From Candidatus Woesearchaeota archaeon (GTDB lineage: Archaea > Nanobdellota > Nanobdellia > Woesearchaeales > GW2011-AR9): a stretch of 64,000 nt of DNA. The notes below the pieces were generated by a model. That model was not told where the DNA came from. It was given only the letters and a program-made list of their open reading frames with translations, and ran no database searches. Below, piece by piece: positions 1-64,000 of this stretch (position 1 is its first letter; the number at the start of each line of letters is the position of its first letter). Location: contig JBAYIU010000001.1 in assembly GCA_041665465.1 (NCBI GenBank), positions 1,081,733 to 1,145,732 on the forward strand, in the 5' to 3' direction. The position numbers and the translations under genes were made by a program.

Positions 1-942
1 AAATACGGGTCTTGTCTCGAGCTAGACTTACTTTGAGATCTTCAATCTCTTTATGTACTGCCAACTGTTCTTTCTCTCCCTGATTCTCAATCTCTTGATT
101 AATCTTATTGATCTTTTCTTTATTTTCGTTAACTCTTTCTTTAAGTTTAGCGGTTTCTTTCTCTGCGGCAGTAATCTTTTCTTGGAACTTGCTAATCTCT
201 GTATCGTATTGTTGGCGAGCTTGATCTTTCTCTTGTACTAATAGGTGTACCCTAGTAGCTTTATAAGAATCAATCTTATTCTTAACTTCTTTAAACTTAA
301 GAGCTTGATCACGATCTTTTTTCAGTTCTTTTAAATGGGTCTTTCTTTCTTGCAGAATAAGGGTGGCATTGTTTAACTTTTCATCTACTCGATTTAATTC
401 TAACATAGCTTTATGCTTCTTGTCTTCATAGATAGATACATCACTTATCTCTTCAATGATCTTTCTTCTTTCTAGGGGAGACATATCTACAAAACGCATA
501 ATATCCCCTTGTAGAATAATATTATATCCTTCAGGATTGATACGTGCGGCAGACATTAAGTCCAATACTTCAGTACGAGTTCTCTTCTTGCCATTAATAC
601 GATATACACTATTTCCATCATTACTGATGGTTCGGTTAAGAACAACTTCATCAGAATCTACCGGGAAAACTTTACTTTGGTTACAGAAAGCAATCTCTAC
701 ACTTGCTTCTCCGGCTGCTTTCTTATTCTTCCCCCCATTAAAAACTAAATTAGAGGCTTTCTCTACTCGCATAGATTTAGCAGAAAGTCTGCCCAGAACG
801 AAACAAATAGCATCTCCGATATTACTTTTACCGCTACCATTAGGGCCGAGAATACAATTAAAGCTCCCATCAAAAGGAATTTCCGTCTTATGGGCAAAAC
901 TCTTAAACCCATGAATGTTTATCCGGTTTATCTTAGTCATAA
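1..942 (-). CDS. smc: SMC chromosome segregation ATPase, N-terminal part (partial; continues beyond the window start)
   Basis: Reverse-strand translation from the ATG at 942 reads MTKINRINIHGFKSF...GPNGSGKSNIGDAICFVLG, an SMC-type Walker A. The reading frame runs open to position 1 and is coiled-coil-like. It is absent from the ORF track only because it lacks a stop in the window. Confidence 0.75.
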
Positions 943-1153
943 TCCCTATCTTCTCTTTTAGTGCATTTGATGTTTTACTGGTGGTTTATAAAAATTGCTA
1001 TTTTTCAGGATATCTTTTAAAGGCAAATGGAGAATATTTTTACTTACTCTTCAATATTTAAAGGACATAATTGCCTGAATTAAGCTCAAATTGAGCCTTT
1101 GCACTTAACTCTAACGAAATCTTTATAAATAAAGGTCCAAAATTAAGCTTAAA

Positions 1154-1714
1154 ATGTTCTACCGTATCAAAGTAAAGGATTACATCAGGGTGCCTCCAGC
1201 TATGTTTAATTTAAACAAGCGAGAGTCCGTATTACAAAACGTAAAAAGCACTTATGAAAATTATATCTCCAAAGAACTTGGTTTCGTGGTTAATGTTGTT
1301 GATGTTGGAGAAGTTAAAGAAGGAATAATCATTCCTGGCGACGGAGCAGCTTATTATGACACTGAGTTTGAATTATTAACTTTCAAACCAGAAATGAACG
1401 AATTGGTCTTTGGAAGAATTCGTGACATCACCGATTTCGGAGCATTCATGGAGTTAGGTGGAGCAGAAGGAATGGTACACATCTCCCAAAGTATGGACGA
1501 TTTTGTTTCCTTCAGTAAAGATAAAGTTTTACAAGGTAAGAAAACCGGTCAGACAGTTAAAGTGGGCGATAAATGTAAGGCTCGTATCATTGCTGTAAGT
1601 TATAAAGACTTAAACAATCCCAAGATCGGATTAACCATGCGTCAAGAAGGATTAGGAAAATTAGAGTGGTTAGATCAGTCAGGTAAAGAGCCTAAAAAAG
1701 AGGACAAGGAATAA
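1154..1714 (+). CDS. rpoE: DNA-directed RNA polymerase subunit E' (Rpo7, S1 domain)
   Basis: 186 aa with an N-terminal Rpb7-like fold and an S1 domain (GRIRDITDFGAFMELGGAEGMVHISQ). It is followed by Spt4, S24e and S27ae, as in archaea. Confidence 0.8.
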   Translation: MFYRIKVKDYIRVPPAMFNLNKRESVLQNVKSTYENYISKELGFVVNVVDVGEVKEGIIIPGDGAAYYDTEFELLTFKPEMNELVFGRIRDITDFGAFMELGGAEGMVHISQSMDDFVSFSKDKVLQGKKTGQTVKVGDKCKARIIAVSYKDLNNPKIGLTMRQEGLGKLEWLDQSGKEPKKEDKE

Positions 1715-1715
1715 A

Positions 1716-1904
1716 ATGACTAAAAAGAATGCTTGCAAACACTGTAAGATGTTGATTGAAGGAGAAAAATGTCCTAATTGCCATTCCGAAAGTGTTACTG
1801 GTAGTTGGCAAGGAAGAGTATTCATTAATGATGTTAATAAGTCTTTAATCGCTGAAAAGATCGGGATTAAAGTTAAAGGCGAATATGCCATTAAAGTAAG
1901 ATAA
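1716..1904 (+). CDS. spt4: Transcription elongation factor Spt4 (RpoE'')
   Basis: 62 aa with a C4 zinc ribbon, CKHCK...CPNC. It sits directly after rpoE'. Confidence 0.75.
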   Translation: MTKKNACKHCKMLIEGEKCPNCHSESVTGSWQGRVFINDVNKSLIAEKIGIKVKGEYAIKVR

Positions 1905-1905
1905 G

Positions 1906-2235
1906 GTGGAAAGAATGCAGATTAATATTCAAGAAAAAAAACATAATCTTTTTTTAAAAAGAGTTGAAGTTAAAGGGAAGGTTACTTTTGAAGCAGCTAC
2001 TCCCAGCAATGTTCAATTAGCTGAAGTATTAGCAAAAGAAATGCAGGTTAAAGATGCAACTTTAGTGGTTATCAAACATCTATATACCACTTTCAGTCAT
2101 CGTGATGCAGCTTTTGAAGCATTGGTTTATGACACTGTTGATGCCAAGAACCATACTGAAAAATTAACTTCACAACAACGTAAAAAACTTGCTGAAGCTA
2201 GCAAAGCAGCTGCCGCTTCAGCTGAGAGCAAGTAG
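1906..2235 (+). CDS. rps24e: 30S ribosomal protein S24e
   Basis: 109 aa with S24e-like sequence. It sits in the conserved Spt4-S24e-S27ae position. Confidence 0.8.
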   Translation: MERMQINIQEKKHNLFLKRVEVKGKVTFEAATPSNVQLAEVLAKEMQVKDATLVVIKHLYTTFSHRDAAFEALVYDTVDAKNHTEKLTSQQRKKLAEASKAAAASAESK

Positions 2236-2245
2236 GTGAATTAAG

Positions 2246-2491
2246 ATGGCAGATAAATCTTCTAAATCTCCAGCAAAAGGTGGAGCTAGTAAAGGCGGAG
2301 CAAGTAAGGGTGGAGCAACTAAAGAGGGCAAAAAGGAGAAGCCCTTAGGGACTCTTTATACTATTGCCGGCGATAAAATTACTCGAAATAATCGTATGTG
2401 TCCAAAATGTGGTCCAGGAACTTTCTTAGGAAAACATAAGGACAGATTAGTTTGTGGCAAGTGCCGATATGTTGAGTATACCAAGAATTAG
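2246..2491 (+). CDS. rps27ae: 30S ribosomal protein S27ae (C4 zinc finger) with a G/A/S/K-rich N-terminal repeat
   Basis: C-terminal CPKCGPGTFL...CGKCRY motif. The N-terminus carries GGASKGGASKGGATKEG, encoded by an approximately 15-nt tandem repeat at 2279-2330. Confidence 0.8.
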   Translation: MADKSSKSPAKGGASKGGASKGGATKEGKKEKPLGTLYTIAGDKITRNNRMCPKCGPGTFLGKHKDRLVCGKCRYVEYTKN

Positions 2492-2541
2492 TTTTCTTAT
2501 TTTTGATTAACTTTTTATATTGATTCATTTTCTATAGGTTT

Positions 2542-3138
2542 ATGTCTCTTGAACAACTCAAACAACAGTATCACGATTGCAAGAAATGTTCTGAATTGTG
2601 TAAATCTCGGTCGCAAGTAGTGTTCGGATCAGGAAATCATAATTCTAAGATTCTTTTCATCGGAGAAGCTCCCGGTGCTACTGAAGATAAGCAAGGTATT
2701 CCTTTTTGCGGGATGTCTGGAAAAATTCTTTCTGAATTGTTGGCACATATCGGAGTAACTCGAGATGAAGTCTTCATTACTAATACTATTCTTTGTCATC
2801 CTCAAGATAATCGGAATCCGGCCAAAGAGGAAGTACAAAACTGCCGAGAAAGGTTAGATAAAATGATTGAGATCATGCAGCCAAAAGTGATTGTAACTAT
2901 CGGCAATTTTGCTACGGAAAGAATTCTGAACAAAACGGGGATAACTACTTTGCGTGGAAAGGTTTATCCTACTATTATTAATAATAAGGAAGTTAAGGTA
3001 GTTCCAGTAATTCATCCGGCGGGTTATTTATATTCTGGCAGGAATCCAGAGATGTTGAAGCAGATGAAAGCTGACTTTGAAGCCATTGCTAAAGTGATTG
3101 ATGATAAGAAACAGCAGAAGAGTTTAGTAGAGTTTTAA
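2542..3138 (+). CDS. udg: Uracil-DNA glycosylase, family 4 (Fe-S type)
   Basis: Motifs CKKCSELC and GEAPGATED...PFCGMSG, plus HPQDNRNP. Length is typical at 198 aa. Confidence 0.75.
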   Translation: MSLEQLKQQYHDCKKCSELCKSRSQVVFGSGNHNSKILFIGEAPGATEDKQGIPFCGMSGKILSELLAHIGVTRDEVFITNTILCHPQDNRNPAKEEVQNCRERLDKMIEIMQPKVIVTIGNFATERILNKTGITTLRGKVYPTIINNKEVKVVPVIHPAGYLYSGRNPEMLKQMKADFEAIAKVIDDKKQQKSLVEF

Positions 3139-3150
3139 ATCTCAGTAACC

Positions 3151-3162
3151 TTTATAAATAAA
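3151..3162 (+). promoter_or_regulatory. Archaeal TATA box (TTTATAAATAAA) about 130 nt upstream of L7Ae, implying a long structured leader
   Basis: Matches the TTTATAAA consensus with an A-rich BRE-like upstream context. The leader at 3190-3265 contains several hairpins. Confidence 0.5.
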
Positions 3163-3293
3163 CTTCTCTTTTAATGTAAACATGCCAATGAGTTGTTGGT
3201 AGACAACGAGGTAATTCATTCTAATGAATGTTACCGACGCCTAGAGAGAACATTCTCAGGCACCGAAATTAAAAAACCAAAGAGGGTTACAAA

Positions 3294-3617
3294 ATGGTTA
3301 ATGAAGCTAAAGTATTAGAAGTTGTAGAAGTAGCTAGAACTAGTGGAAAGATCAGAAAAGGAGCTAACGAAACTACAAAAGCGATTGAAAAAGGCGAAGC
3401 CAAATTAGTTGTTTACGCTAGTGATGTGTCTCCAAAAGAGATCGTTATGCACTTACCTCTATTATGTAAGGATAAAAATATTCCTTGTGTTGCGGTTTCT
3501 AAAAAAGAAGACCTTGGTGCAGCTGCTGGTTTGAGCTTAGGCACTGCTGCTGTTGCTGTAGTCAAAGAAGGAGAAGCTAAAGCTGCTTTAGAAGAAGTAT
3601 TGAGAAACAAAGAATAA
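3294..3617 (+). CDS. rpl7ae: 50S ribosomal protein L7Ae
   Basis: 107 aa, KIRKGANETTKAIEKGEAKLVVYASDVSP motif. Starts the L7Ae-S28e-L24e-NDK cluster. Confidence 0.9.
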   Translation: MVNEAKVLEVVEVARTSGKIRKGANETTKAIEKGEAKLVVYASDVSPKEIVMHLPLLCKDKNIPCVAVSKKEDLGAAAGLSLGTAAVAVVKEGEAKAALEEVLRNKE

Positions 3618-3633
3618 AAATAGGTGAATTACC

Positions 3634-3951
3634 ATGGCTAAAAAAATGGTCGGTAAGGACGCCAAGCAAGAAGCGGCTACCGAGGTTAAAACTGAAAGTG
3701 AAATTAGATTCTCTATAGGGATCCCTTCCGAAATTAAAGAAATTGTGGGAAGAGGCGGAACTCGTGGAGAAATTACTCAAGTAATGTGTGAAGTTCATGA
3801 AGGTCGGGACCGAAACAAGGTTATCCGAAGAAACTGTAAGGGTCCAGTTAAAGTTGGCGACATCTTAATGTTACTAGAGACTGAAATCGAAGCTCAGAGA
3901 TTGGGCGGCGGAAGACGCGGTGGCAGCAGCGCTGGTGCTGCTCGCAAGTAG
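3634..3951 (+). CDS. rps28e: 30S ribosomal protein S28e
   Basis: [33 protein letters not shown]-type sequence. Conserved position after L7Ae. Confidence 0.85.
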   Translation: [105 protein letters not shown]

Positions 3952-3961
3952 GTGAAATAAA

Positions 3962-4231
3962 ATGCCAAAATGCACATTTTGTGGAACTTCCTTGGAAAGA
4001 GGAACAGGTAAAATGTTTGTTTATGTGAGTGGAAAGGTTGTTTATTTCTGCTCTAATAAATGTGAAAAGAACCTTTTCAAACTGGGCAGAAAACCGTTAA
4101 GGGTTAAGTGGACTGAAGCTTATCGTAAAGTTAAGAAGACGGGGATTAAAGCAGAAGCGGAAGATATCCCTACTCCAAACGTAAATGCTGCAGTAGTAGA
4201 AGAAAAGTCCATTAAATCTGCTAAGAAATAG
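3962..4231 (+). CDS. rpl24e: 50S ribosomal protein L24e
   Basis: MPKCTFCGTSLERGTGKMFV...FCSNKC zinc motif. Confidence 0.85.
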   Translation: MPKCTFCGTSLERGTGKMFVYVSGKVVYFCSNKCEKNLFKLGRKPLRVKWTEAYRKVKKTGIKAEAEDIPTPNVNAAVVEEKSIKSAKK

Positions 4232-4240
4232 AGGTTAAAG

Positions 4241-4729
4241 ATGATCGAACGAACATTAGTCTTAGTAAAACCCGATGGAGTACAAAGAGGATTAATCGGA
4301 AAAATCATCACTCGTTTCGAAGACGTTGGATTAAAGATTATTGCTATGAAAATGGTTTGGGCGGATGAGACCTTAGCAGCTAAACACTATTTTGATGTCA
4401 AAGAAAGGTATGATGAGAGGATTTTCAATAATCTTTCTCAGTATCTTCGTGAAGGGCCCGTTGTAGCAATGGTGTTAGAAGGGATTCATGCAGTTAAACA
4501 AGTGCGCAAGATGACCGGAAGCACTTATCCTGATGAATCTACTCCTGGAACAATCAGAGGAGACTTTGCTCATATCAGTAAGGCTTACGCCAACGAAAAC
4601 AATCGTCGTGTTGGTAACTTGCTCCATTCTTCAGCAAAACTGGAAGAAGCAAAATACGAGATTGGTATCTGGTTTAATGATAAAGAAATCCATGCCTACA
4701 AAACTGTGCATGAAGATAATGTCAGATAA
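4241..4729 (+). CDS. ndk: Nucleoside diphosphate kinase
   Basis: ERTLVLVKPDGVQRGLIGKIITRFE and GTIRGDF...N.LH.S motifs. Conserved position after L24e. Confidence 0.85.
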   Translation: MIERTLVLVKPDGVQRGLIGKIITRFEDVGLKIIAMKMVWADETLAAKHYFDVKERYDERIFNNLSQYLREGPVVAMVLEGIHAVKQVRKMTGSTYPDESTPGTIRGDFAHISKAYANENNRRVGNLLHSSAKLEEAKYEIGIWFNDKEIHAYKTVHEDNVR

Positions 4730-4743
4730 GAGGTAAAATTAAA

Positions 4744-6942
4744 ATGGCAAGTGAAAAGATGATCGATAAGGTCACCAGGATTACTCAAGATCCTAGATAT
4801 ATCCGAAATATTTGTACCAGTGCTCATATTCATCATGGTAAAACGGCTTTTACCGATAATTTGTTAGCGGCTGCTGGTCAGATGGCTTCTAAATATGCCG
4901 GAGATCTAGAACACGGTATGGAGACCTGGCAACATAAAGACGAACAAGAGAGATTAATGACTGTTGATTCCGCTAACGTTTCTATGGTTCATGAGTTTGG
5001 CGGTCATGAATATTTAATTAATTTGATTGATACTCCCGGTCACGTTGATTTTGGGGGAAACGTTACTAGAGCAATGAGAGCTGTTGATGGTACCGTTGTC
5101 TTGATTTGTGCAGTTGAGGGGGTAATGCCTCAAACTGAAACAGTAGTCAGACAAGCTTTGCGTGAAAGAGTTAAACCCGTATTATTCATTAATAAGATGG
5201 ATCGTTTAGTCAAAGAATTAAAACTTTCCCCTGATAAAATTGCAGAAAGAGTTCTGCTTTTAACTAAACAGTTCAATGATATGATTGAAAGAATTGCCGA
5301 ACCCCAATATAGAGAAAGCTGGAAAGTTAGTGTTCCTGATGGAAGTATGGCTTTTGGTTCTGCTCGTGAAAACTGGGCTCTGTCCTTTCCTTACATGAAT
5401 AAAAAAGGGATCAAGTTTGCAGACATCTTAAAAATTTATGAGATGGAAGAAGAAGAAAGAAAAGCGTGGGTGTGGGCTAATGCTCCTTTAAATGAAGTTA
5501 TTTTAGATATGATTATCAAGCATCATCCAGATCCACTTGATGCTCAGAAGTACAGAATTCCCAAGATCTGGCACGGAGACCCAGAGTCACAGTTTGGTAA
5601 GGATTTAATCAATTGTAACCCCAACGGTAAATTAGGTTTTGTTATTACTAGAATTGTGGTAGACCCAAAGTCAGGTAAGGATATTTCTGCAGGAAGATTG
5701 TTCAGTGGAACGGTTAGAAGCGGAATGGAAGTATATTTGAACAATACTAAGCAAAGACAAAGAGTTCAAAACGTCTATATTTATAACGGTATCAAGCCAG
5801 AGATTATGGAATTTTTGCCTGCTGGTAATGTTTTAGCTATTTCTGGAGTAGTTGGAAATGCTGGTGAAACCGTGACTATAGATGAAGAGCAGCCTTTTGA
5901 AGAATTGAAACATATCTTTGAACCGGTTATTACTAAAGCTATCGAACCTAAGAGACAAGGTGATTTGCCAAAGCTAGTTGAAGTTCTTAGAAAAGTTTCC
6001 CGAGAAGATCCTTCAGTTAAGATCGAGATTAATGAAGAAACCGGCCAGAACTTAATGCATGGTATGGGAGAACTGCACTTAGAGATTATTGAAAACAGAA
6101 TCGTTACCGAGAAAGGGGTCGAAATTAAAACTTCTCCACCTATTGTTGTTTATCGTGAAGCGATTACTAAAGCTTCTCCGGAAGTGGAAGGTAAATCTCC
6201 TAACAAGCACAACAAGCTCTATTTCAAAGTTGAACCTTTAGAACCAGAGATTATAGCAGCAGCTAAAGAAGGTAGGATTAACTCCGGCAGATACAGAAAG
6301 AAAGATGACCAGTTAATTGCTTTCTTGAGAGAAGAGTGTGGATGGGATGCTAAAACTGCAACTCAAGTCAAAGAGATTTACAATGGCAATATGATCATGG
6401 ATGTAACTAGGGGACAAGTTCACATTGGAGAGATTATGGAACTAGTACTTGACATGTTTGTAGATGTTATGAAACAAGGTCCTTTAGCTCGTGAACCCTG
6501 TATGGGTGTAAAAGTTATGTTAATGGACTGTACTTTGCATGAAGATGCTATCCATCGTGGTCCAGCGCAAATGTATCCCGCAATCAGAGAAGGTATCAGA
6601 GGAGCAATGATGCAGGCTGGTCCGATCATGTTTGAACCATTGCAAGTAACTAGAATCGAAGCTCCACATGATAATTTAGGAGAAGTATCTAAGTTAGTAA
6701 CTTCTAAACGTGGTCAATTGTTAGACGTGTTGCAAGAAGGAGATCAAACTGTAGTTATAGCTAAGTTGCCTGTTGCTGAAATGATAGGATGGAGCAGTGA
6801 TTTAAGGTCAGCTACTGGAGGTAGAGGAACTTCTTCTTTAGTTGATCAAAGCTTTGAAAAATTACCTTACGAATTAGCTGAGAAGGTTAGACAGCAGATC
6901 ATGCAGAGAAAAGGATTAACTGACGCTCAATTAGGGGCTTAA
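4744..6942 (+). CDS. fusA: Elongation factor 2 (aEF-2)
   Basis: 732 aa with G-domain motifs AHIHHGKT, LIDTPGHVDF and NKMDR. Diphthamide-region motif HEDAIHRGPAQ. Confidence 0.9.
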   Translation: MASEKMIDKVTRITQDPRYIRNICTSAHIHHGKTAFTDNLLAAAGQMASKYAGDLEHGMETWQHKDEQERLMTVDSANVSMVHEFGGHEYLINLIDTPGHVDFGGNVTRAMRAVDGTVVLICAVEGVMPQTETVVRQALRERVKPVLFINKMDRLVKELKLSPDKIAERVLLLTKQFNDMIERIAEPQYRESWKVSVPDGSMAFGSARENWALSFPYMNKKGIKFADILKIYEMEEEERKAWVWANAPLNEVILDMIIKHHPDPLDAQKYRIPKIWHGDPESQFGKDLINCNPNGKLGFVITRIVVDPKSGKDISAGRLFSGTVRSGMEVYLNNTKQRQRVQNVYIYNGIKPEIMEFLPAGNVLAISGVVGNAGETVTIDEEQPFEELKHIFEPVITKAIEPKRQGDLPKLVEVLRKVSREDPSVKIEINEETGQNLMHGMGELHLEIIENRIVTEKGVEIKTSPPIVVYREAITKASPEVEGKSPNKHNKLYFKVEPLEPEIIAAAKEGRINSGRYRKKDDQLIAFLREECGWDAKTATQVKEIYNGNMIMDVTRGQVHIGEIMELVLDMFVDVMKQGPLAREPCMGVKVMLMDCTLHEDAIHRGPAQMYPAIREGIRGAMMQAGPIMFEPLQVTRIEAPHDNLGEVSKLVTSKRGQLLDVLQEGDQTVVIAKLPVAEMIGWSSDLRSATGGRGTSSLVDQSFEKLPYELAEKVRQQIMQRKGLTDAQLGA

Positions 6943-6975
6943 GTTTATTTTTTTATTATATTTTTTCTTATTATT

Positions 6976-7950
6976 CTAATCAAACCATTCTGGAAAGAAA
7001 TCTAACTTCTTTTCTTCTACAATAATCACTGATTCGGTTTTCTTAATCAGTTCTGGGAAATCGTTTCTGATCTTATGGGTTAGTCCATAAAAGTCTTGTA
7101 ATGTTTCCGTCTCTATTTCCAATTCCATTTCCCACGGCCCGAGAGATTCGATAACATGAATCACATTAGGAAGTTCCATGCAGTAGTTAATAAATCGGTC
7201 AATCTCGTGTTCATAATTCTTCAAATAAAGACATAATTTGAAAAAATTGTATCCTATCTTTTGTGGATCAATAAACGTCACATAACCTTGAATAACTCCT
7301 TTCTTCTCTAGGTCTTTGATTCTACGTTGAGCAGTTTTAATATTCATTTTAAACTCTTTGACTAAGTCCATATAATTGAAGCGAGCGTAATTGGAGATAA
7401 ACCTCATGATAGACTTCTCTTCTTCAGATAAATCTACTTTGTCTTCATTCATAAACTTCTTAACTTTCTTTAGAACTGCTCCTTTTTTATTAATTAAATA
7501 TGTTCTGGGAGAAGTATGTCCTTCTGATAAAAACACTATATCATAATTGGTAATAAATCTTTCAAACTTGTTAAAGAAGTCTTTCTTCACAGAAGTAAAC
7601 TGATTCATGTTCTCTACATACGCACCAATCATCAAGTCCCAGCTTCCTTCACACTTGGCTACCCAAGAGATTCTTTGATCTTTCTGTAGGTAAGCATAAA
7701 ACTCTTTCTCTTCTTCTGGCGTGAATCCGGAAAGTTGGAAGTAAATCTTTCCTAAAAATAGTCCTAATCTGGCTAGTGAGGGTTGAACTACAAACTTCTT
7801 GATGACTCCTTCTTTAAGGAGTTGATTAACGTGATATTGGACATTATTCTTTCCAATACCTAACTTTTGTCCAATCTTAGAGAAACTCTCTCTAGCATTG
7901 GTGTCTAACTCTAATAAGATCTTGCGGTCAATCTTGTCTAATTTGGGCAT
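6976..7950 (-). CDS. Lrp/AsnC-family transcriptional regulator, tandem two-domain form
   Basis: Two repeats of an HTH_AsnC plus RAM-like unit (DRKILLELDTNARESFSKIGQKLGI; ...IMRFISNYARFNYMDLVKEF). 324 aa. Confidence 0.7.
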   Translation of the reverse strand: MPKLDKIDRKILLELDTNARESFSKIGQKLGIGKNNVQYHVNQLLKEGVIKKFVVQPSLARLGLFLGKIYFQLSGFTPEEEKEFYAYLQKDQRISWVAKCEGSWDLMIGAYVENMNQFTSVKKDFFNKFERFITNYDIVFLSEGHTSPRTYLINKKGAVLKKVKKFMNEDKVDLSEEEKSIMRFISNYARFNYMDLVKEFKMNIKTAQRRIKDLEKKGVIQGYVTFIDPQKIGYNFFKLCLYLKNYEHEIDRFINYCMELPNVIHVIESLGPWEMELEIETETLQDFYGLTHKIRNDFPELIKKTESVIIVEEKKLDFFPEWFD

Positions 7951-8062
7951 ATTTGGTCTAGTTACCTTTTTAATATATAAATTTTACCCATATGAATAAT
8001 ATTTTCATAAATAGTTTAATCTAGTTGTTATAACTTCCTAGTCCTATTCCCTGTGAAATCAA

Positions 8063-8629
8063 ATGGTTAAGAAAAATAGATTATTGTACTTCTTTTCGGA
8101 GAGATATAAGGATCTTTATGATCGAGAAGAAAGATTAGAACAACGAGTGCTAGAAATAGAGCGGGAAGAAAAGAATGGACTCTCTCATTTTGGTATCGAA
8201 TCTATTACTGATCCAGGATATAAAACGCCTCCAGATCTTTATGGCTCTTGCGGGGAATCAATGGTTATGATAACCCTCAAAGATGGAAGAGAAGTTTTCA
8301 TTGAACAATTAAGGTATAATCAATGGTGTACTTTCGTTCGTTACTATTTTGGTGATAAAAATTCTAGAGGATGTTTGGAAGTGTATGATTATGGGACTGA
8401 GGCCAAGGTTAAGATAAACCGGGAACAGGAATCAATAAAGCAACGCTTAGGAGAACTTCAGACAATAGTTCAGAATTGTCAAAACTTGATCTGTTCTTGG
8501 TACAGAAAAGATTATGGTTTGGCGGGGAAATATGCTGGGGTGATTTACTGTATGGAACCAGCAGCAAGGCTTATTGATAGGTACAATTATTACACCCCTA
8601 ATCACACCAATCAGTGTCTCGAGAAGTAA
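8063..8629 (+). CDS. Hypothetical protein
   Basis: 188-aa ORF with no recognisable motif. The divergent intergenic region carries a TATA-like element. Confidence 0.4.
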   Translation: MVKKNRLLYFFSERYKDLYDREERLEQRVLEIEREEKNGLSHFGIESITDPGYKTPPDLYGSCGESMVMITLKDGREVFIEQLRYNQWCTFVRYYFGDKNSRGCLEVYDYGTEAKVKINREQESIKQRLGELQTIVQNCQNLICSWYRKDYGLAGKYAGVIYCMEPAARLIDRYNYYTPNHTNQCLEK

Positions 8630-8987
8630 TGGTGATCTCTTTTCTTTCTTTTTTCTCAGTAATCTCAGAAAAATAACTCTTTTTAGGTTGTTCTTTTGTT
8701 TCTAAAGAAGGCTTATCAAAATCTATCTGAGAAACATCTTTCACTTGGTTCATTTCAAACACTTTTCTTTTGTTAACATTACCGCAACGTGCACATCGGA
8801 AGTATAATCCCCATTTCCCAATGCAAGTTTCTAGATACTCCCCACAAGCACATTTCATCTCATTCATAAGAGCAGCACGATGTTTTTCACAGACGGGAAT
8901 CTCTTGTTCATTTCTGGTTGTAGCCTGTTTGCCACAGAAAGGACAAGTATCTAGTTTAGATTCACCATAACGTTTAGGGAGATACAT
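8598..8987 (-). CDS. Zinc-ribbon protein (topoisomerase-type C4 zinc fingers)
   Basis: CPFCGK...C..H and C.CGEYLETCIGKWGLYFRCARCGN, resembling zf-C4_Topoisom repeats. Confidence 0.45.
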   Translation of the reverse strand: MYLPKRYGESKLDTCPFCGKQATTRNEQEIPVCEKHRAALMNEMKCACGEYLETCIGKWGLYFRCARCGNVNKRKVFEMNQVKDVSQIDFDKPSLETKEQPKKSYFSEITEKKERKEITITSRDTDWCD

Positions 8988-9029
8988 AAAAAGAAAGAAA
9001 ATTATGGGGTTTAAATGGTTTGCTGTTGT

Positions 9030-9443
9030 TCAATATAAGGTATGCTTCTCACTTTGATTCTCTTTCTCTTGCAAATTCTTTCTATCCATCCATTGAAGAT
9101 ATTTTCTTAATGATGATCTGAAATCCAACAGGACCATTCCGGCATTAAACTCGGAAATATGGCCTGGTTTTCCTCTGAGGATATCTTCAATGGTAAAATG
9201 ATGAAGAGTATACGATGTCATTGAACCAAAAAGTAAAGGGGCAGTTAAGTTAGGACAATCCTCTTCAGCTTGCTTCCTCTGGAAGTAAGTTCCGTGAACG
9301 CAAGAACTGTGATCAAAATAGTCGTGCTCTTTAACAACGTAAATCTCTATTTCTGGATAATTCTTTAAGGTTTCGCTTCCCACATATATTGATAAGATTT
9401 TTTCCGTTAGATCTTTAGTTAATTGCATTTTAGTTTCCTCCAA
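9030..9443 (-). CDS. Hypothetical protein, last gene of the HD-hydrolase operon
   Basis: 137-aa ORF overlapping the HD gene end by 14 nt. GC is higher than the backbone. Confidence 0.4.
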   Translation of the reverse strand: MEETKMQLTKDLTEKILSIYVGSETLKNYPEIEIYVVKEHDYFDHSSCVHGTYFQRKQAEEDCPNLTAPLLFGSMTSYTLHHFTIEDILRGKPGHISEFNAGMVLLDFRSSLRKYLQWMDRKNLQEKENQSEKHTLY

Positions 9444-9963
9444 ACATGTTTTTGTAATGTTCGTAGTATTGTCCTAATTCGAAAGCCATGGCTGGACATA
9501 CTTTTTCTGCAAGGGGCAGATAAAATTGCTCACATTCCTCTAAGTAACGTTTTGCTCCTTGAAGAGAAAGAGCTTCTAAGCTGGTCATGTTGTGCAATCT
9601 ATCCGCTAGCTTAACCCTCTGCACCCAAATCGGTGCTTCCAACAATCGGTTCTTGTACTGCTCTCGGTCAACGTTCCGGGTCAATAAATACACTCCTTGA
9701 GCTACGCTTTCCCCAAACACGGACTTTATTTGGTCTAAAGTAAGTGCAGTATCTTCAACCGTATCATGTAGCCAAGCTGTAGCTAGGGCAGTTTCTTCTT
9801 GAACACCATATCTGCGAAGCAATTCCGCGACTGCTGCCGGATGAGTCACATATGGAGAACCATCCTTTTTTCTAAACTGTCCTGCATGATACCTTTCAGC
9901 GTATAATCTAGCGATATCTTCGGATCCCATTTTTACTTTCCTCAATTTGATGGTATGTTTCAA
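9430..9963 (-). CDS. HD-domain (p)ppGpp hydrolase-like protein (RelA/SpoT-type small alarmone hydrolase)
   Basis: HAGQFRKKDGSPYVTHP...WLHDTVEDT...VKLADRLHNM is the RSH hydrolase signature. About 165-177 aa and single-domain. The true start may be the internal Met at MGSEDI. Confidence 0.75.
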   Translation of the reverse strand: MKHTIKLRKVKMGSEDIARLYAERYHAGQFRKKDGSPYVTHPAAVAELLRRYGVQEETALATAWLHDTVEDTALTLDQIKSVFGESVAQGVYLLTRNVDREQYKNRLLEAPIWVQRVKLADRLHNMTSLEALSLQGAKRYLEECEQFYLPLAEKVCPAMAFELGQYYEHYKNMFGGN

Positions 9964-10186
9964 GGTCTATCTTAATCCAAAATGGGTCTCCAGACGGACG
10001 AGAATATTCATCCGGAACTGAATCTGGCATTGTTCCCCAATAATCCTTTATGAATTGTTGACGATCTTCCACACTCAAGTGCAAGCTGTATCCGTCTGGT
10101 CTGATCCCCCATCCTCTCTCAGATTCATCCCATTCTTGTTTTACTACTAATTTTTCTTCCAATGATGTCATTTTAATTACCTCCAA
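9908..10186 (-). CDS. Hypothetical small protein upstream of the HD hydrolase
   Basis: 92-aa ORF overlapping the HD gene start. GC is elevated. Confidence 0.35.
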   Translation of the reverse strand: MEVIKMTSLEEKLVVKQEWDESERGWGIRPDGYSLHLSVEDRQQFIKDYWGTMPDSVPDEYSRPSGDPFWIKIDLETYHQIEESKNGIRRYR

Positions 10187-10302
10187 TCTAATACTTTATA
10201 CTCATTCAAGATATTTATAGTTTAAATTAAGACAAAATAACTAGACTATTACAAGTTAAAACAAACAAAAAGTTTAAATAAGAAACAAACAACTCTTCCC
10301 TC

Positions 10303-11163
10303 ATGGAAAAGAAACTCACCGCTCAAGGACCTAAAGATCGTAAGTCTTATACTGTAACTCTGCCCATAGAATGGGTCAAGTCTCAGCATCTTGACAAGAC
10401 GAAAATCATTATGATGAAAGTGGTGGGTAGTCGAGTGGTTTTATCTACCAGAAAAGAAACGCTTGAACATGAAGTGATTGATGGTGAAGCACATTCTAAT
10501 TCTCTGATTAAAGTGTTGCAGGGGTTATATCGACTCGGGGTAAATGAGATCAAGATCACTTACAAGAATCCCAAGGTCATCACTGCTGTTTCTCAGATTG
10601 TTAATGAAAAATTAATCGGCTACGAAGTCATGGAGCAAAAACCCAATTATTTAATCTTGCAAGATATTACTAGAGAATCTAGTGAAGATTTTGAGGTTAT
10701 CTTAAGAAGAATCTTTCTTCTGATGATGGAATTAATGAATTGCCAAGAAGAAACCCAAACCAACAGTTTGTTCAACAATATGAAAAAGTTGATTAACTAT
10801 TGTCAGAGAATTCTAGCCAAGTGGGGATCTTCCGATTTTCTTAAGACTCCTTTCTATTACGTTTTGCTTGATCATCTGGAAAAATTAGGTGATGAGTATT
10901 CTTGGATCAATTCTCTTAAGATCAAAGATAAAAATGACCTAGTTACTCTAAAAGAAATCAATCTCTGTGCTAGAAAAGCTTACGAATTATTTTACAAGTT
11001 TGATGCTTCAGAATATGATCATTATGAACATCAAACCTATTTAATCAAACATAGAATAACCTCTTCCGGACATTTAACTGTCTTCGATCTGCACTTGCAT
11101 AATCTAGCCAGAGTTTTGAATACCATTTATGGGGACATTTTTGTGTTAGGGTTTAAGAAGTAA
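10303..11163 (+). CDS. AbrB/SpoVT-N-terminal, PhoU-like C-terminal regulator (paralog 1 of 4)
   Basis: N-terminus KSYTVTLPIEWVKSQHLDKTKIIMMKV is a swapped-hairpin AbrB-like domain. The C-terminus is helical and PhoU-like. Same architecture as 20560-21489, 24940-25860 and 52515-53432. Confidence 0.65.
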   Translation: MEKKLTAQGPKDRKSYTVTLPIEWVKSQHLDKTKIIMMKVVGSRVVLSTRKETLEHEVIDGEAHSNSLIKVLQGLYRLGVNEIKITYKNPKVITAVSQIVNEKLIGYEVMEQKPNYLILQDITRESSEDFEVILRRIFLLMMELMNCQEETQTNSLFNNMKKLINYCQRILAKWGSSDFLKTPFYYVLLDHLEKLGDEYSWINSLKIKDKNDLVTLKEINLCARKAYELFYKFDASEYDHYEHQTYLIKHRITSSGHLTVFDLHLHNLARVLNTIYGDIFVLGFKK

Positions 11164-11170
11164 CTTATTC

Positions 11171-12181
11171 TTACTCCCAACAGATCTTTGGGAAATAAGT
11201 ATAATAATGTTCTTCATACCCCATCAGGATCTCATAATCTTTTAACTCTGGAGAAAAATGTTCTTTTAATTCAATCATGGTTTGATAGAACTCTTCGGTT
11301 CTTTTCACACAAAGATAGATGATCACATTAAACTTTCCAATGGTCTTGCTAGCCCAAATCACATTTTTATTAAACTTTAAGAAAGAACCTAGCTGTTGAT
11401 CTTTTTTTTCATCTAAGTTATGCAAATCTAGCAATAGGAAATATACTGTATATCCGATGTTAGAATAACTAATAATAGGAGAAAACTTTTGGATTATCCC
11501 TGCTTCTTGCATCCTCTTTATGCGATAACTAATGGTATCAGAAGATGTTCTGGTCATTTCTGCTAGTTTAAACAGGGGAATGGTGGCATTAAGAGATAAT
11601 TGTTTTAACACCAGTAAGTCTGTTTTATCTAAACTCCCTTCTTGTGTCTTCTTCTTTACATTGAGGTTCTCCTCCTTAAGATGAAGAAAGCTTCTTGGTA
11701 CTGCCTTATTAATATAATTCTTGGATATAATCAAGAGTTCATATTCTTTAAGATAGGAAGAAAGGTCTTTGATAATTTTGTTCACGACTAGATCTAATTC
11801 TGAAATATCCTTTGCAGCGATACTTACTTCAAAATTATACTTGCCAATGATTTCTATTACTGCTTTAATATAAGGGTTGGATTTAAGTAATCTAACTACG
11901 GTTGAGGTTACTTCTTTGTTTAACTGGTTCAATTGAAGAAATAAGTGATAGGTGTTATATCCTAATTTATTTAGATTCACCAAAACTAGATATCCTTGAA
12001 TTAGACCTTGTTTTTCCAGATTGTTAATTCGGTATCTTACTGAATCCTTAGACAAACCTACCTGCTTAGCAATAATAGTATTAGGAAGACGAGCATTTTC
12101 AGAGAGAAGAGCAAGAATCTTTTTGTCTTTTAAGTCAATCTTTATCTCTTTTTCCGAAATTATTCTTTGATTGAATCGCAT
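11171..12181 (-). CDS. Lrp/AsnC-family transcriptional regulator, tandem two-domain form
   Basis: Two HTH_AsnC units (DKKILALLSENARLPNTIIAKQVGLSKDSV...; DLLVLKQLSLNATIPLFKLAEMTRTSSDTISYRIKRM). 336 aa. Confidence 0.7.
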   Translation of the reverse strand: MRFNQRIISEKEIKIDLKDKKILALLSENARLPNTIIAKQVGLSKDSVRYRINNLEKQGLIQGYLVLVNLNKLGYNTYHLFLQLNQLNKEVTSTVVRLLKSNPYIKAVIEIIGKYNFEVSIAAKDISELDLVVNKIIKDLSSYLKEYELLIISKNYINKAVPRSFLHLKEENLNVKKKTQEGSLDKTDLLVLKQLSLNATIPLFKLAEMTRTSSDTISYRIKRMQEAGIIQKFSPIISYSNIGYTVYFLLLDLHNLDEKKDQQLGSFLKFNKNVIWASKTIGKFNVIIYLCVKRTEEFYQTMIELKEHFSPELKDYEILMGYEEHYYTYFPKICWE

Positions 12182-12190
12182 CTATTATTA

Positions 12191-12230
12191 TCTTAAAACT
12201 TATTTTCTATTTAAATATTGCGTTTTAAGA
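12191..12230. promoter_or_regulatory. 9-bp inverted repeat (TCTTAAAAC ... GTTTTAAGA) bracketing a TATA-like element, between the Lrp gene and the radical SAM operon
   Basis: Arms at 12191-12199 and 12222-12230 with a 22-nt AT-rich spacer (tattttctatttaaatattgc). Confidence 0.45.
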
Positions 12231-12278
12231 TTAAAAAACAGTTAGAAGTTTCTTCATTGCCTTTTAATTTATGTCTCT

Positions 12279-13361
12279 GTGATCTTGATGGAAGATAAAC
12301 TAAATACCTCTTTGGTGGCGGGATGGTCGTTTACTAAACGTTGTAATTTACGTTGTATTCACTGCTATGGTTCTTCTGGATGTAGAGCACCAGACGAATT
12401 AACTTTAGAAGAAGCCTTAAATGTGGCTGATAAACTTAAGACTTCTTGTGTAGAAGCAGTAAATTTTGGTGGAGGGGAATGTTGTCTTAGGGAAGATTTT
12501 ATTCCTTTATGTGAACGCTTACACTCTTTGGGTATAAAGATATCTTATACCACCAATGGAACTACCCTAAACAGAATCAGATCCCATCTATATTTATTTA
12601 ACGATGTGGGGGTTAGCTTAGATTTTCCGGATGCAGAAAGGCACGATTATTTTCGAGGAGGAAAAGGCATCTTTGCTAAAGCAGTGTCATCGTTACAAGA
12701 ATTAGTTGAAAGGGGGGTTGATACGGAGATAGTTACTTGTTTAACCAAGATGAATTGCTCTGAGAAAGATCTTTCTGATATGTATCAATTAGCCAAAGAG
12801 GTAGGAGTAGATTATTGGAGATTAAATCGTTTCAGAGCTAATGGTAGAGGGAAAGAGAATCAGAGTACACTTTCACTAACTCCAGAAGACCTCAGGAAAG
12901 CTTATACTTTTCTTTCTCAGTATGTGGATAATTCAGTTTCTGTTCCTGAACCAATCTATCGGGCTGCTTTTGGGGGTAAGTATACTTTTCCTGGAGATCC
13001 TTCAGGATATACTGCTTTTAGAATTCAACCTAATGGAGAAGTAAGTCCTTCAGTGTTCTTGACTGAAAGCGGAGGTAACATCAAGTATAATTCTCTCTCC
13101 GAGATTCTCGGTTCTCCTATCTTTAGATCAATCCGAGAAAGAAATCCGCAAGGAAAGTGTCAATCCTGTTCTGCTTACTCTCACTGTAAAGGAGGAGATG
13201 CAGGAGCTTCTTACTTAGAATATGGACATTTCAATGGTCCTGATCCTCTTTGTTGGCTTAGTGATAATGACATTAGGGGAATTGTTCAGCAGGAAATAAG
13301 TGAGACTTGGAACGTTCATGAGCGTTACCTTTGCACTCTTTATGTTCCTGTAAGAAAATAA
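12279..13361 (+). CDS. Radical SAM protein with a Cys-rich C-terminal auxiliary-cluster (SPASM/twitch-like) region
   Basis: CNLRCIHC (CxxxCxxC) motif, the GGGEC SAM-binding motif, and C-terminal GKCQSCSAYSHCKGGDAG...DPLCW. Confidence 0.75.
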   Translation: MILMEDKLNTSLVAGWSFTKRCNLRCIHCYGSSGCRAPDELTLEEALNVADKLKTSCVEAVNFGGGECCLREDFIPLCERLHSLGIKISYTTNGTTLNRIRSHLYLFNDVGVSLDFPDAERHDYFRGGKGIFAKAVSSLQELVERGVDTEIVTCLTKMNCSEKDLSDMYQLAKEVGVDYWRLNRFRANGRGKENQSTLSLTPEDLRKAYTFLSQYVDNSVSVPEPIYRAAFGGKYTFPGDPSGYTAFRIQPNGEVSPSVFLTESGGNIKYNSLSEILGSPIFRSIRERNPQGKCQSCSAYSHCKGGDAGASYLEYGHFNGPDPLCWLSDNDIRGIVQQEISETWNVHERYLCTLYVPVRK

Positions 13362-13374
13362 TGGAGGTATAACT

Positions 13375-14373
13375 ATGGTCGAACATCAAAAATTGCCGAA
13401 ACTAGACTTGAACATTACTAATCGATGTAATCTACGTTGTAAACATTGTGCTTTCGATTCTGGAGTAGAACAAATGTCAGAAATGAGTTTAGAAAAGATC
13501 TTGGAGGTCTTGCACCAAACCAGAGAATTAGGTGGATCTAAAGTGGATATTACTGGAGGAGAACCAACTCTACGAGATGATTACCTGAAGATTATTAAAG
13601 GTGCTAAAGAGATGGGGTATCAAGTAGAATTAGTCACTAACTCTCTGCGGTTAGATCATTCTACTTTAAAGACACTTCATTCATTAGATCTAGACAGTTT
13701 AGCGGTTAGCTTAGATGGATATACTTGGCAAACGCATGGTTTAATTCGTAATACCTCCTCAGAAGAGTTTGAGAAAGTAGTTAGAAATATTTCTGATGCA
13801 GTTAATTTGGGAATAAAAACCAAGATTAACACTTTAGCTTGTCAAGAAAATATGGAAGAGATTCCTCGGATTATTCAACTGGGAGAAGAGAAAGGAGTGA
13901 AAGAGGTAGGATTATATTATTTCACTCCCGTGGGAAGAGGAGCTCACCAGAATTTGCATTCTGTGGAACCTCTTACTTGGTTAAGATTTGTCCGAGAGAG
14001 ACTGGATCGAGAGTATACTCTTAAAGTTTCTTTAGAGATACCTTTGATTGAGAAAGAATTATACTCCCCTAAAATGGGGTGTATTTGGGATGTTGATCCT
14101 TTCCATCTTCAGATCTTACCCGAAGGAAAAACTTATCCTTGCGCCATCATGGCGTCTTATCATCTCCCTATTGGTAATTTGTATCATCAGAACATTAGTG
14201 AAATCTGGAAAGATGAATCTGTCTGGAGCAGGTATCATTCTCAGTTAGAAGGACACTTTAATAGGAACAAGGGGGGTTGTGTAGCTTTCCGAGACTTCGA
14301 TCTAAAAGATTATCCAGGATATTCTTTTGTTTGTCCATTAAGAAAATATTCTCCGCAAGAGGTGAGAAGATGA
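13375..14373 (+). CDS. Radical SAM protein, second of the tandem pair, with a C-terminal Cys-rich region
   Basis: CNLRCKHC, GGEPTLR, C-terminal YPCAIMASY...GGCVAF...FVCP. Good RBS-like GGAGG upstream. Confidence 0.75.
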   Translation: MVEHQKLPKLDLNITNRCNLRCKHCAFDSGVEQMSEMSLEKILEVLHQTRELGGSKVDITGGEPTLRDDYLKIIKGAKEMGYQVELVTNSLRLDHSTLKTLHSLDLDSLAVSLDGYTWQTHGLIRNTSSEEFEKVVRNISDAVNLGIKTKINTLACQENMEEIPRIIQLGEEKGVKEVGLYYFTPVGRGAHQNLHSVEPLTWLRFVRERLDREYTLKVSLEIPLIEKELYSPKMGCIWDVDPFHLQILPEGKTYPCAIMASYHLPIGNLYHQNISEIWKDESVWSRYHSQLEGHFNRNKGGCVAFRDFDLKDYPGYSFVCPLRKYSPQEVRR

Positions 14374-14945
14374 GCAACTTATTTGTGGTCGGTGAGGGAG
14401 TGGATAAGGGAGGAAAAACCAGCGTCTTAAAGTACGTGTGCAACCAGCTAACCAAAGAAGGGGCTGATGCTGTTTATCGCAAAGGGATTAAAGGGGACGG
14501 TTACTTGGCTAAACTTTCTTCCGTTTATCCTTCTACACCTACTTTCTTGTTGGAGCAGATGGAGCAGAATATTAACTTATATCTCCGAACAGGGATAGTT
14601 TTACAAGATCGGTGGTATTATTCGGTTGTTTCTTATCCTGAAAATGGAGTTGGTTCTGATATAATCAGTAAGGTGGTCACTCCTTTTCTAAGAGAGCCGG
14701 ACTTACTTCTTTATTTCACTTGTTCTTTGGAGGAGAGATTAAGAAGATTAGAACAAGAACCAACCCGAGAACATCTGGATCTAATTAATCATCCAGAGAA
14801 GATTGAAGAATGGGAAAACAAGTTGTTAGAACATTATGTTCAATTCTCTGGAACTAAATATTTAATTGATACGACCTACAGAAGGGTGGAAGAAAGCGGA
14901 GAAGAGGTGTTGGATTTGATTAAACTTGGATTAAGTCGCTCCTAA
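14370..14945 (+). CDS. Thymidylate-kinase-like P-loop nucleotide kinase, translationally coupled to the radical SAM gene
   Basis: The ATG overlaps the upstream TGA as ATGA. P-loop VVGEGVDKGGKTS; DRWYYSVVSY matches the Tmk DRY..S..AYQ region; lid-like PDLLLYF...RLRRL. Confidence 0.6.
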   Translation: MSNLFVVGEGVDKGGKTSVLKYVCNQLTKEGADAVYRKGIKGDGYLAKLSSVYPSTPTFLLEQMEQNINLYLRTGIVLQDRWYYSVVSYPENGVGSDIISKVVTPFLREPDLLLYFTCSLEERLRRLEQEPTREHLDLINHPEKIEEWENKLLEHYVQFSGTKYLIDTTYRRVEESGEEVLDLIKLGLSRS

Positions 14946-14952
14946 AGTAAAT

Positions 14953-16680
14953 CTATCTCATATGTTCCGCTTTAGGATGTTCATGCCCTAATGCTTTTCT
15001 TTTCTGGAGATATGCTTGATGTTTAACCTTTTCTTTTAAGAATTTATTAAAATCAAACTCATACTCCTCAAGCAAAGTGGCCATATAATTTCCACCGACA
15101 AAATGGGGCATTAATACATAACAAGCACCTTGTTCATAGAATTTTAAAGCATCATCAATTTGGTGAGCGATAGTGATAATAATAATATTCTTGTTCGTTT
15201 GCTTAGCTTGACTGATTAATAATAAATTTGTATCAGGGTCAGGAATGGTAGATATGATCATTTTTACTTTCTTAAAGTTCAACTGGTTAAGTAATTCTAT
15301 ATCTCCGGCATCTCCATACTTACAATCAATTTTATTCTTAGTAAGATCAATAATGGTGTTGGGATTAAAATCAATCACTAAACAGCGTTTCTTTTGTCTT
15401 TTTAACGATTCTAAGATATCATATCCTACTCGGTTCTGTCCGAACAGAATTACATCATACCCTTTTTCACTATGGAGTTTAAATTCATCAACTTTTCTTC
15501 CACGACGTTCTAAGAATCCCAAAAATGGAGCAAACTTATTGTAAATTTTTTCCGAATAAAGTATTAGATAAGAAGAACTGGCCAGAGAAATAAGTCCAAC
15601 TAAAGTAATGAAGGAAGTAATGTTCTGGTCAAGATGACCTAACTTTGTACCTAAAGCGATTAAGATGAAAGAAAATTCGCTTACTTGAGCTAAACTAATT
15701 CCAGTAATAAAACTGTTTCTTTTAGTATATCCTAATAATCCGATTATGCTCATAATAATTAAGGGTTTTATTACTAGAATAAAGAGAGTAATAACCACTA
15801 ACGGAATGATTAATTCTTGTAAACTGCCAAATTGCATTTGTGAACCGAGAATGATAAAGAACAAAATCAAGAAAAAGTCACGTAATGGTTTAACTTTAGA
15901 ACTGATCTCGTTATGATACGGAGTCATAGATAGAGTTATACCGGCAATGAGTGCTCCGATCTCAATCGAGAATCCTAAATAATGAAAAAATGCGGCTAAG
16001 GCTAAGCACCATCCGATAGAAAAAACTAATAAAAATTCTTGAGACTTAGCTACAAAATTACTCATCTTGGGAAGTAGATAATATCCAAAGAGAATTAGTA
16101 AAGCTACTGCCGCTAATCCTTTTATTAACAAAGCAATAGTGTACTGAGATAAACTCATTCCCTGCATCCCTCCCCACGCAGAGGAGATAAACATTAAGGC
16201 GATAATCGCTAGTAAGTCTTGAATTAGCAGAATTCCAAGAGCCATTCTTCCATACAGAGTTTCTAAAGTATTTTTGTCTGAAAGAAGTTTTACTACCACG
16301 ATGGTGCTGCTAAAAGTTAAAGCAAGGGTGAGGTAGATTGAGGGGGTGGTAGAAATAGAGAATCCAAAGTGAAGTATCATGAATCCTAAGAATCCGGTTA
16401 TCAACACTTGTCCAACCCCAGCGATGGTTGCAACTAATCCTACTTCTTTGATAAGTTTAGGATTTAATCCCAATCCTACTATAAATAGTAGTAAAGCTAT
16501 TCCTACTTCAGAAAAAGTAGTAAAAGCATCGTTTACAGAAACAATCTTCAGAAATAATGGTCCGGCTAAGATCCCGGCAAGAATATATCCCACAATCAAG
16601 GGCTGTTTAAGCAGGCGGATAAAGAAGGAAATAATAATCACTAAAATAATCATCAAACTAATTTCAGTAAATAAGTTCAT
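14953..16680 (-). CDS. CPA2-family cation/proton antiporter (Kef-type) with a C-terminal RCK/TrkA-N domain
   Basis: About 12 TM helices at the N-terminus, then YDVILFGQNRVGYDILESL Rossmann and RCK-C motifs. 575 aa. Confidence 0.8.
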   Translation of the reverse strand: MNLFTEISLMIILVIIISFFIRLLKQPLIVGYILAGILAGPLFLKIVSVNDAFTTFSEVGIALLLFIVGLGLNPKLIKEVGLVATIAGVGQVLITGFLGFMILHFGFSISTTPSIYLTLALTFSSTIVVVKLLSDKNTLETLYGRMALGILLIQDLLAIIALMFISSAWGGMQGMSLSQYTIALLIKGLAAVALLILFGYYLLPKMSNFVAKSQEFLLVFSIGWCLALAAFFHYLGFSIEIGALIAGITLSMTPYHNEISSKVKPLRDFFLILFFIILGSQMQFGSLQELIIPLVVITLFILVIKPLIIMSIIGLLGYTKRNSFITGISLAQVSEFSFILIALGTKLGHLDQNITSFITLVGLISLASSSYLILYSEKIYNKFAPFLGFLERRGRKVDEFKLHSEKGYDVILFGQNRVGYDILESLKRQKKRCLVIDFNPNTIIDLTKNKIDCKYGDAGDIELLNQLNFKKVKMIISTIPDPDTNLLLISQAKQTNKNIIIITIAHQIDDALKFYEQGACYVLMPHFVGGNYMATLLEEYEFDFNKFLKEKVKHQAYLQKRKALGHEHPKAEHMR

Positions 16681-16767
16681 CTTGCCTCTTTTTAATAAAT
16701 ATAGGTAAAGTATTTGCTTTTATTAATCTTTCCCCGAGCACAAATAAGCATAACTTAAGGCAGAAAG

Positions 16768-16780
16768 ATTTATAAATAAA
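16768..16780 (+). promoter_or_regulatory. TATA box for tuf, flanked by 8-bp inverted repeats
   Basis: ATTTATAAATAAA. The arms CTTAAGGC (16754-16761) and GCCTTAAG (16801-16808) bracket it. Confidence 0.5.
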
Positions 16781-16887
16781 CTCCCCTCAGAAAATTCATA
16801 GCCTTAAGCGGCTTTAATTGAAATATAAAATAAACCCAAATACGTTAAAATAACCTATTTAATAGGCGAAATGACGGAGGAAAAAAA

Positions 16888-18183
16888 ATGGCTAAGACCA
16901 AAGAACATATCAACTTGGTTTTCATCGGACACGTTGATCACGGTAAGTCTACTACTGTTGGACGTTTACTGTATGATGCAGGTAATATCGATGAGCAAAC
17001 TATGAGAAAATTGAAAGAGAAGGCTGAACAATTAGGTAAGAAAGGGTTCGAATTCGCTTTTGTAATGGATAACTTAAAAGAAGAACAAGAGAGAGGAGTT
17101 ACTATTGATTTATCTCATAAGAGATTTGATACCGATAAGTATTACTTCACTATCATCGATGCTCCTGGACACAGAGATTTCATTAAGAACATGATTACTG
17201 GTGCTGCTCAGGCTGATTGTGCAGTTATTGTTGTTGCTGCTAACGATGGAGTTAACTCTCAGACTATTGAACATTTAAAATTGTCTAAGATTTTCGGTGT
17301 AGGACAGTTAATGGTTGCTGTTAACAAGATGGATATGCCCGGAGTAGACTTTGCTGAGAAGAGATACAAAGAAGTTGTTGAAGACGTTAAGAATCACGCT
17401 AAACAAGCCGGTTGGAACATTGAAAAAGTACGTTTCATCCCCACTGCTTCTTTGATTGGTGAAAATATCACTAAAAAAACCACTAAGATGCCTTGGTGGA
17501 CTGGCGACTGTTTATTAGAAGCTATCAATAAATTTGAAGTACCTAATAAACCGGTCAATTTACCTTTAAGATTGCCTTTACAAGATGTTTATAACATCAC
17601 TGGTATCGGTGTTGTTCCTGTAGGTAGAATTGAAACTGGAATTATGAAAGTTAACGATAAGGTTATCTTCGTTCCCGGTAGAGAAGGTAAGGGAGTACAA
17701 GGAGAAGTCAAATCTATTGAAATGCATCACGAAGCTATCCAGCAAGCTGAACCTGGAGATAATGTCGGGTTCAACGTTAGAGGAGTAGCTAAGAAAGATG
17801 TTCAGAGAGGAGACGTAGTTGGTTTAGTATCTAGTCCTCCTAGTGTCGCTACTGAATTTACTGCCCAAGTAGTTATCTTGAACCATCCTACTGTGGTTAC
17901 TGTTGGTTATACTCCCGTATTCCATATAGGTACTTCACAAGTAGCTTGTCAGTTTGTAGAGATTGTGAAAAAACTCGATCCTGCAACTGGTCAAGAAGTT
18001 ACTGAAGGTAAAGACATCTTAAGAAATGGAGATGCAGCTATCGTTAAGATTCGACCGGTTCAACCTGTCGTTATCGAGAAGAACGCTGAAATTCCTCAGA
18101 TGTCTAGATTTGCTATACGTGATTCCGGTTTAACCGTCGCTGCTGGAATGTGTATAGATATGGTCAAGAAACCTATGTTGTAA
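16888..18183 (+). CDS. tuf: Elongation factor 1-alpha (aEF-1alpha)
   Basis: [14 protein letters not shown] and NKMD motifs. 431 aa. GGAGG Shine-Dalgarno upstream. Confidence 0.95.
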
Positions 18184-18232
18184 GTAGGTTTTAAATTTTT
18201 TATTTTATTATTTTTATAATCTCAAGGAAACC

Positions 18233-18245
18233 TTTATAAATAAGG
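18233..18245 (+). promoter_or_regulatory. TATA box for rps10
   Basis: CTTTATAAATAAG, about 55 nt upstream of the ATG. The leader contains a perfect palindrome at 18264-18287. Confidence 0.5.
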
Positions 18246-18301
18246 GTCATTCCTAAACGCACACATGATAAAATTGATTTTATCATGTTATACTAATAAA
18301 C

Positions 18302-18616
18302 ATGGCACAAAGAGCAAGAATAAAATTAGCAAGTACAGACATAGACAAGATCAATCAGATTTGTGTTGATATCAAAGATATCGCTCAGAAAACTGGTGTG
18401 GATTTACGTGGTCCTATTCCTTTACCAACTAAGAAGCTAAAGGTAACAACTCGAAAATCTCCTTGTGGCAACGGTAAAGCCAGTTGGGAAAGATACGAGA
18501 TGAGGATTCATAAGCGCTTGATTGACATGAGTGCTGATGAAAGAACCTTAAGGTTGGTCATGCGTGTACCTATCCCCGAAGGTCTCAATATTGAGATTGA
18601 AATGGTGGATAATTAA
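18302..18616 (+). CDS. rps10: 30S ribosomal protein S10
   Basis: RIKLASTD...LRGPIPLPTKK...RSPCGNGK...IHKRLIDM. Conserved tuf-rps10 pairing. Confidence 0.9.
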   Translation: MAQRARIKLASTDIDKINQICVDIKDIAQKTGVDLRGPIPLPTKKLKVTTRKSPCGNGKASWERYEMRIHKRLIDMSADERTLRLVMRVPIPEGLNIEIEMVDN

Positions 18617-18684
18617 TTCTAAATTTTCTTATAATTTTAAATTTATTCTTTAAGCAAGGCTATGTTGCATTTCTCGGATTTGGT

Positions 18685-18715
18685 GTCACTTAAAAGTGAC
18701 AAAAGGTTTATAAAG
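18685..18715 (+). promoter_or_regulatory. Hairpin (GTCACTTAAAAGTGAC) followed by a TATA box (GTTTATAAAG) about 22 nt before the 18737 start
   Basis: Perfect 6-bp stem at 18685-18700 and TATA at 18706-18715. This is a leaderless-type spacing. Confidence 0.45.
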
Positions 18716-18736
18716 TTGAGTCTATTTTAAACTAGT

Positions 18737-20575
18737 ATGGGATTAGCTGATAGATTCATAGAAGCAAGAGAAGCTTTTGAACTGGCTTATGATAGAGTTG
18801 CTAATGACCATTCTCGCTCATTACTGGATCCTCTGGTTCTTCCAGAGGTAGAACAATACTTGCCTGTACTTGCCGAAGCGGTTCGTGAAGCAAGTCTTCT
18901 TTCTCCACTTGAGATAGGAGAACTCATTTTTCATCCTAAAAAGGCTCAACGAGGTATGGGTACTGCAGAATGTCTTCTATTTGATTATCAGCTTGCTGCT
19001 GAAGGGTTTGGTTTGGCCAATGTAGAAAGAACATTGGGAGAATTTGCAGAATTAAGTGACTTCATGAGTTTAGTTATTGCGAAATTATCTACTTCTCCTG
19101 ATCTTCCTGCTGTTGAGAGAATATCTCTTATTGGTGGTTCAAAAAGAATAAAGTTGGTTCAAGGGACATCTGAAGTCAAAGGTGACAGTGCTGCTCAGAC
19201 CTATCTTGCTCGGGAAAGAGAAGCTCACTGTTTAGTCTTTCAAGGAGATGCCCCTCAACAAGTTCACAATGAAGTTACTGATTTACTTCTAGCTAGATTT
19301 GGTCCTCATAGTCCTTACTTTAAGAAAACAGGTAGATACATCCGGCCATATCATGTTGATGCTAAATCTGGTTTGGCAACCATTGCTCAACTTGATTCTG
19401 TTCCTGAGGTTCATAATATTGGTAATTTATCTGTAGCCCCTGCCTACTTTAGGGTAGGGGGAATGTTTATTGATTATCAAGATCTAGATGTGGTGATTGG
19501 TGAGCTTAAATCCTTTGGGTATAGTGTTAGTCCAGGTAGTTCTAATTCCTCTCTTACTGATCGTTTATTATCCGCAGGAGTACCTGAACCATTGGTTGAA
19601 CCATTAATCCAAAGTGTTAATGCCCAGATCGATCGACTAGATCATATCGTTACGGATACTATGACTGGGATTATGGGTCATGGTTGCGTAGGAAGATACG
19701 TTTCTTCAGAAGGAACGTATTGGTTTAAGATAGATACTAATTATTCTGCAGCGTATAAGTCTTCTCAGATTCCTGCGTTAATTCATGCTCGAGCAGAAGC
19801 AGGTAGTGAATTAGCCCAAGCCCTAGCTAGAAGAATTCCTTGCACTTTATCTGGTCTTCCGATTCAAGTAGGAGATTATCATGTTACTTTTTCTCGAGAT
19901 GCGAACGAAATGATGGTTCAGCCAGATTTAGTAGAAAGATCTATCCTGTCTGTAGAATTAGGGAGAGGAATAGGTCCCGAGATGCTTCAAAGGATTTATA
20001 CTACTGCATTATATCATGAAGTTTCTACTGATCTTAGTAAGGATAATCCTGATCCTTTGTTAAGCTCGGAAATTTTCCCCACCAATTTAGATCGGGAACA
20101 ATTGATAGCTCGTTTTAATGGAAGATTTACAGATTTTTCTTCTTTATTCAACAGAACTATTGATGGGGGCTATGAAGAAGGACGTGCTAGGTTATTAGAA
20201 CATCAACTTTCTGGGTCAATTCAAGGTATCTATGACAACAAACCTGAGAACTATGTGGGGGCTTGTTGTGTTGATCTTGGAATATCCAAACAAGGGGACG
20301 AAGTAGATGATTTAGCTAGATTGATGTTAGGAAAGGAAGAATTTGTGAAAAATCCCATTCTCTTAAATAATTATGTTGGTGCTTATATCAGAATTCGTCA
20401 AGGAATTCAGAAGAAATATCGTGGAGAAGCAACGTATCATCCTAGTGAAGAATTGTCTGAATTAGTTAGTCTACAATTACAATATGGTACTTGGAGAATG
20501 ATGGGATGGAGTGTAGTAAGGGGAGATGAAGAAGGATTAACTAAATATTTGCGATGTGCTCAAGAGTTTGTCTGA
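18737..20575 (+). CDS. Large hypothetical protein (612 aa)
   Basis: Long ORF with consistent coding potential and elevated GC (about 42%). No motif recognised. Confidence 0.5.
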   Translation: MGLADRFIEAREAFELAYDRVANDHSRSLLDPLVLPEVEQYLPVLAEAVREASLLSPLEIGELIFHPKKAQRGMGTAECLLFDYQLAAEGFGLANVERTLGEFAELSDFMSLVIAKLSTSPDLPAVERISLIGGSKRIKLVQGTSEVKGDSAAQTYLAREREAHCLVFQGDAPQQVHNEVTDLLLARFGPHSPYFKKTGRYIRPYHVDAKSGLATIAQLDSVPEVHNIGNLSVAPAYFRVGGMFIDYQDLDVVIGELKSFGYSVSPGSSNSSLTDRLLSAGVPEPLVEPLIQSVNAQIDRLDHIVTDTMTGIMGHGCVGRYVSSEGTYWFKIDTNYSAAYKSSQIPALIHARAEAGSELAQALARRIPCTLSGLPIQVGDYHVTFSRDANEMMVQPDLVERSILSVELGRGIGPEMLQRIYTTALYHEVSTDLSKDNPDPLLSSEIFPTNLDREQLIARFNGRFTDFSSLFNRTIDGGYEEGRARLLEHQLSGSIQGIYDNKPENYVGACCVDLGISKQGDEVDDLARLMLGKEEFVKNPILLNNYVGAYIRIRQGIQKKYRGEATYHPSEELSELVSLQLQYGTWRMMGWSVVRGDEEGLTKYLRCAQEFV

Positions 20576-21489
20576 GAAAAGTTTATTGCAAATAATGGCA
20601 CAGTAGTAAGATAAATCGTTCGAGCTAACTCTCCACAATAATATAAAATTAGGTTTTCTTCCCCTTTTGATTTTTTAAGAAGAAGAAATATTTCCCCATA
20701 AAGGAGATGTTTATTATTGTCATTTACTTGTTCTATTATCTTAAGATCTTTCTTTGAAAAACCTTCATATAGTAGTTCAAAACTGGCTTTAATCTCGGTA
20801 AATAATTTCAAGGTGCTGTTAGAAAAAACTGGCTTATTCTTTCCTTGCATTACTTCGTAAAGATGCAATAAACTATGTTGTGTTAGCAACAATCGTGTGT
20901 ATAATTCCCAGTAGGAGTTTATTCTCTCTTCTACAAATCTTCTTTTGGAGATATTTCTATTGCAAAAGTTAGAGTAACGATCAACATTTTTACTATTTTG
21001 TATTAAATGAGACAAATGAGAAAAATCCTTGTTCTTAAAATCGTTTTCTAATTGCTCAAAAGAGTTCTTAATAATTAGAAAGATTCGGCGCAGAAGTACT
21101 TCTTGCTTCTCCTCACTTGGTTCAGTTACGTTTTCCAAGATTAAGTAATTGGGGCTTTCTTCCACAATTTCAAACCCTAACAATCTTGCTTCTACTGTGT
21201 TCTTAATCAAATTTTTCTGTTTAGGGATGTTAAAAAATACTTTTATTCGGTCAAAGCCAGTACGATAAAGGACATTCAGATTACTGCGAATAATCTGTTC
21301 ACTTTCAGTAGATATCTTTAGGACAGAACTCTTCTTCTCACCTTTTGATTCGGTGCTGATGATAACTTTATTTTCTATTTCTTCTATATCTACTTCTTTT
21401 CCTGCCTTCAATCCGTTGAGTTTGGTCCATTTAGCGGGAAGAGTTAAAGTTAAAGCGTTATCCCCCTGCTTGATCAGTTTTCTACGCAT
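20560..21489 (-). CDS. AbrB-N/PhoU-like regulator (paralog 2 of 4)
   Basis: MRRKLIKQGDNALTLTLPAKWTKLNGLKAGKEVDIE at the N-terminus. Aligns with the other three paralogs. Confidence 0.65.
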   Translation of the reverse strand: MRRKLIKQGDNALTLTLPAKWTKLNGLKAGKEVDIEEIENKVIISTESKGEKKSSVLKISTESEQIIRSNLNVLYRTGFDRIKVFFNIPKQKNLIKNTVEARLLGFEIVEESPNYLILENVTEPSEEKQEVLLRRIFLIIKNSFEQLENDFKNKDFSHLSHLIQNSKNVDRYSNFCNRNISKRRFVEERINSYWELYTRLLLTQHSLLHLYEVMQGKNKPVFSNSTLKLFTEIKASFELLYEGFSKKDLKIIEQVNDNNKHLLYGEIFLLLKKSKGEENLILYYCGELARTIYLTTVPLFAINFSQTNS

Positions 21490-21528
21490 ATGTATTGAAT
21501 GTGGGGGTTTATTTTTAAACTTTTCTTA

Positions 21529-21575
21529 AACTTATATTACTTATATTTAAAATATAAGTTAAATATAAGTAGTTA
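21529..21575. promoter_or_regulatory. Composite palindromic operator-like element in a divergent promoter region
   Basis: aACTTATATTACTTATATTTaaAATATAAGTtAAATATAAGTag. Two direct copies of ACTTATATT face two copies of the reverse complement AATATAAGT. Confidence 0.45.
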
Positions 21576-21625
21576 CCGGTGTTGTCACTTATTAATAACA
21601 ATGAAGAAGATGAGGTAAAACAAAA

Positions 21626-21892
21626 ATGGTCACGGAAAGTTTAGATTTTGAACGAAATATTGGGTCTTTAGAGAGAGCCCTAAAATTACTCACAAAAGCG
21701 TACCTCTTAAGTGGAGCGATTGTAAGAGAAGAACAAGATCAAAGTAGAATTATTGCCTATACCAATGCGGCTTTATATTCTCTTGGTGTTGAACCCCGGG
21801 TTGATTTTTCAGAATGTCCTGATAGGTATACACCAAAAAATATTGCCGAACTAAGAAAGAAGACTCGGGAAGCATACCCTCACTTCTGCTAA
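21626..21892 (+). CDS. Hypothetical protein, first gene of a five-gene operon
   Basis: 88-aa ORF. Genes 21626-24918 are tightly spaced or overlapping (stop/start overlaps at 22653/22656, 23147/23150, 24103/24106). Confidence 0.35.
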   Translation: MVTESLDFERNIGSLERALKLLTKAYLLSGAIVREEQDQSRIIAYTNAALYSLGVEPRVDFSECPDRYTPKNIAELRKKTREAYPHFC

Positions 21893-21894
21893 AT

Positions 21895-22656
21895 ATGTTG
21901 AAAAATGGGGTTAATCTTGTCTGGAGAATAAAAATGAATCATCAATCAAATTTAGGATTAACTGCTTTGGTTGCTGGAGCTCTGGCTTTAATGAGTGCTT
22001 GTAATTCTGGAGTATCTAAAGAGGAAGAAAATAGATTATTACAACTAGAGAGACAAAAGCAAGTAGAAATACAAGAAGAGATGGCTAAACCTCTCTGTCC
22101 GGAAATACCTCTTTACTTAGCAAGAGAAAGCTCTCGATATGGGGCATTAGCAAAAGAATTTATCTTGACGTGTAATGATGTTGGTGGCCAGGGGGATTAT
22201 GGTCTTTTTGTTGAAGTAAAGAAAAATCTTTACAAAAATATGGAACAACAGAGGAAAGCTACCATTAAAGATTTGGTCTCTAAAGGAGTTATGTCTGAGA
22301 ATGGTACACTAAAATGTAGGTTTCCACAACCCGATTTGAATCAGTTAAGATCTGCCTATGATTCACTTTTTGAGAAAGAAGTAACTCCTATTTGGAGATG
22401 TCATACCAATAAAGGAAATATTCCAATGTGTGATTACATTGGATGTGCTGTTTTTACTGACAAGTATGGGGAAGAAAACTTTCAAAGAGGGAAATTTTGT
22501 AGTCCCACTGAAGCTGTAAGGGTGGAAAAAGATCAAATTGAAAGATATCTAATGCAAGAGAAAGGGGCTTGTCAACATGTGGATTATAATTATTTTGATC
22601 CGATCAGTGGGCAATGGTTCAATACTAAAACTGGAGTGATGAGGGACAAAAAATGA
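21895..22656 (+). CDS. Putative lipoprotein, Cys-rich
   Basis: Signal peptide ending in the lipobox-like LMSAC (likely start at the Met of MNHQSNLG at 21934). Several conserved Cys. Confidence 0.45.
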   Translation: MLKNGVNLVWRIKMNHQSNLGLTALVAGALALMSACNSGVSKEEENRLLQLERQKQVEIQEEMAKPLCPEIPLYLARESSRYGALAKEFILTCNDVGGQGDYGLFVEVKKNLYKNMEQQRKATIKDLVSKGVMSENGTLKCRFPQPDLNQLRSAYDSLFEKEVTPIWRCHTNKGNIPMCDYIGCAVFTDKYGEENFQRGKFCSPTEAVRVEKDQIERYLMQEKGACQHVDYNYFDPISGQWFNTKTGVMRDKK

Positions 22657-23150
22657 AACTATCTTATCTTATCTTAGCTTTGGGTTTAGCTACAGCTGGT
22701 GCTTGTACCTCTGAACAAGACAGAGCTAATCAAACTCGTTATAAAGCAGAAATTATTGCTTTATATGATCAACTAGAAGAGAAAGTTGCTAAAGCTCAGA
22801 ATCAATTAGCAATTGGCTCTATCGATCCTCTAAACAATGAGTATAAAGTGATTGAATGTTACAGAGTTTGGAGAGATTATCACTTTTCTACTAAGGAGGC
22901 CGGAGAACACAATTGGAAATATTGTTTATCTATCACTGAAGATGGAAAATATGATTGGGGGGCTTGTATTGATGACGCGGTGAATGAAATCTCTGAATCT
23001 AATCTTGATCCAAATCTATTGAAGGTTGGGGTGAAAAGTTCCTTTGAGAAACATTGTCGAGAACAAATAACCCTAGCTGATGAATTCATCTATTGTGCTG
23101 ATCATCTTAAACCTGAACCAGGTGTTGAAATTGAGGTAAATGAAATATGA
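22653..23150 (+). CDS. Putative lipoprotein
   Basis: MKLSYLILALGLATAGAC, a signal peptide with lipobox. Confidence 0.5.
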   Translation: MKLSYLILALGLATAGACTSEQDRANQTRYKAEIIALYDQLEEKVAKAQNQLAIGSIDPLNNEYKVIECYRVWRDYHFSTKEAGEHNWKYCLSITEDGKYDWGACIDDAVNEISESNLDPNLLKVGVKSSFEKHCREQITLADEFIYCADHLKPEPGVEIEVNEI

Positions 23151-24103
23151 TAAATGATAATTTAGAGATAATTGTAGAAAGAAGAGAAATTCGTCCAGAA
23201 AGAGATATTGTTGTCAAACAACTTGGGGTAGATTTCATAGATCAAGGAATCAATCGCGGATTTTTCGGATGGATAAGAGCTCGGATTGATCACTATTTAG
23301 ATTCAGAGAGTCGAACCTTAGCAGTTAGGAAGGAAGAATTCTTCCGAGATTATGCTACTACCTACACTACTTTATTTGGAAATGGGAATGATTGGGATTC
23401 TCTTCGAAGTATGGATCAAACTAAGATTGATGATACTCCTCAAGCAAGTTCCTTTTCTGGTTTAAGTCAGAAACATCGTGATGCGATTATTATTGATAAG
23501 ATAGTTAACGTCCTGGAAACCACCGAAGATCAGTTTGTGGCTGGATTATTCCGTGGATATTTGAGTCATGACTTAATGTGTTCAGATGCAGTTCATCAAT
23601 TGATTATGGGGTACGAACCGGGACAAGAATTCTCTTGGAGATCTAAACCTCGTCGTGAGATTACTCTTCATCAAGAAGGGGAATATTCCGAAAAGGTCAT
23701 CTGCAGATCAGAAGAAACGAAACGATTAACTCGAGATTATCCTATTGAAGATACTTTCGGAGAAGCTAGAGAGTATTTTGCTACTTGTAACAGAGCCATG
23801 GAACTCGCTCGACATTATCTCCGTTCTCCTGCTCAATGTACTGAAGCGGAAATGGGCGTTCTTGCTCCTTTCGCGGCTATCGCTGCTCGTGATGGAGAAT
23901 GGCGCGGTATTGAGTTAGAATGGAATGGCACAATTCTCGATTTCCAACAACATTTAGATGGAAATATGTTGGGAAGATTAGGTGAGGGAATCAAGAGATT
24001 ACAAGAAGCAAATATCGTTGACCTTCAGTATCATCAGGACAAAGTATATCTCTTGCCCACTGAAGGATTCATCCAATTGACTAGAGAGAGGTTGGGAAGA
24101 TAA
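23147..24103 (+). CDS. Hypothetical protein (318 aa)
   Basis: GC-rich (about 48-50%) ORF with no recognised motif. Translationally coupled on both sides. Confidence 0.5.
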   Translation: MINDNLEIIVERREIRPERDIVVKQLGVDFIDQGINRGFFGWIRARIDHYLDSESRTLAVRKEEFFRDYATTYTTLFGNGNDWDSLRSMDQTKIDDTPQASSFSGLSQKHRDAIIIDKIVNVLETTEDQFVAGLFRGYLSHDLMCSDAVHQLIMGYEPGQEFSWRSKPRREITLHQEGEYSEKVICRSEETKRLTRDYPIEDTFGEAREYFATCNRAMELARHYLRSPAQCTEAEMGVLAPFAAIAARDGEWRGIELEWNGTILDFQQHLDGNMLGRLGEGIKRLQEANIVDLQYHQDKVYLLPTEGFIQLTRERLGR

Positions 24104-24105
24104 GA

Positions 24106-24918
24106 ATGAAAAATCCAATAAATCTACTAAGGGGTTTAACTCAATCAGAAGAATTAAAATGGCAGGAAGCTTATGGTTTAATCTTAGCACGGGCGGAGGA
24201 GAAGACCAACCTTAAAGCATTAAGAACTGGAATTTATCGAGATCTTCAAGCACAAAAAATTCCTCCCAATGTCACAATGTCAACAAGAAGACATCCGGTA
24301 GACTATCTCTTACAGGCGCGTCTAGTCTTAGGCTCATGGCCGGATGCATTTTTATCCTATCTTTCTCCTAGTACTTGGACCTCTAGTGGTGGATCTTTTA
24401 AACTGGCAGAAGAGAGACTGGGTTACGATTTAGTAAACATTCTGCTGGAAAAAGAGAAAAAGCAAGGTCAATCCTCTATATTAGAAGTGGGTGCGGGATA
24501 TGCCGGATTTAAATCACAACCTGCTCAAGGGATGTGTAAATTATCTCACGTAGCGAATGACAAAATGGGCAATACCATTAATGCTTATTTCACTAACCTT
24601 TCTAGATGGCATGAACAACTCCCGAATGGAGTAGAAGAATTTCCCGGTGTTACTGCTAGTACCTTAGATTGTCTAAGCGGAAGAATATCTCCCTTAGATA
24701 TTATTTATTCTCAATGGGGAGCTTTTTATGATCCTCTAATTGATCGATTCATTCCTAGTGCGAGTGGTTTATTGAAATCAGATGGTTTGTTAATTTTTAA
24801 TCATTCTACTTTCTATGAGGGAGAGATCTTAAATGAAGCCAAAAAAAATCTTCTTTCCTTAGAAAAGAAAGTAGAGCTTCATCCTGGGAATAATATCTAT
24901 GCTTTTCGTAAAGCCTAA
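24106..24918 (+). CDS. Putative class I SAM-dependent methyltransferase
   Basis: ILEVGAGYAGF resembles motif I (E/D-x-G-x-G-x-G) in a Rossmann-like context. Weak evidence. Confidence 0.4.
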   Translation: MKNPINLLRGLTQSEELKWQEAYGLILARAEEKTNLKALRTGIYRDLQAQKIPPNVTMSTRRHPVDYLLQARLVLGSWPDAFLSYLSPSTWTSSGGSFKLAEERLGYDLVNILLEKEKKQGQSSILEVGAGYAGFKSQPAQGMCKLSHVANDKMGNTINAYFTNLSRWHEQLPNGVEEFPGVTASTLDCLSGRISPLDIIYSQWGAFYDPLIDRFIPSASGLLKSDGLLIFNHSTFYEGEILNEAKKNLLSLEKKVELHPGNNIYAFRKA

Positions 24919-24939
24919 ATAAACTTAATTTGTTACTTT

Positions 24940-25860
24940 TTATTTTTCTTCTTCTAGCATCTTTAATTGTAATAAAGAATGATTAAACATGGCAATAGTT
25001 CTAGCCACTTCAAATAGATAACACATCGCTAGTGGATTTAGCCCTTGTAATTTGTTTATTCGTTGATTAGTTATCTTTTCCATCTCATTTGCAAGGATGC
25101 CCGTTCTTTCTAATTCTGCAGGATTGTTTGCTTTAAAATAAGCTAGATACATCTGATCAAACATTTTGGTAAATTCTTCCATAAACGGAAGAATCTTCTG
25201 TTTTTGGTTTTTGGGGAGGTTAATGGTTGCTTGAACTAAACTAAACAGTTCTCTTTGGATTACGTAACAATCGCGATACTCCTGCCATTTAAATGGACTA
25301 TTCTTTAAGGGGTAATTAGAATAATTACTTCTAAGAATTGAATCACACTGAACCATACTCTTATTCAGGTTTGCAATACTTTTGAGGTTTTTAGAATCTT
25401 TTTTAAGCAGTTCTATCACTTCCAAAAATGTTTCTTTAACCAGATGAAAAGATCTTTTTTCTACAGTATTTATCTCGCTAGGGAAAGGGATTAAATTAGC
25501 TAGAATACAACAATTATTCTTTGTTTCTCTGATCTCATACCCATAAACATAATTATCTACCACTTCTCGAATATTTTTGAGGAATTGATCCTTTTCTTTC
25601 TCTTTAAAGAACAAGGTAAAACGGTCGCAACCCAAACGAATCAGAGAAAACATAATTCCTCGGATATTTCCAATATCTGAGTATTCTAGAGTTACACTGC
25701 GTTCTTTAGCTGGTCTTTTGTAATCTTCTGCTTGAATAATCAGCTGATTTTGTTCTTCTTCAATCTTAACTTCTTTACTCCCCAGCTTATTGCGGTCTAC
25801 CCAGTATTTAGGTACTGTCAGCAAATAAGAACCTTTATTGAAGACTAATTTTCTATGCAT
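24940..25860 (-). CDS. AbrB-N/PhoU-like regulator (paralog 3 of 4)
   Basis: MHRKLVFNKGSYLLTVPKYWVDRNKLGSKEVKIEEE at the N-terminus. Same architecture as the other paralogs. Confidence 0.65.
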   Translation of the reverse strand: MHRKLVFNKGSYLLTVPKYWVDRNKLGSKEVKIEEEQNQLIIQAEDYKRPAKERSVTLEYSDIGNIRGIMFSLIRLGCDRFTLFFKEKEKDQFLKNIREVVDNYVYGYEIRETKNNCCILANLIPFPSEINTVEKRSFHLVKETFLEVIELLKKDSKNLKSIANLNKSMVQCDSILRSNYSNYPLKNSPFKWQEYRDCYVIQRELFSLVQATINLPKNQKQKILPFMEEFTKMFDQMYLAYFKANNPAELERTGILANEMEKITNQRINKLQGLNPLAMCYLFEVARTIAMFNHSLLQLKMLEEEK

Positions 25861-25883
25861 TCTTTCTTTAATCTTAAGTTTCT

Positions 25884-25917
25884 ATATAAACCTTCCCTAG
25901 GGAAGATAGGGGAGAAG
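25884..25917 (+). promoter_or_regulatory. TATA-like element (TATATAAA) followed by the motif CCCTAGGGAAGATAGGGGAGAAG, which recurs at 27755-27777
   Basis: A near-identical motif, CCCTAGGGAAACTAGGGGGGAG, lies upstream of the 27850 gene. Both sit 50-100 nt before a + strand start. Confidence 0.45.
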
Positions 25918-25947
25918 TCTATAACAATTTTATTGTTTTAATCTCTC

Positions 25948-26754
25948 TTGGTGGTAGTGGGGGTTTTAAAAATGGCGTGGTTTATGAGACATAAGATACC
26001 TTATTTGGGTAAAGGAGATATACAACAGCAATATGATCATGAGAACAACCAAGTCTCTAATACTTTGTGTTATGGGGGAGTTTTTCTTAATCTTACTGGG
26101 GAAGAAAAGAATCGGGAAGAAGCAAGATGTTTTATCGGATTAGATGGTTTTTGGTTTTATGGGCACAAAGCTATAACTGCCTATCCTACTATTGATGCTG
26201 GGATAATGGTGGTTAAATATCGTGCTCTTGAAGAGGTTTCTCCTGACCAAGTAAATCATTTCTTAAAAAGAGAGTTCACTAATTGTGATGGTCCGGAGCG
26301 TGATGTTGGTTTAGAGATGGATATCTTTAAAGATCAAAGACTAGTCGTTAAACCAAAGGAAATGGCTCGTTATCATGATGAACTTAGAGAATGGCTCGAG
26401 GTATTGAATACTCATTATGCTCGACCTCATGCAGTTATGGTGGTTATGGCTATGAAACAGGAACTTCGTTCCTTGCCGGTGTTGGCTTTGGGTAATCGGT
26501 TGAATTATTCTGGACAAGAACGTGAAAAGAGAGGTGAACATGGAGCAAACCTATTCCCTCGGCCCACAGACATTCCTCTTCGAGATCGAGAGTTTGCTAA
26601 AGAATATCTTAAAGAATGCACTCCCGAAAACTATGAAGTGATTCAAGCAGCAAAAGCACATGGAATTAAAGAAGTGCGGCCGGTTCTAGACGAACTTGCT
26701 CGAGCTAAAGAGAAATTTGTGGAATCTTGGAGTTTGGACGGAAGGTTGTGGTAA
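25948..26754 (+). CDS. Hypothetical protein (268 aa)
   Basis: ORF with elevated GC. The true start may be the internal MAWFMRHK. No motif recognised. Confidence 0.45.
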   Translation: MVVVGVLKMAWFMRHKIPYLGKGDIQQQYDHENNQVSNTLCYGGVFLNLTGEEKNREEARCFIGLDGFWFYGHKAITAYPTIDAGIMVVKYRALEEVSPDQVNHFLKREFTNCDGPERDVGLEMDIFKDQRLVVKPKEMARYHDELREWLEVLNTHYARPHAVMVVMAMKQELRSLPVLALGNRLNYSGQEREKRGEHGANLFPRPTDIPLRDREFAKEYLKECTPENYEVIQAAKAHGIKEVRPVLDELARAKEKFVESWSLDGRLW

Positions 26755-26761
26755 AATGGCA

Positions 26762-27211
26762 TTAAGTTATCACAAATTCTGTTTTTATTTGTTTTAAAGA
26801 AGTGATGTCCTTAATGTGGGCCACTCCTTTACGGGCAACGACTCGTTTTAAGAATTCATAATATTGATCGACGTCTTTAGTTCTTACTTTAACGATAAGT
26901 TCACAATCTCCCATACAAACATCTACACTTTCCACTTCGGGGTGTTTAGCTATCTCTCTGCCAATCCTCTCTGGATTATCATATTCTTGTTCTGAGAGGT
27001 GAATCAGGACAAAACAGCAAAAACCTTCCTCTATTTTCTTGTAGTCAAAAATGGCTTTATATGTTCTTATAATCCCCTCTCGTTCCAATTTGTGAATATT
27101 ATAATGAATGGTGGTGGTGGGTTCTTTGATTTTTTTAGCAATCCTAGCCAACTGTGGAGTACAATAGTCCTCTTTAAGGAGAGGAATTAGCTTTGCTTGG
27201 ATATCTTTCAT
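26762..27211 (-). CDS. Lrp/AsnC-family transcriptional regulator (single-unit, 149 aa)
   Basis: HTH_AsnC (TPQLARIAKKIKEPTTTIHYNIHKLEREGII) plus a RAM domain. Confidence 0.7.
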   Translation of the reverse strand: MKDIQAKLIPLLKEDYCTPQLARIAKKIKEPTTTIHYNIHKLEREGIIRTYKAIFDYKKIEEGFCCFVLIHLSEQEYDNPERIGREIAKHPEVESVDVCMGDCELIVKVRTKDVDQYYEFLKRVVARKGVAHIKDITSLKQIKTEFVIT

Positions 27212-27213
27212 GA

Positions 27214-27273
27214 GATTATTGAATAATATTCAATTTTTTATAAAACTTTCGCATGATTATTGAATATTATTCC
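27214..27273. promoter_or_regulatory. Two direct copies of a near-palindromic box (GATTATTGAATA(A)TATT) upstream of the Lrp gene; candidate Lrp autoregulatory operator
   Basis: 27214-27234 and 27255-27273, each containing ATTGAATA/TATTCAAT symmetry. The TATA-like element TTTTTTATAAAAC lies between them. Confidence 0.4.
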
Positions 27274-27334
27274 GATATACTTATAATGATGTTACCCCTC
27301 CTAAAGGGTATCAAAAACAAAAGGGGGGAATAAA

Positions 27335-27685
27335 ATGACTGATTTAAGAGGAAAAGTAAGGGAAGTAGTAATAGGAAAAAGTGGAGGCGAATTAGTCGCA
27401 AGATTAAATGATGGCCAAGAAGTGGTCCTACTTAGAGCACCACATGGACATTATTTTGGTAGTGTACTTAGTGAGCCACAATTATGTGGGGATATCGTGA
27501 GATACACTAGAACTGATCACATTAGTGCTAGGGGAGATTATGGGAGTATTAGTAGAGATGAGGTAATGTCCTGTACTGTTGACCTGCGCGGAACAGCCCT
27601 TATTGAAAATGAAGGCGATAATCATAAATATGATTCTGTCAACCGTTCATGTCCTCGTACTCCTACACGATCATTTAGTTGGTAA
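27335..27685 (+). CDS. Hypothetical protein (116 aa)
   Basis: Strong RBS-like AAAAGGGGGGAATAAAATG. GC about 45%. Confidence 0.4.
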   Translation: MTDLRGKVREVVIGKSGGELVARLNDGQEVVLLRAPHGHYFGSVLSEPQLCGDIVRYTRTDHISARGDYGSISRDEVMSCTVDLRGTALIENEGDNHKYDSVNRSCPRTPTRSFSW

Positions 27686-27849
27686 TTAAAGAATCGTTGG
27701 GGGTATAAGGTAATTTCCTTTATCTTACTTTATTTTCTCTCTGGAGGGAGTTATCCCTAGGGAAACTAGGGGGGAGTTTAAAATAAACTTCTCTCTATTT
27801 TAGCTTAAATAGTTGGTTTTGGTGTTTTATAAATGTGGAGTGATCAATA

Positions 27850-28443
27850 ATGTCAATTAGAAAATATTTTGTGTCGATTGCCGCTGCGACGGTATTATTG
27901 GGGGGGTTAGCTTGCACTAAAATTGGATCTACTGCGGATACTTTGCTAGGGATGGCTTTGGATAATCCTAACTATCTTAGAATGGAACAGAGAGATACGG
28001 GAGTTGCTAACACTGCTTTCAAGGATAAAACTACCGGAAATTTAGTTTACACTTTGTTAAGAGATGGGTTTGAGGGAACAGTAACAGAATATTTTGATCT
28101 TAATCATAATGGGCAAGTTGATGGTGAAGATTATTTTGCTCGAGTTAAGGTACTTAGGGGCATAGATTGCGAAGGAAGTGATTCTGGTTGTCTAGACGAA
28201 GAATGTACTTTATGCTCTATGGTTGACTGTTTTACTCATTATCCTCAAACCGTCTCAACTAAGCCGCTTAAGGCTGTAACTACTGCTGCTGATCCTCTCA
28301 CTTTGTATCCTGCAAGCCAAGTTGACTTAATCTCTAGATATAAGGTTCAATCTCCTCGAGAAATTGCTCTGTGTGTGATTAATGGTGCAAGAGAATTAAA
28401 CCAAACTTATTCTGTAGTGGTTGATCCAAATCTTTTACCTTAG
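27850..28443 (+). CDS. Putative lipoprotein with an EF-hand-like Ca-binding loop
   Basis: Signal peptide with the lipobox LGGLAC. DLNHNGQVDGED matches the DxNxNGxxDxxE Ca-binding loop. Multiple Cys. Confidence 0.5.
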   Translation: MSIRKYFVSIAAATVLLGGLACTKIGSTADTLLGMALDNPNYLRMEQRDTGVANTAFKDKTTGNLVYTLLRDGFEGTVTEYFDLNHNGQVDGEDYFARVKVLRGIDCEGSDSGCLDEECTLCSMVDCFTHYPQTVSTKPLKAVTTAADPLTLYPASQVDLISRYKVQSPREIALCVINGARELNQTYSVVVDPNLLP

Positions 28444-28451
28444 GAGGAAAA

Positions 28452-29531
28452 ATGAAACGAATCACTTTAGCTAGTTTATTGTTGGGAGCTGCTCTTAGTT
28501 TGGGCGGATGTCATGAAGATACTCCGCAAGAGCAGATTGCAGATAAATTATCTCGTTCTCCAAAAAGTTTTCTGTGTGCGGTAGAGGATCACGTTAATTC
28601 TACTGCTCCTGCATTGTCCGTGGCTTCAGTATTGCAAACCGTTCCGGTGCTTAGTCCCGTAGTTAAGAATGATCTTCCCAAGACTATTCCTTTTACTGCT
28701 AATAGTGCTCCTAGAAAACATCGCGCTAACCAAGTTAATGGTAACATATTAACTGTTTACTTTACTACTGATCATTCTAGCTTTAACTCAAACGATACTG
28801 CTGATTTGGAAACCTATCTTCAAAGTTTACCTAATGGAACCCATTTGTTGGTAGAAGGTTATGCTGATCGAAGAGGTACTGATGAACATAACGCCTTGCT
28901 TAGTCAGCAAAGAGCTCAAGCTGTATCTGATTACGCTAAGAGATTTAATCCTACTTTGGAAACTGAACTTTATTCTTTTGGTGAGGGTCATCCGGCAGTG
29001 GAAGGTAAAGGGTTCAAGACTTATCAAGCTAATCGTCGAGTTAGAATTATCCCTCAAAAAAGTGAAGGAGTGATCACTACTGGACTAAGTACTTTAAAAC
29101 CATCTGATTATTATCTATTAGACCGAACCGGCTCAATGAAGGATATTCAATGGAATAGAGTTTCTAAGTGGAATGAAGTTCAATCTTATCAATTTCCAAA
29201 AGGGGCTAGTCTTTACACTTTTACTACTAATAATGTAACTAAAGGATGCACTGGTGAAGATTTAAATCAACTTACTCCTGATGGAGAGACTCCTTTGTTT
29301 GTGTCTTTATACTCTTTGTTAGATGAGATGAAAGAAGGTAGATCTGTAACTGTGCTAACTGATGGGATTAACAATGTAGGAGATGTTAGTGATAAGGACA
29401 TTATAGAAAGAGCTAGAGCAAAAAAGATTACTCTTTCCTTTCTAGCTCTAGTCCCTTGTGATAAGGACAGATTAACTTATCTGGCGAAAGAAACCGGCGG
29501 AGATACTTACTTGCCGATTGAGAAAGAATAA
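28452..29531 (+). CDS. Lipoprotein with an OmpA-like (peptidoglycan-associated) domain and a von Willebrand factor A domain
   Basis: Lipobox LSLGGC. VEGYADRRGTDEHNALLSQQRAQAV is the OmpA-C signature. YYLLDRTGSM (MIDAS DxSGS) and VLTDGINN mark a vWA domain. Confidence 0.65.
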   Translation: MKRITLASLLLGAALSLGGCHEDTPQEQIADKLSRSPKSFLCAVEDHVNSTAPALSVASVLQTVPVLSPVVKNDLPKTIPFTANSAPRKHRANQVNGNILTVYFTTDHSSFNSNDTADLETYLQSLPNGTHLLVEGYADRRGTDEHNALLSQQRAQAVSDYAKRFNPTLETELYSFGEGHPAVEGKGFKTYQANRRVRIIPQKSEGVITTGLSTLKPSDYYLLDRTGSMKDIQWNRVSKWNEVQSYQFPKGASLYTFTTNNVTKGCTGEDLNQLTPDGETPLFVSLYSLLDEMKEGRSVTVLTDGINNVGDVSDKDIIERARAKKITLSFLALVPCDKDRLTYLAKETGGDTYLPIEKE

Positions 29532-29544
29532 TGGAGAATGAAAA

Positions 29545-29925
29545 ATGATTGGATACATTAAACAAACTGTTTTGGCTTTAACGGCCTTTGGATTTATGAT
29601 TGGATCTGCTTATGCTGAGCAAAGAGATTTTTCTCCTCAGAAACAGTTAGCTAGAGTAGAAGCTCAGATTAAAACCGGAAAAGGAAACTTAGAAGAATTA
29701 AGAGAATTAAGATCTTATTTTAGAGATAGTGCTTCTTGTGATGCTCTGCAACAGAAATACTGGAAGAACTGTCAAGAACCAGAGCAGAGAGCTGCTTCTG
29801 AGAAACTTTGCGCTAGCTTAGATGCAGAAATTGATTCATTATGGGAATCTTGGTTAGAAACTCCTGATTTTAATCAACGATTAGATAATTATGGGTTTTG
29901 CGGACAGGATTATGTTGGTGACTAG
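29545..29925 (+). CDS. Secreted hypothetical protein
   Basis: N-terminal signal peptide, with a likely AYA-EQ cleavage site. 126 aa. Confidence 0.45.
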   Translation: MIGYIKQTVLALTAFGFMIGSAYAEQRDFSPQKQLARVEAQIKTGKGNLEELRELRSYFRDSASCDALQQKYWKNCQEPEQRAASEKLCASLDAEIDSLWESWLETPDFNQRLDNYGFCGQDYVGD

Positions 29926-29942
29926 TTTTTAAAAATTAAATC

Positions 29943-31376
29943 ATGACTATTAAAGAAAAGTTTGAAGCGATAAGGGATTATCGCAGCAGTAAAAAAGTCC
30001 AGATTGATCGTTTCTTAGATCCAGCTTTGTTTCTCACTTTTACTAATGCTGCTAGTTTGTATGGGTTAGATACGGCTTTAAACTGGGTGGCAGAACATTC
30101 AGATAAGCATGAAGGATTGGCTATGCTGGGAACTTATGCTGTTCTTGGTACAGGAATATATGAATTAAATAAGCATGTTCTTATCCCGGTAGCGAAGAGA
30201 ATAAAGCAATATCATGAGATCCGTGCTTTAAGAGGAAAAGATGCTACTGTTCTTAGCTTTGGTAAATCTGGAGCTTCACTAGCAGCATTAGCTACTTTGT
30301 ACGTTGTAGCTGGATTTAATCTTACCCTTAATGATTTCTACTGGGATGGAGATAGAGTAATTGATGCTTTTGCTCGTCATAAAAAAGCAGAACAAACCAT
30401 TGAAGAGGCTCAAGCTATTGATGTTACTCCTTTATCCTTAGAAGAAAGAGTTACTCTTGTGAATGAAACCAATATTTTAGAGAATAAAACATCTCTTGCT
30501 TCCTCTTCTGAGATTAAAGTAGAAAGTCCAACCGAGATTGGTAATTCTAACAAATATTCTACTAAAGGACGTTATTTAAGAACTCATCGCTGGGATAAAA
30601 TAAACCGAGCGGTAGAACAAAAATATGGGATTGAAGAAGGTCTTCTCTCCGGATTACAGATGAGAGAGAGTTATGGTAATCCGTTAGAACTTAATTCTGG
30701 AGATGATGGTGGAGCAGGATTGATGATGTTCCAACCCGGAACGGCCAAAGTATATGGTCTTAAAGTTTATGATGATGCTGGAGCTACGGGAAGAGATCGT
30801 AATCATGGAAGAAAACTTATCAAGTTAGTTAAAGATAATAATTATGATTATGAAGCTCTTGCTTCTATTGATGAAAGATTTGATGTACTTAAGAGTGCAG
30901 ATGCAGCAGGCAGATATCTTAGAGAGTTGTATGATAAATATGGTTCATGGGACAGCGCTTTATCTGCTTATAATCGAGGAACTCCGGCAACTAATCCTAA
31001 ATCTACTCGCCATGTTAAAACTACTCGAGAATATCAGCGATATTATCTTGAACATAATTCTGCAGGGGGAGAAAAGGTTGATGAAACCGTTTTGACTCGT
31101 CTTCGGCAAGATAGATTACCGGAATATCGATTCGTTAGAACAAATGAATTGGGACAAGCGGTTTATATGTACCGTGTTGAAGCTGGAGATAATGCCACAG
31201 TTATCGCTGAAACCTTTAATCGTTGGGATGGGAAACATGGAAGCAGATATCAAGACGTTGATTATACTCATATCGTTAATAGAGATAGAAAATATGTGGG
31301 ACACAGATTACATCCTGAGCAGTATGTTTACGTTTTAGCTGAACCTCTAGCTAAATCTAAACTTAAGAAGAAATAG
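29943..31376 (+). CDS. Membrane-anchored lytic transglycosylase (SLT domain) with a C-terminal LysM-like module
   Basis: Two N-terminal TM segments. QMRESYGNP...GGAGLMMFQPGTA...AYNRG is the SLT family signature with the catalytic Glu. The C-terminus YRVEAGDNATVIAETFN is LysM-like. Confidence 0.65.
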   Translation: MTIKEKFEAIRDYRSSKKVQIDRFLDPALFLTFTNAASLYGLDTALNWVAEHSDKHEGLAMLGTYAVLGTGIYELNKHVLIPVAKRIKQYHEIRALRGKDATVLSFGKSGASLAALATLYVVAGFNLTLNDFYWDGDRVIDAFARHKKAEQTIEEAQAIDVTPLSLEERVTLVNETNILENKTSLASSSEIKVESPTEIGNSNKYSTKGRYLRTHRWDKINRAVEQKYGIEEGLLSGLQMRESYGNPLELNSGDDGGAGLMMFQPGTAKVYGLKVYDDAGATGRDRNHGRKLIKLVKDNNYDYEALASIDERFDVLKSADAAGRYLRELYDKYGSWDSALSAYNRGTPATNPKSTRHVKTTREYQRYYLEHNSAGGEKVDETVLTRLRQDRLPEYRFVRTNELGQAVYMYRVEAGDNATVIAETFNRWDGKHGSRYQDVDYTHIVNRDRKYVGHRLHPEQYVYVLAEPLAKSKLKKK

Positions 31377-32610
31377 TTATTTTCTTTACTTTTTCTTTCA
31401 GATATTTATCCTTAAGATGGTGAGTTAGGTTATCTTTTAGTTTAGGACGTTCTACGTTGATCTTTGCATAAATTTTCCCCTTCTCTTCAAATACTTGTTT
31501 GTGTTCTTTCTTGAAATGAGTCACGTGTTCTTTTAATGCCAAAGGTGGTCCAACTCTTATTTCGAAACTGGGAAGCTCATTTCTCTCTAAAATGAAATAA
31601 AAAAAGGAGTTATTTTTTTTATTCCATTCCCATCCAGATTTTTTAACCTTAAACTTAATTAACTTCTGTTCTATGAATTCAAATGCTTTCAGTAACTGTG
31701 CTCCAACAATATCTATTTTCCCGTTTAAGGGTTGAACTTCTAAATAAACTAAGTGTGTTTTTGATCGTTTAGTTTCTTTTTTCAACTCTTCTATATTTAA
31801 GTTTTCTTTCTGGAAGAATTTAGAAGAAGGATGAGCAAGATATTCTTTAGCTAACCTCTTAAATTTACTTATCGTTTTATATCCTAAAGCAGCAGCAGCA
31901 TTACGGTTCTTATCTGTCGGATCTATCAAGATGATTGGTGATTGTTGTTTTGAAGAGTTTAAATGAAATAATACGTCCTTCTTGGGGTAGTGATTCTCTG
32001 GGTCGATTATCTCCTTGTCTTTCCATTTTAAACTTGCTTTTAATAATTTATTGAATCCTTTATAGTAGGCAATGAGTATCTCTAACCCGTACCCACTGAA
32101 TCCCCCAATGTACGATTCTGCTCCATAAATGCTGTTAGTCTTACAGAATTGTTTAGCTAAACGAACATCATCTTTTAAGGTTTTAGTATGCGCATTAACC
32201 CATCCTGAATGTAAATGAGATAAGTCTGTGATGTTTTTAGCTTGTTCTGGCTTGCTTACGTTTAAGCTGGGAACAACTTCAAACTCTATTCCCTTAAAAT
32301 TTAACCTAAAATAATCTCTGCTGCCGTGCAAGCGTTCAATTTTATCCTTAGGGAAAGCTTTCTTAAGATAAGTTTGTAACAGTTCTGAAAGTTGGTCCGA
32401 CTTTTCTGCAAAAGGAGAATAATCAAATTGAACAAATATATCTACATCATAATTTCCTGATAACCAAGTGTCTTTAGCTCCGCTTCCTCCCACTACTGCA
32501 CGAGCTTTTTTTAAGTGGGGATTAAGTAGTTTAAGAAATAGGGCAGTTACTTCTAAGAATCTCTTTCTTTCTTCTTTACTGGGTCGAATTTTATCAATAA
32601 TTTCTTGCAT
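31363..32610 (-). CDS. cca: tRNA nucleotidyltransferase (archaeal class I CCA-adding enzyme)
   Basis: GGSGAKDTWLSGNYDVDIFV nucleotidyltransferase motif. 415 aa. Confidence 0.8.
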   Translation of the reverse strand: MQEIIDKIRPSKEERKRFLEVTALFLKLLNPHLKKARAVVGGSGAKDTWLSGNYDVDIFVQFDYSPFAEKSDQLSELLQTYLKKAFPKDKIERLHGSRDYFRLNFKGIEFEVVPSLNVSKPEQAKNITDLSHLHSGWVNAHTKTLKDDVRLAKQFCKTNSIYGAESYIGGFSGYGLEILIAYYKGFNKLLKASLKWKDKEIIDPENHYPKKDVLFHLNSSKQQSPIILIDPTDKNRNAAAALGYKTISKFKRLAKEYLAHPSSKFFQKENLNIEELKKETKRSKTHLVYLEVQPLNGKIDIVGAQLLKAFEFIEQKLIKFKVKKSGWEWNKKNNSFFYFILERNELPSFEIRVGPPLALKEHVTHFKKEHKQVFEEKGKIYAKINVERPKLKDNLTHHLKDKYLKEKVKKITISS

Positions 32611-32634
32611 GGATGATTTATCTCGATTAAGAAG

Positions 32635-33387
32635 TTAAATCTTTTTAAATTCTTTCTCGATCTCTTTCTCTATTATCTTTCCGTCTTTCTCTAATCTGTG
32701 GAGATCCTTAATTAATAATCTCTTAATTTGTTTCTTGAACACTACTACTAAAGAAGATGTTCCTAAGAAGGCGACTAGAATAATTATGGGGACAATACTT
32801 ATCCCTTCCGTTAAAGAAGATCCAAAATAAGAAAGGATGACTACTTCTAATACAAATCCTAAGGTAGAAACAATGTTAAACCACATGAATTTTATGTTGG
32901 TTAATCCGGCTGCAAAACTCACTAAATCGTTTGGAAACAATGGAACTAATCGAGCGATGAAAATGGTCCATGCTTTATTCTTCTTAAACATCAAATTGAA
33001 ATGGACCACTTCTTTCTTATCAAATACTTTTTCAGCTAATTTTTTACCATACTTACGAGCGATTTGAAATACTACTGCGGATCCGATAAATGCTCCAATT
33101 AAAGTATAAACAATTCCCATAACTGGGCCGAAGATAAAACCTGCTGCTACTGCCGTTATTTCGTGAGGTAGGAAAGGAACGATATTTTGAATAGCTTGTA
33201 GCAAGGTTATCATTAAGGGAGCAAGGTACCCAAAACTTAAAACGAAGTCTTTGATTTGATTCGGATCCTCTAAATAAGTTTTAATCCAGGAAGAAGTAGT
33301 TAAGAAATAATAAACTATAGCGATAAATAATATTACTAATAAGATCTTAACCACTTTGATTACTTTGTGTCCACGAATCTTATCCAT
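32635..33387 (-). CDS. TVP38/TMEM64 (DedA-superfamily) membrane protein
   Basis: Polytopic membrane protein with a VPFLPHEITAVAAGFIFG motif. Confidence 0.65.
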   Translation of the reverse strand: MDKIRGHKVIKVVKILLVILFIAIVYYFLTTSSWIKTYLEDPNQIKDFVLSFGYLAPLMITLLQAIQNIVPFLPHEITAVAAGFIFGPVMGIVYTLIGAFIGSAVVFQIARKYGKKLAEKVFDKKEVVHFNLMFKKNKAWTIFIARLVPLFPNDLVSFAAGLTNIKFMWFNIVSTLGFVLEVVILSYFGSSLTEGISIVPIIILVAFLGTSSLVVVFKKQIKRLLIKDLHRLEKDGKIIEKEIEKEFKKI

Positions 33388-33498
33388 CCCTTGGAATAAG
33401 TAGGTTGGAGTATATAAATCTTTTTTAAGGCAAAACTAGTTCCAATATACTACTCCAGCAGCGAAGATTTTTTAAAGCGTTCTTTATTCCAGCTTATT

Positions 33499-33759
33499 AT
33501 GCTTACATTAAAAACTAGGGTGAATTGTTTTAAGTGCGGTAAATCTGTGGATAAGAATGAGACTTACCTAGCTCAGTCTACTGATAAAGAATCTAGATAT
33601 GAATGTTACGACTGCTTTAAGAAGGCTCGTTCAGCTAAAAGAGAACTCTTCTGTGGAAGATGCAAATATAAATTCCAAGCTAGAGTTCCAGTTTGTCCTT
33701 ATTGCAGTAAAAGTGATGAAGTAATTGAAGCTGGATTTACCATCCATGACCTTTTATAA
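33499..33759 (+). CDS. Zinc-ribbon hypothetical protein
   Basis: Four CxxC pairs: CFKCG, CYDCF, CGRC, CPYC. Confidence 0.4.
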   Translation: MLTLKTRVNCFKCGKSVDKNETYLAQSTDKESRYECYDCFKKARSAKRELFCGRCKYKFQARVPVCPYCSKSDEVIEAGFTIHDLL

Positions 33760-33795
33760 GAAAGGTTTTTAAGTTCTTTCTATTTCTTTCTGTTT

Positions 33796-34230
33796 ATGTT
33801 TAAAACGTTATCTCTGAAAATGAAGCCTTATTCTTGGAAGTTTTATTTTGGAATAGTGTTAATTATCCTGAGTATGGTCATCGGAGGAGTGACAAAAATA
33901 ATGGTCTTCTTTTATCTCGAAGATCCATTTTGGTTTTGGTTTAATATTATTGTTTATGCTCTTTCTTGGCCAATGTTAGGTATCGGGATATGGTGGGTAG
34001 GTAAAGAATATGCTGATAGACTTAGGAAATATGCTAGTCTCAAATTTTATGAACAATCTTTAATGAAAGGAACAAAAAAAGCTTATCAGTTAACTAAAGA
34101 AGGAACGCAACATTTTAAGGAGAAAGGTAAACAATTTAAGTCTCATGCTCAGGAAAGAACTCGAAATCTGAGTAATAACCTTAAAGGGAAGATCCATAAT
34201 ATTAAAAGGCCGTTTAGGAAGAAGATTTAG
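33796..34230 (+). CDS. Hypothetical membrane protein
   Basis: Two TM helices plus a basic C-terminal tail. Confidence 0.4.
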   Translation: MFKTLSLKMKPYSWKFYFGIVLIILSMVIGGVTKIMVFFYLEDPFWFWFNIIVYALSWPMLGIGIWWVGKEYADRLRKYASLKFYEQSLMKGTKKAYQLTKEGTQHFKEKGKQFKSHAQERTRNLSNNLKGKIHNIKRPFRKKI

Positions 34231-34846
34231 TCCTGTGGTTCTTAACATGTCGATAGATGAAATAACCTCCGATGAGTATGATTATTACGGCTACGGGTAT
34301 AGAGATGTATTCTGAATAATTTCTCACTTCATTCCAATGTTCTCCCAGTTTAAATCCAAGGTAAGTTAAGAAAGTGTTCCAAAGAGTCCCTCCAATCAAG
34401 GTGTAGATGAAAAATTTCTTGAGATCCATCTTACCAATTCCGGCAGGAATAGAGATCAGATGTCTAACTACTGGAATAAAACGGCTGATAAAGATGGTCT
34501 TATCTCCTTTCTTAGCGAACCATTGTTCAGTCTTCTGAAGATCCTGCTGGTCTAGGAACAGATACTTTCCGTATCTGATTAGGAAGGCTTTACCTCCATA
34601 TTTACCTATGAAGTAAGATAATAATGAACCAATCATGGTTCCCAAGGAACTGAACAGAATTACTGCCCACCAGCTAAAAGTTCCTTTAGCAATCAAGAAT
34701 CCAGCGAAAGGCATCACTAGTTCTGAAGGTACAGGAAAGATCATACTTTCCATGGCCATGAATAATAGAACTCCACCATAGCCAAGAGTAGAGATAGCTT
34801 GAACTGCTAATTGGCCGATCCAGGAAAGTATTTCGGTGATAATCAT
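34214..34846 (-). CDS. DedA-family membrane protein
   Basis: ESMIFPVPSE and RFIPVVRHLISIPAG motifs. Confidence 0.75.
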   Translation of the reverse strand: MIITEILSWIGQLAVQAISTLGYGGVLLFMAMESMIFPVPSELVMPFAGFLIAKGTFSWWAVILFSSLGTMIGSLLSYFIGKYGGKAFLIRYGKYLFLDQQDLQKTEQWFAKKGDKTIFISRFIPVVRHLISIPAGIGKMDLKKFFIYTLIGGTLWNTFLTYLGFKLGEHWNEVRNYSEYISIPVAVIIILIGGYFIYRHVKNHRTKSSS

Positions 34847-34947
34847 TAGGAGAATTAGATAGTGGGGTTATATAATACTTTTGTGATGGAAAGGTTAGTT
34901 CGTATTTAGAAACGTTTTTATTCTGTTTTACTTTTATCCCTTAAGAT

Positions 34948-36816
34948 ATGGGAATTAAGTCGGCTAAAAGCTTGGATCGGGTGTTGCATCGAGAGATCAC
35001 TTGGGTAATGAGAGAAACCAAGGAAGTTTCCTCCCTAGAAGAAGATATTTCTCATCTTTTAACCATTTTTAAGATTCTTCAAGACCAGAAATTAAGAGTA
35101 GTTAAACGAAGCGTCTATAACGCTCTGATGAATCGGTCTAAAAAGAAAGTGAAACATGAAGAAAACAGGGTATCTTTAGTGGAAAGGCGGATTCACCGTT
35201 TTCGAGAAAGGTTAGATCAGCAAATTAATAAGATAGAAGTGATATTTCGAGAAGAGAACAAGACTGATGAAATTGCCCAATTAGAGAAGATAAAAACACA
35301 GATTGATGTGGATGAAGGTTTATTTTTATCTTTAGTGGGGTGGCCGAATGGGAAATTGCTTAAAGAAGTTGAAAAATCTCCTCCTGATTGGGGAAACGTT
35401 TCATCTATTCTTAAACAAGGAGAACGATGCTTAAACGGTCTTCTTGCCAGTTTAGAAAAGTTAAAACCTTTAAAATTCTCTATGGCTGGATTGATGGCGC
35501 AACGTTATGGGGTTCATTTATCAGCTAAAGAAAGAATGAGATTAGAATATAATCCTGGAGATAATTCTTATTCAGTTAAAGTGTTTAATCAAGCAGAAGA
35601 TTATTATGTTCATTTGGAAAAACAGATCCGTTCTGCTCAGTATCAAGTCCTGATTGAAGTGTATATCTTCTGGCCAGATGAAGTGGGAAAATACATTGCT
35701 AAGGCTCTCATAGATAAAGCTAAAGAATTCTCCGAATATAATCGTAGAATAAATGCAAACGTATCTAATTCTAAGAAAGTGGTTTTAATGTTTGATGGGT
35801 TTGGAAGTATGAAACTGTTCTATAAAGGAAGTAAAATCCTGGAAGAGATGAGAAAAGCCGGAGTAGAGATTCGCATTTTTAATCCTCCCAGAAACACTTT
35901 CTTCAAATATAATGCTTTCTCAGTGTTACGTCATCCTCTAATTTCGATGTTTGGGAGAAATCATCGTAAGGTATGCATTATCGATGAAAAAATGGCTTAT
36001 CTGGGAGGGATAAATTTTGGAGATGAAGATCGTTTACAAAGAGATACTCATCTTTGTGTAGTAGGATCACCTGTTCCGGAGTTGGTTCAATCTTATCTTA
36101 ACATATTATCTTTATGTCAAGACTATGAAGAAAACTATTTATCTAAAATCAGTCAAGAACGTAAAGAAAAGACAAAAGAATGGATATCGGGGTCTAGACT
36201 TGCAGTTCACAAACCATCCCAAAGAAGAGGGTTTAAAATATTAGCTAATGCTCCTTCTTTTAGAGAGCACGCCATCAGAGACGAATATCTCAAGTTTATC
36301 CGTGGTGCAGAAAGAAGTATTTATCTTACTTGTCCTTATTTTTCTCCAGGGAGAAGATTTATCCGAGAGTTGGGGAAAGCAGTAGAAAGAGGTGTTGAGG
36401 TTAAGATAATCTTTCCCCTACGCACCGATCATAGCTCTGCTGATGCTATTTCTAGAAGTTATTTCAAGAAACTTTTGGAAAAAGGAGTTCAGATATTTTT
36501 ATACAATAAACCCGGAATCATGTTTATACATGCTAAAACTCTGGTTGTCGATGGGAAATATGGGACGGTTGGTTCTTCTAATTTGGATTATGTTAGTTTG
36601 TCCATGAATTGTGAGATTAACTTCTTCTTTGCTAATATTTCTTTAGCCCAGGAACTTGAGAATCAATTTAAAGATGATTTGCGTTACTGTAAAGAAGTTT
36701 CTTTAACTAAACATTTAGAAGAAATAGAGAAGGAAGGAATATTACAAAGGGGAACAACCAGAGCGATTGCGTCCATGAATAGTTTAATTGCTCCTCGACA
36801 GGCAGAGTATCAATAA
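34948..36816 (+). CDS. Phospholipase D-family protein / cardiolipin-synthase-like, with a long coiled-coil N-terminal extension
   Basis: Two HKD motifs (HRKVCIIDEKMAYLGGINF and HAKTLVVDGKYGTVGSSNLD). 622 aa. Confidence 0.75.
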   Translation: MGIKSAKSLDRVLHREITWVMRETKEVSSLEEDISHLLTIFKILQDQKLRVVKRSVYNALMNRSKKKVKHEENRVSLVERRIHRFRERLDQQINKIEVIFREENKTDEIAQLEKIKTQIDVDEGLFLSLVGWPNGKLLKEVEKSPPDWGNVSSILKQGERCLNGLLASLEKLKPLKFSMAGLMAQRYGVHLSAKERMRLEYNPGDNSYSVKVFNQAEDYYVHLEKQIRSAQYQVLIEVYIFWPDEVGKYIAKALIDKAKEFSEYNRRINANVSNSKKVVLMFDGFGSMKLFYKGSKILEEMRKAGVEIRIFNPPRNTFFKYNAFSVLRHPLISMFGRNHRKVCIIDEKMAYLGGINFGDEDRLQRDTHLCVVGSPVPELVQSYLNILSLCQDYEENYLSKISQERKEKTKEWISGSRLAVHKPSQRRGFKILANAPSFREHAIRDEYLKFIRGAERSIYLTCPYFSPGRRFIRELGKAVERGVEVKIIFPLRTDHSSADAISRSYFKKLLEKGVQIFLYNKPGIMFIHAKTLVVDGKYGTVGSSNLDYVSLSMNCEINFFFANISLAQELENQFKDDLRYCKEVSLTKHLEEIEKEGILQRGTTRAIASMNSLIAPRQAEYQ

Positions 36817-36818
36817 CC

Positions 36819-37268
36819 CTAGCTATTTCCCATAGTTCGATCTAATTCTGCTAACAAAGCTCGGTATTTTTCAGGAGCTTCGGTAATTAACAGGATATTG
36901 GTGTCTGGTTTGACTTTGAACAAAGGAGCGATAGTAGTGCCCTTTTTATGAATATGGTAACGGTAAACAGGTGATTCTCCATCTGTAAAAGGAATAGCAG
37001 TACAGACTTTCCCATCTCTTTCATAACCTTCTGAGAAGAGTCCTTTTAGGGCGGGAAGATACTCTGCAGCGGTAAGCTCTGTTCCTTGATCTTTTTGAAG
37101 ATCACTCCTTACCGCTAGGTATAAAGTCTTTCCTCCCACTCCTGGAGATGCAACATATCTTGCAGTAACATCGGTTAAGAAAGGAACTTCTATTCCTTCA
37201 GATTCTCCGTTGTGCCCTTGGAGTTCTAAGATCTTATCCCAAATGCGTTCTTCTAATGTAGTAACCAT
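36819..37268 (-). CDS. Hypothetical protein
   Basis: 149-aa ORF. No motif recognised. Confidence 0.4.
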   Translation of the reverse strand: MVTTLEERIWDKILELQGHNGESEGIEVPFLTDVTARYVASPGVGGKTLYLAVRSDLQKDQGTELTAAEYLPALKGLFSEGYERDGKVCTAIPFTDGESPVYRYHIHKKGTTIAPLFKVKPDTNILLITEAPEKYRALLAELDRTMGNS

Positions 37269-37317
37269 ATCTTGTAAGGAGTAAGAAGAAGTTTTTAAGC
37301 TTTTAGTTGATGAAGAA

Positions 37318-37656
37318 TTATAATTTCTTTATCTTAATCGCTAGCAACCCATGCTTCTTTATCTCTTCATCTGAATAATGCCACGATCCCTGAAGCAATT
37401 GCTCCTTAGACTTAAATCGGGGCCCCCAATACTCTAAAGGGGTAGAATTAACTAGGTCTTTGATCGAAGTATATTGATGTATTTCTAAGACCCTCACTTC
37501 TATCTTATCTTTATCTTCCGGACGTTTGGAAAACTCAATAATATCTCCTACCTTAACCTTCTGTCTTTTTTCATCATTCACTCGAGATTCTATTATCTTG
37601 AGACCGCTTGACATCTCATCGAAGGGTAATGGATCCAGATGCATTTCATGTTTCAT
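37318..37656 (-). CDS. ASCH-domain-like protein
   Basis: LKIIESRVNDEKRQKVKVGDIIEF resembles an ASCH beta-barrel. 112 aa. Confidence 0.45.
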   Translation of the reverse strand: MKHEMHLDPLPFDEMSSGLKIIESRVNDEKRQKVKVGDIIEFSKRPEDKDKIEVRVLEIHQYTSIKDLVNSTPLEYWGPRFKSKEQLLQGSWHYSDEEIKKHGLLAIKIKKL

Positions 37657-37712
37657 GAGATTTAGATGTTATTATCCCTTTTTAAAATTGTTGGAAATAT
37701 TAGAAGAAAAAG

Positions 37713-37816
37713 CGCCGACACCCGGAATTTCACAGCAATTACTTGCTATTTGAACCGGGAATCCCAGAGGGATCAGTTTTCAAGACTGACGCAATACCGG
37801 GTTATGCGATGTCGGC
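37713..37816 (-). tRNA. tRNA-Ser (anticodon UGA) with a probable approximately 22-nt non-canonical intron in the T-arm
   Basis: Reverse strand reads GCCGACA-TC-GCA-TAACCCGGTAT-TGC-G-TCAGT-CTTGAAA-ACTGA-TCCCTCTGGGATT-CCCGG-TTCAAAT-[AGCAAGTAATTGCTGTGAAATT]-CCGGG-TGTCGGC-G. It has a 7-bp acceptor, a 3-bp D-stem (class II), anticodon loop CTTGAAA, a long variable arm, a canonical TTCAAAT T-loop and discriminator G. It is the only GC-rich segment in an AT-rich intergenic region. Confidence 0.55.
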
Positions 37817-37913
37817 TTCAAACTTTGGGTATTTTGATATTTTATAAAGCTTTAGGTGACTTATCCAGTGCAGCACCAAAAACTATTTAAAACACCGAAA
37901 CCACGAGCTTATT

Positions 37914-38390
37914 ATGGGATTTTTAAGCAGATTATTTGGAAAAGCAGAACCGGTTGAAGAATCGGTAATCCAGGCAGAACTTAAAGAAAATAAGGATATG
38001 CTTTGGGAGAGAGTTAGCGATGTTCTTTCTTACGTAGATAATGACCTGAGACCAGAACTAGTGCGAGCACAACAAAAGAAGTGGGCACGTGCGACCATCT
38101 CAGATTTCCGTAACTTTTATACTAAGATTCGGGACGGAAGAATGCGCTTAGAAAAAGATATGACTAGAATTGAAGCTGTACCTTTACAGAACCCCTCTTT
38201 CCAAGAATATTCTCATAGCATTTCTGCTTCGGTAAAGAAGATGTCTGAAGAACTGAAGATAGTAGAGAACCAATTAAGCGGAGAAAAGAATATCACCGAA
38301 GTAACTGATCATATTACTGAAGGGATCAATGCTTTCGACGAACTTAAGAATTACTGGGCTACTCGAGTAAGAAAACAGTTTTTAGATTAA
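37914..38390 (+). CDS. Hypothetical protein
   Basis: 158-aa helical ORF. Confidence 0.4.
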   Translation: MGFLSRLFGKAEPVEESVIQAELKENKDMLWERVSDVLSYVDNDLRPELVRAQQKKWARATISDFRNFYTKIRDGRMRLEKDMTRIEAVPLQNPSFQEYSHSISASVKKMSEELKIVENQLSGEKNITEVTDHITEGINAFDELKNYWATRVRKQFLD

Positions 38391-38459
38391 ATTTATTTTT
38401 TATTATCTTTCTTATTTCTTTAGATGATAAAGTATATAAATGTATAAATTAACCCCTTC

Positions 38460-39446
38460 TTGAAAGAGGAAATGGAAAAGAAAACAATTAACCCCGAAAT
38501 AGGTGCTTATATTCGTGACAATCTTCGTTTGGGAAGAAGATATTCTCACATTACCCAGAAATTGATGGAAGCAGGCTGGTTAAAGGAAGAGATTAATCAA
38601 GCTTATCACGAAGTTCTTGGGGGTAATAGTGTTCAACAACCAAAAGTTAGGAATACTTATTCTTCAAACCGACAACCCCCTAATATTCAAAGAAATAAGG
38701 TTTTAGTTATTGTTGGAGTAAGTATTCTTCTGGTTATAGGAGTATTACTTTTACTTAATGGAACTATTGGTAACGCTATCTATTTTGATAAATTAATTGG
38801 GGGAAGTAAGAATGCTACTTCTGGTGAAGTTACCTATACTGTACAATGTACTCCTCCCCATATCTTGAATCCGGAACAAAATGGGTGTTGTCTTGATGAA
38901 AACCAAAATGGGAAATGCGATCAAGAAGATAAAGAGGCAGTGGTTAATCAAACTGATCTTACTCGTCCTTGTTTAGATCATCGTCAGTGTGGACAACTTA
39001 AATGTATTAACGGAAAATGTTCTGATTTAACTGGTTTGTATCAACGACCACTATCTTCTTGTACTAAAGTGTGCAATTTTTATAATGTTGATGTGCTTAC
39101 AAGTGATAATGAACTTTATTCCGTTAAACCGGGTGAAGGAAGTTATACCGGAGCAGGAGCCCTAGATTGGACTATTCTTTCTGCTCCTGATCATTGTGTG
39201 GAAGAGCCAGCCATAATTCCGATAGAGATTTCACGCAGAAAAACAGGTATGACTTTGAACACAGAAATAATTACTTTGGGTTTAGTTCAAACCAGCAAAG
39301 CTATGACTCATCCTTATGTGCCTCAACTATCTTTTACTCTAACTGTGAGGGATATATATGAATTATGTGCACCAAGTCAAGGAGAGTTACAATTCTTATT
39401 ACAGAAGCAGAAAGCATTAGAAACAGCATTGAAAGCTAAGAAATAA
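38460..39446 (+). CDS. Single-pass membrane protein with a Cys-rich extracytoplasmic domain
   Basis: TM helix (VLVIVGVSILLVIGVLLLL) followed by repeated C-x-C patterns (CCLDENQNGKCDQ, CINGKCSD). Confidence 0.45.
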   Translation: MKEEMEKKTINPEIGAYIRDNLRLGRRYSHITQKLMEAGWLKEEINQAYHEVLGGNSVQQPKVRNTYSSNRQPPNIQRNKVLVIVGVSILLVIGVLLLLNGTIGNAIYFDKLIGGSKNATSGEVTYTVQCTPPHILNPEQNGCCLDENQNGKCDQEDKEAVVNQTDLTRPCLDHRQCGQLKCINGKCSDLTGLYQRPLSSCTKVCNFYNVDVLTSDNELYSVKPGEGSYTGAGALDWTILSAPDHCVEEPAIIPIEISRRKTGMTLNTEIITLGLVQTSKAMTHPYVPQLSFTLTVRDIYELCAPSQGELQFLLQKQKALETALKAKK

Positions 39447-39465
39447 AATAAAAAAGTAACAACTT

Positions 39466-41355
39466 CTACCTAATCCTAACTACCTCTAAGTTTCTGGGAG
39501 CAGTAGTCTCAATCTTATACTGCTTATGGATAGAACTTGCTAAATCTAAACATCGGCTAGATTCTCCGTGCAAGACCATAATCTTTCTAGGTTGAGGATT
39601 ACAGCGTTTAACGAAGTTCATCAACTGCTTACGATCAGAATGGTTAGTTATTTCTACTCTATGCACTTGCAGATTAATCTTTAACATTTGGCTCTTACCT
39701 TCATCACGCATCATTAATTCGCTTTCCCCGCTACGGATACGGTAACCTAAACTGCCCGGAGGTTGGTAACAAGAGAACATCAAAGAATGTTTACTTCCTT
39801 CCGCTAAGCCTTTAAGATATTCTACACTGGGACCACCAGCAAGCATACCGGAAGTAGCTAAGATTAAACATGGTCCTTCTTCTAACATAATCTGCTTTCT
39901 TTCTTTTTGTGACCCTACACTTTTAAAAATAGGTGACAAGAAAGGATTATTCTCAGTATGGAATATCTCTTGACGGATGTTACGGTTTAAGAATTCCGGA
40001 TAAGCAGTATGAATTGCGGTAACATCTTTAAGTAACCCATCGAGATATACCGGAGCAGCAGGAATTTTTCCTTCCCGCATTAATCTTTCCACGATAATCA
40101 TTACTTCTTGTGCTCTTCCTGACCCCAATACCGGCATTAAAACTTTTCCACCACGAATGAAAGTTTCTTGGATAACTTTAACCATATACTCATCAGCTTC
40201 TTGTTCGGACATGATATTATCTTTTCCGCCGTAAGTAGATTCCATGATCAAAGTTTCTGCTCGAGGAAACTGAGTATTGGCTGGTTCTAAGACGTTAGTT
40301 CTAGCGTACTTTAAATCACCGGTGTAAATTAGGTTGTGTAATCCATTTCCAATATTCAGATGAGAAATAGCACTACCTAACACGTGTCCGGCATTGTAAA
40401 GTGTTAACCTAATGTCTGGAGTGATATCAGTAACTTCATCGTATTCTAAACAGATAGTATGCAAGACCATTTCGCGAATTTCTTCGGTGTCGTACAATGA
40501 ATCTCGACCTTCACCTTTTTGGATCTTAACCATATCTAACTGTAACAAAGCCATGACATCACGAGTGGGTTCAGTACAATATACTGGTCCTTTATACCCA
40601 TACTTGAATAAATACGGGATTAATCCACAATGATCTAGGTGTGAATGAGAAACTATTACTGCATCTAGTTCGCTAATGTTTAGTTCTGGGGCATCTAGAT
40701 AAGGATAAGCTTCTGGTCCTTCTTCACTAGGATCTATTCCACAATCTAATAACACTCTGGATTCAGGTGTTTGTAACAATAAACAACTTCTTCCTACTTG
40801 TCTTCCAGCTCCTAAGAAAGAAACTCTGACCCATTCGTGTTTCTTTTCTCTTAACCATCCGTCATAAATACGATGTCCAGTCTTGTTTAAGAACTTTTTA
40901 CGATAATCAGCATGTTCGTATAAAACTGCACGTATACTTTCAATAAGTTTTGAACGTAAGGGAGGGATTCTTTTGATTAAAGGAACCCACATGGTTTTGC
41001 TGCGAATCTCTTTAAGATAATCTTTATCTTTGCTGATAATAATCCCTGGCTTATCAGCATGAATGATTACTTGTGATCGAGGGGGATCGAAAATCAATTC
41101 TTGTACTCCTGCTTCTTCAGGTAACATTTTCTTGATCTCTTTTTCTGCTTTTTCTAGTTCTAAGCATAATGAGGGATCTGGACGCAACTCAATTCTTTTC
41201 TTGAACTGTTGGACTGCTGCTTTAATGGTTCCTTCATTATCTAAGAAGTATTTCTTGTCTTTAGTATAAACAACAATGTTTGCTCCTTCGAATGCGCCGT
41301 CAGAAATCTTTCCTTCCGGTAGTGTTTTGATTATTTCTTTTAAAATGTCTGGCAT
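39466..41355 (-). CDS. aCPSF1: KH-domain beta-CASP metallo-beta-lactamase ribonuclease (archaeal termination factor FttA-like)
   Basis: N-terminal KH-like region plus HSHLDHCG (MBL motif 2) and a beta-CASP region. 629 aa. Adjacent to proteasome beta, as conserved in archaea. Confidence 0.85.
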   Translation of the reverse strand: MPDILKEIIKTLPEGKISDGAFEGANIVVYTKDKKYFLDNEGTIKAAVQQFKKRIELRPDPSLCLELEKAEKEIKKMLPEEAGVQELIFDPPRSQVIIHADKPGIIISKDKDYLKEIRSKTMWVPLIKRIPPLRSKLIESIRAVLYEHADYRKKFLNKTGHRIYDGWLREKKHEWVRVSFLGAGRQVGRSCLLLQTPESRVLLDCGIDPSEEGPEAYPYLDAPELNISELDAVIVSHSHLDHCGLIPYLFKYGYKGPVYCTEPTRDVMALLQLDMVKIQKGEGRDSLYDTEEIREMVLHTICLEYDEVTDITPDIRLTLYNAGHVLGSAISHLNIGNGLHNLIYTGDLKYARTNVLEPANTQFPRAETLIMESTYGGKDNIMSEQEADEYMVKVIQETFIRGGKVLMPVLGSGRAQEVMIIVERLMREGKIPAAPVYLDGLLKDVTAIHTAYPEFLNRNIRQEIFHTENNPFLSPIFKSVGSQKERKQIMLEEGPCLILATSGMLAGGPSVEYLKGLAEGSKHSLMFSCYQPPGSLGYRIRSGESELMMRDEGKSQMLKINLQVHRVEITNHSDRKQLMNFVKRCNPQPRKIMVLHGESSRCLDLASSIHKQYKIETTAPRNLEVVRIR

Positions 41356-41448
41356 ATTTTTATAAACCTCTCTATCTAAAACATAAACTTATCTTTATCT
41401 AATCACAGAGATCTTTTTTTCTAAAACGAGTGAAGTGTTAAAAAGAAC

Positions 41449-42081
41449 TTAAAGTAAAGAATATTCTAATTCTTTTTGTAAGACCTTCTTAACTTCTTTC
41501 TCTGTAACTACAACCACATCTACTCCATTCCCAGAAGCGCTGTCTCGCTGAAGAGCAGTATTAACACATCTTACCGCTAACTTGACTCCTTCTGCTGCAG
41601 TCATATCTAACTTATACTGGGTTTCTAGTACACCTAAAGCGAAAACTGATCCTGATCCAGAAGAGACATAATCTCTAATTTTAGTTACGCTTCCGTCAGG
41701 GAATAAATCATAAAGGTATAATCCGCTATTATCTTTTCCACCTAATAAGAAATGAGCTATTCCTGGTAACATACTCATTTGACGAATGTTGGTGTAAAGT
41801 AATCCACCTAATAAGTTAGCCGCCTCTTTTACAGTAGGTTTCTTACTAGTACGAACTTCTTTTAGCTTTAATTCCGCTTTGATTAACTTGATTACGAGTT
41901 GGGCATCAGAAACATTTCCAGCGATGGTTACAGCCATTTCGTCAGAAATAATGTGCACTTTATCGGCTCTCTTGTCAACAATCATATTGCCGGCAGTGGC
42001 TCTTTTATCTGCTGCGAGGACAATTCCATCTTTGCAGACTAAACCTACAGTAGTAGTACCCGTTTTTAATTGTTCTTCCAT
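41449..42081 (-). CDS. psmB: Proteasome subunit beta
   Basis: TTTVGLVCKDGIVLAADKR, the Ntn-hydrolase mature N-terminus. Confidence 0.9.
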   Translation of the reverse strand: MEEQLKTGTTTVGLVCKDGIVLAADKRATAGNMIVDKRADKVHIISDEMAVTIAGNVSDAQLVIKLIKAELKLKEVRTSKKPTVKEAANLLGGLLYTNIRQMSMLPGIAHFLLGGKDNSGLYLYDLFPDGSVTKIRDYVSSGSGSVFALGVLETQYKLDMTAAEGVKLAVRCVNTALQRDSASGNGVDVVVVTEKEVKKVLQKELEYSLL

Positions 42082-42238
42082 ATTTTAAGCCCCACTAGAA
42101 TGATTTCACATCCATCCTTCTTTATTTTACCTCTAAAATGGTACAGATTTTTAAATGTTTCGCCAAATGAGGATACACAAGCTTTATATTCAAGTTATTG
42201 CTAAGGATTTTTATTAACATTAAAAGAGATGATTAACC

Positions 42239-42502
42239 ATGCTTGAAAAGCTGTTTGGTAAAGACAAATTTGAGAAGGATTCAGAGGTTATTAGTCTGGT
42301 TCAAGGTGTCCCGGATGGTTTTTTCCGTTGTAATTCTTGTAAAAAGGTTTATCCCACTACTAAATTTGGAAGTACAGTGTGGGCCGGTAAAGGAGTCGGA
42401 TATATGTGCAAGAATTGTTTTATGGGAGAGAAAAAACCAGACATTCCAGAAAGATTAAGAGCCAAACCGGGAGAAACACCTAGAAGTGTGAGGAGGTATT
42501 AA
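42239..42502 (+). CDS. Zinc-finger hypothetical protein
   Basis: CNSCKK...CKNC. 87 aa. Confidence 0.4.
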   Translation: MLEKLFGKDKFEKDSEVISLVQGVPDGFFRCNSCKKVYPTTKFGSTVWAGKGVGYMCKNCFMGEKKPDIPERLRAKPGETPRSVRRY

Positions 42503-42503
42503 A

Positions 42504-42734
42504 ATGGGAATATTTTCTGCTTTATTTGGACAGAGTGAGATGACTCCACTACGTAGATTAAATGAACGTGTTGAAAATTATGAGATGAAGATTGCGCATC
42601 TTAGAAGATTGATTAAAACTCATCCCACAAAGAAGGAGTTGTATGAAAGTCAGATTAAAGAATTGCAAGCAGAGATGGCTTATGTTAGGAGAGATAGAAG
42701 CAGAGTTATAGTCAAGAGTGAGAAGAAGAGATAA
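42504..42734 (+). CDS. Hypothetical small helical protein
   Basis: 76 aa, translationally adjacent to the previous ORF. Confidence 0.35.
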   Translation: MGIFSALFGQSEMTPLRRLNERVENYEMKIAHLRRLIKTHPTKKELYESQIKELQAEMAYVRRDRSRVIVKSEKKR

Positions 42735-42797
42735 GTTCACTATTTCTTAGTAATTATTTACACAACTATTATAAATAATTCTCTTTTTTGAATATTT

Positions 42798-43397
42798 ATG
42801 ACTAATCTCTCTTGGAAAGAATTTGAAAATTATCTCTCTCAAAGAGGTTTTGAACTAGCACATGTTCATGATCTTTGGGAGTATGATTTTCCACAAGATA
42901 TTTCTCCTAAAAAGACGGATGAATTTCAATTGTGGTGTAAGAAGGATGAAGGGTTAGTTATTTGTGCAGAAAGTTATGAGGGTCGCATTAATGATGCTCG
43001 CTTACACTTTGAATTAAGATTACCTGTTCCTTATGATCAATTAAATTCGACGCAGTATAAGGTTTATTCTGCTCTTGTTCATGGTAGGAATGGTGGTGGG
43101 CCGATTGGAGAATCGCGTACTCATCTGCTTGTAGCGCCACAATATGATCTTCTTAAGAGTTGGAGTCTGGATCTGGTTTGTGGTAATGTTCGAATGGCGA
43201 AAGGATTCTCTTTCAATGTTCCTTGGGAAGGAAGATTAAAAGATCATACTCTTAATTTGTGCGAAAGATTGTTAAACGATTCTGAAGGACAGTTTGGTGA
43301 TTTCTATCGGGCACATCAGTTCCTTAAATTAGTAGAATTGAGATTAGTTTCTACTCTTCCAGATGATGTTAAGAAGATGATTGGGTACGGAAGATAA
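42798..43397 (+). CDS. Hypothetical protein
   Basis: 199-aa ORF. Confidence 0.4.
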   Translation: MTNLSWKEFENYLSQRGFELAHVHDLWEYDFPQDISPKKTDEFQLWCKKDEGLVICAESYEGRINDARLHFELRLPVPYDQLNSTQYKVYSALVHGRNGGGPIGESRTHLLVAPQYDLLKSWSLDLVCGNVRMAKGFSFNVPWEGRLKDHTLNLCERLLNDSEGQFGDFYRAHQFLKLVELRLVSTLPDDVKKMIGYGR

Positions 43398-43443
43398 TTG
43401 AGAAGAGAAATACTTATAAATCTCTTCTCTTATCAGAATAATA

Positions 43444-43848
43444 ATGGATGACAACCAAAGATTAAAGCGTAATCTTCTAGGACTTAAGATTGTTACTGGC
43501 GCAATGGTTCTATTAGCGCTTGGAGCTGGTGCTGGAGCATTTTATCAAGCAATTCGTGTTGATGAGCAGGATAAACATTTAGATAAGATTTTAGCTTTAG
43601 AAAAGCAGTTTGAACCTTGTGCTAAGGAACATCAAGCGCTGGATGATAAACTTAATACACACGTTTCTGCTTTAACTGAAGCATTTGAAAAAGGATATAC
43701 TTCTGGTTCTGTTTTTAGTTATCATATTGGAAAGGTGGAAGAAGTTGCTCAGGGTTATTCTAAGTGGAGTTCTCAATGTAGAGGACTTCAACAACAAGCC
43801 CTTACCGCATTAGCAGAATATCGAAGAGAATTCCCTGAACAAAAATAA
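43444..43848 (+). CDS. Hypothetical membrane-anchored protein
   Basis: N-terminal TM (IVTGAMVLLALGAGAGAF) plus a coiled coil. Confidence 0.4.
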   Translation: MDDNQRLKRNLLGLKIVTGAMVLLALGAGAGAFYQAIRVDEQDKHLDKILALEKQFEPCAKEHQALDDKLNTHVSALTEAFEKGYTSGSVFSYHIGKVEEVAQGYSKWSSQCRGLQQQALTALAEYRREFPEQK

Positions 43849-43902
43849 TCTATATCTTCTAATAAATAAATCTATATAAACTGGTTTCTAACAACTGAAG
43901 TT

Positions 43903-44178
43903 ATGCCTGAAGACAAATTATATCTAGCCAAAGGAAGTAGATACGTTGAAAGTGATCCGGTCAGAGGGGAATCTGGAGGATGGAACTATAGTGATCGTTA
44001 TTTGGTTGTTGCTTTAAATCCTAATCAAGCGGGAAACGTATTCCTTTCTTACCTTAATAGTCGTGGAAGATCAAGAAGTTGGGAACTAGATCAAATAAAG
44101 GAATTAACTGCTGAGAAAGATGTTCCTCTTGAGAAAAGAATTGCTATTTTGGGCGAAGCTCTTCATGTGGTGAGATAA
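43903..44178 (+). CDS. Hypothetical protein
   Basis: 91-aa ORF. Confidence 0.35.
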   Translation: MPEDKLYLAKGSRYVESDPVRGESGGWNYSDRYLVVALNPNQAGNVFLSYLNSRGRSRSWELDQIKELTAEKDVPLEKRIAILGEALHVVR

Positions 44179-44201
44179 GTTATTAATTAAAGATAAAAAA
44201 C

Positions 44202-44287
44202 AGCCCCTGACGAGAATTGCACTCGCGACCTTCTGATGCCTTTTTAATAATACAAGTCAGACGCAATAGCTACTATGCTACAGGGGC
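44202..44287 (-). ncRNA. tRNA-like structured RNA (candidate intron-containing tRNA with non-canonical D and T loops)
   Basis: GC-rich island in an AT-rich spacer. A 7-bp terminal helix GCCCCTG/CAGGGGC encloses about 85 nt. The reverse strand folds as acceptor–GCA/TGC D-stem–TCTGA...TCAGA anticodon-like stem with an approximately 13-nt insertion–5-nt variable loop–GCGAG/CTCGT T-like stem. The T-loop (TGCAATT) and D-loop are non-canonical. Confidence 0.3.
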
Positions 44288-44322
44288 ATAGATTAAGAAA
44301 ATAAGACCTTAATTTATTAATC

Positions 44323-44937
44323 TTACTCTTTAAGATGCGAAGGCCAAGCATAAGATGTAAAGAAACCTTTAGTTTCTTCATACGGTAGATATCTCTTCAA
44401 CTTAAACCATTGCTTTATGAAATTCTGTAAAATATACACTTCTTGATACAACTCTTTCTTACGTTCTTCATACTCTTGACGATATACTCGGCGATTAAAT
44501 AGGTCTAAGATCTCTTTAAGGAAAGCGTTCTTTTCAAAATCTTTAACATAAGATTTTTCAATTTTGGCATCAACAAACAGTTCTAATTCTCCCTTGTTGA
44601 CTTTCATCTTTATTCCATCTTTGACTACCTCGGTAGTACTTAAACCTAAAGCATGAAAATTAAAATCTAAATAATAGTTAAATGGGCCACTTTCTGCTTT
44701 TTTGAACGGTCTCCATTGGATCCAAATCTCTTTGTTACCGTTACGGTCAATTCTTTCATAATAAAGATTTTCCCAGTGGTCTTCGGCTCCTTCATCTGGA
44801 TCGATCCAACTGTAATGTAATAGCCACTCATGCAACGCTCCATAGAACTCTTTAAAGTCAAACACATCTTTATACTTAACTCTGAACGGTTTGCCTAATA
44901 CTGACTCTGCATCTATCTTTTTTGAGGGCATACTCAA
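44323..44937 (-). CDS. Hypothetical protein
   Basis: 204-aa ORF rich in aromatic residues. Confidence 0.45.
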   Translation of the reverse strand: MSMPSKKIDAESVLGKPFRVKYKDVFDFKEFYGALHEWLLHYSWIDPDEGAEDHWENLYYERIDRNGNKEIWIQWRPFKKAESGPFNYYLDFNFHALGLSTTEVVKDGIKMKVNKGELELFVDAKIEKSYVKDFEKNAFLKEILDLFNRRVYRQEYEERKKELYQEVYILQNFIKQWFKLKRYLPYEETKGFFTSYAWPSHLKE

Positions 44938-45006
44938 ATGTATTGGTTTTAGGTATATAAAGCTTTTTGGAGTTAAGCTTTTATAATTCCTAGTTATTGT
45001 CTAAGT

Positions 45007-45831
45007 ATGGACAGATTACGTTTTGGGACAGCCGGTATTCCTTTATCTACACCTAACAGAAATACTCTTAACGGTTTAGCGCATCTACGTAAGATTAGAT
45101 TAGAAGCAATGGAGTTAGAATTTGTAAGACAAGTAAACATTTCTGAAGAAGCTGCTCCTCTAGTCAAGAAAGCTGCTATAACAAACGATATTGCTTTAAC
45201 TTGTCACGGCCAATATTTCATCAATCTTAATTCTGATCCGGAAACTATTCTGGCTAGCAAGAAAAGAATCTGCAATGCAGCTAAGATTGCTTCTTTGTGC
45301 GGAGCTTATAGCATGACTTTTCATGCTGCTTATTATATGAAAGCGGACCCAGAGCTAGTGTATCAGAAAGTTAAATCTTCCATGAAAGAGATCATCGATG
45401 CTTTACAAAATGAAGGGCATACCTTATGGATTCGTCCTGAAACTACCGGTAAAGGTACGCAATGGGGAGACTTAAAAGAAATTCTTCGTTTATCTCAAGA
45501 GGTGGAACAAGTTATGCCGGCAGTAGACTTTTCACATCTGCATGCCAGAACCGGGGGAAAGAACAATACTCTTCCCGAATTTCGAGCAATGTTAACCGAG
45601 ATCGAGAAAGCGTTAGGTAAAGAAGGACTAGATAATATGCACATCCATGTTTCTGGAATAAATTATTCTGAAAAAGGGGAAAGAAACCATTTGAACTTGG
45701 TGGAATCTGATTTTAATTATATTGACTTGATTAAAGTTTGGAAAGAATTCAAGATTAAAGGCACAGTAATTTCTGAATCTCCCAATATTGAAGGAGATGC
45801 TTTATTGATGAAGAATGAGTGGGAGAAGTGA
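45007..45831 (+). CDS. AP endonuclease family 2 (endonuclease IV-like) TIM-barrel protein
   Basis: Spacing of HGQYFINLNS, MTFHAAYY, IRPETTGKGTQWG, VDFSHLHA and HIHVSG matches the Nfo signature pattern (HxSYLINL, FHPG, ENTAGQG, DTCH, HLNDS). Confidence 0.55.
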   Translation: MDRLRFGTAGIPLSTPNRNTLNGLAHLRKIRLEAMELEFVRQVNISEEAAPLVKKAAITNDIALTCHGQYFINLNSDPETILASKKRICNAAKIASLCGAYSMTFHAAYYMKADPELVYQKVKSSMKEIIDALQNEGHTLWIRPETTGKGTQWGDLKEILRLSQEVEQVMPAVDFSHLHARTGGKNNTLPEFRAMLTEIEKALGKEGLDNMHIHVSGINYSEKGERNHLNLVESDFNYIDLIKVWKEFKIKGTVISESPNIEGDALLMKNEWEK

Positions 45832-45908
45832 CTACTTCTGGAAGCATCACTACTATTTAATACTAACGAGGGGAATCTTTAAATATTAGCCTCTATTTTA
45901 ACCTGTCG

Positions 45909-46295
45909 ATGAAACAAGCTACTATTACTATCGATGATTTTGTGAGAAGGATCTTTCCTGACCCTGGAGAGTCTGCTAGGGATTATCAAACTGCAATTGC
46001 AGAAATTCCTGCTAACTTGAGAGAAAAATGGGGTGGTTCTAAGTATAATACTCTTATTTTTACTTATGAATTGGGAAGGGAGGCGTTAGAAGTTCATATG
46101 GCTGATTATAAAGAAAGAGGGACTTTTGATGAGATTGCTGTATCCACTGCTTATAATGGGATGGGATCTATTGCTATCAGCAGTTTTTATGGCCATAGAG
46201 ATCTGAGTATGTTGATTGTAGCCAAAGATGAAACTGCCGCTTGCCATTGGGAAAAATCACTAACTAAATGTGGATACACTACACAGAGGATTTAG
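45909..46295 (+). CDS. Hypothetical protein, tandem paralog A (128 aa)
   Basis: MKQATITIDDF...LIVAKDETAA..W...L...GYTTQRI. The same length and end motifs as the next gene. Confidence 0.45.
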   Translation: MKQATITIDDFVRRIFPDPGESARDYQTAIAEIPANLREKWGGSKYNTLIFTYELGREALEVHMADYKERGTFDEIAVSTAYNGMGSIAISSFYGHRDLSMLIVAKDETAACHWEKSLTKCGYTTQRI

Positions 46296-46298
46296 AAT

Positions 46299-46685
46299 AT
46301 GAAACGGGCTACAATTACTATTGATAATATTGCCGCAGAGTTATTCCCTAAAGTTGGAGATAAAAAATCCAGAACTTATTCCGCTATTCTTACCGATGTT
46401 TTAGGCATCTTGCAGAGTAAAGGAGACGATCCCGGTTATAGTGTTGTTGTCTTTACCAGTGGTTTTGAAGGAAAGTTTGTGGAAGTTCGTGAGAGTGGTG
46501 TTAGACAAACAGGCGTTTTTACTAGAATTACTGGGACTAGGTTTGAACTTCATGAAGCGGTTCTTAGAAATTTATATGGGAGTAGAGATTTTGCAGATCT
46601 TCTAATCGTAGCTAAAGAATCAACTGGGGCTGATTTTTGGAATGGCTTATTAAATGGATTTGGATATAATACTCGAAGAATTTAA
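46299..46685 (+). CDS. Hypothetical protein, tandem paralog B (128 aa)
   Basis: MKRATITIDNI...LIVAKESTGADFW..LLNGFGYNTRRI. Collinear with paralog A. Confidence 0.45.
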   Translation: MKRATITIDNIAAELFPKVGDKKSRTYSAILTDVLGILQSKGDDPGYSVVVFTSGFEGKFVEVRESGVRQTGVFTRITGTRFELHEAVLRNLYGSRDFADLLIVAKESTGADFWNGLLNGFGYNTRRI

Positions 46686-46687
46686 TC

Positions 46688-47467
46688 TTATTTTTTAACT
46701 TCTCCTTCTCCTGCGGGTAAGAAAGTAACAATATCGTCTAAATCTCCCCCTTTTAACTTAAACTTGATTCTTTTCGCTAAGTCTGATTTTTTAAGATCTC
46801 CAGGAATAATAACTGCAAAATTATCTGTCTGCGATTTAACTGCATTAACCGGTCCACCTATAGTCTTTCCTTCTACTAGACCCATAGCCATTTCTACTAC
46901 TGGATGCATAACATTTCTTTTGCCGTAAATCATAAATGCGCCTTTAGCAATAAACTCTCCTGATTTAGCCTCTTTAGTTACCTGTTCTGGTAAAACATAA
47001 AATACATCCCCTTGGGTATGTTTAGCTTTCCAAGACTTACTGTAAACTGCTGTAGCTTGAGCAGTTTCTTCTTTAGTTGCTTCTCCGCATTTCTGTCCTC
47101 CTTTGATCAAAAAGAAAGGTGATCCCGGTAGTTCAGTATGAAAAACTAAATCGTCTGGTTCGAGATGTTTCTTAATGATAATCTCATTAGAAGTAGCATC
47201 CTTCCCCCCGATACACAATAATCCTTCTGAAGAGATGAACCAATGGAATTTTTCATACCACTCTCGTTTAATCTCTTTTTTAGCTTGACGCTTCTTTTCT
47301 TCTTCCAAGAAAGAGTTCTCTTTACCTTGCAAATCTGCCAGCTTTTTCTTACTGTCTTCTATGGCTTTCTTAGCTCCCTCTATTTTACGTTTAGCTTTTT
47401 TAGCTAAGTCAAAATAAGTTCCAGCATTCTCGTCCACGGAAGTGTTTAAATCAATTTCAATCTGCAT
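46688..47467 (-). CDS. NFACT-R/DUF814-like domain protein with an N-terminal coiled coil
   Basis: HWFISSEGLLCIGGKDATSNEIIIKKHLEPDDLVFHTELPGSPFFLIKGG resembles the NFACT-R (DUF814) core. Weak. Confidence 0.45.
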   Translation of the reverse strand: MQIEIDLNTSVDENAGTYFDLAKKAKRKIEGAKKAIEDSKKKLADLQGKENSFLEEEKKRQAKKEIKREWYEKFHWFISSEGLLCIGGKDATSNEIIIKKHLEPDDLVFHTELPGSPFFLIKGGQKCGEATKEETAQATAVYSKSWKAKHTQGDVFYVLPEQVTKEAKSGEFIAKGAFMIYGKRNVMHPVVEMAMGLVEGKTIGGPVNAVKSQTDNFAVIIPGDLKKSDLAKRIKFKLKGGDLDDIVTFLPAGEGEVKK

Positions 47468-47531
47468 ACTAGTAATAATTGTCTTAGAAGTTAAAAAGGT
47501 TTGGGTTTAAAGATAAATTAATAAAGTAGAA

Positions 47532-48164
47532 TTGACTTACTTTACTCTTATGAAACAAAAAACCCAGATCCTTTTCATTCGTGGCGGAATGACTTTTAAG
47601 AATAGGAAAGACTATTTACACTATCTAAAAAATCGAGATGTATCCATTGAAGGTAAAATTAGATGGCATGGTGAATACCTGAAAAGAAAGTTAGGTAAAC
47701 AGTTTCAGTTAATCAAGCCAAACATGCCTTTGGCAGAAAACGCTAAATACAATGAATGGAAAATCCACTTTGAACGTTATTTCCCTTATTTAAGAAATAA
47801 TCTTATCTTGGTGGGAGCATCTTTAGGAGGAATATTTCTAGCCAGATATTTGTCCGAGAACAAATTCCCTAAAAAAATACTGTCCTTATACTTAGTTGCT
47901 CCTCCTTTCGACAATACTTTCTCTGATGAAGATCTAGTTGGTGGATTTAAGCTTAAGTCTAACCTATCCTTAATCGAGAAGAATTGTAAAAATATTCGAT
48001 TATTATTTTCCCAAGACGATCCGGTAGTTCACATATCACATGCTAAGAAATATGCTAATAAATTAAGAACTGCTACGTTGATTATTTATCCCAGTAAAAA
48101 TGGGCATTTTAAGATTTCAGAATTCCCAGAACTTGTTAAGATGATCAAAGAAGATATTCGTTAA
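47532..48164 (+). CDS. Alpha/beta serine hydrolase (RBBP9/YdeN-like)
   Basis: Nucleophile elbow GASLGG (GxSxG). Size and layout match the small RBBP9/YdeN esterases. Confidence 0.55.
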   Translation: MTYFTLMKQKTQILFIRGGMTFKNRKDYLHYLKNRDVSIEGKIRWHGEYLKRKLGKQFQLIKPNMPLAENAKYNEWKIHFERYFPYLRNNLILVGASLGGIFLARYLSENKFPKKILSLYLVAPPFDNTFSDEDLVGGFKLKSNLSLIEKNCKNIRLLFSQDDPVVHISHAKKYANKLRTATLIIYPSKNGHFKISEFPELVKMIKEDIR

Positions 48165-48195
48165 TTATTTAAACCTCTTTGGTTTACTAACACTC

Positions 48196-49224
48196 ATGGA
48201 ACGGGTTATTCTTAAAACATTAAATAAGAATCTTGGCTATAAACCAGGAGAAAGAGTTCTGATTATTCAGCAAAACTGGAGCAAAGGATTAAGTAAAGAA
48301 ACCAAATCCCGATTTGAACTTTCTAAGAAAGTGTGCCAGAAAATGTTTCAAGTGTATAAGAAAGTCAAAGTAGATGTTTCTTTGTTAACTTACTTTCCTA
48401 AAGAAGCTCGTTCAGGAGTAGATGTACCGAAAGGAACTTACACTTCTGTCCTGAAAGATGTTCCTGAAATTATCTTTATGCCCACTGCTTATTCTCTGTC
48501 TCATGTTCCTTCCACTAAACTATTACTTAAGAAAGGAGCACGTATTGCTAGCATGCCTAGTTTCACTTTAGATATGTTTGCAGAGAATGGGCCGATGAGT
48601 GCTAATCCTTTAGATGTTGGAAGAAGAGGAGAAAAAATTTATCAAAAGTATAAGAAGAGTAACTTTATTCATATCACTGGCAAGAAAACAGATATCGTTG
48701 TTGAAGTGGATCCTTCTATCGTGCATCACGCAGAAACGGGAATTATTAAGAAAGGAGACTTAGCTAATTTGCCAGCAGGAGAAGTATGCGGGGTTCCTAA
48801 ACATTTAGGAAAATCTCATGGGTATATCACTGTGCCAAAAGGATGGGGTGGACCTTTTCCTTTGAAGTATGAAATTACTCTAATCGCTAAGAATGGTCGA
48901 TTTGTAAATATTCTGAATGATGATCCAAAAGCTAAAGAGTATATTAATTCTAAACTTAAACCGTTAATTTTCGGCAAGAAGGGATTTGATGTCTTAGCAG
49001 AGTTAGGTATAGGTACAAATCACAAAATCACTCCTCAATATATCCAAAAGCATGGGTGGAGTGCTCTTACCGCAGAAAAGATTATCGGATCAGCCCATTT
49101 CGCTAACGGTTGCAGTGCTGGATTAGGTGGAAAGAATGATGTGCCTGTGCATTTAGATTGGGTCGTTCCTAAGGTTAAGATTGACTTTGATTATAAAATA
49201 AAAAATAAAAAAGCAAAAGATTAA
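48196..49224 (+). CDS. Putative aminopeptidase (M29/AmpS-like)
   Basis: LAELGIGTNHKI resembles the M29 G-E-x-x-I-G-T-N motif. Weak. Confidence 0.4.
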   Translation: MERVILKTLNKNLGYKPGERVLIIQQNWSKGLSKETKSRFELSKKVCQKMFQVYKKVKVDVSLLTYFPKEARSGVDVPKGTYTSVLKDVPEIIFMPTAYSLSHVPSTKLLLKKGARIASMPSFTLDMFAENGPMSANPLDVGRRGEKIYQKYKKSNFIHITGKKTDIVVEVDPSIVHHAETGIIKKGDLANLPAGEVCGVPKHLGKSHGYITVPKGWGGPFPLKYEITLIAKNGRFVNILNDDPKAKEYINSKLKPLIFGKKGFDVLAELGIGTNHKITPQYIQKHGWSALTAEKIIGSAHFANGCSAGLGGKNDVPVHLDWVVPKVKIDFDYKIKNKKAKD

Positions 49225-50324
49225 ATTAACCTTTTGCTGGCCGTTCCGGGAGGAAGTTTTCTTAAAGATACTGCGTTTTGTCCTCCTAGTTGTTGCATCA
49301 CTTCTGGGCTGGGCAGTTCAATCAATCCTTTATCCTGTTTAACTTTTTGGAGGAAGATGTTGCTTAGGAACCTTAAGGAAGTGTAAGCACTCTCTATCGC
49401 TCCAAAACTCATATCTCCAATCCCAGTGATGCTCTTGGCATCATCTGCAGCAATACCTAAAAACTTAGTAGCAAAGTCTAACCCGCTTTTGTTAGCTTGG
49501 GCATCGTACTTTGACTTTACAGTTTGGAGATAGAAATGGCTAGTAACATGTATTACTCTTCCTTCTCCTACCGGGAATTTTACGGCGATGGGGGATTCTC
49601 CATACTTGTTTCCCATCTCTGCACTGCCTAGCAATATTTCTAGTCCTTCTTTTCTTAATGGTCTGATAGGATAACTGCTGCTTTCTAACCACCAGATGGG
49701 TTTTAATGCTCCATTACCCAATCCTTTGGTGTATGGGCTTCCGGAAGCTATTAGGTCTACTTCTACTAAATCGTCACTGGTATTATGTTTCCCTCTTTCC
49801 ACATGTCCGGGGAAAGCATTCATGATGACACTTTCTAAGGCCCAGTCGGTAGTTACTAAATATCCTCCTGCATTTACAAATGCTTGCAATGCTTCCGTTC
49901 CGGACTTTCCCCGATAGCGATAATCTAACGTTCTTCCTGGACAGTTAACTAACAAGATCTGTTTTGGATCTAGATTAGTATATCCGTTAGCGATCTTGTA
50001 TGGTATCCCTGCCGGACTTAGTACTTTTTCTACTGAATCATATTGTCCGGGGATGACCACAATTCGATCGTTGTCCAATTCTTTTAGTAAAGACTTTTCA
50101 TCTCCGGGCATGGCTGCATCTACCACTCTGGCTGACATCATGTAGGCAGATTTCATGTCTACTGATTTTTTTGGAGTTTCTGATTTCTTGCTTCCTCCAG
50201 ATTTAGATACATAGGCTTTGTCTGCATCATAGTTAGTGTATCCATTCTTAGCAGATCCGTAATCAAATCCACCATTACTTCCACTCCAACTAGCGCTTGT
50301 GTCGCTTCCCCAGCTGTAACTCAT
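49221..50324 (-). CDS. Hypothetical protein with an S/G-rich N-terminal tail, last gene of the kinase operon
   Basis: MSYSWGSDTSASWSGSNGGFDYGS... low-complexity N-terminus, then a globular domain (LLVNCPG...AFVNAGGYLVTTDWA) possibly with a class I glutamine-amidotransferase-like fold. Confidence 0.45.
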   Translation of the reverse strand: MSYSWGSDTSASWSGSNGGFDYGSAKNGYTNYDADKAYVSKSGGSKKSETPKKSVDMKSAYMMSARVVDAAMPGDEKSLLKELDNDRIVVIPGQYDSVEKVLSPAGIPYKIANGYTNLDPKQILLVNCPGRTLDYRYRGKSGTEALQAFVNAGGYLVTTDWALESVIMNAFPGHVERGKHNTSDDLVEVDLIASGSPYTKGLGNGALKPIWWLESSSYPIRPLRKEGLEILLGSAEMGNKYGESPIAVKFPVGEGRVIHVTSHFYLQTVKSKYDAQANKSGLDFATKFLGIAADDAKSITGIGDMSFGAIESAYTSLRFLSNIFLQKVKQDKGLIELPSPEVMQQLGGQNAVSLRKLPPGTASKRLI

Positions 50325-50326
50325 GT

Positions 50327-51391
50327 TTATCCTCCCCCATCATATTTTTTTGTTCGTTTAAACATCGATTCCCAAATTTTTCTCTTGGGCTGATAGTCAT
50401 TATCTATGGCTTGAAGAAGGTTCAAAGCAGAAAACAAAGCTTCTTCTTTAAAACAAAGGTCGTCGCCCACCATTATTCTCTTATATCCTATCTCGCGAAG
50501 ATATCCTATATCTGTAATATCTGAGCAATCTGGGACGTATCCCTGTTTCAATGAACCAAGAATACGAGATGCGGCGATAGCTCGTGGATCCGCGTCTACA
50601 ATTTGTCTGGTGGCTTGCAAGATCTGGTGCGGTTTTCCTACTTCTACATACAAGTCTCCTCTAGCAGCCATCAGTCTAACTCTGCTTCTCCAGTCTTGGT
50701 AATCATTAGTTACAAATTCTAATCCTGGTTGAGATTCAATTTTCGCTACCGGTCTAGCTAAAGGATCTCTTTCTAGCAAATCACTTAAATCAGAACTTTT
50801 TTCCACGTAAGAAAGCATATAATCATGCATTCCTACTTTCTTTGCTGCTTCGATATATTCTAAATCTCTTGGTGTAAAGTATCCTTTGATTTTTAAACTG
50901 GGATGAAGAATGTTGATCGATTCTCCTCCTCCCACCACTCTTTGTGGTCCATCTAACATGATTAACTTGTTTCCATCAACTTTCACAATGTAAGCAGATT
51001 GATGTCCATCGTTGAAATAACATTTTACTGGTTTAGAAGTGTCCAACTCAATCTCATGGTCGATCTCTATTACTGACCAGGGTGGTGTTCTTAATTGTCC
51101 ATAAGATTTTGGATTTGAGGGGTCTAAAACTATTTTCTTCCCATCAACTTCAATGATGGTTGGTTCTTTCGGTGAGTCATAAAATTCTCCTCGGTTTATC
51201 CTGATTTGTCGACACTTTAAATCGATCCATACCGGTTTATCTCCGGCACAGTCTTTTATTCTAAGAAGTGCATCTTCTAAACTTTCTTTTAGGGGCATAA
51301 CTGTGTTTAATCTAAATCCCTCGACAATAGGGTGTTCAGCGATACTTTTTAGATAAGGTGCATATGGTGGTATGGTTACAATTGCTTTCAT
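50327..51391 (-). CDS. Pyruvate-kinase-like TIM-barrel protein lacking the C-terminal PK domain
   Basis: KIESQPGLEFVTNDYQDW...RLMAARGDLYVEVG matches the PK signature KIEN.EG...MVARGDLG.E. At 354 aa it is about 100 aa shorter than a canonical PK. Confidence 0.55.
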   Translation of the reverse strand: MKAIVTIPPYAPYLKSIAEHPIVEGFRLNTVMPLKESLEDALLRIKDCAGDKPVWIDLKCRQIRINRGEFYDSPKEPTIIEVDGKKIVLDPSNPKSYGQLRTPPWSVIEIDHEIELDTSKPVKCYFNDGHQSAYIVKVDGNKLIMLDGPQRVVGGGESINILHPSLKIKGYFTPRDLEYIEAAKKVGMHDYMLSYVEKSSDLSDLLERDPLARPVAKIESQPGLEFVTNDYQDWRSRVRLMAARGDLYVEVGKPHQILQATRQIVDADPRAIAASRILGSLKQGYVPDCSDITDIGYLREIGYKRIMVGDDLCFKEEALFSALNLLQAIDNDYQPKRKIWESMFKRTKKYDGGG

Positions 51392-51407
51392 GGTTTACCT
51401 CCGTTAT

Positions 51408-52397
51408 TTATACTTCTAATTTTTTGTTCGATTCTCTTCTACCAAAAACTTTCATTCTCACGTCTGAGAATTCTTTTACTAAGTCATGACCTTCCCAACT
51501 ATTACGTAAAAGGGGATTGGGATTAAGGAAAGTTTCAAAATATTCTCTAATTGGTTGAGGTACATTCTTTGGGAATTTTTTAGCTAAAGGGTTTCCTCCA
51601 AAAGCGTACATCATAGTTAAGGCTAAAGAATAAAGATCAGTTGATGGAAGTGGTGGCCTTAACTCTACTAGTTCTGGGGCTGCAAATGCTTCGGTGTATC
51701 CTTCTGCTCTACTTTTATGTTTAGGTCTTAAACTGGCGAAACCATAATCTACTAATACGGCATTATGTTCCTCAGGTTTGATGATAATATTGTTTGGTTT
51801 GACATCGCAATGAATTACTCCATTAAAGTGCAAATAATGTAGAGCGTTTAGTAAACGTTGAGTTATCCATGATGCATGTTCTGGGTCAATCGGGCCATGT
51901 TCTCGCACAATCTTTTCTAATGTTGGTCCGGGAACATAGCTCATCGCAAAGATATAACTCCCATCATCGGCATGAAAAAAGTCTCTTAAAGTGGGTAAAG
52001 AATAATGATTGATGTTCCAAAGTAATTTTGCTTCATGAGCCATGATCAAAGAGTCATCAGGAGACACGTGCAAGTTTTGTTTCAAACAAGCAAGTTCTTC
52101 TAACAAAACATGTTTAGCTTTGTAAGTTACTCCAAACCCTCCTTCAGCAATCTTTTCTAAAACTTGATAATTTCCGATAACTCTCTCTTGAGGGAATATC
52201 TTTTGGTCATACTTTTTTCTTTTTTCTTCATCACACAATACTTCCCTAGCTTCATTCAATAACTTGGCAACGTTTTCATTGCCTAGTCCTTTGTCGGGAT
52301 GATATTTGGTCATTAAGACCCGATAGGCCGCTTCTATTACTCCTGTTCTTGCCCCCGGGCTAACTTCTAAAACATGATAATAGTTTGGGTTTGCCAT
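51408..52397 (-). CDS. J-domain (DnaJ N-terminal) fused to a Hanks-type Ser/Thr protein kinase
   Basis: YYHVLEVSPGARTGVIEAAYRVLMTKYHPDKG (HPD motif), then GGFGVTYKAKH (Gly loop), HCDVKPNNIII (catalytic loop), DYGFAS (DFG-like) and APE. Confidence 0.7.
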   Translation of the reverse strand: MANPNYYHVLEVSPGARTGVIEAAYRVLMTKYHPDKGLGNENVAKLLNEAREVLCDEEKRKKYDQKIFPQERVIGNYQVLEKIAEGGFGVTYKAKHVLLEELACLKQNLHVSPDDSLIMAHEAKLLWNINHYSLPTLRDFFHADDGSYIFAMSYVPGPTLEKIVREHGPIDPEHASWITQRLLNALHYLHFNGVIHCDVKPNNIIIKPEEHNAVLVDYGFASLRPKHKSRAEGYTEAFAAPELVELRPPLPSTDLYSLALTMMYAFGGNPLAKKFPKNVPQPIREYFETFLNPNPLLRNSWEGHDLVKEFSDVRMKVFGRRESNKKLEV

Positions 52398-52514
52398 GAG
52401 AAATCGTTAGCGAAAGATTTATATATATTTTAGGACACCAGAATGTATACTTGTGTCGTTGTGGTTATAATAACCACAAATCACTTAATAATATGTATAT
52501 AACCTAAGAGGTGA

Positions 52515-53432
52515 ATGGAATTGCGTAGAAAAATCGTTAAGCATGGTCCTTCTTCTTTAACCGTATCTTTGCCCATGCACTGGGTTAAAAATAATAATCT
52601 TAAAAATGGGGATGAGGTTGAAGTATTAGAACGTCCGCGTGAATTGGTAATCTCTGGTGAAGGAAAGAGAGAGGCAAAAGAGATCACTATTACCTTGAGT
52701 AGTAAAAATCCCTTCGTTAAAAGATTATTTAACACTCCTTATCTCCATGGATATGATATAATCAATGTAAAGTTTGATTCTTATATTGTGATGGAAAAGA
52801 TATTACAATGTGTTAATGCTTGGAGAAGTTTTGAAGTGATTGAACAAAGAGAAAATTTTTGTAAATTAAAGAGCATTGCTGAAGCTAAACCTGAAGAGCT
52901 GGATGCTATGATTGTAAGAATGTTTAATATCTGCGATACGGTGTTAGAAGAATTATTATTATTTATTAAAAAAGATGATCTGGAAGCACTTAAAAGGATC
53001 TTGCTTTTGGATTCTACCATGACGGGAATAGATTTATTTTGTCGAAGAGTAATTAACACCGGAAAGGGAATTGAGATCGAGAAAGCTGGTAGTGTTTATT
53101 CTATCGTAAGAATCCTAGAGGAAATTTCCGACTTAGCTCGAGATATTGCTAATCGTTGTCCCAAGATTAGAATGATTCATAAGCAAGAATTTACTAAAAT
53201 TGTTGAACTATCAATGCAAAGTCTGGTTCTATTACGCAAGATTAGGTATAAGGGAGAAGTAGAATTGATGTATGAATATAAAGAACTAAAGAACCAACTT
53301 CGTGCTCGTTTTGATAAAGATCATAATTTTAATTCCGAAGAGATGTTTTTCTTTATGACTTTAAGACACCTAATCTATGAATTACATGATTTGTCTGGAG
53401 AAGTTTTATTATGGGTGAAATGGGGACAATAA
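52515..53432 (+). CDS. AbrB-N/PhoU-like regulator (paralog 4 of 4)
   Basis: MELRRKIVKHGPSSLTVSLPMHWVKNNNLKNGDEVEV at the N-terminus. Divergent from the kinase operon and upstream of the CYTH-like gene. Confidence 0.65.
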   Translation: MELRRKIVKHGPSSLTVSLPMHWVKNNNLKNGDEVEVLERPRELVISGEGKREAKEITITLSSKNPFVKRLFNTPYLHGYDIINVKFDSYIVMEKILQCVNAWRSFEVIEQRENFCKLKSIAEAKPEELDAMIVRMFNICDTVLEELLLFIKKDDLEALKRILLLDSTMTGIDLFCRRVINTGKGIEIEKAGSVYSIVRILEEISDLARDIANRCPKIRMIHKQEFTKIVELSMQSLVLLRKIRYKGEVELMYEYKELKNQLRARFDKDHNFNSEEMFFFMTLRHLIYELHDLSGEVLLWVKWGQ

Positions 53433-53493
53433 TTACTATCGGGTAGTCAAGAGTTAGAAAGTTTTATAAAAGGGCATTTGTCTTGATAATCTT

Positions 53494-54627
53494 ATGTCCG
53501 ATCTCAGTAATTTAGAACGAGAATTGCTTAAGAGGCCGTTAGTTATTCCTAAAAACGATTGGGAAGAAGCAACTATCTCTTTGGGTGGAGACGAATTACT
53601 GGCTTTTTTTCTTAATGCTGGATTTACGGGTGTTTCAAGTGTGTTGGGGTTAGGGAACTTAGCTACTGCCCTTTCTGGACCAGTGGGAGAAAAATTTATT
53701 TTCTTGGGAAGGCAATCTTATCGAGCACTACAGTTAAGGAAGGAAACTCCAAAAGGTTTACGTCAACCTACTCTAGCTTATCTAAAAGAAGGGGTAAAGG
53801 AAGGAGTAGAGAACCTGGTTTTAGATATTACTTTACATGATCCTACTTATACCGGATTGATGTATTATTTTTTAGAAAATCATTCTGATGTTTCTACTCT
53901 TCTGGCCTTACCTTTAAGTTTCGTTGCTGGGTTGGTGGTAGCTACAGTAGGAAAAGTTGGGTATAACAAAGGTAAGAAGTTATGGAACCAACATTCTCTT
54001 ACTCGAGCAGGTATGGAAAAAGAAGTGCTGTATGAAGTGAGATTTATCTTTCCTCAAGAAGTTACTCGAAGTCAATTAGAAGAAAATCTTTTCCCTGCAT
54101 TTGGTCTAGAACCCCAAGGAGAATTAGAATATCAAGATATCTATTTCCCTTGTAAGAGAGAAAGGACTAAGATCAGATTACGTGATCGTGATACTCCTCA
54201 AGGAGAAAGGATGAGATCAGCGCAAGTGGTATTAACTACTCCTGGAAGGGTGGGCGAAAAAGATCAACCTTGGAACTGTTATCCTTCTCGCAAGATTAAA
54301 TATTATCTCCCTTTATCGGACAAGATTTCAGATTTAGATGAAGTTCCTGACGAAAATGTGCGCAAAAAATTGCTTTCTTGGAAAGGAAGTGGCGAGAAAA
54401 AAGAAGTACGTTTTCGAAGAAGTTTTGCGCGAAACTCTGAGGGGCTCTTAATCGCTATGGATCAGGTATTTAATTCTCATCAACGTCCATTTTACGTGTT
54501 AGAAGCTAAGGTTTTCCCTAAAGACTTGGGTAAGTTGGTGGGAGTGACTCAGCATATAATGTATCATTATGCTCGTGCTTTAATGACAACCTATGGAAAA
54601 CATGATTTATCTGTCTTGAATAGTTAA
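53494..54627 (+). CDS. Membrane-anchored protein with a C-terminal CYTH-like (triphosphate tunnel metalloenzyme) domain
   Basis: N-terminal TM helices. The C-terminus has YEVRFIFP (ExExK-like start), ELEYQDIYFP (qxDxYFD motif), KIRLRDRD and a distal VLEAKV (EiE-like) strand pattern. TATA box at 53463-53472. Confidence 0.5.
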   Translation: MSDLSNLERELLKRPLVIPKNDWEEATISLGGDELLAFFLNAGFTGVSSVLGLGNLATALSGPVGEKFIFLGRQSYRALQLRKETPKGLRQPTLAYLKEGVKEGVENLVLDITLHDPTYTGLMYYFLENHSDVSTLLALPLSFVAGLVVATVGKVGYNKGKKLWNQHSLTRAGMEKEVLYEVRFIFPQEVTRSQLEENLFPAFGLEPQGELEYQDIYFPCKRERTKIRLRDRDTPQGERMRSAQVVLTTPGRVGEKDQPWNCYPSRKIKYYLPLSDKISDLDEVPDENVRKKLLSWKGSGEKKEVRFRRSFARNSEGLLIAMDQVFNSHQRPFYVLEAKVFPKDLGKLVGVTQHIMYHYARALMTTYGKHDLSVLNS

Positions 54628-54630
54628 GAA

Positions 54631-55104
54631 TTAACAGCTTCTAATATTTTCTAAAATCGTTGCTTGTTCAGTACAAATTTGTTCTGCATCGTACAACACA
54701 ATCTTGGGAGTAATCTTAATTTGTTTAATCTTTCCACTAACTGATGAATCATAATTTAAGTGTCCTAAATAATTGCCTGCTTTAATCATCTTGGCATCAT
54801 TTAGTTCGTAAGATTCTGCTTTAACCTCACCAATAACACTAAACACTAATCCTTCTACTTTAATATTTACTCCATTTTCTAAAGTGAAAGCCACATCTTT
54901 CTTAGCTGAATCGTAACATAATTGTTCCTGTCCTCCAATTACTGCTAATTTTAATCCAATCTGTACCGGGCATTGGGCACTAGACTCTACTTCTGCTGCA
55001 CCAAAGTTCATCACTACTACCCCCACAGCTACCGCAAAAGAAATAAGTAATAAAGTGACCATTAAGGGAGTAACACCTTTCTTTTTATGTAAGTGATTAA
55101 CCAT
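54631..55104 (-). CDS. Putative archaeal type IV pilin-like protein (class III signal peptide)
   Basis: N-terminus KKKGVTPLMVTLLLISFAVAVGVVV is a basic stretch plus a hydrophobic helix, reminiscent of prepilin/archaellin signals. The rest is beta-rich. Confidence 0.4.
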   Translation of the reverse strand: MVNHLHKKKGVTPLMVTLLLISFAVAVGVVVMNFGAAEVESSAQCPVQIGLKLAVIGGQEQLCYDSAKKDVAFTLENGVNIKVEGLVFSVIGEVKAESYELNDAKMIKAGNYLGHLNYDSSVSGKIKQIKITPKIVLYDAEQICTEQATILENIRSC

Positions 55105-55558
55105 GTTTCCAGTAAGATTTTCCTTTACGTAAGATTTCTTTTACTCTGTGTATTGGTACAAAAATCTCTTTTCCTTCTTTCATCACGAATATCAAAAAAC
55201 CTTTTTCAATCTGTTTCAAATGTTTTACTTCATACAACAAATCTTTTTTTTGTAATCGGTCATGGAACTTAATATGGAATTCCTGTTTCTGTGGATGTTT
55301 ATGTATTGCGTGAAGAGCAGCACTTGTTTTTTGCTCTTCTAATTTTAATGGGTCAAATTCTTTTAAGATTAATCCCGAGGAGGCTAAGATAATTACCCCT
55401 GCAGCTAAACTAACTAAAGGGTTTTGAAGAAACCAGAGATTTCCTACTCCATCCCACAATCCTGCCCAGAATAAAACTATTCCTATCACTCCAATCATAG
55501 CCCAAAAGTAATGTCTTAAATTTTCTGTAGTTAATTGGATCATCTTCATAGCCTCCAA
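55097..55558 (-). CDS. Hypothetical 2-TM membrane protein, tandem paralog 1
   Basis: Shares with 55546-55986 a 2-TM N-terminus, the KEFDPL motif, H..HP.K..F.I.(Y/F)HD and a C-terminal E(I/V)F(V/I)P(I/L)HR(I/V).E(I/V)...GK(S/T)YW. Confidence 0.45.
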   Translation of the reverse strand: MEAMKMIQLTTENLRHYFWAMIGVIGIVLFWAGLWDGVGNLWFLQNPLVSLAAGVIILASSGLILKEFDPLKLEEQKTSAALHAIHKHPQKQEFHIKFHDRLQKKDLLYEVKHLKQIEKGFLIFVMKEGKEIFVPIHRVKEILRKGKSYWKHG

Positions 55559-55986
55559 TAGGTCTTTCCTTTATACATTACTTCGTTGATACGGTGTAAA
55601 GGGATGAACACTTCTTGTCCATTATTCTCATGTTCTACTACCAAACTTCCTCGTTCAACATGTTTTATCCGTTCTGCTCTAACTATAACATCTTTCTTTA
55701 GAATTTTGTCATGATAATGAATCTCAAATAGGTTCTTATGAGGGTGACCAGTGATAAAATGAGCTACACGATTGGTTGATTTATCTAAACTGCCTAGAGG
55801 ATCAAATTCTTTAAAGATTATCCCGGAAAAGGTAAGTATAGCAAATCCTACAAATAAAGCAACCCATTCATTTCCGATAGCAGGGATTTCGTACCATCCT
55901 TCCCATAACCCTTTCCATACCAGGATAACTCCTAGAGCTGCAGTCAAAGACCATAAAAAATGTTTATCTTGTTCTCTCAGTATCAT
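55546..55986 (-). CDS. Hypothetical 2-TM membrane protein, tandem paralog 2
   Basis: See the previous entry. Overlapping start and stop imply an operon with the pilin-like gene. Confidence 0.45.
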   Translation of the reverse strand: MILREQDKHFLWSLTAALGVILVWKGLWEGWYEIPAIGNEWVALFVGFAILTFSGIIFKEFDPLGSLDKSTNRVAHFITGHPHKNLFEIHYHDKILKKDVIVRAERIKHVERGSLVVEHENNGQEVFIPLHRINEVMYKGKTYWRL

Positions 55987-56076
55987 CTTTATTCCTCTTT
56001 TAGAAGATGATAGGTTATCTGTATATAAATGCTTTTCTTGGGGGGGTATCTACTTGTTAGTGATAAAATGCGCAAA

Positions 56077-56087
56077 GTTTATAAATG
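56077..56087 (+). promoter_or_regulatory. TATA box (GTTTATAAATG) for the 56121 lipoprotein gene
   Basis: Consensus TATA about 30 nt upstream of the ATG. Confidence 0.45.
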
Positions 56088-56120
56088 AAAAGACGTTTTA
56101 GTGTGTATAAAACGAGGTAA

Positions 56121-56525
56121 TTGAAAATGACTATGAGAAATACATTATGTGCGTTAGTTGCTGTTGCTACTTTAGCTGTTGGATGTGCTAACTCTGATAT
56201 TCAGGTTCCACAACCACCTAAATCTGAACCAAATCCTATTGAAACTATTCGTTGGAATGGTGCAGAATACCGAGCTAATTTTAGTAAGGATGGAACTTTA
56301 GAATCCTTGGTTCCCTCTGATGTTTCGACCCATCAACCCAGTAATACTGATTGTTATTTCCCTCAAGGTCAAGAAGATTCTTGTCGAGGATATCTAGATA
56401 GAATTCCTTTATCTGCTCAATCCGCAGCAGCAATCAGATCATATGTTCAAGTAATTAGAGAGGTAGACTATCGTTTAAAATTAGATGTTTATCTTGCTGA
56501 ACAAGCTGCTAAGAAGGCAAAGTAA
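56121..56525 (+). CDS. Putative lipoprotein
   Basis: Signal peptide with the lipobox LAVGCAN. Confidence 0.45.
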   Translation: MKMTMRNTLCALVAVATLAVGCANSDIQVPQPPKSEPNPIETIRWNGAEYRANFSKDGTLESLVPSDVSTHQPSNTDCYFPQGQEDSCRGYLDRIPLSAQSAAAIRSYVQVIREVDYRLKLDVYLAEQAAKKAK

Positions 56526-56572
56526 TTTTATTATTTATCTTTAAGTAAAAGTGGTGATAGACAGATTATTGA

Positions 56573-57358
56573 TTGGGAGATTTAACTATGGCAGAAAAAA
56601 AAGAACTGGGAGAAGTATTAGGAATTGTTAGTCCCGAATTACCTTATTCTTACTTTATATCTCAAAATCAAGTTATCACTGCGGAAGTGGATATCTTGGG
56701 TTTTGTTTTAACGGATATTCTTGCAGGATTGCTTCCTTCATATCAATCCAGAGCTGCTGAATTAAGAGCTCCTTTTTATACTCGTTTGGCTCAGATTCAA
56801 AGTGATGGTCCAAGAATGGAAGATGTGCCTATTTTTTTAGATTTAGTCAAATCTTCAGTATCTAATAAAATTAAGGAATGGAGCGAAGACCACCCTCAAG
56901 AGATGAAAGAGATAAAAGTAAGGCATCCCTATATTCTTGGCATTTCTAATGCCCGAGCCGATTATTTGTTTTTTGATTTCTTGAATCAGTATGTTTTGTC
57001 CGATCTATCTCTCGAAAGACAAACGGAATTATTTAATTGGGCATCCTCACAAGTAAGTTCTTCTGACTGCTTTGGTATGTGGAAAAACTTGAAAGGAATG
57101 TTAACTGAACTCGAATCAGAATTAGCTCATCGAAAATATCATCGATGGGTGGATCGAGAAGATGTAAAAAGAGAAAAAGGTCGTACTTTTGAATATTCTG
57201 GTGGAGGAAACCGAGTCGAATACTTCGCTCACTTTGCAGCAGTTAGTGGTTTAGATTATCATGGATTTGATTTTGGGGCAAGACCAAAAGGCCATAGTGA
57301 TTTAGGCCACCACCAATTTAATGTGATTATGCATAAGATTCCGTTATTTGAGAGATGA
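56573..57358 (+). CDS. Hypothetical protein (261 aa)
   Basis: ORF translationally coupled (ATGA) to the next gene. Confidence 0.4.
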   Translation: MGDLTMAEKKELGEVLGIVSPELPYSYFISQNQVITAEVDILGFVLTDILAGLLPSYQSRAAELRAPFYTRLAQIQSDGPRMEDVPIFLDLVKSSVSNKIKEWSEDHPQEMKEIKVRHPYILGISNARADYLFFDFLNQYVLSDLSLERQTELFNWASSQVSSSDCFGMWKNLKGMLTELESELAHRKYHRWVDREDVKREKGRTFEYSGGGNRVEYFAHFAAVSGLDYHGFDFGARPKGHSDLGHHQFNVIMHKIPLFER

Positions 57359-57897
57359 ACATGAATGTTACAGAACTGCCCATAATCGGAGGAATTAAAG
57401 AATTATCCCCCTTAGAAGCAGAGCTGTTAGATCAACCTCAACCAGAAACTTCTCTTCTTGGAAAAGTAGCAAATGCTTATTATTCTCCTAAATGTTTTGA
57501 ACAACATGGTAGGCTCTATGAAAGATTAGGAATAAGGTATTTTAAAGAAAAGTTGATGCAACTTCGAAGGAAAGTCCCTTACTCATCTGTAGGAGTACAA
57601 TACGGGAATAATTATTTTATTGGTCAAGAAGATCGTAATGTTGTTTCATTACAAAAATTTGAATCTGAAACAAGATATAATGAATTTGTTCACGCTCTAG
57701 TACAAGGGGGACTAGTAGCACATATGGGACTTTCCTTAATTGCAGATAGTCCTGATACTCTAGTAGTGAGTTTACCTCTTTTCATTGTAAATGGATATAT
57801 CTTGATGACACAAAGATGGAACCGAAACAGAGTTTACAATACTCTCGATGTGTTAAGAGAACAATATCATCAAACAATTACTAAAGGGGTAGCATAA
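57355..57897 (+). CDS. Hypothetical protein (180 aa)
   Basis: ORF directly followed by the endonuclease V gene. Confidence 0.4.
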   Translation: MNMNVTELPIIGGIKELSPLEAELLDQPQPETSLLGKVANAYYSPKCFEQHGRLYERLGIRYFKEKLMQLRRKVPYSSVGVQYGNNYFIGQEDRNVVSLQKFESETRYNEFVHALVQGGLVAHMGLSLIADSPDTLVVSLPLFIVNGYILMTQRWNRNRVYNTLDVLREQYHQTITKGVA

Positions 57898-57898
57898 G

Positions 57899-58543
57899 AT
57901 GGACACTTTAGAACTACGTCGAGAACAACAGAGATTAGCTTCTAAGATAGTTCTACGTGACGGATTCGAAGAAATAAAAACTATTGCTGGAATTGATACT
58001 CAGATTGTAGGAAATAAACTTCTAGCTTGTGTAGTGGTGTGTGAATATCCTTCTTTAAAGGTGATTGAATCTCAGACTTATACTTTAAACAGTCCTCTGC
58101 CTTACAAGCCGGGATTTCAAGCATACAGAGAAATGCCGGCTATGATCGAAGCTTACAATAAACTAAGCCAAGAAGCAGATGTAATCCTAGTGAAGGGAGA
58201 AGGAATATTACATCCTCGAAGGATGGGGGTGGCTTCACATCTGGGATTAAGTTTGAATCAAGCCACTATTGGTATAAGTGCTAGTTTAACTTTAGGGAAG
58301 GTTAACGAAGGAAAGATAATTTATGATAATGAAGTATGTGGTTTTGAGATAGTTACTCGGGAACATGCTAATCCAGTGTACATCTCACCTGGCCATTTAA
58401 TCACTTTAGGGTCAGCGTTAGAACTAGTTACTAAGACTTTACGTTATCCGCACAAGATGCCAGAACCTTTACATTTAGTTCATAAGATTCTTAGAAGAAA
58501 TATCAAAGAAGAAGGTTTTCCTAACGTTGAAGAAAAGAAATAA
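57899..58543 (+). CDS. nfi: Endonuclease V (deoxyinosine 3' endonuclease)
   Basis: GIDTQIVGNKLLACVVV...PYKPGFQAYREMP...GEGILHPRRMGVASHLG...TIGISAS matches the Nfi signature. Confidence 0.8.
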   Translation: MDTLELRREQQRLASKIVLRDGFEEIKTIAGIDTQIVGNKLLACVVVCEYPSLKVIESQTYTLNSPLPYKPGFQAYREMPAMIEAYNKLSQEADVILVKGEGILHPRRMGVASHLGLSLNQATIGISASLTLGKVNEGKIIYDNEVCGFEIVTREHANPVYISPGHLITLGSALELVTKTLRYPHKMPEPLHLVHKILRRNIKEEGFPNVEEKK

Positions 58544-58601
58544 CCGTTCTCTTAAAAGATTTAGTAAAGTATATTAACTACTTATTTTTCTTTTGAGAAC
58601 C

Positions 58602-58742
58602 ATGGTTAAAACAACATTAATTGTAGATAAGAATAAATCTATGAAATTAGGTGGGGAAACCTACTACTATTGCACCAAAGGAGAGAAGATGGCTGGACAA
58701 TATTTACCTGCTAGCTGGCTCAAACAGCAGGGTTTAATCTGA
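58602..58742 (+). CDS. Possible small protein (46 aa) not in the ORF track, followed by a T8 terminator
   Basis: ATG at 58602, in frame to the TGA at 58740-58742 (MVKTTLIVDKNKSMKLGGETYYYCTKGEKMAGQYLPASWLKQQGLI). CTGTTTTTTTTG at 58747-58758. Confidence 0.25.
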   Translation: MVKTTLIVDKNKSMKLGGETYYYCTKGEKMAGQYLPASWLKQQGLI

Positions 58743-58795
58743 ACCGCTGTTTTTTTTGATAATCTTTATAAAATACCTCTCCCCTCTTCTTTATT

Positions 58796-60394
58796 ATGGT
58801 TAAGAAACTAGAATTAGATCAAAGCAAATTGGCTAAATACCACGATTTGTGGTCGATGGGAGTTAATCCCTATCCTTACACTTTTCACCTTACGCACCAT
58901 GCTAAGGAAATAAACGAAAAGTTTGCCAAGTTGAATATTGGAGAACATGCTGAAGATAAGGTTTCTGTAGCCGGTAGGTTGATGTTACAGCGAGTGATGG
59001 GTAAAGCTAGTTTTGCTCATATTCAAGATCAAACCGGGAAATTGCAGTTATATCTTTCACAAGAGAATCTTGGTGAAGAGAATTATAAAACATTTACTAA
59101 GAAAATCGATGCTGGAGATATTATTGGGGTAGAAGGAACAGTATTCAAAACGAAAACAGGAGAAGTGACGATTGAAGTTAAACAATTACAACTTCTTTCT
59201 AAATCTTTACTTTCTATGCCTGAAAAGTTCCACGGTCTGAAAGATAAAGAATTAAGATACAGGCAAAGGTATGTTGACTTGTTCATGAATCCAGAGACGA
59301 GAGACGTATTTGTCAAAAGAAGTTTGATGTTAGAATCGATTAGACAATTTTTCAAGGAGAAAGCATTTATGGAAGTGGAAACCCCCGCTTTACAAGTTAT
59401 TTACGGTGGAGCTAATGCCCGACCATTTTTAACTCATATCAATGCTTGGAACATGAGAATGTTCTTGTCTATCTCTCCCGAACCTTATTTGAAAAGATTA
59501 CTTGTTGGAGGATTTGAACGGGTGTTTACTATCTGTAAGAATTTCCGTAACGAAGATGTGGACCATACTCATAATCCTGAGTTTACCATGTTGGAATGTT
59601 ATCAAGCGTATGTTGATTATAACACCATGATGGAATATATGGAACAGATCTATGAAAGAGCTGCTTTAGCTTTGAACGGTACGACTAAAGTAAAACATCT
59701 TTACAAAGGTGAAGAAGTAGTGATTGATTTCAAAGCACCTTGGGAACGCCTATCCATGTTAGATGCTTTAAAGAAATATGGTGGGATTGATGCTTATAAG
59801 TTAAGTAAGGAAGATGTTCTAGACTTGGTTTCTCAACATGGAATTGAGTTTGATGGAGATTTCACTTGGGGATTAGGAGTTCAATTACTGTTTGAAGAAT
59901 TAGCTGAAGAAAAATTAGTTCAACCAGTACATATTACCGATCATCCTAAAGAATCAACCCCTTTGTGTAAACCACATCGGCAAGATGCCCGGTTGATTGA
60001 ACGCTTTGAATCTTTCTGTATGGGAGCAGAATTATGTAACGCTTACTCTGAGTTAAACGATCCAGTTCTGCAACGTAAGTTGTTAGAAGATCAGGCAGCT
60101 CAACTTCGCGGCGGAAATGAAGAAGCTCATCCCATGGATGAAGATTTCGTTAACGCGATCGAGTATGGAATGGTACCTGCTGGTGGTTTAGGATTTGGAA
60201 TAGACAGAATGGCAATAATGCTAACTGGAGTAGAATCTATCCGAGATGTTATCTTCTTCCCTACTATGAAACCTCTTCCTGAAGAAGAAGTAAAGAAGGA
60301 AGGCCATAAGGAAGAGAGTAAGAAAGAAGAGAAGGATAATTCTGAACAGAAGCACGAACATAAGAAAGGTCATTCTGAAGTAGAGGAAGAATAA
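58796..60394 (+). CDS. lysS: Lysyl-tRNA synthetase, class II, with a K/E-rich C-terminal tail
   Basis: Class II motifs: FMNPETR..., a motif 2 region, and a motif 3 region GGLGFGIDRMAIMLTG. Tail KKEGHKEESKKEEKDNSEQKHEHKK. Confidence 0.9.
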   Translation: MVKKLELDQSKLAKYHDLWSMGVNPYPYTFHLTHHAKEINEKFAKLNIGEHAEDKVSVAGRLMLQRVMGKASFAHIQDQTGKLQLYLSQENLGEENYKTFTKKIDAGDIIGVEGTVFKTKTGEVTIEVKQLQLLSKSLLSMPEKFHGLKDKELRYRQRYVDLFMNPETRDVFVKRSLMLESIRQFFKEKAFMEVETPALQVIYGGANARPFLTHINAWNMRMFLSISPEPYLKRLLVGGFERVFTICKNFRNEDVDHTHNPEFTMLECYQAYVDYNTMMEYMEQIYERAALALNGTTKVKHLYKGEEVVIDFKAPWERLSMLDALKKYGGIDAYKLSKEDVLDLVSQHGIEFDGDFTWGLGVQLLFEELAEEKLVQPVHITDHPKESTPLCKPHRQDARLIERFESFCMGAELCNAYSELNDPVLQRKLLEDQAAQLRGGNEEAHPMDEDFVNAIEYGMVPAGGLGFGIDRMAIMLTGVESIRDVIFFPTMKPLPEEEVKKEGHKEESKKEEKDNSEQKHEHKKGHSEVEEE

Positions 60395-60461
60395 ACTTTC
60401 TTTTTTTGTTTATTCTCTCTACCATCAAAATTCTTTTAAACCCCCCTCTATCCTTATCTCT

Positions 60462-62234
60462 ATGGCTAAAATTCAAGTCTTATCTGAAGATTTAATTAAC
60501 AAGATCGCCGCTGGTGAAGTTATTGAAAGGCCTGCCAGCGTAGTTAAGGAGTTGTTAGAGAATTCTTTAGATGCCGGAGCGACTAAAGTCCAGATTGAAA
60601 TCAAGAATTATGGGCAGGATTTAATCAAAGTTACGGATAACGGAGAAGGGATGGATCAAGCCGATGCTCTTAACTCGGTGGTAAGGCATGCTACCAGCAA
60701 GATCAGAAACCAAGATGATCTGTTCTCTATCAACACCTTAGGATTTAGAGGAGAAGCCCTGGCTAGTATCGCTGCCGTGTCAAAATTAACTCTTTCTACT
60801 AAAACTGGAACTAATCTAGCTGGATTTAATATTGTACTTGAAGGAGGAATAATTAAGTATACCTCTGAGATTGGAATGGAAAAGGGAACCATTATTATGG
60901 TAGAAAATCTTTTCTTTAACACTCCCGCTAGAAAGAAGTTTCTTAAGACTGATGCAGTAGAATTAAGGCATATTGTTGAAGTAGTAATGCAGTATGCTTT
61001 AATCAATTCTAATGTTTCTTTTATATTAATTCATGAAGGAAGAGAGATATTACATTCTCCCAGCGTTTCTGGATGGAGAGATAATATCGCTTCTTTGTAC
61101 GGCTTTTCTTTAGCTAAAGAGTTGTTAGAGATAGAGAAAGAAGAGGTTGAATCCGGAGTCCATGTTAAGGGATTTGTATCTAAACCTTATGATGCGCGTA
61201 ATGATAAAACTCAGCAAGCTTTGTTTGTTAATGGAAGATGGATTCGTAACGAAGAATTGACTAAAACCATTTATGATGCTTATCACTCTTTATTATTTGT
61301 GGGTAAGCACCCTATCTTTATTATTAATATTCAGTTAGATCCAACTAAGATTGATGTGAATGTTCATCCCACTAAGTCTGATATTAAGATCGAACAGAAA
61401 ACAGAAGTTATGGAAACCTTGTTTAAAGCAGTACGCGAAGCGTTACAGCGTCATGATTTAATTCCAGTAATGGACTTTGGGTATGAACAGCAATTAGCGT
61501 TTGGCAAAACCCTGGTTAGAGAAGAACAGAAAGTTGCTGCCAAGTATGCGTTTGAACCTTCTGAGCAGATGGTGTTAAGTTTTCCTTCTGATGAATTAGT
61601 TCCGGGAGAAAGTTATTCTACTGCTTCCGATGTTACTAATGAAATTCCTGCTTCAGACAAACTGCCCCCGTTACGTTTACTGGGACAGATTCATAAAACT
61701 TTCTTTGTAGCAGAAACCCCTGGTGGAGTACTATTTATCGATCAACATGTGGTCCAAGAGAGAGTATTATATGAAAAGTTTATGGAGCAGTTCATGAATA
61801 AAAGGGTAGCAGTACAGAATTTATTACAACCGGAAATCTTAGAGTTAACTCCTACTCAGAACCTATTGTTGCAGGAGAATAAGGATCATCTACTTAGCTG
61901 GGGATTTGGATTAGAAGAGTTTGGGGATAATTCTTTTTTGTTACGTACTGTTCCTACTATTTTTGGCAGATTACAACCAAAAGAGATGTTGTTTGAGATT
62001 ATTCAGCAACTTTCTGAAGGGAAGTCAAGGCTGGAAGAAGTGCAAGAAGATATTATCACCAGAATGGCTTGTCGAGCTTCAGTAAAGGCTGGAGATACTT
62101 TGACTAATGGAGAGATGCAAATCTTATTAGGGGCGTTGAATCATACTGTTTTCCCTTACACTTGTCCTCATGGAAGGGCAGTGTTGATTAAGATGGATGT
62201 GGATGAATTAGAACGGAAGTTTCATCGTAAATGA
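60462..62234 (+). CDS. mutL: DNA mismatch repair protein MutL (with the C-terminal endonuclease motif)
   Basis: N-terminal GHKL ATPase (AAGEVIERPASVVKELLENSLDAGAT) and C-terminal DQHVVQERVLYE (DQHAxxERxxxE). Confidence 0.85.
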   Translation: MAKIQVLSEDLINKIAAGEVIERPASVVKELLENSLDAGATKVQIEIKNYGQDLIKVTDNGEGMDQADALNSVVRHATSKIRNQDDLFSINTLGFRGEALASIAAVSKLTLSTKTGTNLAGFNIVLEGGIIKYTSEIGMEKGTIIMVENLFFNTPARKKFLKTDAVELRHIVEVVMQYALINSNVSFILIHEGREILHSPSVSGWRDNIASLYGFSLAKELLEIEKEEVESGVHVKGFVSKPYDARNDKTQQALFVNGRWIRNEELTKTIYDAYHSLLFVGKHPIFIINIQLDPTKIDVNVHPTKSDIKIEQKTEVMETLFKAVREALQRHDLIPVMDFGYEQQLAFGKTLVREEQKVAAKYAFEPSEQMVLSFPSDELVPGESYSTASDVTNEIPASDKLPPLRLLGQIHKTFFVAETPGGVLFIDQHVVQERVLYEKFMEQFMNKRVAVQNLLQPEILELTPTQNLLLQENKDHLLSWGFGLEEFGDNSFLLRTVPTIFGRLQPKEMLFEIIQQLSEGKSRLEEVQEDIITRMACRASVKAGDTLTNGEMQILLGALNHTVFPYTCPHGRAVLIKMDVDELERKFHRK

Positions 62235-62735
62235 TTACTCTTTTTGATATTGAAATAAACTGATTAAAGTAATATTAGCAGAACAGATATATTGAGCTAA
62301 GCAAACCTCAATTCCCGGGAACCTTGGGTGTCTCTCGGAATTTTCTCTAACTATGGTATTCCCTATTTCGGGACCGTGTGCGTATCCTGGATAGATAAAA
62401 TGATACTTAAAGATTAAAGGTTTCATATCTCTTGGAGGAAAATAAGGGTATTTTACTGCATGTAATCCCCAATAACCTTTATCCTTATAATATGGCTTCA
62501 TAAAAGGACTTATCTCCAATACTTCTGAAGATAAACGATGATCTTCTGAAAGGATGTCATCTAAGTTCTTTACTATTTCTATAGTTGGGCATTTCCACGT
62601 AGAACATATCTCTAATCCCAAGGTGAAGAACTTCGTAAGTTTGCCATCTCTATTCCCTTTTGGAACTAATTCAATTTCGTCCTTTAAGTTTTGCATAAAT
62701 AGTCTTAACATCTCTTTTTTAGAAACAGAGACCAT
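62235..62735 (-). CDS. Hypothetical protein
   Basis: 166-aa ORF, convergent with mutL. Confidence 0.4.
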   Translation of the reverse strand: MVSVSKKEMLRLFMQNLKDEIELVPKGNRDGKLTKFFTLGLEICSTWKCPTIEIVKNLDDILSEDHRLSSEVLEISPFMKPYYKDKGYWGLHAVKYPYFPPRDMKPLIFKYHFIYPGYAHGPEIGNTIVRENSERHPRFPGIEVCLAQYICSANITLISLFQYQKE

Positions 62736-62806
62736 TAATAACCTAAGTCGTCAATTTTCGACAACTTATAAGAAATATTTATATATATCAAATCATTTAA
62801 GCAATT

Positions 62807-63520
62807 ATGGAACAAGATTTGATAAACTATGGTTTATCTGAAAAAGAAGCTAAACTATATCTGCTCTGTCTTAAAGCGGGAGAAACTACCGCTAATAGAC
62901 TGATTAAACTATCTGGGATGCCTCGCGGAACTACTTATGATATTTTGAATAAACTCAAAGAAATGGGATTAATTAGTTCAATTCTCAAAGACCATGGAGC
63001 AGTTTATCTAGCTAACGATCCAGAAATTTTGGTTAAAGAGTTAGATGAGAAGAAAGAAGATATTCAAAAGATAATCCCGGATTTAAGAAAAATAAGTAAA
63101 ACTCTTTCTCCCTCGCCGGAGATAGAAGTCTTTGGAGGTTTATCTGGAATTAAAAAGATCTTAGATGAGATACTGGAAAATTGCAAAGAAGTTATCATTA
63201 TGGGAAACGAGAAGTATGCTCGAGAAGTAATCAGACATCATCCAGAAAACTTTCGTATGAAGAGACTAGAAAGAAAGATTAGAATTAAAAACTTGCTGGA
63301 AGAATCAAAGATTTCCAGATTACTACAAGATGATGCTTACTCTCAAGTTAGACATCATCCTTCATTAAAGGAATCTAAAGAGGTATTAATCATTTATAAT
63401 GATAATACGGTTCATATTATCATGGAAGAACCAATAAAAATAATAAAGATCAATTCAAAGGAATATACTCGAACCCAAAAGATTTTGTTTGAGAGTCTTT
63501 GGGAAAGTGCGAAGAAATAA
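62807..63520 (+). CDS. TrmB-family transcriptional regulator
   Basis: YGLSEKEAKLYLLCLKAGETTANRLIKLSGMPRGTTYDILNKLKEMGLI is a TrmB N-terminal winged HTH. Confidence 0.65.
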   Translation: MEQDLINYGLSEKEAKLYLLCLKAGETTANRLIKLSGMPRGTTYDILNKLKEMGLISSILKDHGAVYLANDPEILVKELDEKKEDIQKIIPDLRKISKTLSPSPEIEVFGGLSGIKKILDEILENCKEVIIMGNEKYAREVIRHHPENFRMKRLERKIRIKNLLEESKISRLLQDDAYSQVRHHPSLKESKEVLIIYNDNTVHIIMEEPIKIIKINSKEYTRTQKILFESLWESAKK

Positions 63521-63545
63521 TATGGTCTTGTTGTACTATACCCCT

Positions 63546-64000
63546 TTAATCCTTAAACACTTTCTCAACTAATCTGAATCTTTTATTCTTACAATCTATC
63601 TCTGCTTTAATCCCCAGAGGTAAAATCCATTGGGGGTCAGTATGGCCAAAGTCCATATTCATAATTATCGGAAGAGAAGTGTTCTTTAATTCAACTTTAA
63701 CCACTTTCAACACTTTCTCTTCTAACTCCTTTCTCTCTTTAGCATTATATTTCATCGGCCTCCCAATAATCAAGGCAGATATTTTATCCAGGATTCCTTG
63801 CGTTCCGTAATTACGAATCATCCACTTAACTTGTTCTGGAGTAGGTTTATCATTTGATAGTTCTAAGAACAGAATTCTTCCTTGCCAGAAAGTTTCTTTG
63901 GGCCAGAATTTAGTTCCTTTCATGAATTCTAACACTTCAATACATCCCCCAAAAAGTTCTCCTTTAACTATGGATTTACCTTGCAGCCAGTTCCAACCAG
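63546..64000 (-). CDS. LD-carboxypeptidase (peptidase S66-like), C-terminal part; the gene continues beyond the window end
   Basis: DFGHTDPQWILPLGIKAEID matches the S66 C-terminal His region. The frame remains open upstream of the Met at 63935 (…GGCIEVLEFMKGTKFW…) through position 64000. Confidence 0.5.
   Translation of the reverse strand, partial: GWNWLQGKSIVKGELFGGCIEVLEFMKGTKFWPKETFWQGRILFLELSNDKPTPEQVKWMIRNYGTQGILDKISALIIGRPMKYNAKERKELEEKVLKVVKVELKNTSLPIIMNMDFGHTDPQWILPLGIKAEIDCKNKRFRLVEKVFKD

What the first reader, a model, noticed from the sequence alone, without database searches (positions are those of the whole stretch)
63546..64000. LD-carboxypeptidase (S66) fragment at the window edge: a second murein-directed enzyme in the same genome
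The reverse-strand ORF carries the S66 C-terminal motif (DFGHTDP...LPLG) and stays open through the window end, so the full gene lies outside. LD-carboxypeptidases trim murein tetrapeptides or process microcin-like peptides. Together with the SLT/OmpA cluster at 27.8-31.4 kb, it strengthens the idea that this archaeon handles bacterial peptidoglycan fragments.
Basis: partly seen in the sequence, partly recalled or inferred. Interest (0 to 1): 0.5.

Follow-up and report, generated by a model that had tools for sequence, protein, structure and literature searches.

The report
MccF-like S66 peptidase gene, archaeal
The window ends inside an ordinary, already-annotated gene for an S66-family serine peptidase of a Woesearchaeota archaeon; the full protein is intact, but it resembles the microcin-C-type (MccF/Ba3275) branch more than the true murein LD-carboxypeptidase LdcA, so its link to bacterial cell-wall scavenging is plausible but unproven.

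Summary
Window 63546-64000 (-) is the last 150 codons of an S66 peptidase gene (Pfam Peptidase_S66C, E 3.4e-30). I recovered the rest from a public contig that is identical to the window over 11,194 bases. The full protein has 344 aa and both S66 domains. It has the complete triad Ser112-Glu240-His313, no signal peptide, and host-like base composition. The host is an archaeon; NCBI names the identical protein [quoted passage not shown].

The "LD-carboxypeptidase" label is not established.
- The nearest solved proteins are B. anthracis Ba3275 (E 1e-81, TM 0.93-0.95, one entry with AMP bound) and MccF (TM 0.86-0.89). LdcA is far (TM 0.67-0.71).
- The protein scores 87.8 bits against a 378-bit cutoff on the NCBIfam LdcA equivalog.
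- It carries the Trp-bearing interdomain loop that LdcA lacks, but not MccF's basic Asp pocket.

Relatives 59-76% identical occur in both DPANN archaea and CPR bacteria. There is no conserved operon, and the SLT/OmpA cluster lies 32 kb away. A 2024 paper already reports such genes in the DPANN lineage Pacearchaeota and proposes peptidoglycan scavenging. Verdict: real, ordinary and already known, with substrate unresolved.

The parts
63546..64000 (-). 3' part (codons 195-344 plus stop) of the S66 peptidase gene. The full gene would occupy window-equivalent 63546-64580 (L001:10740-11774).
   Evidence: Open frame to the window end. Pfam Peptidase_S66C at E 3.4e-30. L001 is identical to the window and gives the full 344-aa ORF.
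63861..63863 (-). Codon GAA for the catalytic Glu240, in the local sequence F-L-E-L-S-N-D.
   Evidence: Aligns with Glu243 of Ba3275, which is mutated in PDB 5jyb (S116A/E243A/H313A), and with Glu243 of E. coli MccF. Invariant in 120 of 120 relatives.
63642..63644 (-). Codon CAT for the catalytic His313, in the motif DFGHTDPQ.
   Evidence: Aligns with His313 of Ba3275 and His311 of E. coli MccF. Invariant in 120 of 120 relatives.
63521..63545 (.). 25-bp spacer between the convergent stop codons of the TrmB-family regulator gene (62807-63520, +) and the S66 gene.
   Evidence: ORF list and sequence. TrmB Pfam hit at 1.4e-12. The tail-to-tail arrangement rules out a shared operon.

Best explanation
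This is the 3' end of a stand-alone gene for an intact, cytoplasmic S66-family serine hydrolase of a Woesearchaeota (DPANN) archaeon. The protein belongs to the Ba3275/MccF-like branch of S66. A Ser112-His313-Glu240 triad (shown by alignment) would attack the carbonyl of a terminal amide bond in a small imported molecule and release the group beyond it (inferred). The protein shares with MccF-type enzymes the interdomain loop carrying the Trp (W178) that stacks on adenine in MccF. Its closest solved relative was crystallised with AMP. I therefore think the most likely substrate class is an aminoacyl- or peptidyl-nucleotide or a similar small conjugate, which would mean detoxification or salvage (inferred). 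The specificity must differ from MccF, because MccF's Asn/Arg/Lys pocket for an acidic side chain is replaced here by Glu215/Asn243/Asp244. Trimming of scavenged murein stem peptides, the LdcA-type reaction, remains a serious alternative. The gene family moves between DPANN archaea and CPR bacteria.
For: Family and integrity:
- Both Pfam S66 domains are present.
- The full length aligns with Ba3275 at E 1.2e-81.
- The AF2 model has mean pLDDT 96.
- The triad is mapped by the Ba3275 S116A/E243A/H313A mutant and by E. coli MccF S118/E243/H311, and it is invariant in 120 relatives.

Branch placement:
- phmmer E-values are 1e-81 for Ba3275, 1e-37 for MccF, and 4e-10 to 1e-3 for the E. coli and P. 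aeruginosa LdcA structures.
- Foldseek TM-scores are 0.93-0.95 for Ba3275, 0.86-0.89 for MccF and 0.67-0.71 for LdcA.
- An NJ tree groups the protein with Ba3275 and next to MccF.
- The loop with W178, conserved in 118 of 120 relatives, is present in MccF and Ba3275 and gapped in LdcA and the short Clostridia/Bacteroidetes forms.
- PDB entry 5f5x is 'S116A Ba3275 with AMP bound'.
- The NCBIfam LdcA equivalog gives 87.8 bits against a cutoff of 378, lower than MccF itself at 117.9.

Location and expression:
- The N-terminus runs straight into the domain, so there is no signal peptide.
- A TATA-like TTATATA lies 22 nt upstream of the ATG.
- GC3 is 0.325, like host housekeeping genes.

Cross-domain spread:
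- Relatives 69-73% identical sit in archaeal contexts (L017 with L7Ae/S28e/L24e; L018 with RpoL) and in bacterial contexts (L019 with PBP1/S20p/pol III delta; L022 with YceG, 61% identical).
Against: - No activity is known for Ba3275 or for any member of this clade, so the substrate is inferred from relatives that are 29-42% identical.
- The MccF residues that read the Asp side chain (N220, R246, K247) are not conserved, so MccF-type specificity is excluded.
- An acidic pocket (clade consensus E215/E243/D244) could equally suit the amino group of Lys or meso-DAP at P1 of a murein tetrapeptide.
- There is no mcc-like cluster nearby.
- The same genome encodes a secreted SLT-domain protein.
- A published study reads these DPANN genes as murein tetrapeptide carboxypeptidases (PMC11537232).
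- Nudix linkage is weak: 8 of 85 loci.
Confidence: 0.45

Rival explanations
1. LdcA-type reading, the first reader's view and that of PMC11537232. The enzyme is a cytoplasmic LD-carboxypeptidase that removes the terminal D-Ala from murein tetrapeptides. These would be released from bacterial neighbours by the secreted SLT-domain protein and imported, giving the archaeon amino acids.
For: S66 is the LdcA family, and the triad and fold are shared. SLT (E 1e-14) and OmpA-like (E 8e-9) genes are on the same contig. Extracellular SLT proteins are a known Woesearchaeota/Pacearchaeota trait (PMC8204110, PMC9723730). Acidic residues next to the catalytic Glu could bind a Lys or DAP amino group (inference). 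CPR bacteria carrying the same clade do have peptidoglycan genes nearby: PBP1 in L019 and YceG in L022. There is a precedent for LdcA acquired by a wall-less host, in aphids (PMC2662799).
Against: The protein is far from every experimentally defined LdcA (E 4e-10 to 1e-3, TM about 0.7, 24% identity to E. coli LdcA). It reaches 87.8 of the 378 bits required by the LdcA equivalog model. It has the MccF-type loop that LdcA lacks. SLT products are anhydro-muropeptides, which also need an amidase and a transporter; none was seen in the roughly 74 kb examined. The gene is 32 kb from the SLT cluster, is monocistronic, and has no conserved murein-related neighbours in 85 loci. Relatives 47-48% identical occur in Methanomassiliicoccales, which to my knowledge have not been reported to feed on bacteria.
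Confidence: 0.35
2. General peptide-catabolism reading. The enzyme is a housekeeping carboxypeptidase or amidase for ordinary imported oligopeptides, or for some other small amide, with no specific tie to murein or to nucleotide antibiotics.
For: The gene stands alone among housekeeping genes and has host-like composition. It is very widespread, with at least 577 metagenomic relatives, and strongly conserved in genome-reduced symbionts that depend on scavenged amino acids. It has no conserved functional neighbours.
Against: Every characterised S66 enzyme acts on an unusual amide: an L,D peptide bond or an aminoacyl-nucleotide carboxamide (PMC8323819; established knowledge of LdcA and MccF). 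None is a general peptidase. The conserved Trp loop points to a specific ligand.
Confidence: 0.15
3. Artefact reading. The fragment is a pseudogene or a bacterial contaminant mis-assembled onto an archaeal contig.
For: S66 is mainly a bacterial family, and close relatives carry CPR bacterial labels.
Against: The ORF is intact over 344 codons with all catalytic residues. The identical protein and flanks are found in independent ENA, JGI, NCBI and Logan assemblies, including a 1.56-Mb contig. It is flanked on both sides by archaeal genes, and its GC and GC3 match the host.
Confidence: 0.02

Closest known systems
Ba3275 of Bacillus anthracis (PDB 5f1y, 5f5x, 5f9m, 5jyb; 'member of S66 family / MccF family', function unpublished as far as I could find)
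   Same: The two proteins are 42% identical over the full length, with E 1.2e-81 and TM 0.93-0.95 at rmsd 1.7 A. Length is the same (about 344 aa) and the triad matches (S116/E243/H313 against S112/E240/H313). They share the GGCIEVLEF motif, the ETSED-type motif after the catalytic Glu, and the Trp loop.
   Different: The host is an archaeon rather than a Firmicute. The window protein has E-L-S-N-D where Ba3275 and 114-117 of 120 relatives have E-T-S-E-D. Ba3275's substrate is itself unknown; only an AMP complex is on record.
MccF, the microcin C self-immunity serine carboxypeptidase (E. coli plasmid MccF; B. anthracis MccF)
   Same: S66 fold with TM 0.86-0.89, the Ser-His-Glu triad, about 340 aa, and the interdomain loop carrying the Trp that stacks on adenine (EcMccF W186, equivalent to W178 here). 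It is a stand-alone gene, as in B. anthracis (PMC8323819).
   Different: Only 29% identical. EcMccF N220/R246/K247 are E215/N243/D244 here, and there is a 2-residue insertion after the catalytic Glu. No mccABCDE genes lie nearby, unlike locus L020.
LdcA, the murein tetrapeptide LD-carboxypeptidase (E. coli b1192; P. aeruginosa PA5198)
   Same: Same Pfam domains and the same triad. Both are cytoplasmic.
   Different: 24% identical, TM 0.67-0.71, and E 4e-10 to 1e-3. LdcA is about 40 residues shorter and lacks the Trp loop. The window protein fails the NCBIfam equivalog cutoff (87.8 against 378 bits).
'Muramoyltetrapeptide carboxypeptidase' genes reported in Pacearchaeota genomes (ISME J 2024, PMC11537232)
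   Same: An S66/LdcA-annotated gene in DPANN archaea, interpreted as a way to obtain amino acids from bacterial peptidoglycan.
   Different: That report rests on annotation only. I did not check whether its genes fall in the same clade as this one.

Membership tests
Peptidase family S66 (Pfam PF02016 + PF17676) | Both the N-terminal and C-terminal S66 domains score above the Pfam gathering thresholds. | tested here: met
   PF02016 at 2.1e-32 (112.2 bits, cutoff 25) and PF17676 at 2.4e-29 (102.8 bits, cutoff 23.7) on the full protein. The window fragment alone gives PF17676 at 3.4e-30.
Peptidase family S66 | Ser-His-Glu catalytic triad at the family positions. | tested here: met
   S112 (GYSD), E240 and H313 (FGHTDP) align with Ba3275 S116/E243/H313, EcMccF S118/E243/H311 and the E. 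coli LdcA GHSD...E...GH motifs. All three are invariant in 120 of 120 relatives.
Peptidase family S66 | Two-domain S66 fold. | tested here: met
   The AF2 model has pLDDT 96.1 and pTM 0.93. The top 47 Foldseek PDB hits are all S66 proteins.
LdcA (murein tetrapeptide LD-carboxypeptidase, NCBIfam NF008424 equivalog) | Score above the curated equivalog cutoff. | tested here: not met
   87.8 bits against a cutoff of 378. E. coli LdcA scores 555.6 and E. coli MccF 117.9.
LdcA | Compact architecture of about 305 aa without the MccF-type interdomain loop. | tested here: not met
   The protein has 344 aa. Residues about 170-185, including W178, align to gaps in E. coli LdcA.
LdcA | Release of D-Ala from L-Ala-D-Glu-mDAP-D-Ala. 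| not testable with these tools
   This needs an enzyme assay.
LdcA | Embedded in a murein-recycling gene set (muropeptide or peptide permease, AmpD-type amidase, Mpl). | tested here: inconclusive
   None of these appears in the precomputed Pfam tables covering most of the window plus 9.5 kb beyond it.
MccF clade (microcin C-type S66 carboxypeptidases) | Interdomain 'catalytic' loop with the conserved Trp that stacks on the nucleobase (EcMccF W186, BaMccF W180). | tested here: met
   W178 aligns with EcMccF W186 and with the Ba3275 Trp, and is conserved in 118 of 120 relatives. The role of this Trp is taken from PMC8323819 and from PDB entry titles.
MccF clade | Pocket for the acidic aminoacyl side chain (EcMccF N220, R246, K247). 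| tested here: not met
   The equivalent residues are E215, N243 and D244 (clade consensus E, E, D). That these residues are important is inferred from PDB 3tly (the S118A/N220A/K247A mutant) and from my own recollection of Agarwal et al. 2012, which is not held in the library.
MccF clade | Hydrolysis of processed microcin C or aminoacyl-sulfamoyl-adenosines, conferring resistance. | not testable with these tools
   This needs an enzyme or resistance assay.
MccF clade | Linkage to an mcc-type biosynthetic cluster (true for some members only). | tested here: not met
   No MccB/ThiF, MccC/MFS or MccE/GNAT genes lie near the gene in L001 or in 85 related loci. Compare L020. Stand-alone MccF homologues are known (PMC8323819).

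The most novel reading that the evidence does not exclude
The Ba3275-like clade forms a distinct S66 subfamily. It shows 59-76% identity across Woesearchaeota and CPR bacteria, carries the signature GGCIEVLEF ... ETSEDKP ... DFGHTDPQ, and has an acidic rather than basic pocket. Its substrate would be new: neither murein tetrapeptide nor aspartyl-adenylate, but for example a basic aminoacyl- or peptidyl-nucleotide. It would have been exchanged between ultra-small archaeal and bacterial symbionts as a shared tool for salvage or antibiotic immunity.
Probability: 0.25. Interest if true: 0.5.

Novelty: already known. Interest (0 to 1): 0.2.

Why it matters
On its own this matters little. The gene is an annotated member of a well-known peptidase family, and the idea that DPANN archaea carry LdcA-like genes to exploit bacterial peptidoglycan is already published.

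The useful point is a caution about annotation. These DPANN/CPR genes are routinely labelled "muramoyltetrapeptide carboxypeptidase LdcA" and used to argue for peptidoglycan feeding. Yet they sit in the uncharacterised Ba3275/MccF-like branch and fail the LdcA equivalog test. A single enzyme assay on this clade would either give that ecological argument a biochemical basis or remove it. It would also assign a function to the orphan Ba3275 structures.

Tried and rejected
- Conserved gene neighbourhood as a functional clue. I called ORFs in 85 related loci and clustered the three neighbours on each side. No family recurred in more than 6 loci.
- Nudix linkage. A Nudix-box scan found a Nudix gene within 3 genes in only 8 of 85 loci, and none in the window locus. 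I rejected it as evidence and kept it as a passing note.
- Taxon names for close relatives from cluster look-up. Almost none carried names, so I used gene context instead. L023 could not be assigned to a domain.
- Genome-contig scan. It returned only 14 loci, and the window's own genome was not among them.
- Literature on Ba3275. I found nothing relevant. Nocek 2012, Agarwal 2012 and Tikhonov 2010 are not held, so the roles of the MccF residues rest on a review (PMC8323819), PDB titles and my own recollection.
- tRNA and Rfam scans of the window found nothing.
- Whether the two MazE/PhoU-like genes (20560-21489 and 52515-53432) are repeats. They are only 29% identical, so they are not.
- The sigma-70 promoter and terminator scan around the gene was no better than shuffled sequence and is not appropriate for an archaeon.
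- Recent-transfer signal. The S66 gene's GC and GC3 match host genes, so I rejected the idea of a recent import into this genome.

Full report
**1. Observation**

The reverse strand of window 63546-63998 translates without a stop into 150 residues ending in ...NMDFGHTDPQWILPLGIKAEIDCKNKRFRLVEKVFKD*. The stop codon is at 63548-63546, and the frame is still open at the window edge. The fragment covers the entire Pfam Peptidase_S66C model at E 3.4e-30. It aligns to the C-terminal halves of solved S66 proteins, best to B. anthracis Ba3275 at E 4e-40.

**2. Recovering the whole gene**

I looked up the neighbouring TrmB-family protein (62807-63520, +) by exact sequence. This returned ENA contig k141_591866 (locus L001) and a JGI contig (L002). 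L001 is identical to the window over all 11,194 overlapping bases.

The complete gene is L001:10740-11774(-), equivalent to window coordinates 63546-64580, and encodes 344 aa. The identical protein is recorded from NCBI, JGI, ENA and Logan. It includes NCBI accession MFA6461916.1, [quoted passage not shown], on a contig of 1.56 Mb.

**3. Host**

The window and its extension carry archaeal information-processing genes:
- EF-1alpha, S10, a proteasome subunit and an aCPSF1-type beta-CASP nuclease;
- an archaeal-type CCA-adding enzyme;
- aIF2-gamma and ribosomal protein S17e.

"This archaeon" is correct.

**4. Anatomy of the protein**

- Both S66 domains are present: PF02016 at 2.1e-32 and PF17676 at 2.4e-29.
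- The Ba3275 structures include the mutant S116A/E243A/H313A (PDB 5jyb), whose changed residues are visible in the alignment. Together with E. coli MccF S118/E243/H311, these define the triad here as Ser112 (GYSD), Glu240 and His313. All three are invariant in the 120 best relatives.
- The N-terminus (MIKPKKLHKGDTVAIVSPSWGG) runs straight into the first beta-strand of the domain. There is no signal peptide, so I infer a cytoplasmic enzyme.
- An AlphaFold2 model built on 62 relatives is confident, with pLDDT 96.1.
- The gene converges on the TrmB-family gene with a 25-bp spacer and diverges from a 223-aa gene of unknown function, so it is monocistronic.
- A TTATATA lies 22 nt upstream of the ATG. 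This fits an archaeal TATA box with a very short leader, which is inference only.
- GC (0.353) and GC3 (0.325) match host housekeeping genes.

**5. Which kind of S66 enzyme**

Sequence searches against solved structures rank the relatives as follows:
- Ba3275, 1.2e-81;
- S. pneumoniae MccF-like protein, 8e-42;
- E. coli MccF, 1e-37, and B. anthracis MccF, 2e-37;
- BA_5613, 6e-30;
- a deposited "muramoyltetrapeptide carboxypeptidase" structure (6uuk), 3e-20;
- E. coli LdcA (5z01), 4e-10, and P. aeruginosa LdcA, 1e-3.

Foldseek gives the same order: TM 0.93-0.95 for Ba3275, 0.86-0.89 for MccF and 0.67-0.71 for LdcA. An NJ tree places the protein with Ba3275, next to MccF, and away from LdcA and the short Clostridia/Bacteroidetes forms.

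The NCBIfam LdcA equivalog model gives 87.8 bits against a cutoff of 378. That is less than E. coli MccF itself (117.9), and E. coli LdcA scores 555.6.

In the multiple alignment, residues about 170-185 form an interdomain insertion that is present in MccF and Ba3275 and absent (gapped) in LdcA. This insertion includes W178, which is conserved in 118 of 120 relatives. W178 aligns with EcMccF W186, the residue that stacks on the adenine of processed microcin C (PMC8323819). One Ba3275 entry is an AMP complex (5f5x).

Against a true MccF function, EcMccF N220/R246/K247 correspond here to E215/N243/D244 (clade consensus E/E/D). There is also a two-residue insertion after the catalytic Glu. Two of the three, N220 and K247, are the residues mutated together with S118 in PDB entry 3tly. 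That all three form the pocket reading the acidic aminoacyl side chain rests on my recollection of Agarwal et al. 2012, which the library does not hold. The pocket is acidic or neutral rather than basic, so aspartyl-adenylate specificity is unlikely.

The family assignment (S66) is therefore secure. The activity "LD-carboxypeptidase" is not established, and the substrate is unknown.

**6. Distribution**

The protein database holds thousands of relatives, and the best 120 are 59-76% identical. Gene context shows both domains of life:
- Archaeal: L017 (L7Ae, S28e, L24e; 73% identical) and L018 (RpoL; 71%).
- Bacterial: L019 (PBP1, S20p, pol III delta, UvrB, RuvC; 69%) and L022 (YceG and other bacterial genes; 61%).

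NCBI labels among the hits are Woesearchaeota and several CPR/Patescibacteria groups. These labels are intermixed in the NJ tree.

More distant members (47-48% identical) occur in Methanomassiliicoccales and in another Woesearchaeota genome. A metagenome scan found at least 577 relatives.

Identity this high across domains implies horizontal exchange between DPANN archaea and CPR bacteria. The direction is unresolved. The host-like composition argues against a very recent import into this particular genome.

**7. Link to the SLT/OmpA cluster**

The cluster itself is real. ORF 29943-31376 has an SLT domain (E 1e-14). ORF 28452-29531 has an OmpA-like domain (E 8e-9) and a lipoprotein-like N-terminus. 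Extracellular SLT-domain proteins are a published trait of Woesearchaeota and Pacearchaeota (PMC8204110, PMC9723730).

Nothing ties the cluster to the S66 gene, however:
- The two lie 32 kb apart in separate transcription units.
- The S66 protein is intracellular.
- No muropeptide or peptide permease, amidase or other recycling gene appears in the Pfam tables covering most of the window and 9.5 kb beyond it.
- In 85 related loci no neighbouring family recurs in more than 6 loci.

The idea remains plausible: acidic pocket residues could accept a Lys or DAP amino group. It has already been proposed for Pacearchaeota on annotation grounds (PMC11537232). There is also a precedent for LdcA acquired by a wall-less host, in aphids (PMC2662799).

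**8. Mechanism and weights**

Shown: an intact S66 hydrolase with a Ser112-His313-Glu240 triad, of the MccF/Ba3275 architecture, with no signal peptide (hence inferred to be cytoplasmic).

Inferred: it cleaves a terminal amide in a small imported molecule. My weights are:
- about 0.45 for an aminoacyl- or peptidyl-nucleotide-type or similar conjugate, meaning MccF-like chemistry with a different specificity;
- about 0.35 for murein stem-peptide trimming;
- about 0.15 for other peptide catabolism;
- about 0.02 for an artefact.

**9. Novelty**

The exact protein is already in NCBI with the S66 name. LdcA-annotated genes in DPANN archaea, and the peptidoglycan-scavenging idea, are in print (PMC11537232). 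The finding is correct but ordinary.

What this analysis adds is a caution: the DPANN/CPR clade is not an LdcA equivalog, and its substrate needs an assay.

Noticed in passing
window 27850-31376 (+): A cluster of four co-directional ORFs. It includes an OmpA-like protein (28452-29531, PF00691 at 8e-9) with a lipoprotein-like N-terminus and a 477-aa SLT-domain protein (29943-31376, PF01464 at 1e-14). It is flanked by archaeal genes (an AsnC regulator and the CCA-adding enzyme). Its GC3 is 0.22-0.24, against about 0.31 for housekeeping genes. This may reflect a different origin or age.
   Followed up: partly
window 63852-63863 (-), residues 240-243 of the S66 protein: Directly after the catalytic Glu the window protein reads E-L-S-N-D. 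In contrast, 114 of 120 relatives have Thr at position 241, 117 of 120 have Glu at 243, and Ba3275 has E-T-S-E-D. This is the only sequence of the 120 carrying either change. Residue 243 corresponds to EcMccF R246, so specificity may have shifted in this lineage.
   Followed up: partly
L017:11061-11492, L022:9052-9588, L025:1539-2012, L045, L092, L019:8926-9363: A Nudix hydrolase gene lies within three genes of the S66 gene in 8 of 85 related loci. It sits directly downstream on the same strand in an archaeal locus (L017) and a CPR bacterial locus (L022). The window locus has none. The association is weak, though it might hint at a nucleotide-linked substrate.
   Followed up: partly
window 58796-62234 (+): A class II lysyl-tRNA synthetase (532 aa) and a MutL homologue (590 aa; HATPase_c_3, DNA_mis_repair and MutL_C domains) lie side by side in this archaeal genome. 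To my knowledge, most archaea use class I LysRS and lack MutL, so these look like further bacterial-type acquisitions. No MutS was seen nearby.
   Followed up: no
window 47532-48164 (+); L019:9368-9988, L042, L079: A PF06821 'Ser_hydrolase' gene lies in the window about 15 kb from the S66 gene. In three related loci a BLAST-clustered neighbour family sits immediately next to the S66 gene; the L019 member carries a weak PF06821 hit.
   Followed up: no
L001:11775-11830 (-), about 230-285 nt beyond the window end: TTATATA lies 22 nt upstream of the S66 start codon. This is consistent with an archaeal TATA box and a near-leaderless mRNA.
   Followed up: no
window 62235-62735 (-) and L001:11915-12586 (+): Two ORFs flanking the TrmB/S66 pair, of 166 aa and 223 aa, have no Pfam match.
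   Followed up: no
L021 (E. coli K-12, 1242166-1243791): In E. coli the true ldcA gene lies directly beside emtA, which encodes lytic murein transglycosylase E. That is a tight LdcA-SLT pairing of the kind that is absent in this window.
   Followed up: no
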